From Bigelowiella natans CCMP2755 (taxonomy: Eukaryota; Protista; Cercozoa): DNA of 56,156 nucleotides. Positions within the stretch are counted from its first letter, which is position 1; each line of letters opens with the position of its first letter. Position numbers and translations under genes: made by a program. The notes beneath the pieces were generated by a model. The model did no database searches. It had not been told where the DNA came from and saw nothing but the letters and a program-made list of their open reading frames with translations. Positions 1-56,156 of this stretch are shown piece after piece. The stretch covers positions 1 to 56,156 of the forward strand of contig ADNK01003048.1 in NCBI GenBank assembly GCA_000320545.1. Direction: 5' to 3'.

Positions 1-141
1 CCATCATATGCTGTATGCAGTGTATTGATGATGACATCTACCTTCTCCCAGAGATTTTGCTACTTTGCACGGAATAATATCTCAGAAGTGGGTCAAGGTA
101 AAAACAGCCTATACATGCCCTGCTCCATGTATCTATCACTC

Positions 142-172
<31 letters not shown>

Positions 173-611
173 CTGAAAGCACGAAAGATTGGCTAACATC
201 CTCATTTTATATTTGATGTGTTCTTCGCTGTTCTTCTTCTTCCTCTTCTTCTTCTTTTTCCTCTTCCTCTTTTGTTACGAAAGATGCCTTTCGCAGTCCA
301 AAAGACGTCAGGTACCAAAGCAACATTGCAGGCCAAATCACACCACATACCACATAACATAGCACATTAACTATGCGAGGCATCTTGCTTGTTATTCTGT
401 AGGAAGCCATATTGCTTGCGAGGCATCTAGTTTGTTATCATGTAGGAGGCCATGTTGCTTGTGGTTCATTTTTTCATTGGCAGATATTTGGATTTGAACG
501 GGAACAGCATATCGACGCTTCATCCACACACATTCACTGGATTAGCAAGCTTGCGTCATCTGTAATGAAGAAGAAGAAGAAACAGAAGAAGAAGGATTAA
601 AAGCTTTTGAA

Positions 612-660
<49 letters not shown>

Positions 661-697
661 TAAATAACATAACATTTTCTTGATGATCTTTTGTGTT

Positions 698-769
<72 letters not shown>

Positions 770-1535
770 ATATACATGGGGAAGCTGTTATGATCATTGA
801 GAAGCCATATTTGTTGATTTGTACTCTTGTTAGCAGATCGTCGTTATCATTGTTACTATCTGATATATTTATTGTCCTTGTGTGTTTGCTGCTGCTTTTA
901 GGATGTTAGCATCAAACAAGATCAGGCACATAAGTAGCCATATGTTTCAGCATCTTCACAAGTAAGGACTGCCTGTATTCATACAATATCAACCTGTGCA
1001 GTTTTGCTAATATTACAGTACTTGAATGCGTTTTGTTTCATGATCATCATTATAGGCTAGAGATACTGCTACTTCAGGATAATCCTATCGAAAGGTCTTG
1101 TGCTTTGTGCTGTTGTAGTAGTAGTAGTAGTAGTAGTAGTTGTAGGTAGTAGTAGTAGTAGCGGTAGTGCGAGCAAGTGACATATCTTATCAAAGTTGAT
1201 TGATTATATGATGTGTTGGGAGAAGAAGGCATAAAGTACTACTGCTCACAAGTTTACTACTGCTACAACACCACGGATGATTAGCTATCTTCTGCTATGA
1301 CTTATATATTCTGCCGTGTATATCGTTGATCATAGATATGCTAGCTCGTCGTCATCATCGTCATCATCTTCATCATCACCATCATCATCCATTTGACTCT
1401 TAGTACATGTGCGCATTTCCTCAATACAGCATCGACGCTGATGCCTTCAAGTATCTCACAAATCTCAAAATTCTAGATGTAATAATAAAAGCTCATCACT
1501 CATAAGAGAATTCTTTGCCGTGTCTCCTTATAAAG

Positions 1536-1571
<36 letters not shown>

Positions 1572-2705
1572 GTGATGATGGTGATATGATTTACTTGAGA
1601 ATTAATTAAAGACCGTCAATAACAAATGATGCACATTAATTTTGTGTAGCGAACAGTGGTAATGATGATGGTTTGTTATGAAAATATCACCACTTACTAC
1701 TACCATTGGCTGATACCCATGTATTTGGTCGCAGCTTGGATCTACTTCGTTGAAGAGCTTGCACCCTGACACATTCCACCATCTTGGCCAACTCCAACGT
1801 ACGCACTGCATCTTAATTATGATCATGATCAATCACAGATCATTTGCAACGAAGTATCACATCGTCCATTCCCCAATACGGCGATCATTAGCCTTAAAGA
1901 ATAGGGGATGGGGGGGGGGGGGGGGGGGGGGCATCATTTGAAGTGTTGGGTATACAGTTTTGCTGATGTAGTGTTATTGTTGAGATGTTACCATGAATAA
2001 TATGACTGCAGATTTGGCAATAGATAAGTCCCAACTTAAAGAGGTAGTAATTCGTCGTTCAAAGCATGGTACATGGTAGTGGTAGCGGTAGTGCTGGTGG
2101 CAGGTGGCGGGATGTGGTGATGATGAAGGATGAAAAGAAAAGGTTTCTCGAAAATGACACGTTAGAAGTCACATCAAGTATATTTCCATTGCACGTACTC
2201 TGCTACTGCTACTACTACTAGTACTTCTACTACTAGTACTACTACAACTACTATTACTACTACTTGTGTGTGTATGTGTGTGTGTGTGTGTGTGCGACTA
2301 TGTCAGCACTCATACTATATGATCACTGCAACTCCTAAAACCTTCTCCTCATTCCCCTTCTCCTTCTGCTACTACCACCAGCTACCAAGAGGCATCTTCA
2401 GGAACTTATCAAGTTTAGAATACCTGTAATACTATCCAACCATCCTCATCCTCCTCCTTCTCATCGTCATTATCATCATCATCATTGTATATGCACGTCG
2501 TTTAATTTGAAGATCGAAACCTTTTTTACAGCAGTTGTAACCATCCGAATGATGCTGATGATAATGATGATAATGATGATATCGATGTGCGTTGTGATAC
2601 TTGCGTGGTGCTTCTAAACAATCTAACGAGTAGTACATGATGTTGATGAAAAGGTATATCGATAATTTGGACTTGAAGAGTTTGCCTCAAGACATCTTTC
2701 ATGAT

Positions 2706-2762
<57 letters not shown>

Positions 2763-3530
2763 ACGTAGAGGCATTGTAATAAACTTGGCGAGAACGAAGA
2801 CGATGGTGGTGGTGGGAATCAATCTCTTATAATTCTTCTCACTGTAGTAGTGCCAACGCCATCATCATCATCATCATCATCATCGTCATCGTCATCGTTA
2901 TCATTTTTACCATCCTCATTTTCACGATGATACTAATCACAGTTGAAGAGTCTGAGATCACTGCATATGCACACCAACAATGTACCGTAGTAGCAGTAGT
3001 AATAGTAATAGGAAATACCCTTTGCAATTATTATTCATCTTGTGCAATCATCATTATCATCATCATCATCATCATTCAGACGTATTAGAATAGTCAGGAC
3101 AGCAGTGGCATTTTGGCTAATTATTGACCTATCCATAACTTGCACTGTGACAAATAAAATTCAGAATAGAGGAGGAGGAGGGGGGGGGGGGGAAGAGGGC
3201 GTTTTCTCTCTTCTTCCTAAACACTATGATGGCATTAAATAGATTGATTCCGTTGCTTTCAATCACATGAGCGAGCTCATAAATGATGACGACGATGATA
3301 ATGATGATGCGAACGATCGCAAGATGATATATAAGAGTGTGATTCTGTTCATGATGATTATTGTCGACTTTGCTTCTTCTTCGTCTCCTTCTGGCAATAA
3401 TCCCTCCAGATTACGCGTCTCCCTGTTAATCTATTCAAGAACACAGAACGGTCACAACACCACGTTTCTTGCTGCCTTCTCATCTTTTATGTGGTCAATA
3501 GTAGCAGTACAACTTAGTGTATATCGTCGC

Positions 3531-3565
<35 letters not shown>

Positions 3566-4268
3566 CAGGTTGGAACGCGTCTATATGTTCGCAAGTCCGT
3601 CGATGGGCTTCGATATGAAAACGTATTGGGGAGGAAGTAAGCTGAGCAATCAATCAAGCAGCTTTTTAAGATGATGATGATGATGATGATAACGTTGATG
3701 GTATTCTTCTACATCCTTCTCCCATGCATACATTCATTCATACATTCATTCATACATACATTCATGCATGCGTCCATATGTAAGGCTTGCGCTCAATACA
3801 ATAGCATCTTTGTTGCTTCTTCTTCTTCTTCTTCTCAGGAAAGAAGGAACTCATAAATATGGGGGTCCGATATTTCAATGGGTGACTGTGTGTATGATAA
3901 TGATGATGATGATGATGATGATGATGATAATGATGATGTTTGTTAGCTGAACGTTCCTTTTTTGGTGGGATATTTCACCTAGTTTGCTACTGTTATAAAG
4001 ACACTATATATCAATAAATTATGTGTTGGGGGGGGGGGAGGTTATGGTATTGCATATAAGTAAGTGTGCCTATCTTTATCATCATCATAATCATCACAAT
4101 TTGTAGAACTTATCCTGGTATTCCAAAGGGTTTCTTCGATGTGATGCCCGAGGTACTAGAAGTACTAATTAATAGTAGTTGTAGTAGCTTTTAATGAATG
4201 AATGCATCAAGTACACGTAGAGCACAACAACGTCCTTTGTTTCCAAGAAAAGGTTATACACATATATG

Positions 4269-4313
<45 letters not shown>

Positions 4314-4938
4314 TGAATATATTGTACATATGCCGATATTCATCCACAGATGATGCGTTTTCAATGCAAATTTTGGACTGTGGACGATGGGACTCCACGG
4401 TTGGTCATATCATCAGATATTACAAGTGATGGTGATGGCGTCATCGCCGTCATCATCACCATCACCATCATCATCATCACCACCATCATCATCTAACCCT
4501 CCTCATACATCCATCTTCTTGGCAGTACATGGGACTACATCGACAAGATTATTCGAGAGAAGAAAAAAGACCAAAGCCCTTTCCAAGTGACCGCCTCATA
4601 ACTAACTACCTACCTAACTAACTAACTAACCAACACCCCCATCATAAAGCACTGTCGCAGTAGTAGTAGTAGTAGTAGTAGCAGCAGCAGCAAGAATAAA
4701 CACTGGGGAAAACAAGACTTCCTTCATAAGATATATCGTATATACCCTGATGTGAGTATTGGTGCTGGTGGTCTTGGTTTTTGTTGTTGTTTTTGTTGTT
4801 GTCGCACTTGTCGTTGTTAGCACCAATTTGCTGATACTGAAGAGGAGGATCGCAGTGATAATAATGACGACGCTGCCAACATTGTGTCCAAAACATATCT
4901 CAGAGAGCTGGTGGTGTTCATACGATGCAAACTCTTCT

Positions 4939-4970
<32 letters not shown>

Positions 4971-4996
4971 CACTCTTAGAATTTATATAACATATA

Positions 4997-5039
<43 letters not shown>

Positions 5040-5558
5040 ACATTATTACCGCGTTTCGACTCATACATCAAACGAATGGTTGATGATTGTATATTGTAGG
5101 AAAAGAAATCTACGGAAGATAGCGAGAGAATTGCTGAATTGGAGGTCTGTGTTGTACACAAGAAGCATGAAATTTACCATAATCTGTATACTTTTATACA
5201 AGAATCGAATCATTTGTTGTTATCATCGCAATGCATACAAAATCAGTCATCGTCATTTGTGACGATGATACCATTGTGTCCCTTCTTATAATCCCAGAGC
5301 AAATTGCTGGCATCTGTCGAGAAAAACAAAGAGTTATTTCAGGTCTCGTTGTACGCCACACCTTCCTTTCAATCATGCATATATTGCTCCTGTTGGCTTC
5401 CTGTTGTTTGGTATGATTTTCTGCTTCTTCGTGTGCTGTTTTATAAGGACATATCAAAGGTCCGCCTTCAGATGAAAAAAGTCGGAATTACATTCCACCG
5501 CAATGGGACGTTGTCTTTTCCAAGCGATCATCGAAATTTGTCCAAACCCTCCACCTAG
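1..5558 (+). CDS. Leucine-rich repeat protein, multi-exon, 5' part lies outside the window
   Basis: Small AG/GT-bounded exons translate to LRR units: YLDLNGNSISTLHPHTFTGLASLRHL (~484-561), MLASNKIRHISSHMFQHLH, LEILLLQDNPIE, IDADAFKYLTNLKIL, SLHPDTFHHLGQLQ, LKSLPQDIFHD, ITRLPVNLFKN. The probable last exon DISKVRLQ...SKPST* ends at 5558. Confidence 0.8.
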
Positions 5559-5639
5559 CTAGTAGTCTCGCTTTTGTTCGCTATTCAATCGGCGATAGTG
5601 GTTTCAGAATTCTCTCAAAATCATTCATCATCAAGTTTA

Positions 5640-7195
5640 GTAACAATGCACGACGTGTGAACCATGCGCTATGTAGCTCGCAGCACTAATGCACGACGTG
5701 TGAACCATGCGCTACTATGTAGCTCGCAGCACAGCTAGACAGCTGCATGCAGACTAATAGTGAATGATGCGTAGCAGGAGCCTACTACAAGAGTAGACCT
5801 ACTGTCGCCTACGACTGCACATGGTTTCCATCCAGCTAGTTGCCCAATGCAAGCTTTGTTCGATCCATTGTGGCAGCAGCCATCACAGGTGTCGATTATG
5901 TCGGTTGCAGGTGCAAATGAAATAATCACGCATGCATTGGACCCTTGCTAGCTTGGCATCATCATACACGCATGGCAGTAGTCCGCCTGCACCATCGCTG
6001 CACGCTAGCACGCAGCAACAACAGGCACACGTCAGCATGCGCTAGTGCACACTAGCTAGGCGCTTTGCACAAATGCCGTCTGCCACGTACATCGATCAGT
6101 GTGGCCCCACAAAGTGACGCCATTCATTTTGATCAGACACATAGAATTGCAGCAGGTTTTCAAAATTGGCAATCTGGCCGCCATCATGCGGAACGATGCT
6201 GGCGATCAGCAGTGTTAGAACAATGAAGAATGAACAAGATGATCTAGTAGTGATGATGAACTGCATTTCCAAAATGTTGCAAGACATTTACGGTGTGCGA
6301 TCGAGACACGCTTTGAGCAATGTTGTTCATAGCTGGCACGTCTGTTACCGAAAACATCGTATCGATTGCGCCCAACGCACGCAGTGCTAGAGTGCATGGC
6401 GCGCTCGCCAATGAGAGCAGCATGCTAGCATGCATTTGTGCAAATTTGTTGCCATGCAGTACGTCACATGGTGTTCAAAAGTGCGTTGCACGAAACTGGA
6501 ATCGTTCTAGCGTTGTCCTCACACGCACCTGGCAGCATAGATAAGAGCTACATCTGAAGAAGTCCACATTCAATCAGGCGCGCAAAAATTCATGTTTGCG
6601 CATGACCATGAACACGACACATTGTGCTTGTGCGGACATTCAGACATTGTGCGCAAATGTCTACACACTTAGTTTTTTTGAGACATATTCTTGCTAGTCT
6701 AGTAGTGTCTGAGCATTGATAATGTTGACACGATGCGCTTCATTGTGCTGCACAGTTCGAAAACTATGCTAGTAGCATGCTTAATAATGCACGTTGTAAC
6801 CTCAAGGCTCTAACCGTCTATATTTGTCAAACATATGTGTAGTAAATCAGTGGTACATGTGTACGTAAATAAGTTGAAATGAAAGCTAACATGTACACAA
6901 AAACGACACACATGAAAACATTAGTGCATGTGTGTTGCACGCGCATACACGGTTATATGTAGCCTTTAGACTCTAACTAGCTAACGCACAGCATGCGGTG
7001 TGCCATGGTAGTTGTAAGTCGCGCTCGCATTCATCTACGCGCGTTCCATGCAAGTACACGTCAGACGTGTCTATATACACATGACGAGCAAAAGGCATTA
7101 CATGAAATTGCATGTGCATATGTTACACAAACGCTGGTTGCATGCTGCACAAAGCTACATCTAGATGTACCCCCCGGGATAAATGGGTGCTATGT
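5640..7195. mobile_element. Degenerate repeat block, partly TpA-depleted
   Basis: Rich in TG/CA and CTAG. Has a ~43-bp tandem duplication at ~5645-5731. Segment 6221-6290 is homologous to 33027-33092 and 33809-33867. Confidence 0.6.
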
Positions 7196-7199
7196 AGAT

Positions 7200-7823
7200 C
7201 TAGACATTTTTCATCTCTGATCGTATTCCTGCCCTCTCAAAAATAGCTCGCGGATGAAATCGAACCTTGAATATTTCCCATCGCCGCTGGAATTCTGCTT
7301 CCCGTTCAGAGGCACTTAAATTTGCCAGTCTGTTTGCATAAGCATATGGGTGTATTATTATTTAAGGGTATTATTGTTCACTGCGATATTCCTGCTAGCT
7401 GGACGATGTGTACCTGAAGTATGCTGTCTCAATTTCTTGAACATCGACAAAGTCAACGATTCCGTTCCATAGAGCTTCGTCAAGATGGTAGCATCGTTGC
7501 GATATAAACAGCGAACGTGTGTTAAGAATCTGGGAGACCCGAGGCTGCAATGACCATCGTGGCTCCACGTCGCCGCGTACAGGTCTGAGAATGACAATGC
7601 ACATAAGAACATATCATAACCAACATCATCCTTCCACATCACTTGTTCCAATTGATTAGGAATCTTTAGAGCAATGCCCCCGTTTATTATTATATCCTAC
7701 CCCTTCCTCTCAACCTACAGCAATACTCTTTCTTTCTCTCCTTTGCCTCTTCTATAAGTTTTACTTGTAGTATGTTTTTTTGCTGCTAGACAACCCTTAT
7801 ATATCCCCCTCCACCCGCGTCAT

Positions 7824-7856
<33 letters not shown>

Positions 7857-8687
7857 CATTGTCATCATGATCATCATTCCCATTGATGAGCTACTACTTG
7901 CATTTTTGATGGATAGACAAATGGATATCCTCGAACGAATCATCAGTCACTAAGTTCTTGAAAGACTCTTCATCCCAGATTTCGTAGAGGTTCAGTAAAT
8001 GCTTTTGTAGCTTTATATTCTTTGTAAGCAAGCGCCAACATTCCTCACGACCCTTGTCCACTCGTGCCCCTGTCCATCAAAACAACAACTCCGTTGTCAT
8101 GGATGAATGTGTGTAGGTGTGTGTGTGTGTTATGTATATGTGGTGCAGTATTATTCCATGTACTACCCAAGAAGAGTAGTCGGGTCGGCACTTTCTCCTT
8201 ACGAGGGGGTATCTGATGCCATTGTTTCAGGTACCTGAGCAAGATAAGAACGAGTATAGCGATAGCGTCAGCATCATATTCCATAAGGAAAATCTACGAC
8301 TCAATTAGGGAGTACAACGAACATACCCCGCCGGCACATGCCTCGCCTTTGGGAGCCCTGGGCAATGATTAAGCGCTTGGGCGTTCCCAGCTCCATAGTC
8401 CCAAATCTCGTTGTAAATGGCAACCTCCCACACCGTCGTGTTGGGGCAGAGCTGCGGATGACGCGGATCGACGGATACGCTGTCTACAGGCTCCGTTTGG
8501 TATAGTACGGTGAAGACGCCGGCATCTTTGAATTTTCTCATTGTTTCATGGTCAAAGTGCCATGTCCCCACCCAGATAGCGACATCGTGTGCTTGTGCCT
8601 GTAGGTGATGGTGGTAACGGTGGCAGTGGTGGTAGCAAGGGCTAGTCTCAATTTGATGCAGCAGACCCTCACATCATAGATCCCATG

Positions 8688-8724
<37 letters not shown>

Positions 8725-9221
8725 GGAGGGTGGCTAGGCCTAACGAGAGGTCGTTGGTGGTATACTACTACCTGACGGATGGTATTCTGATCTATATGAA
8801 AAATGGTTCGGTAGCCAAGATACCGAAAACCCTATAAATGACCAACAGTACAGAAAACTAAAACAATGCCATTTACGAATTGCTGCAGCAAAATGCACAT
8901 GTACGTTAGGCGGCTTTACCTCGACGAGCGTCTCAAGGATCATTCTATACATGTAGTAGAGACTCCAGTCCGTTAGGATGAAGGCGTTTCTTGTCGTTGT
9001 CTCTGCTTTCACCTTGTCGTTCTTCGCAACATCGATAAGCTCCTGGACACCAGCTCTCTGCATAATTTGCGCCGGGTTAAATCGGGTTCTAAATAGATTC
9101 CAGCGCTCATCCAGAAGTTGTTGTCGCTCCGACACATCCATACCGACAAGTCTTTCGTATACGTTGACGATTTCCTCCTGCTCAACCTTGCGGAAGGAAC
9201 AATTCTCCTTTAGGTGGTAGT

Positions 9222-9271
<50 letters not shown>

Positions 9272-9566
9272 TCTGTGTGTGTGTGTGTATGTGTCTGTCT
9301 GTCTGTTTGTGTCGTTTGTGTGTAGTATCGTTTCAGCTTGTTTGGCTATGGCAGTCTTACAAAATCGACGATGCCTTTCCATGATTCCTCGTCCTTAGGA
9401 TGACATCGCTCGGAGATCAGGAACGATTTGGTGTTCAAGACCACGGATGCACGCGGCTCCATGGACCTACGGGGTAGGTTATAATTATGACAATGACGAC
9501 AACGATGACGACGAAGATGACAATAACATTTTTGGAAGGTGTAAGAGTTGATGCGCAAATATCCTC

Positions 9567-9638
<72 letters not shown>

Positions 9639-10183
9639 TATATACGACTACAAATCACTTATGCAACGGCCAAAGAAAAGAAACATGAACACCCTCTGCA
9701 CCCCACATGGGATGAGTATAACATATTCATTTATGTTTTCCTCATAGAAATAACAAAATCACCACTGAGGTGCAGTAGGATCCTGATATCTCTGAAGCTG
9801 AAAACGTTCATCCTTTTCAAGCAGGCAGGGACGGTGAATCGACATAAAAATATGGTTATTCTTCGCGTCCACACCTCCCTCAATAAAACGACTGAATTCA
9901 TACACGTTCCATAAGTTGAATTCATGCGAAAACTTTTCGCGAAACGTTTTGGATGCTTCTCTCAAGCGCGCAAGACATGTCCAGCGGCTCCACTCGGTGC
10001 CCATAAATACAAGGCGTGTATCATTCCTTCCATCTTCAAAGAAAGGAGGAGCTCGAGGCCACTCTGCTATGTAGCCGGCAGGTACCTACTCGTTATGGTG
10101 ATTCAGGATATGAGAATGTCATCGCTGCAACGAAGGCGTTCCATCCATGAGAACAACAGGCATCATTATTATAAATAAACCGT

Positions 10184-10231
<48 letters not shown>

Positions 10232-13127
10232 TTGTTTCGGGACAAACAAATGCTATTTCATCCTCAGTTATGTTTTCCTCTTTTGACATACATATCGAAT
10301 AGTGCGTGGTAGTCCCTTGCACTCAGGGATGGCCTTAATCTCCTCTAAATTTCCAGCTCCATAATCCCAAATTTCGTGTGCCAACCGCCACGGGCCTGCT
10401 AATGAGCACTGCTTGATAAAGAAAGAAAGAGGTTGGTTACTATTGCTACGACGCACTAAATTGGAGCAAGGAGGATAAATGATGATAATAGCATGGAGTG
10501 GGGGGCTGAGGGGAGGGGCACCTGTTCTGTGCTGTATCGATCAACCGGCTCAGTATTATAATGAACGATAAACACACCGCGTCTCTTCAAGTCATTGATG
10601 AGGACCTCGTGATCTTTGACTCCAACCCATATAAAAATATCACCCCTTTCCGCCTCTGGGGGATTCAATGGTTTCTCAAAGTATCGTATCCGTAAACCGA
10701 GCGACTTGAGTCCCTCGATTAACGTCATTACAATCATTCGAAGCTGTGCGTGGATGAATTAAGTTAATGGAGATGATGGCGATAATGATGGTGGTGGGGG
10801 TGATGATAATGATGATGATGATAGTGACGAAGGATTTACTGACAGAAACTAATAATACAAGACGTGAATGTGCCCACAAATTCATATTTGATATGCATGT
10901 ATGTATGTATGTATGTATGCATTCATATTTGATATGCATGCATGCATGTATGTATGTATGTGTGTGTTACCATGAAGACTGTTCGAGGATAAAACGCGTG
11001 CATTATATATACTGTTTGCACGTGTTGAGGCAGTACGATCTCCCTCTGCATCTGATTGAAACCCAAAAATACATCATCAAAAATGCAATCATGTGGTGGC
11101 GAGGCAAATAAATACATGATCGCTTTCGCCCTGCATCGTTTCGGATCGAATTAGCTCTGGGTCTATGTGTGCCCGTTTCATGAGCAAAAGTGGGCTAAAC
11201 CGGGACTTGAACATTTCCAATCGCTTTTGACTGAGCATTTTTCTATCCTCTGAGCTCATTCGAGCAATCTTAAGGTAAGTCTCTTCCATCCTGCCCACTT
11301 CAACCTAGTAGTAGAACGGTGGTAAAGTGCAGCAAAACGCATAGTAGTATCGTATTGTTTGGTGTACTTTGATGACGATTCAATAAGATGTGGAGAGAAT
11401 TACTCCTTTTAGACCGAACTTGCTCCCCCTGCACCACTAACCCCGCCCCCCCCCCTTCTTCCCCTCTCTTTTATTTTCTCTTCTATGCCTCAAAGCAGTA
11501 AACACTCTCTATGCTCCTCTTCCCCTTCTATGTAATGTATTATTACAAAGTCGATGATGCCCTCCCATAGCTTTTCTTCTTTCGGGTGGCATCGTTCCGA
11601 TATCAGCAACGCCCCCGTGCTTAGCAGAGGTCCTGTATTTAGCGACGACCGCGCTGTTTTCCCATTCGCTGAGACTTCGCATTGATTGTGTAGGGTGAGG
11701 AAGATTTTATCTTCCCCTCCTTCCGATCCCTCAATATAAGAGCGGAAATTGTGCTCATTTAAGCCCTCGTCAACGACGCCTAAATGCCTACTAAGTAGGG
11801 TTGATTGTTGTAGATGCTGCCAGCAAAGAGAGAGAGAAGCTCCTTGTCCTTCTTTGCCAAAAAGGACGAGCTTGGGCATACTCCGTGACTGCTGTGATTT
11901 CAAACATTAAGAGGGGGAAATACACCAAATTTAGTCATTACTCAATTATCTCTTTTTTCTTCCGTGAGATATTATGCATTCGATTACTTTTGTTGGGGAA
12001 TGCATTCTAGGCGATCGGTTTAGGTAGCCCACAGGCAGATGACGGGCCTTCGGGGCATTGCGACACGTAGAAATCGTGTCAACATTGCCGAGACCTGTGT
12101 CCCAGACTTCGTGGAAAATATCAGAAAGTCCTTCGTAGTCTATGCACCTGAGTGGTATTAAGTAGTCATATTGATTTCCTCTGGAACTTTAACCGCAGCT
12201 GCTTTGCAACAATATTGTTGACGAGACACTCGGCATTCGTCCCTGTCATTTGGAATGCTCGGCGCGTACTTAGGCCAAAATATACGGAAAATATACTGCC
12301 TCTGCATACGTAGCAAATACTTTTGAGGATATCACCTGTATGGGACCATGCTTTGATTGGCCTTCAAAGCTGCGAGGTCATTTTGAAATCCTGTCTGATA
12401 CCAAACAGTGATGACTCCCCTTTGCTTCAGGAGGCGAATGAAATAGAAGAGAGAGGACACGTCCTCTCCCACATATATAGCCACGTCGCTAATCTTAGCT
12501 TCGTGTGGTAGATAAGAAAATGGATCATCAAATAGATGCGTTCGGAACCTGCAATAGAAAGAATATAGTCATTGCAGCATCTTTACTGCAAAGTTTCAAT
12601 TTTTTCGAGTCTGAATGATTTCAACTTTGGGTATCGTAGTTGTCGCGTTTCAATGATACACATAAACTTTTGTATTATTAGAACAACCCAAGCGCGTTAA
12701 ATCCCTCTAAAGCTGTCATTGCCATAGCCCGCGGCGTGAGAGCGCGAGAATTTAGGATAACGTATGCCGTGGCGTCACTGGTGAGATGCTCGATTTTAGA
12801 GCCTACATGGATTGTATCAACAACAAAATTATTCATCGGAGCATTCATACAGGTGTAAATAATTACGCACACGATACCTTGAAATTTGTTGTCGAAACTG
12901 ATCGATTTTTGGACAACTTCATCGATTGGTTGGACAACTTCATCAATATTGGCGGATTCGGCAATCCTCGACGATGAATTCACGTCGGACGTGATGAGGA
13001 AAATCGTTGGCAGCGCCAATAATAAGACCGCAAGCCGCACATGATTGGTTGAAGTCGTGCAAAGATGCAATAAGTTCTTTTGCAGTCTCAAATTGTGGCC
13101 CCACGCTCCTCTCCTCCCCTCCCCCAT
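7200..13127 (-). CDS. Type II membrane glycosyltransferase-like protein with three tandem GT-B-like domains
   Basis: An N-terminal hydrophobic segment (LAVLLLALPTIFLI) is followed by three copies of the motif series D(V/I)xI(W/Y)VG ... E(I/V)WDxGxGN ... (L/V)PxGY ... IS(E/Q)RCxxxxExxWxGI(V/I)DF ... FxxRFxP. Copies 2 and 3 also carry YxTEP. The last exon ends ...AGIRSEMKNV* at 7200. Confidence 0.75.
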
Positions 13128-13200
13128 CAGAGCGACAGCGTCAGGTTACGAGCAAGCCTATCTAGCGTCGTATCACAATGTGCATAATATTCCAGGCCAT

Positions 13201-13312
13201 GTTTACACTACGACATGGAATGTACAAACGAATAATAACAGCCTACGTTTAGACCACTACGACATGGAATGTACAAACGATTAATAACAGCCTACGTTTA
13301 AACCACTACGAC
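13201..13312. repeat. Tandem repeat, ~49-bp unit, ~2.3 copies
   Basis: cactacgacatggaatgtacaaacga(a/t)taataacagcctacgttta is repeated between two divergent genes. Confidence 0.9.
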
Positions 13313-13543
13313 TTCGAGACATCATCATCTTAATCTCTTAATCTAGTACGCTCGTATACTAAAATAGAAACGTTCTTGGGAATCGAATTCAATTAGATCT
13401 AGAGCAAGCACCATTGCCATTCTTCCAAGCCGCGGTGGTTGATGATGTGGGATGGCAAACATGATGAAATCAATCCCTCCCAAATCGATTTTCCCGCCAA
13501 CCAAGTGTAAATCAACGTCCAGGCGCTGAACGAGCTGGATGAT

Positions 13544-14618
13544 ATGGGATTGGCCCATCCCAGAAAACGCGTCGTTGTCGAGTCACTAGGTCACATGCCC
13601 CCGACCCAATTGGCTACACTGATGATGAGCATTGATCGAATGAAAGACAAACCTATGTAGGACCAACAGAAAGAGGAAACGATGCTTACAATTTCCTCAA
13701 AATACTCGGCGAATACGGCCCTCCACTCGCCGTTCGGACGAACCTAAACTGGTCCAAGCTCTCATACGTCAATGCCGATTTCGTGTGCTGGCGATTCCGG
13801 AAAGGCCTCGCCTTGAGGGTTGTCCAGAATGGAGAAAAATGCGACGCCATGGTGTTTTTGATCAGCTCTGTGCTTTCACCGAACTCTCTCGCAGAGTGCA
13901 AAAAGGATTTCATGAGGATCTGGAATGCTGGGCTGAAAAATGCTCCTAACACAGCCATGTTGTTTCTGCTCGACAAGCTTGACACGAGGGGTGCCATGAA
14001 CCCGAAAGACATCGTGGAACACGTGCTCGGTTTCAGAGCAGAAACGAAGGCTGACAACGGGGATAATCACGGTAAAGACAGCGCGCGGAGCTATCGGTTC
14101 TTGTTGCGTGATAAATGCATGTTCTTAGGAAACTGTAGGTTCAAATACGGACTTGGGACGCGTGTGCAGGCGATGGGAATCAATTTGCTGAGGTTTAGGA
14201 GCTTCGGTACCCAACAATGCATTTCATCGCCCAAGCTAGCAAGCCTGCAGCCAAGCCGCTTTTTGCAGACATTCTTTCAACCTAATTTTTGACCTAAATA
14301 AACTACTGCATGCACTGCACATGATGGACACATGCAGGCTTGCGACGCGCAATGGATTGGCTGTCGAGTGCGGCAGGGGTCGAACACGATATCGAAGAGT
14401 CCCCAGATCTCATGCTGGAGTGCGACAGGAAGGCTAAGATCGATCAGGTGCTAAGAACATGTTTATCGCCAACGCTTTCGATGCTCATTCCGTCTGTGCA
14501 CCGGGCTTTGGGCAGCACCAAATACGAGCCGATTTTCCGAGCCCCCTCCTCGCGTGCGGGGAGACGCAGTGCACCGATGCCAGTAGCCAATAGCACTTTC
14601 ATTGTTGATTCAGAATGA
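13544..14618 (+). CDS. Divergent ARF/ARL-family small GTPase-like protein with degenerate G motifs
   Basis: Spliced product MGLAHPRKRVVVESLGPTERGND...NWSKLSYVNADFVCW...CDAMVFLISS...AMLFLLDKLDTRGAMNPKDI...GLRRAMDWLS follows the ARF pattern NVETVEYKNISFTVW / GLIFVVDS / LLVFANKQDLPNAM / GLYEGLDWLS. The start codon is uncertain. Confidence 0.65.
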
Positions 14619-14619
14619 A

Positions 14620-15745
14620 CATGCAACACAGTGCGTGTTGTTACTTGTGCACAGGGACACATGTTTCCATGTGTGAGACGGATGTAATGAAGTGACAAAA
14701 TCTTTTCAATGGTCATCCTAATGTAGCTATGCAAAGCTGCGGCTACAGCGCTTAGCTAGCTTAGGTTCAGTCCACTTGTCTTGTCCATTGCTGTGTTCCA
14801 TGCATTTGAAAGCATCTGCATCCTGTCGTCGATGTCGTGCGGCACGTGTAGCGGTCCGTGCCTCTTTTTCAGGTTCAGTCAGTCGTTCCGTCTCATCGTT
14901 CCGATTCATGATGGCATTCAATTGGTTTCGTAGTCTGAGCTGTTGGTGTTTGATGCATGCCGCACATTCTAGCATTGCTATAGCAGATCGGAGGAGGCTG
15001 GTCCATGCTAGCATCATGCTTCCGTTACACCGCCGTGTCCACGTGTGTCAACTGCTGTCACATGCTCTGGCGGATGCTGCTGATTATAATGCAATGAGCA
15101 CATTGCAACAGATCAACGCAAAGTGTGTCCGTTGCGGTGCTGCTGGATGCTGCGCCCTTCGATTTGTCGAAAGTTTTGATCATTGCGCCAACACATCTGC
15201 ATTGCACAGTTGGACCTAGCTAGCTAGAGACAGCTCTAGAGCTACGTAGCAGTTATGTGAGGATGATCATTGAACAATGAATTCAATTTGATTGATTGCA
15301 TCCATCTCACCTCCGTCTCGCCCTTCTAGCAAGCTGTAGCAGCAGCTAGCTAGCCTGTGCTAGTGTGCAGGAGCGAGCTGCAAGTGGGTCCCATGTTGCA
15401 ACTCCATCAAATTGGCGATTCCAACAATGATGTTGCATTGCTCATTCCAGTGTTGTTTGCGCCCATGCGCTGCGCTTCATTCGTGCATTCTGGCAGCATT
15501 CACTTAGCGTTTTGGAAAAATGGAATTGGGTGAAAAACTCCAGGCTAGCAGGAACGCTACGCCACAATGACACTTTTTGCACCAAGACGATTTTTTTGTC
15601 CACGCACATATGCGCAGCCACAATTGCCAAGCTAGCAAGTTACTACAAACTGTAGCTCCAGGAGACACAATTTTCTTCTGCTCAGTGCAATGCCATCAGC
15701 AGTGGGGGTAAATACGATGATGTGCACATTGCGTTCTCAACGTGT
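14620..15745. mobile_element. Degenerate TpA-depleted repeat block
   Basis: TG/CA-rich with many CTAG. Segment 15261-15308 is homologous to 23810-23857. Confidence 0.6.
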
Positions 15746-18694
15746 TCAATAAGAAGTTTTAGCAGCAAAAATAGACCATTTAACCTTTATGCGAGAAGAA
15801 CCCAACACATCGGACTTCCTGCTACCACTGCTACCCTCTGTTATGAGATCCTGATTTATTACTACTGGAAGGTTAAACAGATCTTCTTCTCCTGAATCAC
15901 CAACACCTTTTCTCGTAAGGAACGTCAAGGGCATGCGTATCACCCCAACTATGCTAGGTTGATTGTCTTCTATTGCATGCAGGGTTAGAGTTAAGAATAA
16001 GGAACTACTACTTGAACTAATACTGGTACCAATAGGAGGGGGATTATTAGCTGGGTCTTTATCGTCGTCGTCGTTGCCATCATAGTCATAAAAGTATGCC
16101 GATTTTCTGTCTTCATTCAGTAACTCAAAGCTCCATTTGCCGTTTTCTTCTCTTTCTTGTTGATTGATTCGGGAGGGTAACAAAGCAGGACAGGATGCAC
16201 TAATACTTGCTATTGTATCTGGATCGAATCCTTGTGATGATACCTCTTCATTCTCATCAATTGAATAATTTCGGTGAAGATCTATCTCGATAAGAGCACG
16301 CTTAGGTACGAATGAGTTGCTTTCTGTAAGACTTCTTACAGAATTGCTATTCTTACTACGATCATCCCTTCTTTTTCTACTACTATTGGCAGGTAAGTGT
16401 CGTTTCTTGTCCAAATGCTTCTTATCACTGTCACCATTAGCAAACACAAGCTGCTGCTTCTCAGTGGGAGGGGAAAGTCCAGGCAAGGGCCAAAGAGATG
16501 CTATATGATAATCAAGAATACCAATAACATCCTGTGCCTCTCTTCTTCTACCACCACCATCATCACCATCTTTAGCCAGCACATGAGCGCTGCTAGCAAC
16601 AATTTGACAGCTTCCAGAGAGAGAACCAGTAGGATTCATGAGTAGGCCTTTTGCTGGAATTTTGGCAATACCTAGCGTGGCCATATTTGTTTGCTTGCCG
16701 TCATCGGTTTCATAATCATCATCATCGCTATAATATCTTGAATCTTGATCATCATCGTCAGCCTGCACTAACAGCTCCACCATAATTTCAGCTGTTTGGA
16801 GGGCATTTATAAGAACTGCATCCGTTTTAACCCGATATTGCACAGTCAAGTTGTATTCTGGCGTTTTTCCTCCAACTAAATGAGAATGTTCTGGAGCAAA
16901 TGTCATAAAGTCTGTGGTGATACAAGTTAAGAGGTCGTCTCCAAACCCCTTAGTATTTTGGATGGTAGCTCGCATAATTCTAACGGAAATGATATTCTCG
17001 ATAACATTGGCTGACACTGGTGCTGACACTATGGGAGAAGGCAGTGATGGTGCTTCAATCCCAATGTTTTGCTCTGCTCTTCTTCGGTTCTTTACCAGAG
17101 CAGATGTGATTGAGAACATCGATGATGCAACAGAAGCGTTGTCTTCATTGAACGGTACGAGCAACGATGACTTCTTCGCTTCTGCCAGTAAGACCTTGAG
17201 TCTTTCAATTTCGGCATCCTTTGATGCTACCTCAGACTTCTGGTCGTCGATCGTACGTTGTTGAATGACAAGAAGCTTCCGCTTCGATTTGAGCTCCAGC
17301 GACAGTTCTTGATATCTCGCTTCTAAGCCATGAAGCTCTTTTTGCATACGAGGGTCTGCTGCTGCTGTTGAGCCAGTGTCGATACCATATACGCTTGATG
17401 GATTATCTCGTCGTCTCCTGACAATCTCAAGAGCGGCCTGCAGATCTTTGACATCGACGGCATTGGTCCCGAAAGTGCCATGGCCTTCCAGGATGGCAAT
17501 TCTTTCCTTCAAACCACCAAGTTGCTGTTTTGCAGAAAGAAGAAGGTCTTGCGTGTTGAGATGAACAAGCCTGTATTTTTCCTTGGCTTCCTTCTCATCT
17601 TCTACCTGAATCTTCAGTGCGCGACATTCCCTTCGCGTTTTTTGCAGTTCTTCTATTGTCTCATCTAGCATTCTTTTTGCCTTTACTTCCTTTGCTTGAT
17701 GTTTGGTGATCATGTCTTGGATTCTCTTCTCTTCCAATCTATCGCCTCGGAGAGCACTGGTATGCAAAGATTCTAGACGTCGAGCAAGCTCTTCCTTTTC
17801 TGCTCTTGTGTCGCCTAACATAGCTTCAAGTGCTGTCACATGATGGCTCTGCATTTCGTAGTTCTTGATATCACGACTATACTTAAGCAGCTTTTCTTTT
17901 GCAAGTAGCAATTGGTCTCTTTGGCGTTTGCACTGTTGGACTGCTTGTATTTGAATCTGTTTCTCAGCTCGCACACTCACTCGAAGTTGTTGGAAGTGAG
18001 ACTGTAACAATGATATTTTGGCCTTTTTCTCACGAAGTTGCTCCCATAGCATTTCGATTTCCTTAACATTCCTTTCCTTCTCTGACTTGAGACTCTCAAT
18101 CTCTTTTAGCTGCACGATGCCCTTGTCGTGTATAATTTGTGTATTCAGGTCACTATATCTTTTCTCAGTTTGAATTTCTTTTGTCATGATTATTTCTTTT
18201 GCCCTTCCTGGACGGAAGCTCTTGTTACCCCCTCCTTTGCTACCTTGATTGTGTTTCCCCTCTAATGTCGTGAGCGACAACGAGGTTGTCTCTGAATCTG
18301 CTGTTGCCGCCGCTGCTACGATAGGCGCACGATTCTGTTCATCTTGTATGCTATCGTCAGCAGTGTCGGTTTTTAAAGCTTGTACAAGCAGTTGGAGATT
18401 TTGCTTGGTGGCTGACAAGCTTCCCTCCCCTCTGTTCGACGGCAACTTTGGACCGATTCGTGATGAAGACGCGTCATCCCTTCTCTTTTTCCTTCCGTCT
18501 AGATCTTGAGGTTCCCTATGTGAGAAAAGATCTCTTCCATTTGCCAGTCGCTTAGTATCCCTCATATACCGAGTTTTAAGCTTCTTATAGCGCGTTCGAA
18601 TCTCCTCGTTCTCCTTCAAAAGGTTGATCTGGCGACTGCGAAACCTAAGAACTTGGTCTTCAAGCCGTCTAGCTTTTACGTTTTTGGGGTCCAT
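15746..18694 (-). CDS. RPGRIP1L: RPGRIP1L/fantom-like ciliary transition-zone protein (coiled coil + C2)
   Basis: 982-aa ORF. N-terminal LEDQVLR...LLKE...KKLKTR coil, long coiled coil, then ENIISVRI...TDFMTFAPEHSHLVGGKTPEYNLTVQYRV, which matches the first C2 domain of the RPGRIP1 family. The ATG directly follows an AG, so an upstream exon is possible. Confidence 0.75.
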   Translation of the reverse strand: MDPKNVKARRLEDQVLRFRSRQINLLKENEEIRTRYKKLKTRYMRDTKRLANGRDLFSHREPQDLDGRKKRRDDASSSRIGPKLPSNRGEGSLSATKQNLQLLVQALKTDTADDSIQDEQNRAPIVAAAATADSETTSLSLTTLEGKHNQGSKGGGNKSFRPGRAKEIIMTKEIQTEKRYSDLNTQIIHDKGIVQLKEIESLKSEKERNVKEIEMLWEQLREKKAKISLLQSHFQQLRVSVRAEKQIQIQAVQQCKRQRDQLLLAKEKLLKYSRDIKNYEMQSHHVTALEAMLGDTRAEKEELARRLESLHTSALRGDRLEEKRIQDMITKHQAKEVKAKRMLDETIEELQKTRRECRALKIQVEDEKEAKEKYRLVHLNTQDLLLSAKQQLGGLKERIAILEGHGTFGTNAVDVKDLQAALEIVRRRRDNPSSVYGIDTGSTAAADPRMQKELHGLEARYQELSLELKSKRKLLVIQQRTIDDQKSEVASKDAEIERLKVLLAEAKKSSLLVPFNEDNASVASSMFSITSALVKNRRRAEQNIGIEAPSLPSPIVSAPVSANVIENIISVRIMRATIQNTKGFGDDLLTCITTDFMTFAPEHSHLVGGKTPEYNLTVQYRVKTDAVLINALQTAEIMVELLVQADDDDQDSRYYSDDDDYETDDGKQTNMATLGIAKIPAKGLLMNPTGSLSGSCQIVASSAHVLAKDGDDGGGRRREAQDVIGILDYHIASLWPLPGLSPPTEKQQLVFANGDSDKKHLDKKRHLPANSSRKRRDDRSKNSNSVRSLTESNSFVPKRALIEIDLHRNYSIDENEEVSSQGFDPDTIASISASCPALLPSRINQQEREENGKWSFELLNEDRKSAYFYDYDGNDDDDKDPANNPPPIGTSISSSSSSLFLTLTLHAIEDNQPSIVGVIRMPLTFLTRKGVGDSGEEDLFNLPVVINQDLITEGSSGSRKSDVLGSSRIKVKWSIFAAKTSY

Positions 18695-18851
18695 CTATGA
18701 CACTGAACCACCCAGGTAACCGAAGCAATAACTTTCAAAAGGAAGTAGTTCCGAGCTGCTTGAGCACAGGATTATTCTTCAATGCGTCATCACCTTTAGA
18801 ATATTAAAAAGACAATGGATAATTAGAACTCGGAAAAACACTAACCAGACG

Positions 18852-20252
18852 ATGGCTACTTTGTTAGTCCTTACTTTAAGATTCCTCTGCCATTTGGGGG
18901 GGGGCGTGCGAAAAAGAAGTTTCGTTGACAACGGGTGTGAGCTATTATTACCCTATAGTTTTGTGATTTTTTCAGACATAAATTATATGGTAATTAATCG
19001 TGTAAAATTGGATGGATGTGGTGCGTCCATAATGTTGACGATGATGATTACATTCGTATCGTATAAAGTGTCTTGATTAAATCAGATATTTCTTCGATGA
19101 AATTCCATGGAATTATACCAATAATTATAACAGTACTTGGAACAAGCATTTAAAAAACATTTTTCTAACGGTACTTTCACTAGTGACTACTTAATGAGCA
19201 AATCCGTCTCGATCCTGGCGAATTCACATCTACGACATCGAGCATACTTTGTCTCCATACTCGAAATGTCGACATCCCGATTCTCTGCTTTTATCAGCTT
19301 GGACCCATGACGCAGAAGATAAATCTCATGTGTTATCAGCGTCGTTAAACTGATGTCGGAGAACGTGGGCAAATTCCAGAATCCTCCCCCCCCCCTATCT
19401 CCGACAAACGGCCGGATGACTTCTACATAAGTCAAAATGATGAGAGAATCTAAAGGAAAGGGGCATAGCACAATCGATGACGATTTCTTTTCTGAGGCAA
19501 GAGCCCCACAGCTAGGATTACCATTGAAGACCCCAGTCACTAACAGCTTCGACACCTTCCGAAGGTGATGGTGGCTTCCATCACACACTGCTGCTGCTGC
19601 TGCTGCGGCTACATTTTGACAAAGATGATAACACAAGAAAGATTAAGAAGTCCTCGTCGTCTTCAACGATAGTTATGTATAGAGGCGAGAAACTATTGGG
19701 AGGAAGTTAGCCTGCAGTCAATACTAGAATCAAAGAAGGTTGCCTCCTCCTCTCTAAACAGCCATCCTTTATATTCCTTCAGATACCGGGAAGTATCATG
19801 TTCATCACACCACGACGATGTGGGGAATGTCAGAGTGTTATTTATTCACGGGATGCAAGCTGATCCTAATCAATACAAAGCCCAGGTATACCACTACAAG
19901 ATTATGATCATGATCAAATCTTAATGTGAATGATAATCATCTTGAATATGTTCCTTCAGGTTGTTGCTGAAGCCGGTTTTAATCTTTTGGCACCTGATAT
20001 GGGGTGGGTTCTAATTGTTGAAATAGTGTGATGCCGTTGACGGTATAATGCCCTGTCTTATTTATCAGGACGAAATGGTTGTGCCTTGGTTCTCTATTTG
20101 CATTCGCAGCGATACTAGCGCTCATTGTGGTGCTCGGCCATACAGTCTATGAGAGGTGCTAGTACCACCAAGACGACGACGACGACGATGACGACTTTGA
20201 GTCACAACGTGCCCTGCATTTTCCAAATAGAATATACAATTCTACACAAGAA

Positions 20253-20290
<38 letters not shown>

Positions 20291-20717
20291 TTTTCTTTAT
20301 GTGTGTTCTTGTTCGTGTGTGTATGTATGTAGTGGATATATCTATGTGCATCAGCTGGTATTATTGTAAAAAATGGAAAATGAGATTTTTATGATTCAGA
20401 TCATGTTATATTTTTATTGTTACAAGGACAAGGAAGAATTCTCCAAACGTGAAATACATAGGTTGGACACTCTATGCAATTTTTGCTATCATCAGCATCT
20501 ACCTGGTAATAAATACAGCAGTTGCCTAAAAGGCAACGAATAATCATTTCGTGACGACTGAACTGGAAATAGTTACTATTCGATAGAAGTGACGATTAGA
20601 TGATGATGATGATGATGATGATGATGAGTATGGCGGTCATGCTTTGGATTAGTGATGGTGCAGTAGTGCGCAATGCAGTGGTGGTGGGAAAGAGCAGAGT
20701 GTGGAGAAGTAAGAGTA

Positions 20718-20751
<34 letters not shown>

Positions 20752-21818
20752 GTTATTATTATTATCACTTGAGATTCTGATTGAAGTGAGCGACATGCCA
20801 TATTTTTGAATTCGAGATTAGAAGTAGGTATTGTTGTTCTTGACTGACGATATTGGTTTTGTGCTGTTCAGTTTAATGTAGCTAATGCGTATGTATGGCA
20901 CGCGAAGTTCCATCAATGTGTGAAGCAGGTGTATAATTTTAGATTCACCGAAACGAAGAAGAGCCACCCAACACACAGAGAGAGAGAGGGAGAGGGGGGG
21001 GGGCTACGTATTACTATTATCAACTCAGTAAATACACTCTATAATAGTGGTGTTTAAGTTATGATACAAACATAGTGAAGAGAAGAAGTCGAGGAGGAGT
21101 TGTTTATGTTTTCCGGCACTTAAATTTAATAATTCGTTCCCCTGACACTGTTGATTATTTCTACACGCACAAGATGAGAAGGAATATCTTGGATCATAGC
21201 CCTCATGCTATTGTCGCATCCTCTTTTGGAGCTGCTGTTACGGTAATCATCGAAGGATGTTGTGATCTGTGATATGAATGGGGTCAGTGAATGGGGTCAC
21301 ATTCCAGGAGCTTTCTCACGATGACGACGATGATAATGGTGGTTATGGATGGGCAGGTTGAATTAATGAATCAAGGTCACTGGAGAGGGGCTACAATCCT
21401 CCTGAGGTAGGTTTTGCCCAACACTACTTCATATGGATTCAGAGCGTGTGATACAAACCATAATATGAAACATTGATGTCGTGATAGATATTATCACACT
21501 AAGTATTATTATCATCATATTGTTAGTCCTGCTGTTGATCGTGTGCATCGCATGATTGTCCGGGGAGGCCCTGATAGCAGCTTGCCAAACATTCCAGGTA
21601 GTAATAGTGATGTTAGCAATGACGATAATGATGAAAATAATAATAGTAATAATAATAGTAGAAATGAGATACTACTACTCTCTCACGAATGGTATATGAC
21701 ACGAATGGTGTGTGAAAGCTGTTCATGGAGTCGGCGTGAGTATAATCCATGGCCATGGCGATTGGATTGCTCCTTTCAAAGATTCACTGAGACTATTTAG
21801 GTCAAGTAGTAGTGTAGT

Positions 21819-21856
<38 letters not shown>

Positions 21857-22336
21857 TGGAAGAAGATGATGATAATGATAATGATGATGATGATGATGAT
21901 AGTCTGTAGTAGTAGCAGCACTAGTTAGGAGCTTAAGTTAAACATGATGAGCGGTGTTAAGCATTCTCTTTTGGTAGCAATGCTAATGTCCCTGTCACCA
22001 TCTCACCATTCAGTGATAGCAAAAGTGTTGGGCAATTTATAGACGCAGGAAGGTCTGCATATTAGTAATAATAGTCCTGATGAACGATGACGGTGATAAT
22101 GAGGAGGAGAGCATATGACGTATTTGTAGAGAGTGTGGGTGATAGAGGTAATGCTTTGAAACGACAGTGCTCATCTGATAGTAGTAGTAGTAGTAGTAGC
22201 AGTAGTAGTAGTAGGTAATAGTGGTGGTGGCAGTAGTATTGTTATCACCTAATTTATTCTACTATTATCAATTAATAATAGGGATGGTCATTTCTTGAGT
22301 TCATGGAATGATCCCATGGTATTGTTAAAAATATAG

Positions 22337-22371
<35 letters not shown>

Positions 22372-23140
22372 GTGATGATGTTTCGATGCTGGATACGATT
22401 CAGCAATCAAACAGGCAACTGATTCTATGACCATGAATGAAAATATGTAGCTGTTTGCTACAAACTATTTAAGCATGCAAGTATATTCACTGTTCATCGC
22501 CGTTATATTGTGTGCTATTGCTATCATTATTGCTACAACCATATACGATGCTCACGTGAAGCCTGTTCGGGATATTTTCCTCTTTTAACATTTTTGTATC
22601 TATCTTTAGGATATGCTCGGTCTTGTATGTGATACAATAGAATTCGCAGCTGCAGGTTCGCTCTTCTTGCTATAATACCTACTTCCCTGTTCCGTAAGAT
22701 TTGAAAAATATTGACACAAATAATCCCGATAAAAATTAGGCCAGCGACTTTCTCCAATGAAAACGATGTTCAAAGCAAATAGTGGGGAGGGCTCTCCAAT
22801 GTATAGTTTCCCATCAAAAAGGAATAATGTCAATGAAAAGGTAACAACTCGGCACCTTGAGTTGGAGATAAGAATCAGAAAATACATAATACCTCTCATC
22901 AGAACGCTAGGGCTAGCAATGAATTGGAAGATTATCTCAGCGTTGATGATGCCATCTTAAAGGCAGATGGCAGTAGCCATTGTAACAGCAAGAAAGGTCT
23001 TCTCTACATATTCTACTACTACTCAAATCAAATTGCATTCTGCTAATATCTTTTCATGTATTACATATACCTATACCGATTTATACATATGTATAAATTT
23101 TTGATTATACACACTATACACACATGTGTGTTATATGTGT

Positions 23141-23184
<44 letters not shown>

Positions 23185-23444
23185 TATATTCAACATGTAT
23201 TTGATCTATGTAACATTTTCCATCACCAAGCGATTTTCATTACAAATTTGTCGTTGAAAATTACCTGCAGCTGTATGGCCGACTCATCAAAAAGGATTAC
23301 AAAGGCGAACAGTCAGAGGTATCTAATTTATGGACGTTACGTGCAGCACCAGATTGCCTCTATTTACTGCTATCGTTTCTTTTTCTTTGTTTCTTCAATA
23401 ATTGGCAGCAATTTGATAGCATTTGGAAAATGGGACACTCTTGA
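18852..23444 (+). CDS. Alpha/beta-hydrolase fold protein, multi-exon, with two hydrophobic segments
   Basis: Exons give VLFIHGMQADP, VVAEAGFNLLAPDMG, nucleophile elbow AIVASSFGAAV (~21190-21242), acid motif SIIHGHGDWIAP and DGHFL. Both gene ends are approximate. Confidence 0.65.
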
Positions 23445-23529
23445 TGTTGGTCTCCGTCGCTATAGCACACAAGAACAACGTCTTCACTATCACAATATTA
23501 CCAGCAGTCACGCAGATTGACCGATGCAT

Positions 23530-23875
23530 TGAGAGATTTGTAGTGATCGACTATATGTGCACTGTATGTACACATTCTATGCACACAATCATCGCAATAT
23601 CTCGGGTATCTGAACATATATCTAGCAATTATAAATTTAGCGTCGTACATGCTGTTTATACGTACGCGCATGTCCACTAAGATGTGTGTAGTGATGAAGA
23701 CCAACAGATTCAACATTAGCGCTGTAGCTACTGCATTGCACAGCTACAATACGTATATATCATATATCTTATATATATTATATATACTGTGTCTACAATA
23801 GCTACACGGGGATGACCATTATTGAACAAATTTAATTTGATTTATTACACCCGTCTTGCATGTGTATCGTACGAT

Positions 23876-23919
<44 letters not shown>

Positions 23920-24450
23920 TATGCTACGCTAGCATAGCTAGCTAGTCGTTGTAGATTGACGACATAGCACAAGATAATAACAACAAATGGACACACTACT
24001 ATCTAATACTGGAGTCTAGGAGTGTACTACTTGCTTCGAAAATGGTAGGCAAACATACGATTATGCGACGGATGTAATGCATGCATCTAGTGCATTAAAT
24101 TACTAGATTATGCAGCACACGTCATTTAAAGATCAACATTGTCGCGCATGCCTGATAATAGCTCCACGATGTTGTGTTATTGAAGTGAGCCTGCTTTACT
24201 ACAACTACAACTACCACTACAACAACTAGACAAGTTGTAAAACAAAGTCTTCTAGTCTTCTCTAATCTAATCTAGATATTCGCTTTCAAATAAACAGACT
24301 TATAATTCAATTTACTGCTGTCGCGACAATACTCTGCTGATACTTAAAAATGCGGCGGAACATGTTTAGCTAGCAGCGCATAATAACATCTATAAAATAC
24401 ACGCAGAGAAGTGCTAATTGAGAGAAACCATGCTACCATGCTATATAGAA
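23530..24450. mobile_element. Degenerate repeat block, weakly TpA-converted
   Basis: Shares a segment with 15261-15308 but retains more TA. CTAG- and CATG-rich. Confidence 0.45.
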
Positions 24451-24519
24451 TCCCGCATAACTGGTGATAATATCTCCTTATTACATAGCCATTGCTGCCG
24501 TGCTGTGTCACTAATAATC

Positions 24520-24798
24520 TCATGTTCGTCGAAAGAGATCCTCTTCATGCATTTCCTCCGCAGTGTCCCAATAGTCCTTATCATTTTCCCAGAACAGCGG
24601 TTTCCCATCAGGCAAGATTCCTGATTGAAGAATATCTTGTGCTATTTCCATCTCGTTCTCCTCTTCCTCCACGAGGAAGCTAATTTTATTCTCGACGCAG
24701 AAACGATGGAACTCCCACTGGTAGTGTAAAATATCCACAATCTTGGCTTCGTGCTCCGGCACAGTAACCGGTCTGATGTACACATGGAATTTTGCCAT
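24520..24798 (-). CDS. Hypothetical 92-aa acidic protein, single exon
   Basis: ATG-to-stop ORF with protein-like composition and no microsatellite. No recognisable family. Confidence 0.4.
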   Translation of the reverse strand: MAKFHVYIRPVTVPEHEAKIVDILHYQWEFHRFCVENKISFLVEEEENEMEIAQDILQSGILPDGKPLFWENDKDYWDTAEEMHEEDLFRRT

Positions 24799-25164
24799 GT
24801 GATCATCATCATGATATCATCACTATCAAGAGTAGTTGTTATTCTTTGCGGCTGTCTTCTATCTCTTTTTGGTGTTGAGCTGGTGTCTTACATCTGTCAT
24901 CATACATCATTATTACAGAGAGTGTTGCGTGTGTCGCCGGCATCACTATGTTGCAGTGTGGTCGAAGAAAAATATTGTATGAAAGGTAAAAAAAAACAGG
25001 TGATGATAATGGCGAGGAGGAGACAAGAACGTGAAGAGGTTTCATCAGCTGTTTGGTGTACGCGTGTTGAGATGACACGATGTGTGAGATTAGTTGTTCT
25101 GGTTCGATGCGAAATCATTAACAGTGAGTAATGCTACTAACAACGAGGCATACACGATTTTTAC

Positions 25165-25500
25165 TTGATGGAGGTTCCGTGTACGTCGTGTATGAATTCG
25201 TGAAGCATTTTTTGCACTTCCCTCTGTCGCTTAACAAGTGCCATACCCTCAAACTTGCTTGACACTATGTGAATGTGGAAGAAAGCACCACATCCGCCTG
25301 ATTAAAAGAAAGGCGTGATCACCAGTAAATCGTGATGATGATGGAATGTGTTTATATTGGTCAAGACGCTCATTTGGAAAAAGCAATTTATCATTACCTG
25401 ATGTGTCTTCTATATTGATGAATTCTGCTCCGAAATCTTCTAAGATCTTCTGCATGCCCACAACTCTCTCCTCTGAATTAAGAGTGCTGGCACTACTCAT
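25165..25500 (-). CDS. bolA: BolA-family protein (GGCG type); last exon unresolved
   Basis: Removing the intron at ~25298-25397 gives MSSAST...IEDTSGGCGAFFHIHIVSSKFEGMALVKRQREVQKMLHEFIHDVHGTSI, which carries the BolA signature. Confidence 0.85.
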
Positions 25501-25552
25501 CTTGCGGTTGAAATTGTGGCTAGTCTGAAATTTTAAAATGTAAAACCGTTGT

Positions 25553-26654
25553 AATTACTCACTGAATCCATCGGTTCCGAGTAGAATCTCTTTTAAAATG
25601 ATGTACACACCATAATCTCGTTGCCATAGATTCTTTTCGGTGAACTTTCCATAGGTTGAGGTCTGCTTAGATATCTCTGCAGACGCTTGCCAATGCCCAT
25701 AATACGCCTAGATCCTCGTGCCTTCATCGATATTCTTCTCAGCATGGTGGACGGTGCTCAACCTTGCGAGGAGGGTGAAAACTGCGATGTCAACGATGTG
25801 CCCTTTCTCATCAAAAATAGTCTATTTTCCTTGTCGCAGATCATTTATGAAGCCTATTATATACAAATTTACAACTCATCTGCTTCCCAGTCGACCGTGG
25901 CGATATGAAGTGGTGATACTGTCGATGAAATATTGTCTATTTTGGCAACACCTCAAACAACAATACTTCTGTTCTGCCCGTCGACAGACAACCAGCAACG
26001 TAACCCCCAACTTTTAAGGGTGGGGCCCTCATCAATCACCTGAAACCTACGATGTCCTAGTTCGGATCAATTCATTGTTATCGTCCTAACCTCGCTGTAG
26101 CTATTGCCTCTTCGGCTCACCCCAAATTTTCGCTGTAATTAAAATCATCACCCGTGCCGTCGTCTTCATTATTAGGTGTGGGTTTCTCGGTAGGACATAT
26201 CATTATTAGGTGCGGGGATTCACGGTAGGGCGAATCGGAAGTAGCGAGACTGTTCGCATAGTTTTTCTCCCTTCCAACACCTACCATCTCCTCAGATTCC
26301 TCTCTCCCTCTCTTCTGTGGAATTTCCAACCAAGAAGGGCAGCCCCGTATCGAGCTTTTCCATGCATCAAATCCACTGCGAAGACTGGAGAACCCGAAGC
26401 TACACCTGCGATAGTGGTCTTTGCGAACACCGCAGCACTTCGAGCAATAAAAGACTAAACAGAGGTGATAGGGCTGCATTCTTCGTTCACTACGATTGTT
26501 CCAAAGATAGTACATTGGCTGCCGTTCCAATAATCTTGTGTCCTCGGTGCTCCTTCTTCTTCATCTTCTTCTTCTGAGTAGTAGGAAAGTTTCTGGGTGG
26601 TCTCTTCTTCTTCTTATCCGCGGCTGTACTGTTGCTCCTACTAGGTTAGGTCGA

Positions 26655-26690
<36 letters not shown>

Positions 26691-26700
26691 CATAATTGTG
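25553..26700 (-). CDS. Hypothetical multi-exon protein, head-to-head with the EEP gene
   Basis: AG/GT-bounded open segments such as SFIARSAAVFAKTTIAGVASGSPVFAVDLMHGKARYGAALLGWKFHRR and ISPLHIATVDWEADE. Frames and ends are uncertain. Confidence 0.4.
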
Positions 26701-26814
26701 CAGCAGCAGCAAAAGCAGCAGGAGGAGCAGTGAAGTGTAACGTGAATATTATTGCAAGATTGTGAAAATAAACTAATTGACAAATCTTTCTATCATCTAC
26801 CAGTTCCATCTCCG

Positions 26815-28379
26815 ATGTTCTTCCGAAGAAATGTGTTATCGCAATCCCCCCATCATGTAAAGCATACTACATTACCTTCTTCACTGCTGAGGGGTCTAGG
26901 TCGGACATTCACGATAAAGCATGAGCAGAATAATAAATGGCAGCTACCTCAACGGCAAAGGGCTCTCATGGGAAGAAGTAGTATTAGTAGTGGTAGTAGT
27001 AGATGGTACTCTACTACTTCTACTTCTTCGCCCTTTTCTACCACGAGTGTGATCAACGCCAAGTCTATTACACCTCGCAGCAGTGCTGAGAATGAAGAGA
27101 TAAAGGCGACATCTACCCATCATCAGTTTTCTATCTGGAGCTTCAACATAAGGCACTACGCTTCAACTAACTGCTCTAGTCTCACTCTATTATTTTACAA
27201 ATAATGTTATCATCAATTTAGATTTGACTTTAAAATAATGTTATCATCAATTTAGATCTGACTTTAACGCTGAAACTGATGGTGAAAATCGGTGGGAGAA
27301 GCGCAGGGATGGGGTCATAGGTCTATATTTGAACATAACATGAATACATAAACAAGTATGATGTTAATGAAGCATAAAGATGGTAAGCGATCGGTGTCAA
27401 TATACCAAATACGATGACGATGAAAGAAGTAGAAGAAGAAAAATAAGGGAAATATGTGAATAAGGGAGGGGGGGGGGTTAGAAAAAAGTGAAGTGAGAAA
27501 AAGTAGTTCTTCCTTCATCACAAAAATATAGCCATCGTCATCGTGCAGCAGTGGCAGCAGTAGTAAGTTTGAAATTGTTAATACTTCTACTACTACTACT
27601 ACTACTACTACATCGATATGAACAGATATCATAAAGCGCTACAATCCAGATATAATCGCAACACAGGTAATGCTACAACCCGTGTAAACATATGCTTGAA
27701 GATGATGATAATGATAATGACAATAATGACAACGATGAGAGAATGACTAATCGGGTGATTACGGTAGTTAGCGACTCTATTCCGTTGATTCATTTGTCCC
27801 CCGAACTCATTGTTCATACCCCTCGCATCATCATTTTCACCATCTTCTTCTCCTCTTCAGGAAGCAATAGCAGCTCAAGTCGGTGACCTTTCCGACGGTT
27901 TAGACGAGTAAGATCCTACACACTCATAATACAACATATGTGTCGCGGGAAAACTTCTTTTCAATAAATCTAATGAAGTATTCAGAGAATTGTTATAAAT
28001 AGTTGTAGTAACATCGTCCACAATCTACGTTGATTCCCATCTCTGTTTACCATTTCAAACTGCCTCAATACTGCGCGTCTTAATGGGCCAGGCGCTGAGA
28101 GCTGCAATGGCACGCAATAGTCACATGCCATATGTATGATGGACGATGCTGCTGCAGGTACGATTATGAAGGATGCTGCAGATTGGGAGGTGAAGAGGAT
28201 GAGTACTGCGCCATCTTCTACAAGCCTCAAATGTTCCAAGTTGTCGAGGTGGTGTATTCTTCTTTCTTCTTCAATGCTAATCTCACACTCGCCAGATTGT
28301 TTGCAATGCCCCGTCATTGCGGATGTAGTTAAATCATAGCCTTAGTGCTAAAGAGGGTTTTTAAGTAAATATACTGTTT

Positions 28380-28437
<58 letters not shown>

Positions 28438-28652
28438 GTATTATATTTATGCAATTCATAATTATTGGGTATGGTCTCCTCCTCCTCCTAGGGCGACACG
28501 ATCTGGCTGTCACAGAACCCGCAAAAAGCTGGATCAATAGGGTTATTCTTCGCCTTCTCCCTTTTCTTTTTCTTGTTGTTGTCGTTGTTGTTGTTGTTGT
28601 AGTAGTAGTAGTAGTAGTAGAATAGCAGTTATAGCCGGAATTGTATTCCATC

Positions 28653-28683
<31 letters not shown>

Positions 28684-28926
28684 TAGCAGTTGTATTATGA
28701 ATTGCATAGTAGTAGTAGTAGTAGTAGTAGTAGCTTGTAGGTCTAGGTGCAGGAGCTATAGCGGTAATGATACTACTGACATGGGTGTTCGTGGTGACCC
28801 TCCCCCTCCTTACTACTTACTGTGCAGGTGGGATGCGATGTATCCTCGGATTGCTACTTGGGCTGTATTCGAGCCATCCTCGCAGCAGCAGCAGCAGCAA
28901 TCATCTAGATTATCGGTGAATGTACT

Positions 28927-28977
<51 letters not shown>

Positions 28978-31110
28978 TGTGAGGGATGGTAGCTATCGAA
29001 AGAAATAAAAACATCATTTGTAGCCTAATTAGATCATGACTAATGAGCTCTATCATCATCATCATCATCATCATCATCTCATCATCGTCGCCGTGTCGTT
29101 GTCGTTGTCGTTGTCGTCACCATCATCATCATCGTCATCATGATTAAGATTCCACTACCTGAATCATCTTGACACAAAAACACTACTACTACTACTTCTA
29201 CTACTACTTCTACTACTACTTCTACTACTACTACTACTACTACTACTAATAGGGAAAAAAACAGACGTTTGGAGTCATCAGCACACACTTTGACCATGTT
29301 GGTATCGAAGCGAGAAAAGAGAGTGCAAAGCTCATCAAGGTGCTTGTTGTTAAATTCTTTGAATATCCCTCACATCGGTTTTGACAAAAGATGGTACTAA
29401 GTCGAATCATGGAGAAGGAGAAGAAATAGAAAAAGAAGAGGAATAAGAAGCTGGAAAGATGATGCATGTGCTAGTTGGTGGTTTCATACTTTCTTCCTTA
29501 CTTCCTTTCTACTTTGTCCATTGTGTGCATGGATTATGAAATACTACTAGGGTTTGATAGGAGACCTACAGTCTAAGTATCCTTCCACGCCCTTTGTTCT
29601 TTGCGGAGATTTTAATTCCATAAAGGTAGATAGGTAGATCGAAGTGCTACTACAACTTACTACATGATGATGATGGTGATGGTGATGATGATGGTGATGG
29701 TAATGATGATGGTGGTGGTTAACATGTTGTAGTTTCACACACTATCAGACAAAACGCCATCGTTTGTCATCTCAAATAGCAACCTCTGCAGTTCTAGTCT
29801 CGATAAATGTTTGCCGCAGCCATACCTTCTACTGCTTCATTCTCATCGATTTCTATTGCTTCGTTGTCACCTCTTTCTTAGACAGAAAACGAAGTGTATG
29901 AGACGCTAACGACGGGCGATGGAGCTCTGATGGATGCATGGGTACTAATCAATGATCATCATACTAACTACGGTTAAACCCCAAGACGAGCAACAACCAG
30001 AATATTGCAACGATGGATTGCTGTTTCACAATTCGACAATAGCAGCGTTATCATCACATCTCGCTGTATTGCAATAGAAGCTAAATTGATGCCAACTAAC
30101 ATAAAGCCACAAGCGGAGATTCTGGAAGATGGCGGGTGGAAAAGAAGCACCATGCATAAGGTAGTAGGAAACGAAGTGTTGTATCATGCCGATTTCAGCA
30201 TAATTGCGCACTATAACAGTGCTCGATATCATTCTCAAAATCACACATAGCATAAAAAGTGCCAACGCTGAATGTAAAATGTGACTACACGGGAAATTTG
30301 ATGAAGATGATGATTTTTAGTTTGAAGGACTTGCATTCGATGGATGCATGGGAGACGGCACAGTTGAGTTGTGCAAAGTCGAAGATGTCATCGTCTCCGG
30401 GGAAGAGGAGGAGAAACCAAGCGATGGGCTGGAACACATTGACTGGTATTCCCCATTAATTCCAAAAAAATCAAATTTTTCTCTATTTGAAATCTATGAA
30501 CTCCGCTTTTTACTGAGCGTTAATGTAGACAAGTTAATAAGCCATTTACTCAAATAGAAAATCAGTCTATACATGCTTGTCTTCTTCCCCTTCTTCATTT
30601 TCTATGTTTGAAGGATACTTGTGAGAAATCCTACTACATCGAGAGGAGAACCGCAATCATCAGTAGTAGCAACATCAGAAATAGAATCAGAGGGAGAAGG
30701 TTTAAAATCCGTAAAGTCAAGTGTTATCACTGATCAATTGCCATCCGGTATTATCCATAGCTAGTAGTACTGACTCTATAAATCATATCTTGATAAATGA
30801 AATCTTCGTTCTTCACGCATGCAGCCTTTAATTTTACCTGTTTCTGTCTCTCCCCTTCTCTTTATTCCTTTCCATGTTGGTGCGCTGTGCTGAATCGATG
30901 GGAGATTGTGCCCCTAGTCATTGCGTTTTGGGATGTTGTGCATGTATTATTTTTTGGGTTCAACGCATGAATTCTTTGGCTTCGAAATCTGATTGATTTT
31001 GATCTATCATGTTCCCCATCTGGTTTCAACCTGGACTGAGTGAATTCAATTTTTTAGGCCGGTATCCTTCGGACCATTTTCCTATTAGTGTAGAATTCAC
31101 CTTCAAATAA
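26815..31110 (+). CDS. Endonuclease/exonuclease/phosphatase (EEP) family hydrolase with an organellar-type presequence
   Basis: Exons give FSIWSFNIR-SD...DGENRWEKRR, DIIATQE, EYCAIFY, TIWLS...GSIGWDAMYPRIATW, STHFDH, LCGDFN, MDAW, HIDWI and YPSDHFPI. The N-terminus is R/S-rich and poor in acidic residues. Confidence 0.9.
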
Positions 31111-31171
31111 TTGAACGAGGCGTTTAACGGAAATGAGTTGGATTTTACACAACACGAACGCAGGGAAGGTA

Positions 31172-31253
31172 ACACAATGAGCAAAGGAGATAGGTCTTGT
31201 TTCATGTTTAAGATTACACAACGAGCAAAGGAGATAGGTCTTGTTTCGTGTTT
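31172..31253. repeat. Short tandem duplication (~38 bp, period 44) downstream of the EEP gene
   Basis: acacaa(t/c)gagcaaaggagataggtcttgtttc(a/g)tgttt occurs twice. Confidence 0.85.
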
Positions 31254-31289
31254 GCCACTTGGATAATGAGCTCATTCAAGCTTACCTTG

Positions 31290-33880
31290 CCCATCATGCA
31301 TGTCTGATGCACTCAAAATGTCACTTTGCAGAGTCTTCAGAATCTTGTGTGCACGACCATTGCTTGGAAAATCTTAGTCGCACTGTGTGCACCACCATCC
31401 CTGCACCATTCTGGCATTGAATTGCTTCACCATGCACAATCGTGCGCAACAGTTGCGTTGTGTGTCCTCAACGTGTGACAGCACGTGCAGTGTGCGATGT
31501 GATCATTGACTGTGCGTGCACGCACCACGTGTTCCAGCGTTGTGCCACGTCCGTCGTTGAACACACACGACACACCTAGTCACCAGCACGCCGCAACGTC
31601 ATTGCATCTCCATTGGTCGTGCCAATCACACGTGCATGCAAAAACACACGTGCGAACGGTGAGCCTCACAAAGTCAAAATGCACACAAAGGGGAACACCG
31701 TGCAATGTTGTGTGGTTCACTGTCGTGCCAGCGCACTGCTAGACTGCGTGCCCATCTGCTGAGCCTGCATCTGGGCGTGTGTGCTTCACCCGGCTAGCCA
31801 CCAGACTAGCAGAGCTAGCCAGCCTGGCTCGCACAAGCCAGCAAGATTCCAAGCTTGCGCCTTGCGAGATCAGCGTCGTGAAGCTTTCGTTGAAGACATC
31901 TAGATGTGTGCTGAACTCGTGTGCGCGTGCACGAGTCCATGAGTGACAAGTCCAGAAGTGCCTGCGTGGTCGTGCAACTCGCGCATGATTGCACGCCTTT
32001 GTGAGTTGTGTGATAGTTGCAAGACAAGCTAGCAAACCTGGCAAGCCAGCAAAACATCCACGCCTTTGCGACCACGCAACGTGTGAACACCTGGATGCGC
32101 AATCACATCTGCAGCTCTCTAGCTCTGGCTTCCAGTCGACCCTTTTGTTCGTTTCATTGCAATCGCGCTCATCGATGTGTAGATGCGATGTTTCCTTGAT
32201 CGATGACGACACAGACCAATGAAAACAGGCTCGCGCGCTGACACCACACGTCCTGACGTGCGCGGAAAACACGAGCACCATCTGGACCATCGTGCAGCAG
32301 TGTTCGCAAACAAACGTTTGTGAAAACACATTGCGATGACGTGTTGTGAGGATCCCTCGTGTGCACACGACAGAGCTCACAACAACAGTGTCAGCGAGCC
32401 CGAAAGTCACTGTCGCTGCTGGACTGCCTTGTTCGTCGTGCCAGCGCTGGAGCGTGCCAGCTAGCCAGCCAGCCAGGCCAGCAGGATTGAAGTGGAAAAG
32501 GCAGCCGCAAACTTCTTGCACAGCAGAACTTGGAAATTTTCAGTGCTCACTTGCAACGATTTGTTGCTTGCTGGCAGCTGGCACGCACAATGCCCAGCTA
32601 GCTGCACTCATCGGTGGCTCCACCCATTGGGCTTGTGGACAGCACCAGAGTGGCAGAGCGTTGAACGTTGAACACTCAGAACCACACGTCAATGGAGCGA
32701 TTGAAAGGATCATGGGATCCATGAATGTGGTGCAGCTGAAAATGGAAAGAAAGAAGTGATTTTGTCATTGGAGCAGTTCAAAGGATCGTGGGACTGTGGA
32801 CAGGCTGACTCCGTGTCCTCCCCAAACCACATGCGGCAAACAACCAACTGGAACGCCAAGAAATGAATCATGGGAAACGCTGACTCCTCCGTGCCCTCCA
32901 TTGAACCTTGAATGAACGAATGAACAAATGAATTGGTTCCAGCAGTCATGGGATCTGCAAGGATCAACAGAGTGTGCTGACCCACCTGCTCCCACCCCTC
33001 ACTGCGTCTTCAGATCGAGCATGGGATTCAATGAACAATGAACAATGATGAAGAACTGCATTTCCAAAATGCAACAAGACACTTGCAGTGCACGAAACGC
33101 AGTGCCTCGAACTGACTTCAGTGAGGACCATCTGGTGAAACCAAAAGGAATCAAGAATGGCATCATGGCCACTCCTCCGTTCCTAGTTTCATTGTTTTCA
33201 GTGCCTGATGTTTGCCAACTTCAGGATCACGCATCCCTGAATCCTGTCGTGATGGTTTGCTCATGCTTGGAGATCACCAAGCAAGAACACCACACCTGCG
33301 ACCCCCAAGAGCACAATCCCATGGACCACACCTTCATTCATGGTCTGCTTCACACCTGCCACAACATCCCCGGCTTTTGCGGAGACATTGCCCTCACTGG
33401 AAGGCATGAAGATGGAGGAGGATGCATTCTTCGTTCCTGGTCCATTTGGACAGCGAGCTTCGCAATGACCACAGCACACCCGGCTTTTGCGGAGACAAAG
33501 CCCCCATCATTGCAATCAGAAGCACCAGCTAGCTAGCTTCACGCCAACCACAACATCCCCGGCCCAATGGAGACATTGCCCGGAGGGCATGAAGTTTGAG
33601 GAGGACACATTCATCCTGATGGGATTCATCCAGGGTGAATCTTGGACACAGATCCGAAAAGGCTTCGTTTGGCATCCAATTCTCCAGTGGCCTGCCCCAC
33701 CGGTGAACAGGAATGTGGTGCAGGGAAGGGGAAAAGCCACCCTCGTGACCGAAAAACTCACCACCCAGTGCCAATTCGGCGAATGTGACTTTGAATCTTG
33801 AACACTGAAACAATGAAACAATGATGAAAAACCACATTTCCAAAGTGTTGCAAGACACTTGCATGCATCCTTCGTGTGGC
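31290..33880. mobile_element. Saturated TpA-depleted repeat block (hypermutated element relics)
   Basis: Manual count finds ~16 TA in ~2.6 kb, 13 of them in CTAG. Overlapping ORFs almost lack Tyr and are Cys/His-rich. Internal direct repeats at 33027-33092 and 33809-33867. Confidence 0.75.
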
Positions 33881-34100
33881 TACCGAGTCACCGGTGGCTG
33901 GGGCGACAAGTCTGTCTGCCCCACCAGTGACCAGCAATGTGGTTCAGGGGTAGGAGGTGACCAACCCCCCCGCCCATCACCGCATCGCACCAATTTTTTT
34001 CCGAATGTAACTTTGAATCTTGAATGCAGATCCACACATCCTTCGCCTGGCTACCTAGTCACCGGTGGCTGGGGCGACATGTCTGTCTGTCCCACCGACT
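33866..34100. repeat. Two ~60-bp direct repeats, each an imperfect hairpin
   Basis: catccttcg..ggctacc.agtcaccggtggctggggcgaca.gtctgtctg.cccacc at 33866-33925 and 34037-34096. Confidence 0.85.
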
Positions 34101-34245
34101 CAAAACCAAGAACTGTTTCTTGATCTAACAACCAGAACAACTGACATCGAAATCCTTGTCGTAGCAACAAAATGCAATGCATTATTTCTGTTTTCTGAGG
34201 AGAATAAGACGAAGCACAGATCTGTCAAAAGGAGGAGCATCACAG

Positions 34246-34353
34246 CAAACCAGCCATGGGAACTAATAAGTCCAAACCAGCCATGGGAACTAATCAGTCC
34301 AAACCAGCCATGGGAACTAATCAGTCCAAACCAGCTATGGGAACTAATCAGTC
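34246..34353 (+). repeat. 4 x 27-bp tandem repeat containing the start codon
   Basis: caaaccagc(c/t)atgggaactaat(a/c)agtc, with in-frame ATGs at 34256, 34283, 34310 and 34337. Confidence 0.95.
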
Positions 34354-37168
34354 CATCCATGAGGCTGCACGGAAGAATGATGTCAATAGTCTGAAGCGTT
34401 TGCTATCGCGGGGAGGCAACATCGAGGAGCGGGATGATAATGGTAAGCTGGTGCATATCTGCGGCAGCTATGAACGACATTTAGTAAATGAGTTCCAGTG
34501 CCGAGTTTTGCGAGTGAGAGTGTAGATTTTCATAATGGCCGGGGATGGGTAGAAGGGTTAAGGATGGCATCGAGAAGATGGAATTAGGCTTGTTAGTAAA
34601 TGAATGAGTGAACATGCAACTTTATCTTGGATGAAGGAACAGCGGCGAAACACACGTGGTGTAATTGTGGATTGAGTCGGAATTTTAGTAGTATGAACAA
34701 TGTTAGCATCATGAGCAGCTTTTAAAAAGTTGCCAATGGACCAGAATTAGCAAATGCATGACAGTAGTTCTAGCAGAAATGGGGCTGTGAAACATTGGTT
34801 TAGTTTAATAATGCACTAGTGATCATTTACATTTGTCACTGAGGTTCCTTTAAAATTTATAAGTGTGAATATAGTGCTTTAAAAGAAGGCTGGGAGCCAC
34901 TTATCGATGAATATACATTTGTATCTATTGTGACGGTATGAATAGCATGTTCAACAATGTCTGACTGATGGCATTCGATTTTGGGTCTGTTGGTATCCGT
35001 TAGGCGACACGCCGTTGATTAATGCCGCGTACAAAGGCAAGCTAGATGTTGTGCAGTTTTTGTTGGCATGAAGGCAAACATCGAAGCTAAGAATAATAAA
35101 GGTACGTTCACTAGCAACAGCGACAGAAACAAATAGGAAGCGCGATGTGTGAGTTAACAGGAAGAGAATGTAGATGTAGTAGTTATAGTATATTGACAGT
35201 AAGTGGTAGTAGTAGTAGTAGTAGTAGTTGTTGTAGTAGTAATGAGGTACCGTTATTTTTATTCTTGTTGTAATTATTTTGTTTTGTAGATGTAGGGGGA
35301 CTTGAGAGAGGAGATAAGGAGGGGGGGGGAGTAGGGGTCGGGTCATAAATTGATATATTTGATATGTATTGTTAAGTTGTGGTGAGGATGTTCTATACTG
35401 TCTGACTGACGGCATCGATATTGGGTCTATCGGTCTCTGTTAGGTGATACGCCATTAATAGAGGCCGCCGGCAATGGCAAGCTAGATGTTGTGCAGTACC
35501 TTGTTGGCATGAAGGCAAACATCGAGGCCAAGTGCAATGCCAGTACGTTCACTAGCAAGAGCGACAGTAACAAATAGGAATGATGGTGTGTGAGTCAAGA
35601 GTAAGGGCATGTAGATGTAGTAGTTATACAATATTGACAGTGATGAGGATGTTCTATACTGTCTGTCTGACGGCATCGATATTGGGTCTGTTGGTATCCG
35701 TTAGGTTACACGCCGTTGATTAATGCCGCGTACTTTGGCAAGCTAGATGTTGTGCAGTACCTTGTTGGCATGAAGGCAAACATCGAAGCTAAGAGTAATA
35801 TAGGTAGGTGCACTAGCAAAAGCGACAGTAACAAATAGGAAGCGTGATGTGGGAGTCAAGAGTAAGGGCATGTAGATGTAGTAGTTATAGAATATTGACA
35901 GTGATGAGGATGTTCTATACTGTCTGACTGATGGCATTCGATTTTGGGTCTGTTGGTATCCGTTAGGCGACACGCCGTTGATTAAGGCCGCCGGCGAAGG
36001 CAAGCTAGATGTTGTGCAGTACCTTGTTGGCATGAAGGCAAACATCGAAGCTAAGAGTAAACAAGGTAGGTGCACTAGTTACAGCGACAGTAACAACAGT
36101 GACAGTAGTAAGTAAGAAGCGCGATTGTGCCATTTATACTCCGCATCATCTCCCTTCCGCAACCAACGAGAACCCATCGCATCCCAGCTCACATATGCAT
36201 CACCCCGCTGTTTGTGATGGTTTTCTTGCATTAATAAACTATACCAAGCACATTGCGCAAAATGCCTTAAGGCACGTCGTGCTCTAACTAAAGACTCCTT
36301 GGTGTGAGAGTTGGAGTGAAAAATTTTAGTAGCATTGTATTCGTGTTGGTAGTATTAGAGATTGCATGATAGCAGCTTTATCATATATGGAGGTTATACA
36401 TACAGTCTGGGTTGGGTTAGGGTTAGGGTTAGGGTTATACAACAATATTGTAGTTTCGGGGTAATAGTAATTATTTTAGACAATGGTGAAGCAGATTTAT
36501 AAGATTGAGTATCTTATTTTAAAAGGGTTTGAAAAGATAACTTTGGTTAAGAGACGATTACTAGTGAATTTTGCAGTGTTCGTGATGGTTTGATAGCTGT
36601 TGGCTAATTTAGATTGATTGATGCATTGATATTGCTGTTTTTAACTGGGAAATGTGCATTGATGCCATACAGGGAAAACAGCGTCAGGTTGGGCTAAGGA
36701 GAAGGGTCATTCAAATATCATGGCATTCCTACGCAACGCCGCCAAGGTTCAGGAAACGAGTGAAAAAGCTGAGGAGAAAGTCGTGCAAAAGGCCGAAGAG
36801 GTTCAACGAAAGCTGAATGAAGCTGAGAGACTGTTGGAAAAGGCCAAGAAAGAGGCCCAAGAAGCGGACCGAAAGCGAAAGGAGTCTGTAAAAAGGGTAA
36901 GACAAATGGCGGAAGAGATCAAACAAAACAAATGCGAAAGGAGACCGAGAAGAAATAATAACATATGCAATCATGTATACACAATGTGTAATTTGGTGGT
37001 AGGACCGAGATAGAGGCAGCCCAGCTGAGTCTATGGAAAAAAACATAAAGGTATATTTCAAAAAATGCATAACTAGCTTAGTAATGCGTAACAACGCAAG
37101 GGTTGAAAGGCACATCAAATTGATATGCGCGTTGAAGGGAATTCTATATACACTATGATTATGATGGT

Positions 37169-37207
<39 letters not shown>

Positions 37208-37302
37208 CACATATATGTGATCATTGTGAAAATGCGAAGCGAACACTAAAGAGACAAAAAGCAAAGGGGTGGAAAAACCAGATTCGTAAATCATATATAT
37301 AC

Positions 37303-37333
<31 letters not shown>

Positions 37334-37528
37334 TATGTATATATATGTTATATGTATATTATGTATAATTTGGAATTTTGTTAATCGTATAGAACAGTAT
37401 GTAATTCAGGCCTCTTATCTAAGGAAAAATCAACTTCCATCACTCTTATCCTTGATAGGAAAAATATTGGGAAAAAGAGCTCGTGGAGATAAAACAGCAG
37501 CTAGCACTGCAAAATAAGGAGGTTTTAC

Positions 37529-37565
<37 letters not shown>

Positions 37566-38871
37566 CCCACAAAATCGTTTACTTGTGATGAAGTGCTGCC
37601 TCTATGTTCAAATATATAATTTTCAAGTTTTTGCCTTGGTTATGGCATATGTCACTTCTGAACCATACCACTACCGCAGCTGGGCTCGAAAGCTGATGCT
37701 CCAGAGAATATGCTCGATTGCATAAGAGGGCATAAGCTCCTAACTCTTTTCCACAGGTGTCACACGATAACCATCTTGGGAGAAAATTGTGATGCTAGAG
37801 CCCTTTTACCTGCTAGCCAACGGCCTTTTCATTTCGCTTGTATGGTTATGTTCCGTATCTCTCAGAGGCCTCTACAGCGAACTCATCGACTCCTACCAGC
37901 TGTCGTTCATCGTACCAAAAGTATTTTCGGAAACATCGCATAAGAAATTCCCATAGATCGTTTACCCTGACAAGATCCTGTGACACTTTCAGGGCATTGT
38001 GGAACTATCGACCGATCTCTCCACGTCTCTCATTGAGGCAATCCCTCACTTAGAATAAGCTACACGAGAGCGTAGCGACTCAGTCGGCACCTTCTGCAAC
38101 CCAACGCCACAGCATACATATCTCCCACGTTACAAATGACGAACAAAGCATGTTTGTTGTTACTGTATTAGTTTGCAGGCGGCATTTCCTGGATTTTCTC
38201 AATGATAGCTGCGGGAAAGAAGTACCTTGACGATACGAAGAAGAAATCAGACTACACCAAGATTCGAGCCATTGCTAAAGATGCATTTTCAGCTTCGCAG
38301 GTCATCTCTAAGGCCGTCAATGGTGAGTATTACAAAGGACTGTCAATGAATATTTGTTTCGAGTGAAGAAGCAGCAGCACATTGTGCAATTAGCCCATCG
38401 TTTAAACCGCGAGGGATAGCTCCGTTCTCCGCAGTCGTCGTTGTAATGTTTCGACTTCTGGTGATGCATGATGTTGACCCAGATCGACCCTAACATCCAA
38501 CGTTCTATTATAGCCATCACGTTGCACTACACAGCGACGATCCAGGACTCCAATAAGGTCGTTTGTTTCATAATTGACATTAATAACCACAGAAGCTATG
38601 TCGTCATCATGCATCTTCTCATTCACACAGCTCAAGGAGGCTGTGGAGGCAAGCGGTTTCCTCGAGAGAATGGTGTGTGCTACCCGTTTCACGAGCTTGT
38701 GCGCATGTTAACTAGGATAAGAAGAGGCATGGGGAGGAGGGAAAGGGGGAGGGGGGGTAATAGGAGAGGGGCTTTGAAAGGTTGGAATAGCAAGAGAGGC
38801 ACATGCATAATTTATAACCCCCATTTCGCTCCCAGAATGAAAAATGGAATTCTTGGCTAAGGGGCAAAAGG

Positions 38872-38923
<52 letters not shown>

Positions 38924-40051
38924 TTCTATGTGCAACACACACTTACAAACACATGCATACACATATTCTACATATACAATGTAATATTTTAACTTTTCCG
39001 TAAAATGTGTATTTTTTCCGGTTCGTATGCTGTGTGGAAGGCACACCCACAAATACCTGTCAATCCGCAATATAGCCCCGCCCCCCCCCTCTCCCTGCCT
39101 AATTTTTGTCTGAGGTTTCAAGATAAATCCATGTCGCCTAATTTATTGACTTCTTTTGTCACATAGGAGTGTGGATGAAGAGGTGTCCAATTTCGCCCGT
39201 TGCACGGCAGCTAAGATCGTCCTCTGCATCCTGAAAGAGGTGAAGGCGTGTGTCTCCAATGAGTTTGCTGGTTCATATCTCTCACCAACTTGCCTTTCAT
39301 CACCGACCTATAGAGTGCTCTTGAGAAGATAAGCCGTGTGATGTTTATACATGTACCCACGCAAGATCTACATATGGATTTAGGGTATGGGAGTTCCTCC
39401 AGGTGACAAGGACGCTGCTACACGGAGGCTTTGCACGTGTGCCGGAGTCGAGTACCGGAACTATTCGCAGCAGATCGTGCTAGTAGCCGGTCGTCAATGA
39501 ACTTAATATTGTGCACTTCACATGACGAATAATGATATGTACATGTAAATTTAGTACATACGTGCACGTAAAATAGTTCCCGCGCCGCCCACAGATTTGC
39601 AGGCAGCAACATCACGTCTCAGCATAAGCATCAATCACAATTATGGTTGATGTAACGTTAGGAGTGAAGAAAACAGCTCAAAGTTCCCCCGCGAATGGGC
39701 CAACGACTGTCCTCTCTCCTGATAAAGTGATGACGGAAATGCTGAAAATGCAGCAGAAAATGGCGGAGATGGAGGCCGAAAGGGCGAGAGAGAAGGCCGA
39801 AAGAGCGAGAGAGCAGAAGGAATTCAGAGCCCTTCAAGAAAAGTTAAAATCATTGGTTCCAGGTACACACGCACAGCACAATTAGCCCCTGGTTTCCTGT
39901 CGATCTCACGCTTGGATCGTTACCCTCAGATGACGACATAGAACATCTAGGTGATCAGTCCGGAGGAGAACAGGTTTGAAGCAACTCTAGATCTGATAAT
40001 TATTAAATGTTTTACGAGTATTTGTGAAGGTATATTTGATCATCTCCCTCT

Positions 40052-40104
<53 letters not shown>

Positions 40105-40350
40105 TTTCTCACTGCATTCATACTGCTTGCGCGCATACGTTCGAATTAGATGCAGATCCAGGCCCAGATGGAGAAGAGAGTGCTATCACCTCGAAGGAAA
40201 GGCACAGGCCAAGTCATATACTTTCACCTTTTAACCTCTCTTCGGCTTCTTCTTTTTCTTCTTCATATGAGAGCCTTCACTACCCACATTCCAGCACACA
40301 CGCTCTCCCTCTTCATTATAATAAGTATCATATATGGCGCATTTTTAATA

Positions 40351-40393
<43 letters not shown>

Positions 40394-40810
40394 TTATCTC
40401 TCGCTGTATATATCTGTTGTGTCTATGTGTGCATCTTTCCAGCTCCTCTTTTCTCTCATATGAATTGTATGTACCGTTTATGTGAATACATGTTTGTGCG
40501 AATGTATATTAATGAGTATTCCTGCTTCCTGCTGATCAGGATACATTAACAACTGCTGAAAAAGAGATAAGGTACGCGATATCTGGGTTTCGGGTTACTC
40601 GGGGGGGGGGCTAGATGGAGGGGAAAGTGTTTGGTTCCTATGATCAAGCGAAGATGGAAATCACATACGGCTCTATATTTTCTCTCTGTGATCTCAATCA
40701 TATCCAAATTCTTTGCAATGCTTAGGCTCAAGATATTGGAAGAGCAAGTTGGACATCTTCAGAAAGATGTGGATAGAGTTGTGATGAAAACTTTCAAGAA
40801 GAAAAAATGA
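34256..40810 (+). CDS. Predicted N-myristoylated ankyrin-repeat protein with coiled coils and an unknown helical domain
   Basis: Exon 1 34256-34442; ankyrin exons 35004-35101, 35444-35542, 35705-35803, 35967-36065; capping repeat and coiled coil from 36673; further exons GLYSELIDSYQLSFIVPK-GIVELSTD, GGISWIFSMIAAGKKYLDD, FARCTAAKIVLCILKE; last exon LKILEEQVGHLQKDVD...KKKK*. Confidence 0.8.
34955..36095 (+). repeat. Tandem exon+intron cassettes (~261-bp period), one ankyrin repeat each
   Basis: Four near-identical cassettes including intron sequence. All introns are phase 1. Confidence 0.95.
36409..36437 (+). repeat. Interstitial telomeric (TTAGGG)n tract
   Basis: gggttgggttagggttagggttagggtta inside an intron. 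Confidence 0.8.
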
Positions 40811-42130
40811 GCAGCGGCATCTTGTGCTAGAGGAATGCTAGAATGCCCAAGTGACTAGCTGCTGCTGCCCAAGTGAACAACGTCACAGCTGCTCCTGCAT
40901 GCGGCATACAACATTTCAAATTCATTGTCGTTTGTCATCATTGAAGGCTTCGCCATCGCACACGCTAAGAACATGAATGTGCACATGGAGCTGACAACAC
41001 AATGTTGTGCAAGGCCATTTGATCACTAAGCGCAGTGCGTCTCAGTTGAGTGAGCTTCATCACTAGATCATGTCAGCGTTCGTTCGTGTGTCGACGATGA
41101 ATTCAAGTGACGGATAATCATGGACATGATGTGTTTAGATGTGTCACATGCATCATGCCACATGTGCTAGTGTGTGTCATCAAAATTCTATGATGATTCC
41201 ACATCACACGCTAGCACGGGCGACGAGCGTGTTCGTTTTAGGCTTTCCCTAATTCCTGATGAAGGCTACTGTTTTCCACACCCTGTAGCCTGCACTAGCT
41301 AGCTAGTGCAGCCTGATTCAAACAGGGTCTGATCATGCCATCGCATCATCGTGCAGAGACACCTCTAGACCTTGGCTATCTTGCTAGCTTGCTCGTTCAT
41401 CATCACGGCACATCTACTGCAATGTCCAATGCTAGAATGTCCGGCAAGTCGTCGGGAGCGCTAAGAGAGCTAGAGAGGCAAAATAAAAGATGCTTGAAGC
41501 TGCCGGGAAAATGGCAAGCGGGGTCCATGAGTCATGTGAAGCACTCTAGCACCTTGCGATCTTGTCGACATTATCGACCATCGTTGGTTTTCGCAGACGT
41601 CCGTGTCTCGTGTCATCATTGCCACATGCAAGTTTGCATGCATTTATGTACGACCATTGCAAGCAGCCGCGCTGCGATCGAGCAATCAACTTTGCAACAG
41701 ATCTAGATCGACATGCAAGCGATGCACACTACAACACACACTAGCACAGACCGTCATTGGATTTTGCACAACGAATTTCGTGTCATGTCTAGATGTGTCA
41801 TAGTGCATGCACATAGCTTGCAGCATCCGATGATCCTGAGATTTGCCATTATTTGATGCAGGCACATGTGATGTGCAATGCCTAAATGCACATTCATCGT
41901 GCCTTCTCACGTGCGTAAACAATAATGGGACATCAGCTGTTTGCGTGCAGCCATGCGTGGTTTTATTTTCCTCCATCTCTAGATCTGCCGCGATGAAATC
42001 TGCACAATAATCCAGCATTGACGAATTGACGATGCCGTTCAATGCAATAAGCACATGGGTGGGCTCAACTAGAAGGATTTTGACTTTGCCCATGCCGCAA
42101 AATTGACGAAGACTGCGCTTCCCTGTGCAT
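40811..42130. mobile_element. TpA-depleted repeat block
   Basis: Starts directly after the ankyrin-gene stop codon. Many of the remaining TA are in CTAG, CTA or TAG. Confidence 0.6.
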
Positions 42131-42147
42131 AATTGAACTCTTTGACT

Positions 42148-42961
42148 TCAAAAATGGAGGTGGTTTTCGTCTTGGACTGCGGTGAGTAAGAGACAACGAA
42201 GATGAATTATCTGATGAGACCAAAGAATGCTTCGTCTTTGAATCGGACAGGTCATTGGATGAGCGCAGAGATAATGATCTGAATTTGCATCAACTCGGAT
42301 CATTTTGTGAAAACTGCACACGATTGTCTGCTTCTTCTTCATAAGGGTTGTAAATCTACCTTGCCGAATCAGATGATGAGCCTGGTGGAAGCTCCCTCTG
42401 TGTACACAAATAACATCTCTTCAAATCACTTGTAGAAGAATTTTGCAATGGACCTTATCATGACTGCAATGTGAGGCGACGAAACAGCACCAGAAACAGA
42501 TATTTCTTACTTACCAACATCGAATCTTGTTGCGACGGTGTTTCTGCTACTGCTGCTGGTGCTGGTGATGATGGTAAAGGCAATGAATGTGATAGCGGCA
42601 ATGACCATCTCTGCTGCTGCTGCTGCCTTCTATCGCCTTTTCGGTCCTCTGGTGAGGCTGGTGGCGGAAGGATGGAGGGAGGAGGAGCTGAATGAATTGG
42701 GCTGCTGCGACGTCTTGTTGTACTTAATGAGTTAGAAGAAGAAGAAGAAGTAGAAGGAGGAGGCGGAGGACATGAATCACCGAGAGGCATAGAGGAGGTT
42801 GTTGATTTCTTGTCCTCCGTGATTATCGTCGACGTCGTCATTGAATTTGATGAAAAGTGTGAGGAATTAGGGGCCTCCTTTGATATCGCTGATCCTTCTG
42901 CTACTAACTATATAACACGGTATATGCAGAACATTTCATATTAGTTTCCGGATAAAGATTG

Positions 42962-42994
<33 letters not shown>

Positions 42995-45054
42995 CGGGGC
43001 TCATGACGATGATGATATATTTATACCTGCTGCCCCCTTTCTTTCACTGTTGACTTTGTCTTTCCACAAGGAAAAAGGGCAGTTGGATGTAAAACAGAGA
43101 AGTCCTCTATAGTAGGAGTAGCAATTCTGACAGAAGCTGTTGTTAAGCTTTGAACATGCTGGGTATCTACTTCATACTGCCTCTTGTAGAACGCTTTCAC
43201 AAGTGGAGCTGTTGTTGAAGGTGGCAAGACGGAAGCAGGACCAACATTAACAGTGACAAATCCGTCAATATAAAATCTATGAAACCTTCCATCAAAAATT
43301 CAACTGAAGTCATTGTGGGGTAGGGCTATTACACCTACCGTGTTTTTGGTCTATTCTCCGGAGTGTTCCAATTAAAGCGGAAGCAACATCACGATGGAAA
43401 CGATTTAAACTTTCGAACACCTGATAGATCATAGATTAGGAGCAGTACATACACAATCGAAGGAATAAAGGGAGGCGAAGGAGGAGAAACAACAGTAGGA
43501 ATAATAAGAAATAATAGTAATAATAATAACGAAAATCATGATGCAGGCAAAAATTCATCTAACACGACGGAAAAGTAGTAACATCTAGCTCCACTAGTCC
43601 CATGAATACTTCACCGAAATTGTCAATCGCAACACACAACATACTTTAAATGCGAGTTCATTCTTCCCTGCAAGCATTAATTGCCACTTTCGCTTTGAAA
43701 GCTGATTTAAAGTCTCAAAATCACGGCATTTATTGGCCAGCGTAATCTCTATTTCCCTCTGCCTGTGTGTACAACATACTTATTTTTACAAGACTCTGTT
43801 CCGAGCTGCCATTGTAATCATTCAGCTACTACTGCTACTCGTGGTACTATCAATGCTAACTTCCCCCACCACAGTTTTCTAGACATAAGCTTCTATGAAT
43901 ATATTATTATAATTATGCCTAATGTTGGCGCTGCTGTGTCAATCGTATTTGTGGGTTTGTACTATTTTGCATTAAACACAAAATTCACTTTTAGTACCGC
44001 AAAATATCTTCAGGGCTCAAATTGCCTTTAACTCTTTTTTGTTCATTGAGTTGCTTTATTTTACGCACCTTTGCACGACATCTGTCGAATCTGTGTGCGG
44101 AGACAACATTAGTACAGTCTTTATGTATAAGGAGGATTATAATTGAATTCAATCGCCACGACACTCATTACACTCACAACACGAATACTATTTACTCATC
44201 TCGGGCTTGGTTTCTCTTTTTGGCTAGCTTTCGGCAATCTTTTAGCTGTTTTTCGGCCTCCTTAATAGCCATTCCTGCATTTTTCTCAAACGATTGCTTC
44301 GGCATAAGTAGACGAGATGATAGCTGACCATAATAATATTTTGATAATCAAAACATATGGGTCAAAAACAACGGATAAACTTCTGAAAACTCAGCCAGCA
44401 CCTTAACATAGCTGAGCCGTGTTTCATAAAGAATGTCTTTGGTCCAGGGAAGACGGAAAGATGATGCCATCATGAGGAGCGCTTCCCTTTTCTGTCGCTC
44501 TTCCTCATCTTCTCCGTTCTTAATCCTATTTTCGCTGGTGCTGCTGCTTCTACTGCTGCCTTGAGGAGGGTCTGTTAAGCTGCCACGTGCACCCTTCATC
44601 ACATTCTTCGTATCTTGTTCAAAATTTGAAAGTTTCTCTAACGTTTGTAACAGTTCGTCCGTTGCACTCACGAAGTTCTGGATGCAGGACAGCAATGGAT
44701 TGCACCGTTGCGACAGACGTCGTACACAATCATCGAATCTATAACAAAGAAGATAATGAACAAGCACATCTGTAGAGCGCGAGATTTTTCGAAAAATAGA
44801 CTACCCTTTAACACGATCAACGCAGGCGTCGTATTCTTCATCTACTGTCTTTGGCACTCTTCCCAAAACTGAACGCACTTTCTGAAGCTATAGATGCCAT
44901 AATTATGAAGGCAGTGGCAGCAGGGTAGAGGAAAAGGACGTGGGGAAAGATAGATAGAGCGATCGAGAGAGAGAGAGAACAGAGAGAGAGAGATGTAATG
45001 TGTTGATGTGTCAAAATCGAAGACCTTATTCTTGATGCCAGAGAGGAAACTCAT
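42148..45054 (-). CDS. BAR-domain-like protein with a Pro/Ser-rich tail
   Basis: MSFLSGIKNK..., DEEYDACVDRVK, KLAKKRNQARDEFDRCRAKVRK and LANKCRDFETLNQ match the amphiphysin-type BAR helix pattern. The 3' end is approximate. Confidence 0.55.
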
Positions 45055-45523
45055 GTCTACAGGACTTTTTCTCTCTCCCCCTAGCTCCTTGTCTTCTTTC
45101 CTCTACTTCGTAATACTACTCACGAGACCCTAACTACACTAGATCTACTGCAAGCACGGCTGGTCTCTCGTCTCCATTACAGGATCTATGCATAACGCAG
45201 GAGAAGTTTATCAAAATTCGCTTAAAACTAGTTGTCGTTTGGACAAAAATGTCGAAATTATCCGGAAAACTTAAAAAAAACTCAACAGACGTCAGTATCT
45301 AGATCTAATCTACTAGAAGCTCGAAGATGATGGTGTCGCAGTGAATAAATGTCCTGTATTTGTTGGAATAATCATCGGCAAAGGAAAGAAAGACACATTT
45401 GTTTGAACAAGTCCTCATCCTGCACAAGTATGGTACTTGAGCTACAAGCAAGGAGGAGAGCCCAGATCTCCTCTCCTTTCGAATGAATAAATACATGGAC
45501 ACGGTGGATCAGCTAAAATCAAG

Positions 45524-47445
45524 ATGAACCCACTTTTAAGCGTATTGCTCCCGATTTTCGTGATATGCCTCCCCTCCCGTTCAACAACACCGAGAGTCAA
45601 GGGAACAGGCTTTACCAATTTAGAACGTACTTCGAGAGGAGTTTCCAAAAGCTTGAGGTCCCTTGGTTTGAGACAACATGCGGTGATACGAAAGGTTAAT
45701 TCCAGTACTTATATTAACTGATAAGCTGCAATTATTATTGTATTCCAGCAAATAAAATCTAATCATCTCATTTTAGGCAAAGAACCGCTTGGTGATGCGA
45801 TGCGAAAAGACAGACGGAGAACTAGAAAACGTCAAGATCCAGAGAGAAGAGTGTTATGGATGCGGAGCTCAGATTCAGACTCAAGACTCCAGAGCTGCAG
45901 GATATGTCATCCTTGAAAGGTATAAACTCAAAAAAATGCACAAACAAAAGAATCAGATGCTGTGCGCGAGATGCCAGGAACTGGTTCAGGGAAAACCTGT
46001 ACCAGGAGTACGTGATCTATGGGCAAGAAAATTGGACCAAGAACAGCAACCTCTCTCATCTAACCATGTAAACACGAGACAAGAAGGTGCTCGGGGAGAC
46101 GAAGTCCTTTACGTGACAAACATTGAAGGGACCTCGCAACGATTGCTCGTTTCACCTGAACAATTGAGGCAGAAGTTGGCAACTCTGAAATCGAAACGAT
46201 CTTCGATAATGGTTCTCGTAGTGGATATGCTAGATTCTTCGGGTAGTTTTCTTGGACGTTTACGAAATCTTGTCGGGAAGAACCCAGTGGTATTAATAGG
46301 TACTAAACTGGACCTGCTACCCCTAGCGGGCGGAATAAACGCTCCTAAAACCAATAAGGGCAGCGTTGAATCTTTACATATGAGAGAGAACACACAAGAG
46401 CAGCATTTAATAGACTGGCTTAACAGCACGGCTATACATAAAGGAATTAGGCCTATTGCAGTGCAAGTTGTAAGCTCAAAATCTGGATTTGGTGTGAGGG
46501 AGGCAGCTCGAAAAATACTCTCTGAGAGGAAAAAAAGAGATGTTTATATTATAGGTGCTGCGAATGTAGGCAAATCTGCCTTTGTCAAGAGTTTAGTCAA
46601 AGAAATGTCGGATTTTAGTTCTAGGGCTTTCGATCCCGCTGCTCTAAACCAAGGGAGATTTCTTCCTGTGGAAAGCTCAGTTCCAGGAACTACCCTTGGT
46701 ATCATTGCTCTTAAGGCTTTTGAATCAGGTGGTACGCTGTACGATACTCCCGGAGTTCATTTACATCACAGATTACAGCATATGCTGACACCTAAAGAAG
46801 TGAGCGAATTGCATCCCAGACGAAAGCTTTCCGTCTACGTGGCAGAATCTCCGGGTACAGGAGGCGTAACGTATAATTGGGGTTCATTAGCGAAATTGGA
46901 TGTCTTAGAATGCCCAGAAGGGACCGAGATTGTTTTCTTTGGCCCTAAATGCCTAAAAGTATCATATTCAGAGATAATTGACAAGTCAGAATCAAAGGTG
47001 ATGAAATCGAACAATGTAGATGATATTTTCGGTCATTCATCTGTCCAAAACCGGGGTGGAATAAGACCGATGAGGGAGTACCAGCAATTTATTCACTTCG
47101 AAGACTTTGAAAGCAATACACAAGATCTAGATGCTCGTCATTATGCTGAAGGTGTATATGACAGAGAGGAGACCACATTGAACGCCGTAGTTGAGGTAGC
47201 CGTTTCCGGAATTCTGGGTTGGATAGGTGTATATGCGCCTAAAAATGCACAAGCTCGATTACGAATTCAGGTGTTATCATGTTTTTATAGAAGTGCTTCA
47301 TTTGTCATAATGTGTTACGAAGTTCTCACAAGTGAAACCCATTTTTTAGGCTCATGCCCCGGTCGGAGCAGAGGTTTTTTATCGACCCCCGATGATTTCG
47401 GAATTTCCTCGTAGAAAGGGGAAAAAAAGTAAAGAAAACACTTAA
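45524..47445 (+). CDS. Circularly permuted GTPase of YqeH/NOA1(RIF1)/BPG2 type, probably plastid-targeted
   Basis: Zn finger CYGC...CARC, G4 TKLD, G5 SSK, G1 GAANVGKS, G2 PGTT, G3 DTPG. Introns at ~45695-45776 and ~47271-47349. Hydrophobic leader followed by an R/S/K-rich segment. Confidence 0.9.
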
Positions 47446-47559
47446 GACGGGAATTCCCCAATGCCTTACTTCAACCTCGGCAATCTTTGGTGTGGACTGC
47501 TTTGATCCTACTCGATAGATCCTTCTTTTGTAGTGCATCATGATATTGTATGACAGTTT

Positions 47560-48570
47560 CGCAAATTTTGATCCACAGGCAGAGATTGGCGATGTGATTG
47601 TTGAATATTCTTTGAAGACATACAAATGATCGAATGCACACTGCACACATGCAATACCTATTGACACCACGTCTATTACACAAGATAGAGCCACGTTCTT
47701 CTATGCTTCACGCACTATGCATGGAACTAGGGCAGCATGCTGGAGGAATGTGTCTACATTTGTTACATCTCACCTCATCGCCGATCGCACATCCACGCGG
47801 CTTGGCGCACATGCAAATGCTTGACACACTCACAGCGACATGCATGGTCGACTGTTCTAGTCTTGGAAAAATGCAATTCTTTCATTGAATCGGTCTCACA
47901 TCTAGTCTAGCTAGTAGTAGTCACACTCAGATGCGCCTAGACACACAGTCGGTCGCATGTGCTAGCTCAGAGCTAGCTAGCTAGAGAGCTGCTAGCCAGT
48001 GTGTGCTGCACGTGAGAACATGAACCTGCAAATTCGCAACGCTGCGCTGCATGATTGCGCATTCTGTGTTGGGCCCATGCAAGCTCTCTGTGCAACGCGT
48101 CACGCACTTGCTAGCTTGCTAGCTTGACTTGCATGCAAGTCTGCAGAGCAGCAAGTTGAGATCAAAGAATCGATTCAAGCAGGTTGCCAATGAAGTGATG
48201 TTGGTTTTTGTCCAGTCTGTTGCAAATCCGACAATGGGTCCGTTGAAATGAGCACAATCAGCAAGATCATGGACATGGAACACCTTTGTCCATCATCAAG
48301 AAAAACTGTTTGGAACTTGATCCCTCATTTCACAGTCACCGCTAGACCGGTGGCCGGGACGACACGTCCATCCATCCCATCCGTGAAAACAGTTGTGGTT
48401 CAGGGACAGGGGGAAAACCCACCCGAAATCGTGACCGAAACCCCCTCCCGCCCATTCCCGCACCGGCCTAGCGGCGCACCACAAGGGTGCAACTCGAGAG
48501 GGCAACTCAATGTTCGTCGAAACGAGCAGAGGCGGAAGAAGGTCGAAAAAGCATGCCATTTCCTTTGATT
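47560..48570. mobile_element. TpA-depleted repeat block ending in a dispersed upstream element
   Basis: From ~47770 nearly all TA are in CTAG or TAG. Segment 48393-48465 matches 33713-33760 and 33938-33985. Confidence 0.65.
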
Positions 48571-48654
48571 TTGTCCGAATAATCGTTGTCGCTGCTGGTC
48601 AACGGAACTGATCGCGATTCCTCGAGATTTGCCTACTCTCCTTCCGCCCCTGCA

Positions 48655-49833
48655 ATGGGCAGCTCTTACGGAACGCCGATGCAAACGTGGCCTCCCACGT
48701 TCCGCATCATCAACCCCGCATCCGGCAAGGTAGTAACCCATAACGGGGCGGCAGGTCGGCATTTGGGATGAGGTGAAGGTGAGACATGCGTGCTGGTAGG
48801 TTTTGGCACTCAGTACAGCGAGCGATCAGCCCCACGATGTTCATTTGGCTGATAGTGATCCAGGAGACTACTTACAGGTATCCATTCAATGCGGTGCTGC
48901 GATAGCGTCCCGTTTGCACTTGATTCCCTTCTGATTTAGCCCCATATTCTCGCTGATATAATGAAAACGCGTGCTAATCTTACTTTTTGCATCCTGAAAC
49001 CCACAGTTTTGGACGCGCAAGAAAGGCAATATCATCCACTTCAGCACTAGCCTTCTCTTGACATACTGTAACGACGCTAATATAAGAGTGGAATCTTATC
49101 AGCATAACAATCCAAAACAGGTGCTGGTAGATGATGACCAGAGGGGGGGGGGGGACTAGCGTGAGATAAGGAATAGACGACGGATAAGATTTTTGAAGAG
49201 GGCTCAGGAGGGATTACAAGATGGGAGAAGGGGCAAGTGACCAAAAGTATATTGTATTCTGAAAGATTCGATGTGGCCATCCCCCCCTCTTTGAAACAGG
49301 GATGGACATACTACCCTGAATGCGGGTTCGTGCAATAAAGGATATATCCATCCCAAAACAAGCGTCCAGCCCTACACACCACAGTCACCATGACGATCTT
49401 CATCACACACACCACCGTCAGCATCCTTACCATTATTAATACCATCATTATTGTCATCGCATGTCTCAATAATTCTGTCGTTCTATCATTAATACCGTCG
49501 CTTCTTATGCTTACTATCCACGAAGAATCCTCGCATGCGGTGGAAGGACCATTGGAGCTGTATTACAAAAGGCTCAGAACGAGATATGTATGAAGAATGA
49601 AGACCTTGGCTCTCGTGCGAGGGACATTTACCACCTTGAAAATATACGGAGGTATATGTGCAGTTGCGCTAGTACAAACAATTTGAAAGGGCATTTATCG
49701 TATATAGCTTATTTTGTGTTGCTGCTGTTTCATCCTTGATAGGATTGACCGAACGAACGGTAGTCAGCAGTGGCAAATAGTGCCCGCAGACCCAAATGAA
49801 GCAAAGCGGGAAGAGCCAAAAAAACCGAGCTGA
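48655..49833 (+). CDS. Ricin-B (beta-trefoil) lectin-like protein with an MG start
   Basis: MGSSYG...TFRIINPASGK, LQ-FW and NGSQQWQIVP (QxW motifs) lie on spliced exons. Internal exon phases are not fully resolved. Confidence 0.6.
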
Positions 49834-49912
49834 TCTTCATATTTGGTCTGCTCCATGCAAAACAATGCACACGCGAGGGCGTATGCCTGCCTGTGCCGCG
49901 TCTTCCAAATAA

Positions 49913-49955
<43 letters not shown>

Positions 49956-50099
49956 AAGAAGCATGTGCTCGTCGATTGTAATATAGTGCCAAGGCCATCG
50001 GACATATTTGTATCATAGTGAAGTGCGTCATAGCTGCTTCGGTATTTATATTGTTAAATATGTTGAATTGTGCATGCTGTTCTCATATTAGTTACTCGC

Positions 50100-51170
50100 G
50101 CTACGCTATGCTTTTTCTTTGTATCGTTGGAAGAGTTTTCATCATGCATTCTAGCATTCTAGCATGTATGCACGCAAAGTACTAGGCTCAAAGGCTAGTA
50201 AGTGTGTGAATGCACGCAAAGTACTAGGCTCAAAGGCTAGTAAGTGTGTGGCGGGCAGCTAGGTCGGCGCATCGATTGATTTTTCCAATTATTGCGCAGA
50301 GGTTGGACGTTGTGGCGTTGCATTGTGTGCGTTTGTTTTCGCTACTCTTCAGCTGCCCGCATGCATGTCCAGCTAGCTATACATGGTTAGCATGCTATTG
50401 CATGTGTTTGTGAGTCATTCATTCATGGAATTCAAAAGCCCAGCTAGCCAGTTAGCTAGAAGTGCGTTTGTTCTAGCGCCCTTTAGGCTACATAGCGTAC
50501 ACACGTGCGAACATATGTAGTTCCATACGCATGTTTTTCGCTACATATGGTATATTAACCACATATGTCTTAGAATGAGAACATGTGTGCCTTAAACCCC
50601 GTACGCTCTATAGCCCTTTAGGCTAATTATATATTGCTTCGGTGTCAATCGCAACGTCCCTGGTGGCACATGCAGCTAGCTAGGCACATAAAGCAAATAT
50701 AAAAAATATGGGTTTGGCCGGATGGTTTATTCACACAACGCTATCAAGCTGTGAAAACGACATCTAGACTTGCGTGATGCGACATGCTAGCATGCTGCAT
50801 TGACAAGCAACGACATGCTAGCATGCACATCACATAAACACTGCTGCACTGGTCATCATTCAAAACACCATGCTGCATGTGTCTAACGTCTAAGCTAGGT
50901 GTGTATATGTGTGCATAGCAGCCAAGTCGTATGCTCTTTTTAGCAGTTCTAGAGTCGATTGCAGTTTACTAGCATGCATGGGCATGGCAGCAATCTAGCA
51001 ATTGTGATCACACCTAAACACTAGCATTGGTACATGAGCTATTTTGTCTGCGACATGCATGAATGCTATCTTGCCCACATCTAGACATGCAGAGCACATG
51101 CTCTCAAAATATTCGTCAAGAATTTTTTGCCATTGCGCACCAACCATGCAAGCACAAAATATGATCTATA
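50100..51170. mobile_element. Partly TpA-depleted repeat block
   Basis: CTAG- and CATG-rich, with a 42-bp tandem duplication at ~50168-50250. Confidence 0.5.
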
Positions 51171-51292
51171 TTTGTAAATGATAAAATAAATCTAAAAAAA
51201 TCAGGCTCCTAGCACACTTTTATGGTTACTATATGAATCTCTAAAGCGCCATTACAAATTGCTGAGCTAACTACATTCTTGTTTTAAATTTC

Positions 51293-52684
51293 TCATCGCT
51301 TCTCCTTAAGCTTGAATTGATCACGCAGGTTTTGTTGCTGTAGACGATGACTAGCTGCTGCAATGACATCTTTCACTCCAATATTGACGGCGGAGGCAGC
51401 ATCGTGATCCAGAATGAACTCGCTTGCGCCCACCAATTGGACTGGAAGGAGCTTGGGGGAAGGGGAGGGTGATTCTGATGACGACTGCGATGAAGAAACC
51501 GCTTCTCCTATTCATAGTCACGCATTTAATCACGTGAGACCACGCAGGAGAAAAAAATAGATTTAACGAGACCGAGCGCAGAGCATTTTGATTGAAGAAT
51601 AATTTTAAGAAAAAAAAAGGCACAAGTTGAAGACTTATCGTCAATATATCATATGTAGCGGAAAGAGAAAACATACCCCCTTTTGCAGGATCATTAAGCG
51701 CGAGGCCAATCGCCTCGCTCTTGGCCTTGCCAGTGGCCACGACGATAACCTTCTTGGCAGCCTTCAGGACCGGAAGAGTAAGTGTGATACGGGACAAAGG
51801 CGGTTTCGGAGAATCTCGGATGCTTGCGACGATCTGGGAACTCTCTTGCAGCAGTTCGTGTCCTGGGAATAAGGAGGCGACGTGGCCGTCGGGCCCCATC
51901 CCAAGTATTACAAGATCAAACACCGGCACCTGTGAGTAGTTGTCATCAAGTCGTCACAGCCAATTTTGGAAAAAGAAAGTATTGTAACACAATAGCACAC
52001 GGCTCCGAGAAGCACTCGGCAAGGCATCATGGGGATCTACTCCGCAGCAAATCGAGTCCAGTATCATATAGTCATATATACTTATGTTTATATCCATATG
52101 CATATGAACATATGTTATTGCTATTGATGTGCATCTTCTCTTACCCCATCGTCGTTCACTTCGGAGACAATATCTTCGACTAATCCCCCGTACCTACAGA
52201 TCATTCAAACAAGAGCAGCAGCAGTCAGCAAGAGCAAGAGCAAGAAGAAGTATTCCTTCAATCGGACGTGGAGCTCAGCAGAGAGGTGAAGATTCCTTCC
52301 TTCAAGGCAGAATATCAGAATTAATAGCAGATTTTCATGTTTCTGCCACTTTCTTGCCACCCCCCCCCCCCTCTCTCTCTGTGTGTGTCATTTCTTTCCC
52401 CTTTTCTTTTCCTACAATAGTTAGTAGTAGCAGTAGTAGTGGTAGTAGTAGTAGTACCGCAGGTGATATGGACACTCCTCGTTTGCATCGCTGATAAGAC
52501 GCAAAGTAGGTGGAAAAGGTGAGCAATCAAGACGCACGGTAAGCAGCTCGTAAGTACCATGGAAGGGGTTGATGGAAAAAAAAAAAAGCATTCCAGTCAA
52601 TACTCCATCGATACGAATAATATGAATATATGACACACTAACACAAACACACACATATTTATTCATCTATTATATTTATATATA

Positions 52685-52724
<40 letters not shown>

Positions 52725-55700
52725 TATATATTATCCGCATCATCGATGTTGCGTCGTGTAGTAGCGCCTACTACCTATAGCCTTCATCACGTTTCTGCTC
52801 GCAAGCCGTAGATCCAAGCCCATCAACCTCATGGACCTTGATGCTGGGGTCAAGCTCTTTCCTCAGGGCACCATAATTGCTGTCCGGGGAAGTGCTGCTG
52901 ACCTGCAGCAGTGCGATTATATTGTGGTGGTCATCACGTTGTCGTGGTTATCGGATAGAGGGGAGGGGGAGGGGGAGGAGGGAGAAGGCGTTTGGGGCGA
53001 GTTTTGATGTATATTATCGCAGCAGACGATAGCAATAGTAGCTCACCAGCCTCTCATCAGCCATGAATACATCCCAGAGGCCGTATGTGTAATCCTCTCC
53101 AGCTGCTTCTCCGTACTTAAGCGCCTTGCCTACGACAGTGTGGAAAAACACCCGTTTGAGGCTGGTGATGACGATGGCGAGGGTAACATTGGGAGTGGTT
53201 GGTGCTCATAAGTACACACGATGGTGATGAAGACGGTGAAAGGCCATTAACGGCAGCAAGAGCAAGTTCGTGATTAATAGCAAATGCAATAGCGAATCTA
53301 CACGTAAACACTCATATCATGTTTCAATTGATCGTTGAGGAGGAAAGAGGGTGAAACACCGGCGGACGGTGTCTAGCCCTGTCCTTCCGCAGAACTCGCA
53401 AAACACACTTGCGCCTCATCAAGGAGATTCATTCCCATTTCGTTGTTGTTGTTGTTATTGTTGTTATAAGAAAGAGCAGTTCTACTATCATTTTATACGA
53501 TATGTTTCCATACCAAGAACAGCAGGGAGGCTTCCTCCAGCGACTGCTATTGCAAATTGCTTCTGCCCCGCCTTCCTTCCGCGCGTACGTGTATTGGCCA
53601 ATGCCTCCTTTTCCGCATCGCCTACCACTCGCGACACTTCCGCAACTATTTCTGGCATTGAGCCGACGAATTTCAACGCTGATTGTACGAGTAGAGAGTT
53701 TGTGGGTTATAGGTATTTATTAGGTAAGGTGGTGTCAGAGGCGGGTGGGGGGGGGGGGGGGAATAGGGGTTAGGATTTCTATCAAACACCGCTCGAGCGG
53801 TTGCTATTTCACATACAAGAATAGGCGACTCCGAGGCTATTGTTGTACATCTTCAGTGCTGTGTGTTTTGCGGCAATTATCCACCATATTTGTGCGGTGA
53901 CGGAGGATACCGGGCAGACACATGTCGTCAACAAACGCTTCGATGACATGTCAGCTTTTATAAAAACCAATAGGAGCGAACCTGTACTCTCATCGTCGCC
54001 GAAATCAGACGCCGCCTCCATCTTTCCGTCCCTCTCCTCACGAACGGCGTTCGCGGTAGGCCCCTGGCTTTCCGCCCCATTACCAAGAACCTCCACTGTG
54101 AGAGAGGGAGGGGCTGGCGCACTCTTGGCCTCGCTGCCTTGTCCATCACGCATCGCTGCGGATTCAGGTCCCTTGGACCCCGGCGTGTATGTCGCGACCG
54201 GAATTTCGCCTCTATCCATAGCGTGGAGAACAGGCGTGAACACCCTCCAGGCCGCTTTGAGCTCGTCGCCGCGAATGAAAAGGGCTTTGTCGCCATTGAT
54301 AGCATCGAGGATGAGGCGTTCATATGCCTCAGGTATCCAAACGTGGCCCTCTGCGGCGGGCAGCGGGGGGGAGGAATCAACCAGCCGGAAATGAGCAATT
54401 GCAGGAGAGTTAGCGAACAGTCAATACATGTTATCACTTTTCTGTTGCGTTCGGAACATCGTCGTCATCATGAAATCATGGAAATTGGGGGCGAATGAGC
54501 ACAGATCGGCGCATTTGATATGGGACCCTCCCCCCCCATCCCCAACCCTTGTTCTATTGACCCCCGAGGACGAGAAACCGTCAGTTAAGCAAACAAAGCA
54601 CAGCCAAGGTAGGCATTGGCTAATAAAACAAGTGATTTGTAGCAGCACCATTGACACAACGGAGCGCACCTTTTTCATCGCTGAAGGCGTCTCTATACAG
54701 CAAATTGAGTTTCGTTGTCGTTAGCCTTGATGTCAGTCCTGGTACTTTGCTGGTGATGTTCATATACACCTAGATACCGAAAAGATGTCAGTAACGACAA
54801 AGAAAGAGGCAAGCAACTTGAGAGGATATGCATGATAGTCCTGTGATATTTCGTGAAAGCAGGAACTGCTGATGAAGCAGGCACGTTTAGGGTGTTTCCA
54901 CTCGAATACGTATCGTCGCCAAGCAAAAGCAAGCTACTTTCCACATGTTGTTTTTGCAAAAGGCTTCCCAAAACTATCTCCTTTCCTGGAGGATTTCTCC
55001 TCCGAGATTGGGGAAGTAAGAACTGGCGATTTGGGAGATAATTTGTATGATGTTGTACGACGAATGGCGGCGAGGATGATGATGATGATGATGATGATGA
55101 TAACGTACAGCTTCGTCTGGCTGCACGCGAATCACAAGCTCATTGTTAATTTTCGGCTCCTCCTCACTCCCTGCGAATTCGAAACAATGCATTGTAAGCT
55201 ATTGGCAAGAATCTCAAAATCCGGCATAGAACCGGCACAGGAAACATCGTGGAGGAGAGAACAAAGCGACTGCGTCGTAGCTTTGTATTCTAGTCTTGAA
55301 ATCCTAGGAATCGTATCGTTCCCGATCGCTCGATCGATATGCATTTCTCTCTCACTCACCATGGAAGATGCTGCTCCCCATTCCGGCCTTGAACTTTATT
55401 CGAATCTCTGCCTTCCTCTCCTCGAGGGCCTTGCCCGCCCGCATTGTGATGGGGACCCCTTCAAACCTGCCGACGGACGCGCAAAACCAAATGGGGGGGT
55501 GGGGGTGGGGGATCGTAAAAACCGATGCACTTAAACACACCATTTTTTTTATATACCACTAACGAATGGCAATTCGCATGCTCGTGCATTCGCACACCTT
55601 GGGCTTTTGGATCGAAGATAGATCTCTGCAAAGGTCGGTGTTTTGGAGCCCTCTTGGACTCCCTCGTGACCCAGATAGCTATGCGGTGGGATCATACAGG

Positions 55701-55814
55701 AACAACGGCAGCCGCACGGTGAAACACATGCTGCATTCATTCTTCAACATCAAAGTAGCATCACATACACACACACACACACATACACACCCACACACTC
55801 ACACACTCACACAC

Positions 55815-55857
<43 letters not shown>

Positions 55858-56156
55858 TTTCTCAAACGAATAACCGCATGGGTCAAGGGGAATACGCACC
55901 CTTCATACTGGCCAAGCGACACATCATCAACTCCAATGGTCTCGAGACTCCTCACAGCCTTCACCTTTTCCTGAAGACATTCAAAATAACACCACCGAGC
56001 AGAAGCATCTCTTATTGCCAGCAGCTATGAATCGTATCGGAAGGAGGGGGATAACAGGGGAGTGTCCTAGAGCTGCATCTTGACAGCAACATCATGCGGC
56101 ATTTCTGCATGAAACAGGGCATAACAACGGCGCTCAACATCGCCTTGCATGCATGC
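51293..56156 (-). CDS. G6PD::6PGL: Bifunctional glucose-6-phosphate dehydrogenase::6-phosphogluconolactonase; 5' part lies outside the window
   Basis: G6PD exons [82 protein letters not shown]. 6PGL exons [58 protein letters not shown]. Confidence 0.9.

What the first reader, a model, noticed from the sequence alone, without database searches (positions are those of the whole stretch)
34955..36095. Natural DARPin-like ankyrin exon-cassette array
Seen: each ~99-bp phase-1 exon encodes one repeat, (D/Y)TPLI(N/E/N/K)AA(YK/GN/YF/GE)GKLDVVQYLVGMKANIEAK(NNK/CNA/SNI/SKQ). Framework and introns are nearly identical, while changes cluster at the beta-turn and helix-1 positions. Sharing is patchwork: A/D share the 5' end, A/C share aatgccgcgtac, B/D share gccgccggc, and A/B versus C/D share donors. 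Known: these are the ankyrin target-binding positions randomised in DARPins, and one-repeat-per-exon shuffling is described for brown-algal LRR/TPR candidate immune genes. Inference: a recombining or alternatively spliced, diversifying receptor.
Basis: partly seen in the sequence, partly recalled or inferred. Interest (0 to 1): 0.82.

Follow-up and report, generated by a model that had tools for sequence, protein, structure and literature searches.

The report
Hypervariable ankyrin exon cassettes, truncated copy
A gene of the marine alga Bigelowiella natans carries four near-identical one-repeat ankyrin exons that differ almost only on the predicted binding face, as in at least 16 sister loci, several of which end in a protein kinase; this copy has no kinase and its first cassette is broken.

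Summary
The four exon+intron units are real: phase-1 ankyrin cassettes at 35004-35101, 35444-35542, 35705-35803 and 35967-36065.

The cassettes lie between an N-cap exon (MGTNQS start) and a C-cap/coiled-coil exon.

The genome is Bigelowiella natans: JGI model Bigna1|91184 is encoded here but starts downstream of the cassettes.

Three close paralogous loci and 13 more distant ones share the architecture, with 1-9 cassettes each. At least seven of them continue into a TKL-type kinase. The window copy is a 2.7-kb 5' partial duplicate with no kinase.

Binding-face codons change far faster than introns:
- Within the window, 17/24 versus 23/97 variable sites (p=4e-5).
- Between paralogs, 47% versus 10% (p=5e-14).
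- Nonsynonymous divergence at binding-face codons exceeds intron divergence in 14 of 15 loci.
- The framework is under purifying selection.

The units are mosaics. This supports germline diversifying selection with unequal crossing-over or gene conversion.

I found no evidence for cassette-level alternative splicing or somatic recombination.

The scan has already reported this family on other pieces of this genome.

The parts
34246..34355 (+). 27-bp tandem repeat, 4.1 copies. Each copy holds an in-frame ATG followed by GTN(K/Q)SKPA. Specific to the window copy.
   Evidence: TRF; translation; the paralogs have a single copy
34256..34443 (+). Exon 1. Possible ATGs at 34256, 34283, 34310 and 34337. 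N-terminal capping ankyrin repeat with an MGxxxS (N-myristoylation-like) start. Donor G|GTAAGC, phase 1.
   Evidence: weak Pfam Ank hit; conserved in three paralogs; same exon in JGI model P0200 of paralog C1788
35004..35101 (+). Cassette A. 98 nt, with a 1-bp deletion plus two substitutions at 35057-35061, causing a frameshift and TGA at 35069-35071. Splice sites are intact.
35102..35443 (+). Intron A>B, 342 nt. This is the long ancestral form, homologous to the ~370-nt introns of the paralogs. Contains a GTA-type microsatellite at 35170-35241.
35444..35542 (+). Cassette B. 99 nt, phase 1-1, one ankyrin repeat. Keeps the paralog-like synonymous states GAG GCC.
35705..35803 (+). Cassette C. 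99 nt, phase 1-1, one ankyrin repeat.
35967..36065 (+). Cassette D. 99 nt, phase 1-1, one ankyrin repeat.
36066..36672 (+). Long intron between the last cassette and the C-cap exon. Holds a window-specific (GGGTTA)5 at 36409-36437. Its 3' part is conserved in the paralogs.
   Evidence: This stretch is retained at 97% identity in transcript contig L065, and the homologous intron of a paralog-like gene is retained in L064
36673..36896 (+). C-terminal capping ankyrin repeat plus a Lys/Glu-rich helical stretch. Phase-1 acceptor, donor GTAAGA at 36897. JGI model 91184 starts at ATG 36720 inside this exon.
37003..37050 (+). Small exon (DRDRGS...NIK), the last segment shared with the paralogs. Paralogy ends near 37066.
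37459..40795 (+). Eleven further exon matches of JGI model 91184. Unrelated to the family, no Pfam domain, no kinase.
   Evidence: One search finds no kinase match anywhere on this contig.

Best explanation
The region is the repeat-encoding part of a Bigelowiella natans gene from a family of ankyrin-cassette proteins found at at least 17 loci.

Family architecture. A family gene has an N-cap exon, then 1-9 cassette exons, then a C-cap/charged-helix exon. Each cassette is 99 nt, phase 1-1, encodes one repeat, and is followed by a copy of the same intron. In at least seven loci TKL-type kinase exons follow.

How the arrays evolve. They change in the germline by tandem duplication and unequal crossing-over of exon+intron units, with gene-conversion-like exchange. 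This keeps frameworks and introns alike and produces mosaics and different cassette numbers.

Selection. The residues on the concave binding face are kept different and replaced fast: the beta-turn, one face of helix 1, and the loop before the next repeat. This indicates diversifying selection for new binding specificities (inferred). The framework is under purifying selection.

The window copy. It is a 2.7-kb partial 5' duplicate, running from the start codon to the small exon after the C-cap. It has no kinase, and its first cassette is frameshifted. An in-frame product would need exon A to be skipped, which phase 1-1 allows. Otherwise the locus is decaying.

Shown: the exon structure, the family, the rate contrast, the mosaicism and the missing kinase. 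Inferred: the binding function, myristoyl membrane anchoring, and the sensor role of the kinase-bearing paralogs.
For: Structure.

Organism and annotation: P0130 is EukProt Bigelowiella natans / jgi Bigna1 91184 and maps to 36720-40795.

Paralogs: C1787 has 4 cassettes, C1798 has 3, C1788 has 1. JGI model P0200 of C1788 uses exactly the predicted exon junctions.

Wider family: 13 more loci with 1-9 cassettes and the same caps.

Kinase: exons lie downstream in C1787, C1798, C2939, C2069, C554, C360 and C1015, but not in the window. Pfam PK_Tyr_Ser-Thr, E 5e-49.

Splicing: transcript contig L064 shows an N-cap and seven cassettes joined at the predicted junctions.

Rates:
- Within-window variable sites: 17/24 binding-face nt versus 23/97 intron nt, p=4e-5. 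For the a-priori DARPin codons, 11/18, p=0.003.
- C1787 versus C1798 positional counterparts: 47% at binding-face codons, 10.2% in introns, 4.0% in framework, p=5e-14.
- Within-locus pairs over 15 loci: a-priori codons pN 0.325, introns 0.132, framework pS 0.149, framework pN 0.038. In 14 of 15 loci binding-face pN exceeds intron divergence, sign test p=0.001.
- Among the window's own intact cassettes: framework pN 0.000, framework pS 0.218.

Mosaic.

Position of variable codons: they flank and lie within helix 1 and the inter-repeat loop in the AlphaFold model of L064.

Residue use at those codons: mostly W, Y, R, N, D.
Against: - Exon A is frameshifted, the kinase is absent, and the JGI model leaves the cassettes out. 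The window copy may therefore be a pseudogene whose pattern is inherited from a functional past.
- I found no transcript of the window's own cassettes.
- The eight variable codons were first picked by eye. This is mitigated by the a-priori DARPin set and by the independent 13-locus family.
- The pairwise counts are not phylogenetically independent, and recombination prevents a clean tree-based site test.
- Cap exons show weak constraint: pN/pS is 0.4-1 or higher on few sites.
- No ligand is known.
Confidence: 0.75

Rival explanations
1. The window locus is now a dead, partial duplicate (pseudogene). The binding-face pattern was inherited from the functional parent and from a period of function. 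Nothing is currently being diversified here.
For: - Frameshift and TGA in cassette A.
- Paralogy ends at about 37066 and no kinase is present on the contig.
- JGI's EST-extended model starts at 36720, downstream of the cassettes.
- There are window-specific insertions: a 27-bp repeat at the start codon and a telomere-like repeat in the last intron.
Against: - Cassettes B-D, which duplicated within this locus (they share a 180-nt intron deletion), have accumulated framework synonymous differences (pS 0.218) but no framework replacements (pN 0.000). They also carry many binding-face replacements (pN 0.449).
- All eight cassette splice sites are intact.
- A C-cap exon 97% identical to the window's is transcribed in a related sample.
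Confidence: 0.3
2. The cassettes are alternatively spliced (skipped in combinations), so one gene yields a repertoire of binders.
For: - All cassettes are 99 nt and phase 1-1, so any subset can be skipped in frame.
- Exon A would have to be skipped for an open frame.
- In B. natans, exon skipping is associated with short exons and short introns (PMC6142364).
- Transcript L064 of a paralog-like gene uses an alternative donor inside the C-cap exon and retains an intron.
Against: - No isoform lacking a cassette was seen.
- L064 carries seven cassettes in a row.
- PMC6142364 reports that exon skipping in B. natans has no 3n bias and is probably noisy, and that later data sets show much lower skipping than the genome paper did.
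- Two exact-pattern scans for window-type cassette transcripts found nothing.
Confidence: 0.12
3. Somatic or programmed recombination of cassettes, VLR-like, as was hypothesised for Ectocarpus.
For: Only the architecture supports this: homologous introns flank every cassette, and the units are mosaic.
Against: A single assembly cannot show somatic variation. The mosaics are fixed in the assembly, and germline unequal crossing-over is enough to explain them. No flanking donor arrays of incomplete cassettes were seen in the window.
Confidence: 0.03
4. A local mutational hotspot, rather than selection, makes those codons variable.
For: Synonymous divergence at the variable codons is also somewhat raised (pS 0.234 versus 0.149).
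Against: - The variable codons form four separate patches that coincide with the structurally defined ankyrin binding positions (PMC1261162, PMC4986451).
- The codons between the patches are nearly invariant.
- Part of the raised pS is a path-counting effect in codons with multiple changes.
Confidence: 0.05

Closest known systems
Ectocarpus ROCO-LRR and NB-ARC-TPR candidate immune genes (Zambounis et al. 2012, PMC3341825; PMC11378527)
   Same: One repeat per exon. Exon+intron units are shuffled or duplicated. Diversifying selection acts on the repeat domain. The repeat array is joined to a signalling domain, and the family shows birth and death of copies.
   Different: The repeat type is ankyrin, not LRR or TPR. 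The output domain in the paralogs is a TKL-type kinase, not ROC-COR or NB-ARC. The lineage is a rhizarian unicell, not a brown alga. The window copy has no output domain at all.
Fungal NLRs with highly internally conserved ANK/TPR/WD repeats (Dyrka et al. 2014, PMC4986451)
   Same: Near-identical ankyrin repeats. [quoted passage not shown] Repeat number varies, with concerted evolution by repeat exchange.
   Different: The fungal repeats are not one per exon. They are attached to NACHT/NB-ARC. No NOD domain was seen here. Amino-acid identity between the window's cassettes is about 76-82%, below their 85% criterion.
Designed ankyrin repeat proteins (DARPins; positions as cited in PMC1261162)
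   Same: N-cap, a few consensus-like internal repeats and a C-cap. Five of the six randomised positions (repeat positions 2, 3, 5, 13, 14) are among the most variable here. PDB sequence matches include many DARPins.
   Different: DARPins are synthetic. Here position 33 is conserved (Lys), while positions 1, 9 and 10 also vary. The natural proteins carry a charged helical tail and, in the paralogs, a kinase.
Ankyrin-repeat protein kinases (ILK, TNNI3K, RIPK4/ANKK1 type; from general knowledge)
   Same: Ankyrin repeats and a TKL/tyrosine-kinase-like catalytic domain in one polypeptide (paralogs).
   Different: Those have fixed, divergent repeats without cassette exons or hypervariability. No orthology was tested.

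Membership tests
Ankyrin repeat (Pfam PF00023) | 33-residue repeat matching the Ank profile | tested here: met
   Exons B, C and D hit at E 9e-6 to 3e-5, above the gathering score. Exon 1 is weak at E 0.0045. Exon A matches only up to its frameshift.
Ankyrin repeat (Pfam PF00023) | Helix-turn-helix plus loop stacking | tested here: met
   AlphaFold model of the spliced paralog-like transcript L064 shows eight helix pairs (mean pLDDT 72). PDB sequence matches include ankyrin-1 and DARPins. The window's own spliced product was not folded, because the joined step was left out.
B. natans ankyrin-cassette kinase family (this scan; not described in papers found) | N-cap exon, 99-nt phase-1 cassette exons with homologous introns, C-cap/charged-helix exon | tested here: met
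B. natans ankyrin-cassette kinase family (this scan; not described in papers found) | Kinase exons downstream of the C-cap exon | tested here: not met
   The P0031 search of the whole genome matches the window only at 36693-36947. Kinase exons are found at C1787, C1798 and five other loci.
Exon-shuffled candidate immune receptors (Ectocarpus type) | One repeat per exon with diversifying selection on the repeats | tested here: met
Exon-shuffled candidate immune receptors (Ectocarpus type) | Evidence of exon shuffling between or within loci | tested here: inconclusive
   All three incompatible splits occur in spatial blocks among the four units (runs test p=0.008-0.03). Cassette numbers differ (1, 3, 4, 4), and C1787/C1798 align in two registers. 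No formal recombination test was run on the whole family.
Exon-shuffled candidate immune receptors (Ectocarpus type) | Role in immunity or non-self recognition | not testable with these tools
   No expression or infection data could be reached.
Fungal-type NLR with hypervariable ANK repeats | NACHT or NB-ARC nucleotide-binding domain | tested here: not met
   No such Pfam hit in P0130, P0031, P0151 or P0200.
N-myristoylated protein | Met-Gly start with Ser/Thr at position 6 | tested here: met
   MGTNQS in the window (four times over). MGSNSS in C1798 and C1788. C1787 and L064 have Ala at position 2. Actual modification was not testable.

The most novel reading that the evidence does not exclude
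Bigelowiella natans uses near-identical ankyrin exon cassettes as a general, germline-diversified recognition module, bolted onto different outputs. These outputs include kinases (shown here for paralogs) and a Roco/caspase-like protein (another note of this scan, untested by me). Under this reading the family is an innate-immune-like intracellular sensor repertoire in a rhizarian unicell. Kinase-less, myristoylated copies such as this one would act as membrane-bound decoys or adaptors. Exon skipping of the phase-1 cassettes would add isoform diversity.
Probability: 0.15. Interest if true: 0.8.

Novelty: new variant of a known kind. Interest (0 to 1): 0.55.

Why it matters
Fast-evolving repeat sensors built from shuffled units are known from plants, animals, fungi (ANK/TPR/WD on NLRs) and brown algae (LRR/TPR exons). 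Ankyrin versions built one repeat per exon, attached to kinases, in a chlorarachniophyte would extend this design to Rhizaria and to a new repeat/output combination. I found no paper that describes it.

The family is also a natural experiment in ankyrin binder diversification. It varies nearly the same positions that protein engineers randomise.

This locus adds one detail. The recognition module can be duplicated away from its kinase, and such copies can start to decay.

Tried and rejected
- Word-index protein search with the C-cap exon: nothing in the 62-198 aa range.
- Profile search of 1.84 billion representatives with the C-cap/helix alignment: swamped by generic ankyrin proteins. Only P0130 (the window's JGI model) and P0031 (a transcript with a kinase) were specific.
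- Word-index search with the seven-cassette transcript ORF: mostly generic ankyrin proteins. It did return the JGI models P0190, P0200 and P0205.
- Two exact-pattern scans of metagenome contigs found no match. One used a window-type cassette framework 24-mer. The other used the spliced exon 1 to cassette A/B/D junction.
- Rfam scan of the window: nothing.
- A motif scan found no further ankyrin cassette anywhere else in the window on either strand, so there is no silent donor array.
- L065 joins a window-like C-cap exon (97% identity) to kinase exons 96-100% identical to C1798. I could not decide whether this is another strain's intact gene or an assembly chimera, so I do not use it as evidence that the window gene has a kinase.
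- The order and number of cassettes in L064 may also be affected by short-read assembly of repeats. I rely only on its exon-exon junctions.
- A SAM-like C-terminal domain suspected by eye in the paralogs got no Pfam support and was dropped.
- A spliced protein of the window gene was never joined for searching or folding.

Full report
WHAT IS THERE

The window is contig C689 of a 91.4-Mb eukaryotic assembly. I verified the organism as Bigelowiella natans. A protein encoded in the window (P0130) is EukProt EP00466_Bigelowiella_natans_P007924, which is jgi|Bigna1|91184.

On the + strand, 34955-36095 holds four tandem exon+intron units (TRF period 261, score 1105; alignment). Each unit has an AG acceptor and a GT donor. 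Read with the last base of the previous exon (phase 1), each encodes one 33-residue ankyrin repeat.

Exons B (35444-35542), C (35705-35803) and D (35967-36065) are 99 nt. Each passes the Pfam Ank gathering score.

Exon A (35004-35101) is 98 nt. Where B-D read TACCTT, A reads TTTTT (35057-35061). Its frame therefore shifts and ends at TGA 35069-35071. Unit A also differs in length: its intron is 342 nt, against 162-163 nt for B and C.

- the peptides of B-D;
- the near-identical framework;
- introns that are more alike (88-93%) than the exons (78-91%);
- the patchwork sharing.

GENE MODEL

- Exon 1 runs from one of four in-frame ATGs (34256 to 34337) to 34443. The four ATGs were created by a window-specific 27-bp tandem repeat. 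Exon 1 encodes an N-terminal capping repeat that starts MGTNQS, a myristoylation-type motif. It ends in a phase-1 donor.
- After cassette D comes a 607-nt intron. It leads to a phase-1 acceptor at 36672|36673.
- The next exon (36673-36896) encodes a C-terminal capping repeat and a Lys/Glu-rich helix.
- I first took this exon for the last one. P0130 shows it is not: a donor at 36897 joins it to 37003-37050 and then to eleven more exon matches up to about 40795.
- The JGI model starts at ATG 36720, inside the C-cap exon, and omits all cassettes. It has no Pfam domain.

PARALOGS AND FAMILY

The whole 261-bp unit, intron included, recurs only on three other contigs. C1787 has four cassettes, C1798 has three and C1788 has one. 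All three have the same exon 1 and C-cap exon.

JGI's model for C1788 (P0200, Bigna1|139097) uses exactly the junctions I predicted.

Searching the genome with the C-cap exon found at least 15 loci. Scanning 13 fetched loci showed the same plan everywhere: an N-cap exon, 1-9 cassettes of 99 nt about 400 nt apart, then a C-cap plus charged helix. One contig (C239) holds two such genes in tandem.

A transcript-derived relative, P0031, continues from the C-cap into a kinase domain (PF07714, E 5e-49). Its kinase exons lie downstream of the ankyrin part in C1787, C1798, C2939, C2069, C554, C360 and C1015. On the window's contig it matches only 36693-36947.

Homology between the window and its paralogs runs only from 34327 to about 37066. 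The window gene is therefore a 2.7-kb partial 5' duplicate without the kinase. C1788 has also lost its kinase core.

IS THE VARIATION MORE THAN NEUTRAL?

Numbering. I number the repeat from its Gly, so G=1 and T=3. The DARPin-randomised positions 2, 3, 5, 13, 14 and 33 (PMC1261162) then become codons 32, 33, 2, 10, 11 and 30.

Entropy. In 66 intact cassettes from 17 loci, entropy is highest at codons 2, 10, 33, 11, 7, 6, 31 and 32. Most framework codons are near zero.

Within the window. 17 of 24 nucleotides in those eight codons vary among A-D, against 23 of 97 intron nucleotides (p=4e-5). For the a-priori DARPin codons the figure is 11 of 18 (p=0.003).

Between positional counterparts of C1787 and C1798. 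Divergence is 10.2% in introns, 4.0% in the framework and 47% in the eight codons (p=5e-14). It is 46% in the a-priori codons (p=1e-10).

Over all within-locus pairs of 15 loci:
- a-priori codons have pN 0.325;
- introns 0.132;
- framework pS 0.149;
- framework pN 0.038;
- in 14 of 15 loci binding-face pN exceeds intron divergence (sign test p=0.001).

Among the window's intact cassettes. Framework pN is 0.000, framework pS is 0.218 and binding-face pN is 0.449. So the cassettes were under purifying selection on the scaffold and diversifying selection on the binding face after they duplicated in this locus.

Structure. In an AlphaFold model of the spliced paralog-like transcript L064 (mean pLDDT 72):
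- codons 6, 7 and 10 lie in helix 1;
- codon 11 lies at the end of helix 1;
- codon 2 lies just before helix 1;
- codons 31-33 lie in the inter-repeat loop.

This is the concave face that carries positive selection in fungal NLR ankyrin repeats (PMC4986451). The residues used there are mostly W, Y, R, N and D.

RECOMBINATION

Among the four window units all three incompatible splits occur, in spatial blocks:
- AD|BC at -34..+2;
- AC|BD at +20..+28, including a synonymous GCG/GCC site;
- AB|CD at the donor.

A runs test gives p=0.008-0.03.

Exon trees and intron trees disagree. A, C and D share derived synonymous states. B keeps the paralog state. Yet B and C share the 180-nt intron deletion.

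C1787 and C1798 align in two registers, one unit apart. C858 has identical neighbouring cassette pairs.

This is what unequal crossing-over and gene conversion in the germline produce. Nothing here requires or shows somatic rearrangement.

EXPRESSION AND SPLICING

Contig L064 (JGI sample 3300031120) carries an N-cap and seven cassettes joined exactly at the predicted junctions. It retains the last long intron. It also uses an internal donor of the C-cap exon to join straight to the kinase.

L065 (sample 3300031459) is 97% identical to window 36494-36897 and then continues into C1798-like kinase exons. It may come from another strain or may be an assembly chimera.

I found no transcript of the window's own cassettes and no cassette-skipping isoform.

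Because every cassette is 99 nt and phase 1-1, skipping is frame-neutral. Skipping A would be needed for an open frame. This remains an inference. PMC6142364 reports that exon skipping in B. natans is associated with short exons and short introns, but shows no 3n bias and is probably noisy.

MECHANISM

Most likely (0.75): a germline-diversifying binding module of a kinase family, present here as a truncated copy that may be decaying.

By analogy with Ectocarpus ROCO/NB-ARC-TPR genes (PMC3341825) and fungal NLRs (PMC4986451), the kinase-bearing paralogs are plausible intracellular sensors. Their ligand and any immune role are unknown.

STEPS LEFT OUT AND EARLIER NOTES

Exons were searched one by one by reference. 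Natural spliced sequences (L064, P0200, P0130) were used instead.

The scan has reported this phenomenon before on other pieces of this genome (s1-724764, s1-724766, s1-718286). My tests agree with the first two. I did not test the third.

Noticed in passing
window 34246-34355: A 27-bp tandem repeat (4.1 copies, 97% matches) multiplies the start codon and the first nine codons (MGTN(K/Q)SKPA). This gives four in-frame ATGs, each in a GCCATGG context. The paralogs have one copy.
   Followed up: partly
window 36409-36437: An interstitial telomere-like (GGGTTA)5 lies inside the last cassette-to-C-cap intron. In the paralogs about 150 nt of unrelated sequence occupies the same place.
   Followed up: no
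window 36720-40795: JGI model Bigna1|91184 (estExt_fgenesh1_pg.C_920013) starts at a Met inside the C-cap ankyrin exon and runs through 12 further exon matches with no Pfam domain. The annotation misses exon 1 and all cassettes, and may fuse two genes.
   Followed up: partly
window 33000-34100: A GC-rich stretch (52%) holds internal direct repeats on the + strand. These include a 60-nt pair 171 nt apart encoding GY(R/L)VTGGWGD(K/M)SVCPT, and a pair 776 nt apart. No Pfam hit. It may be exons of an upstream Cys-rich gene.
   Followed up: no
window 15746-18694 (-): A 982-aa uninterrupted ORF with an RPGRIP1-type C2 domain (PF11618, E 1e-11). This is an unusually long single exon for an intron-rich genome.
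   Followed up: no
L054 (G000:C858), cassettes at locus positions 4481/4893 and 5305/5717: Neighbouring cassette pairs encode identical peptides, indicating a very recent two-unit tandem duplication within an array.
   Followed up: no
L053 (G000:C360) 1931-2584 and other family loci: The charged helix after the C-cap is itself an 18-residue repeat (EKKARQEAEEVERRRKES type). Its copy number differs between loci: six copies in C360, two or three elsewhere.
   Followed up: no
L064 1613-1716 versus G000:C1798: A transcript of a paralog-like gene uses an internal donor (AAG|GTTCAG) in the C-cap exon. It splices in frame directly to the exon before the kinase, skipping the charged helix and two small exons. 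The same contig retains the long intron upstream.
   Followed up: partly
G000:C777 86093-90609 and 94108-94376; G000:C1451 93824-94094: Intronless relatives occur here: ankyrin repeats at about 100-nt spacing with the same framework, and long single-exon kinase ORFs (700-727 aa) 34-35% identical to the family kinase.
   Followed up: no
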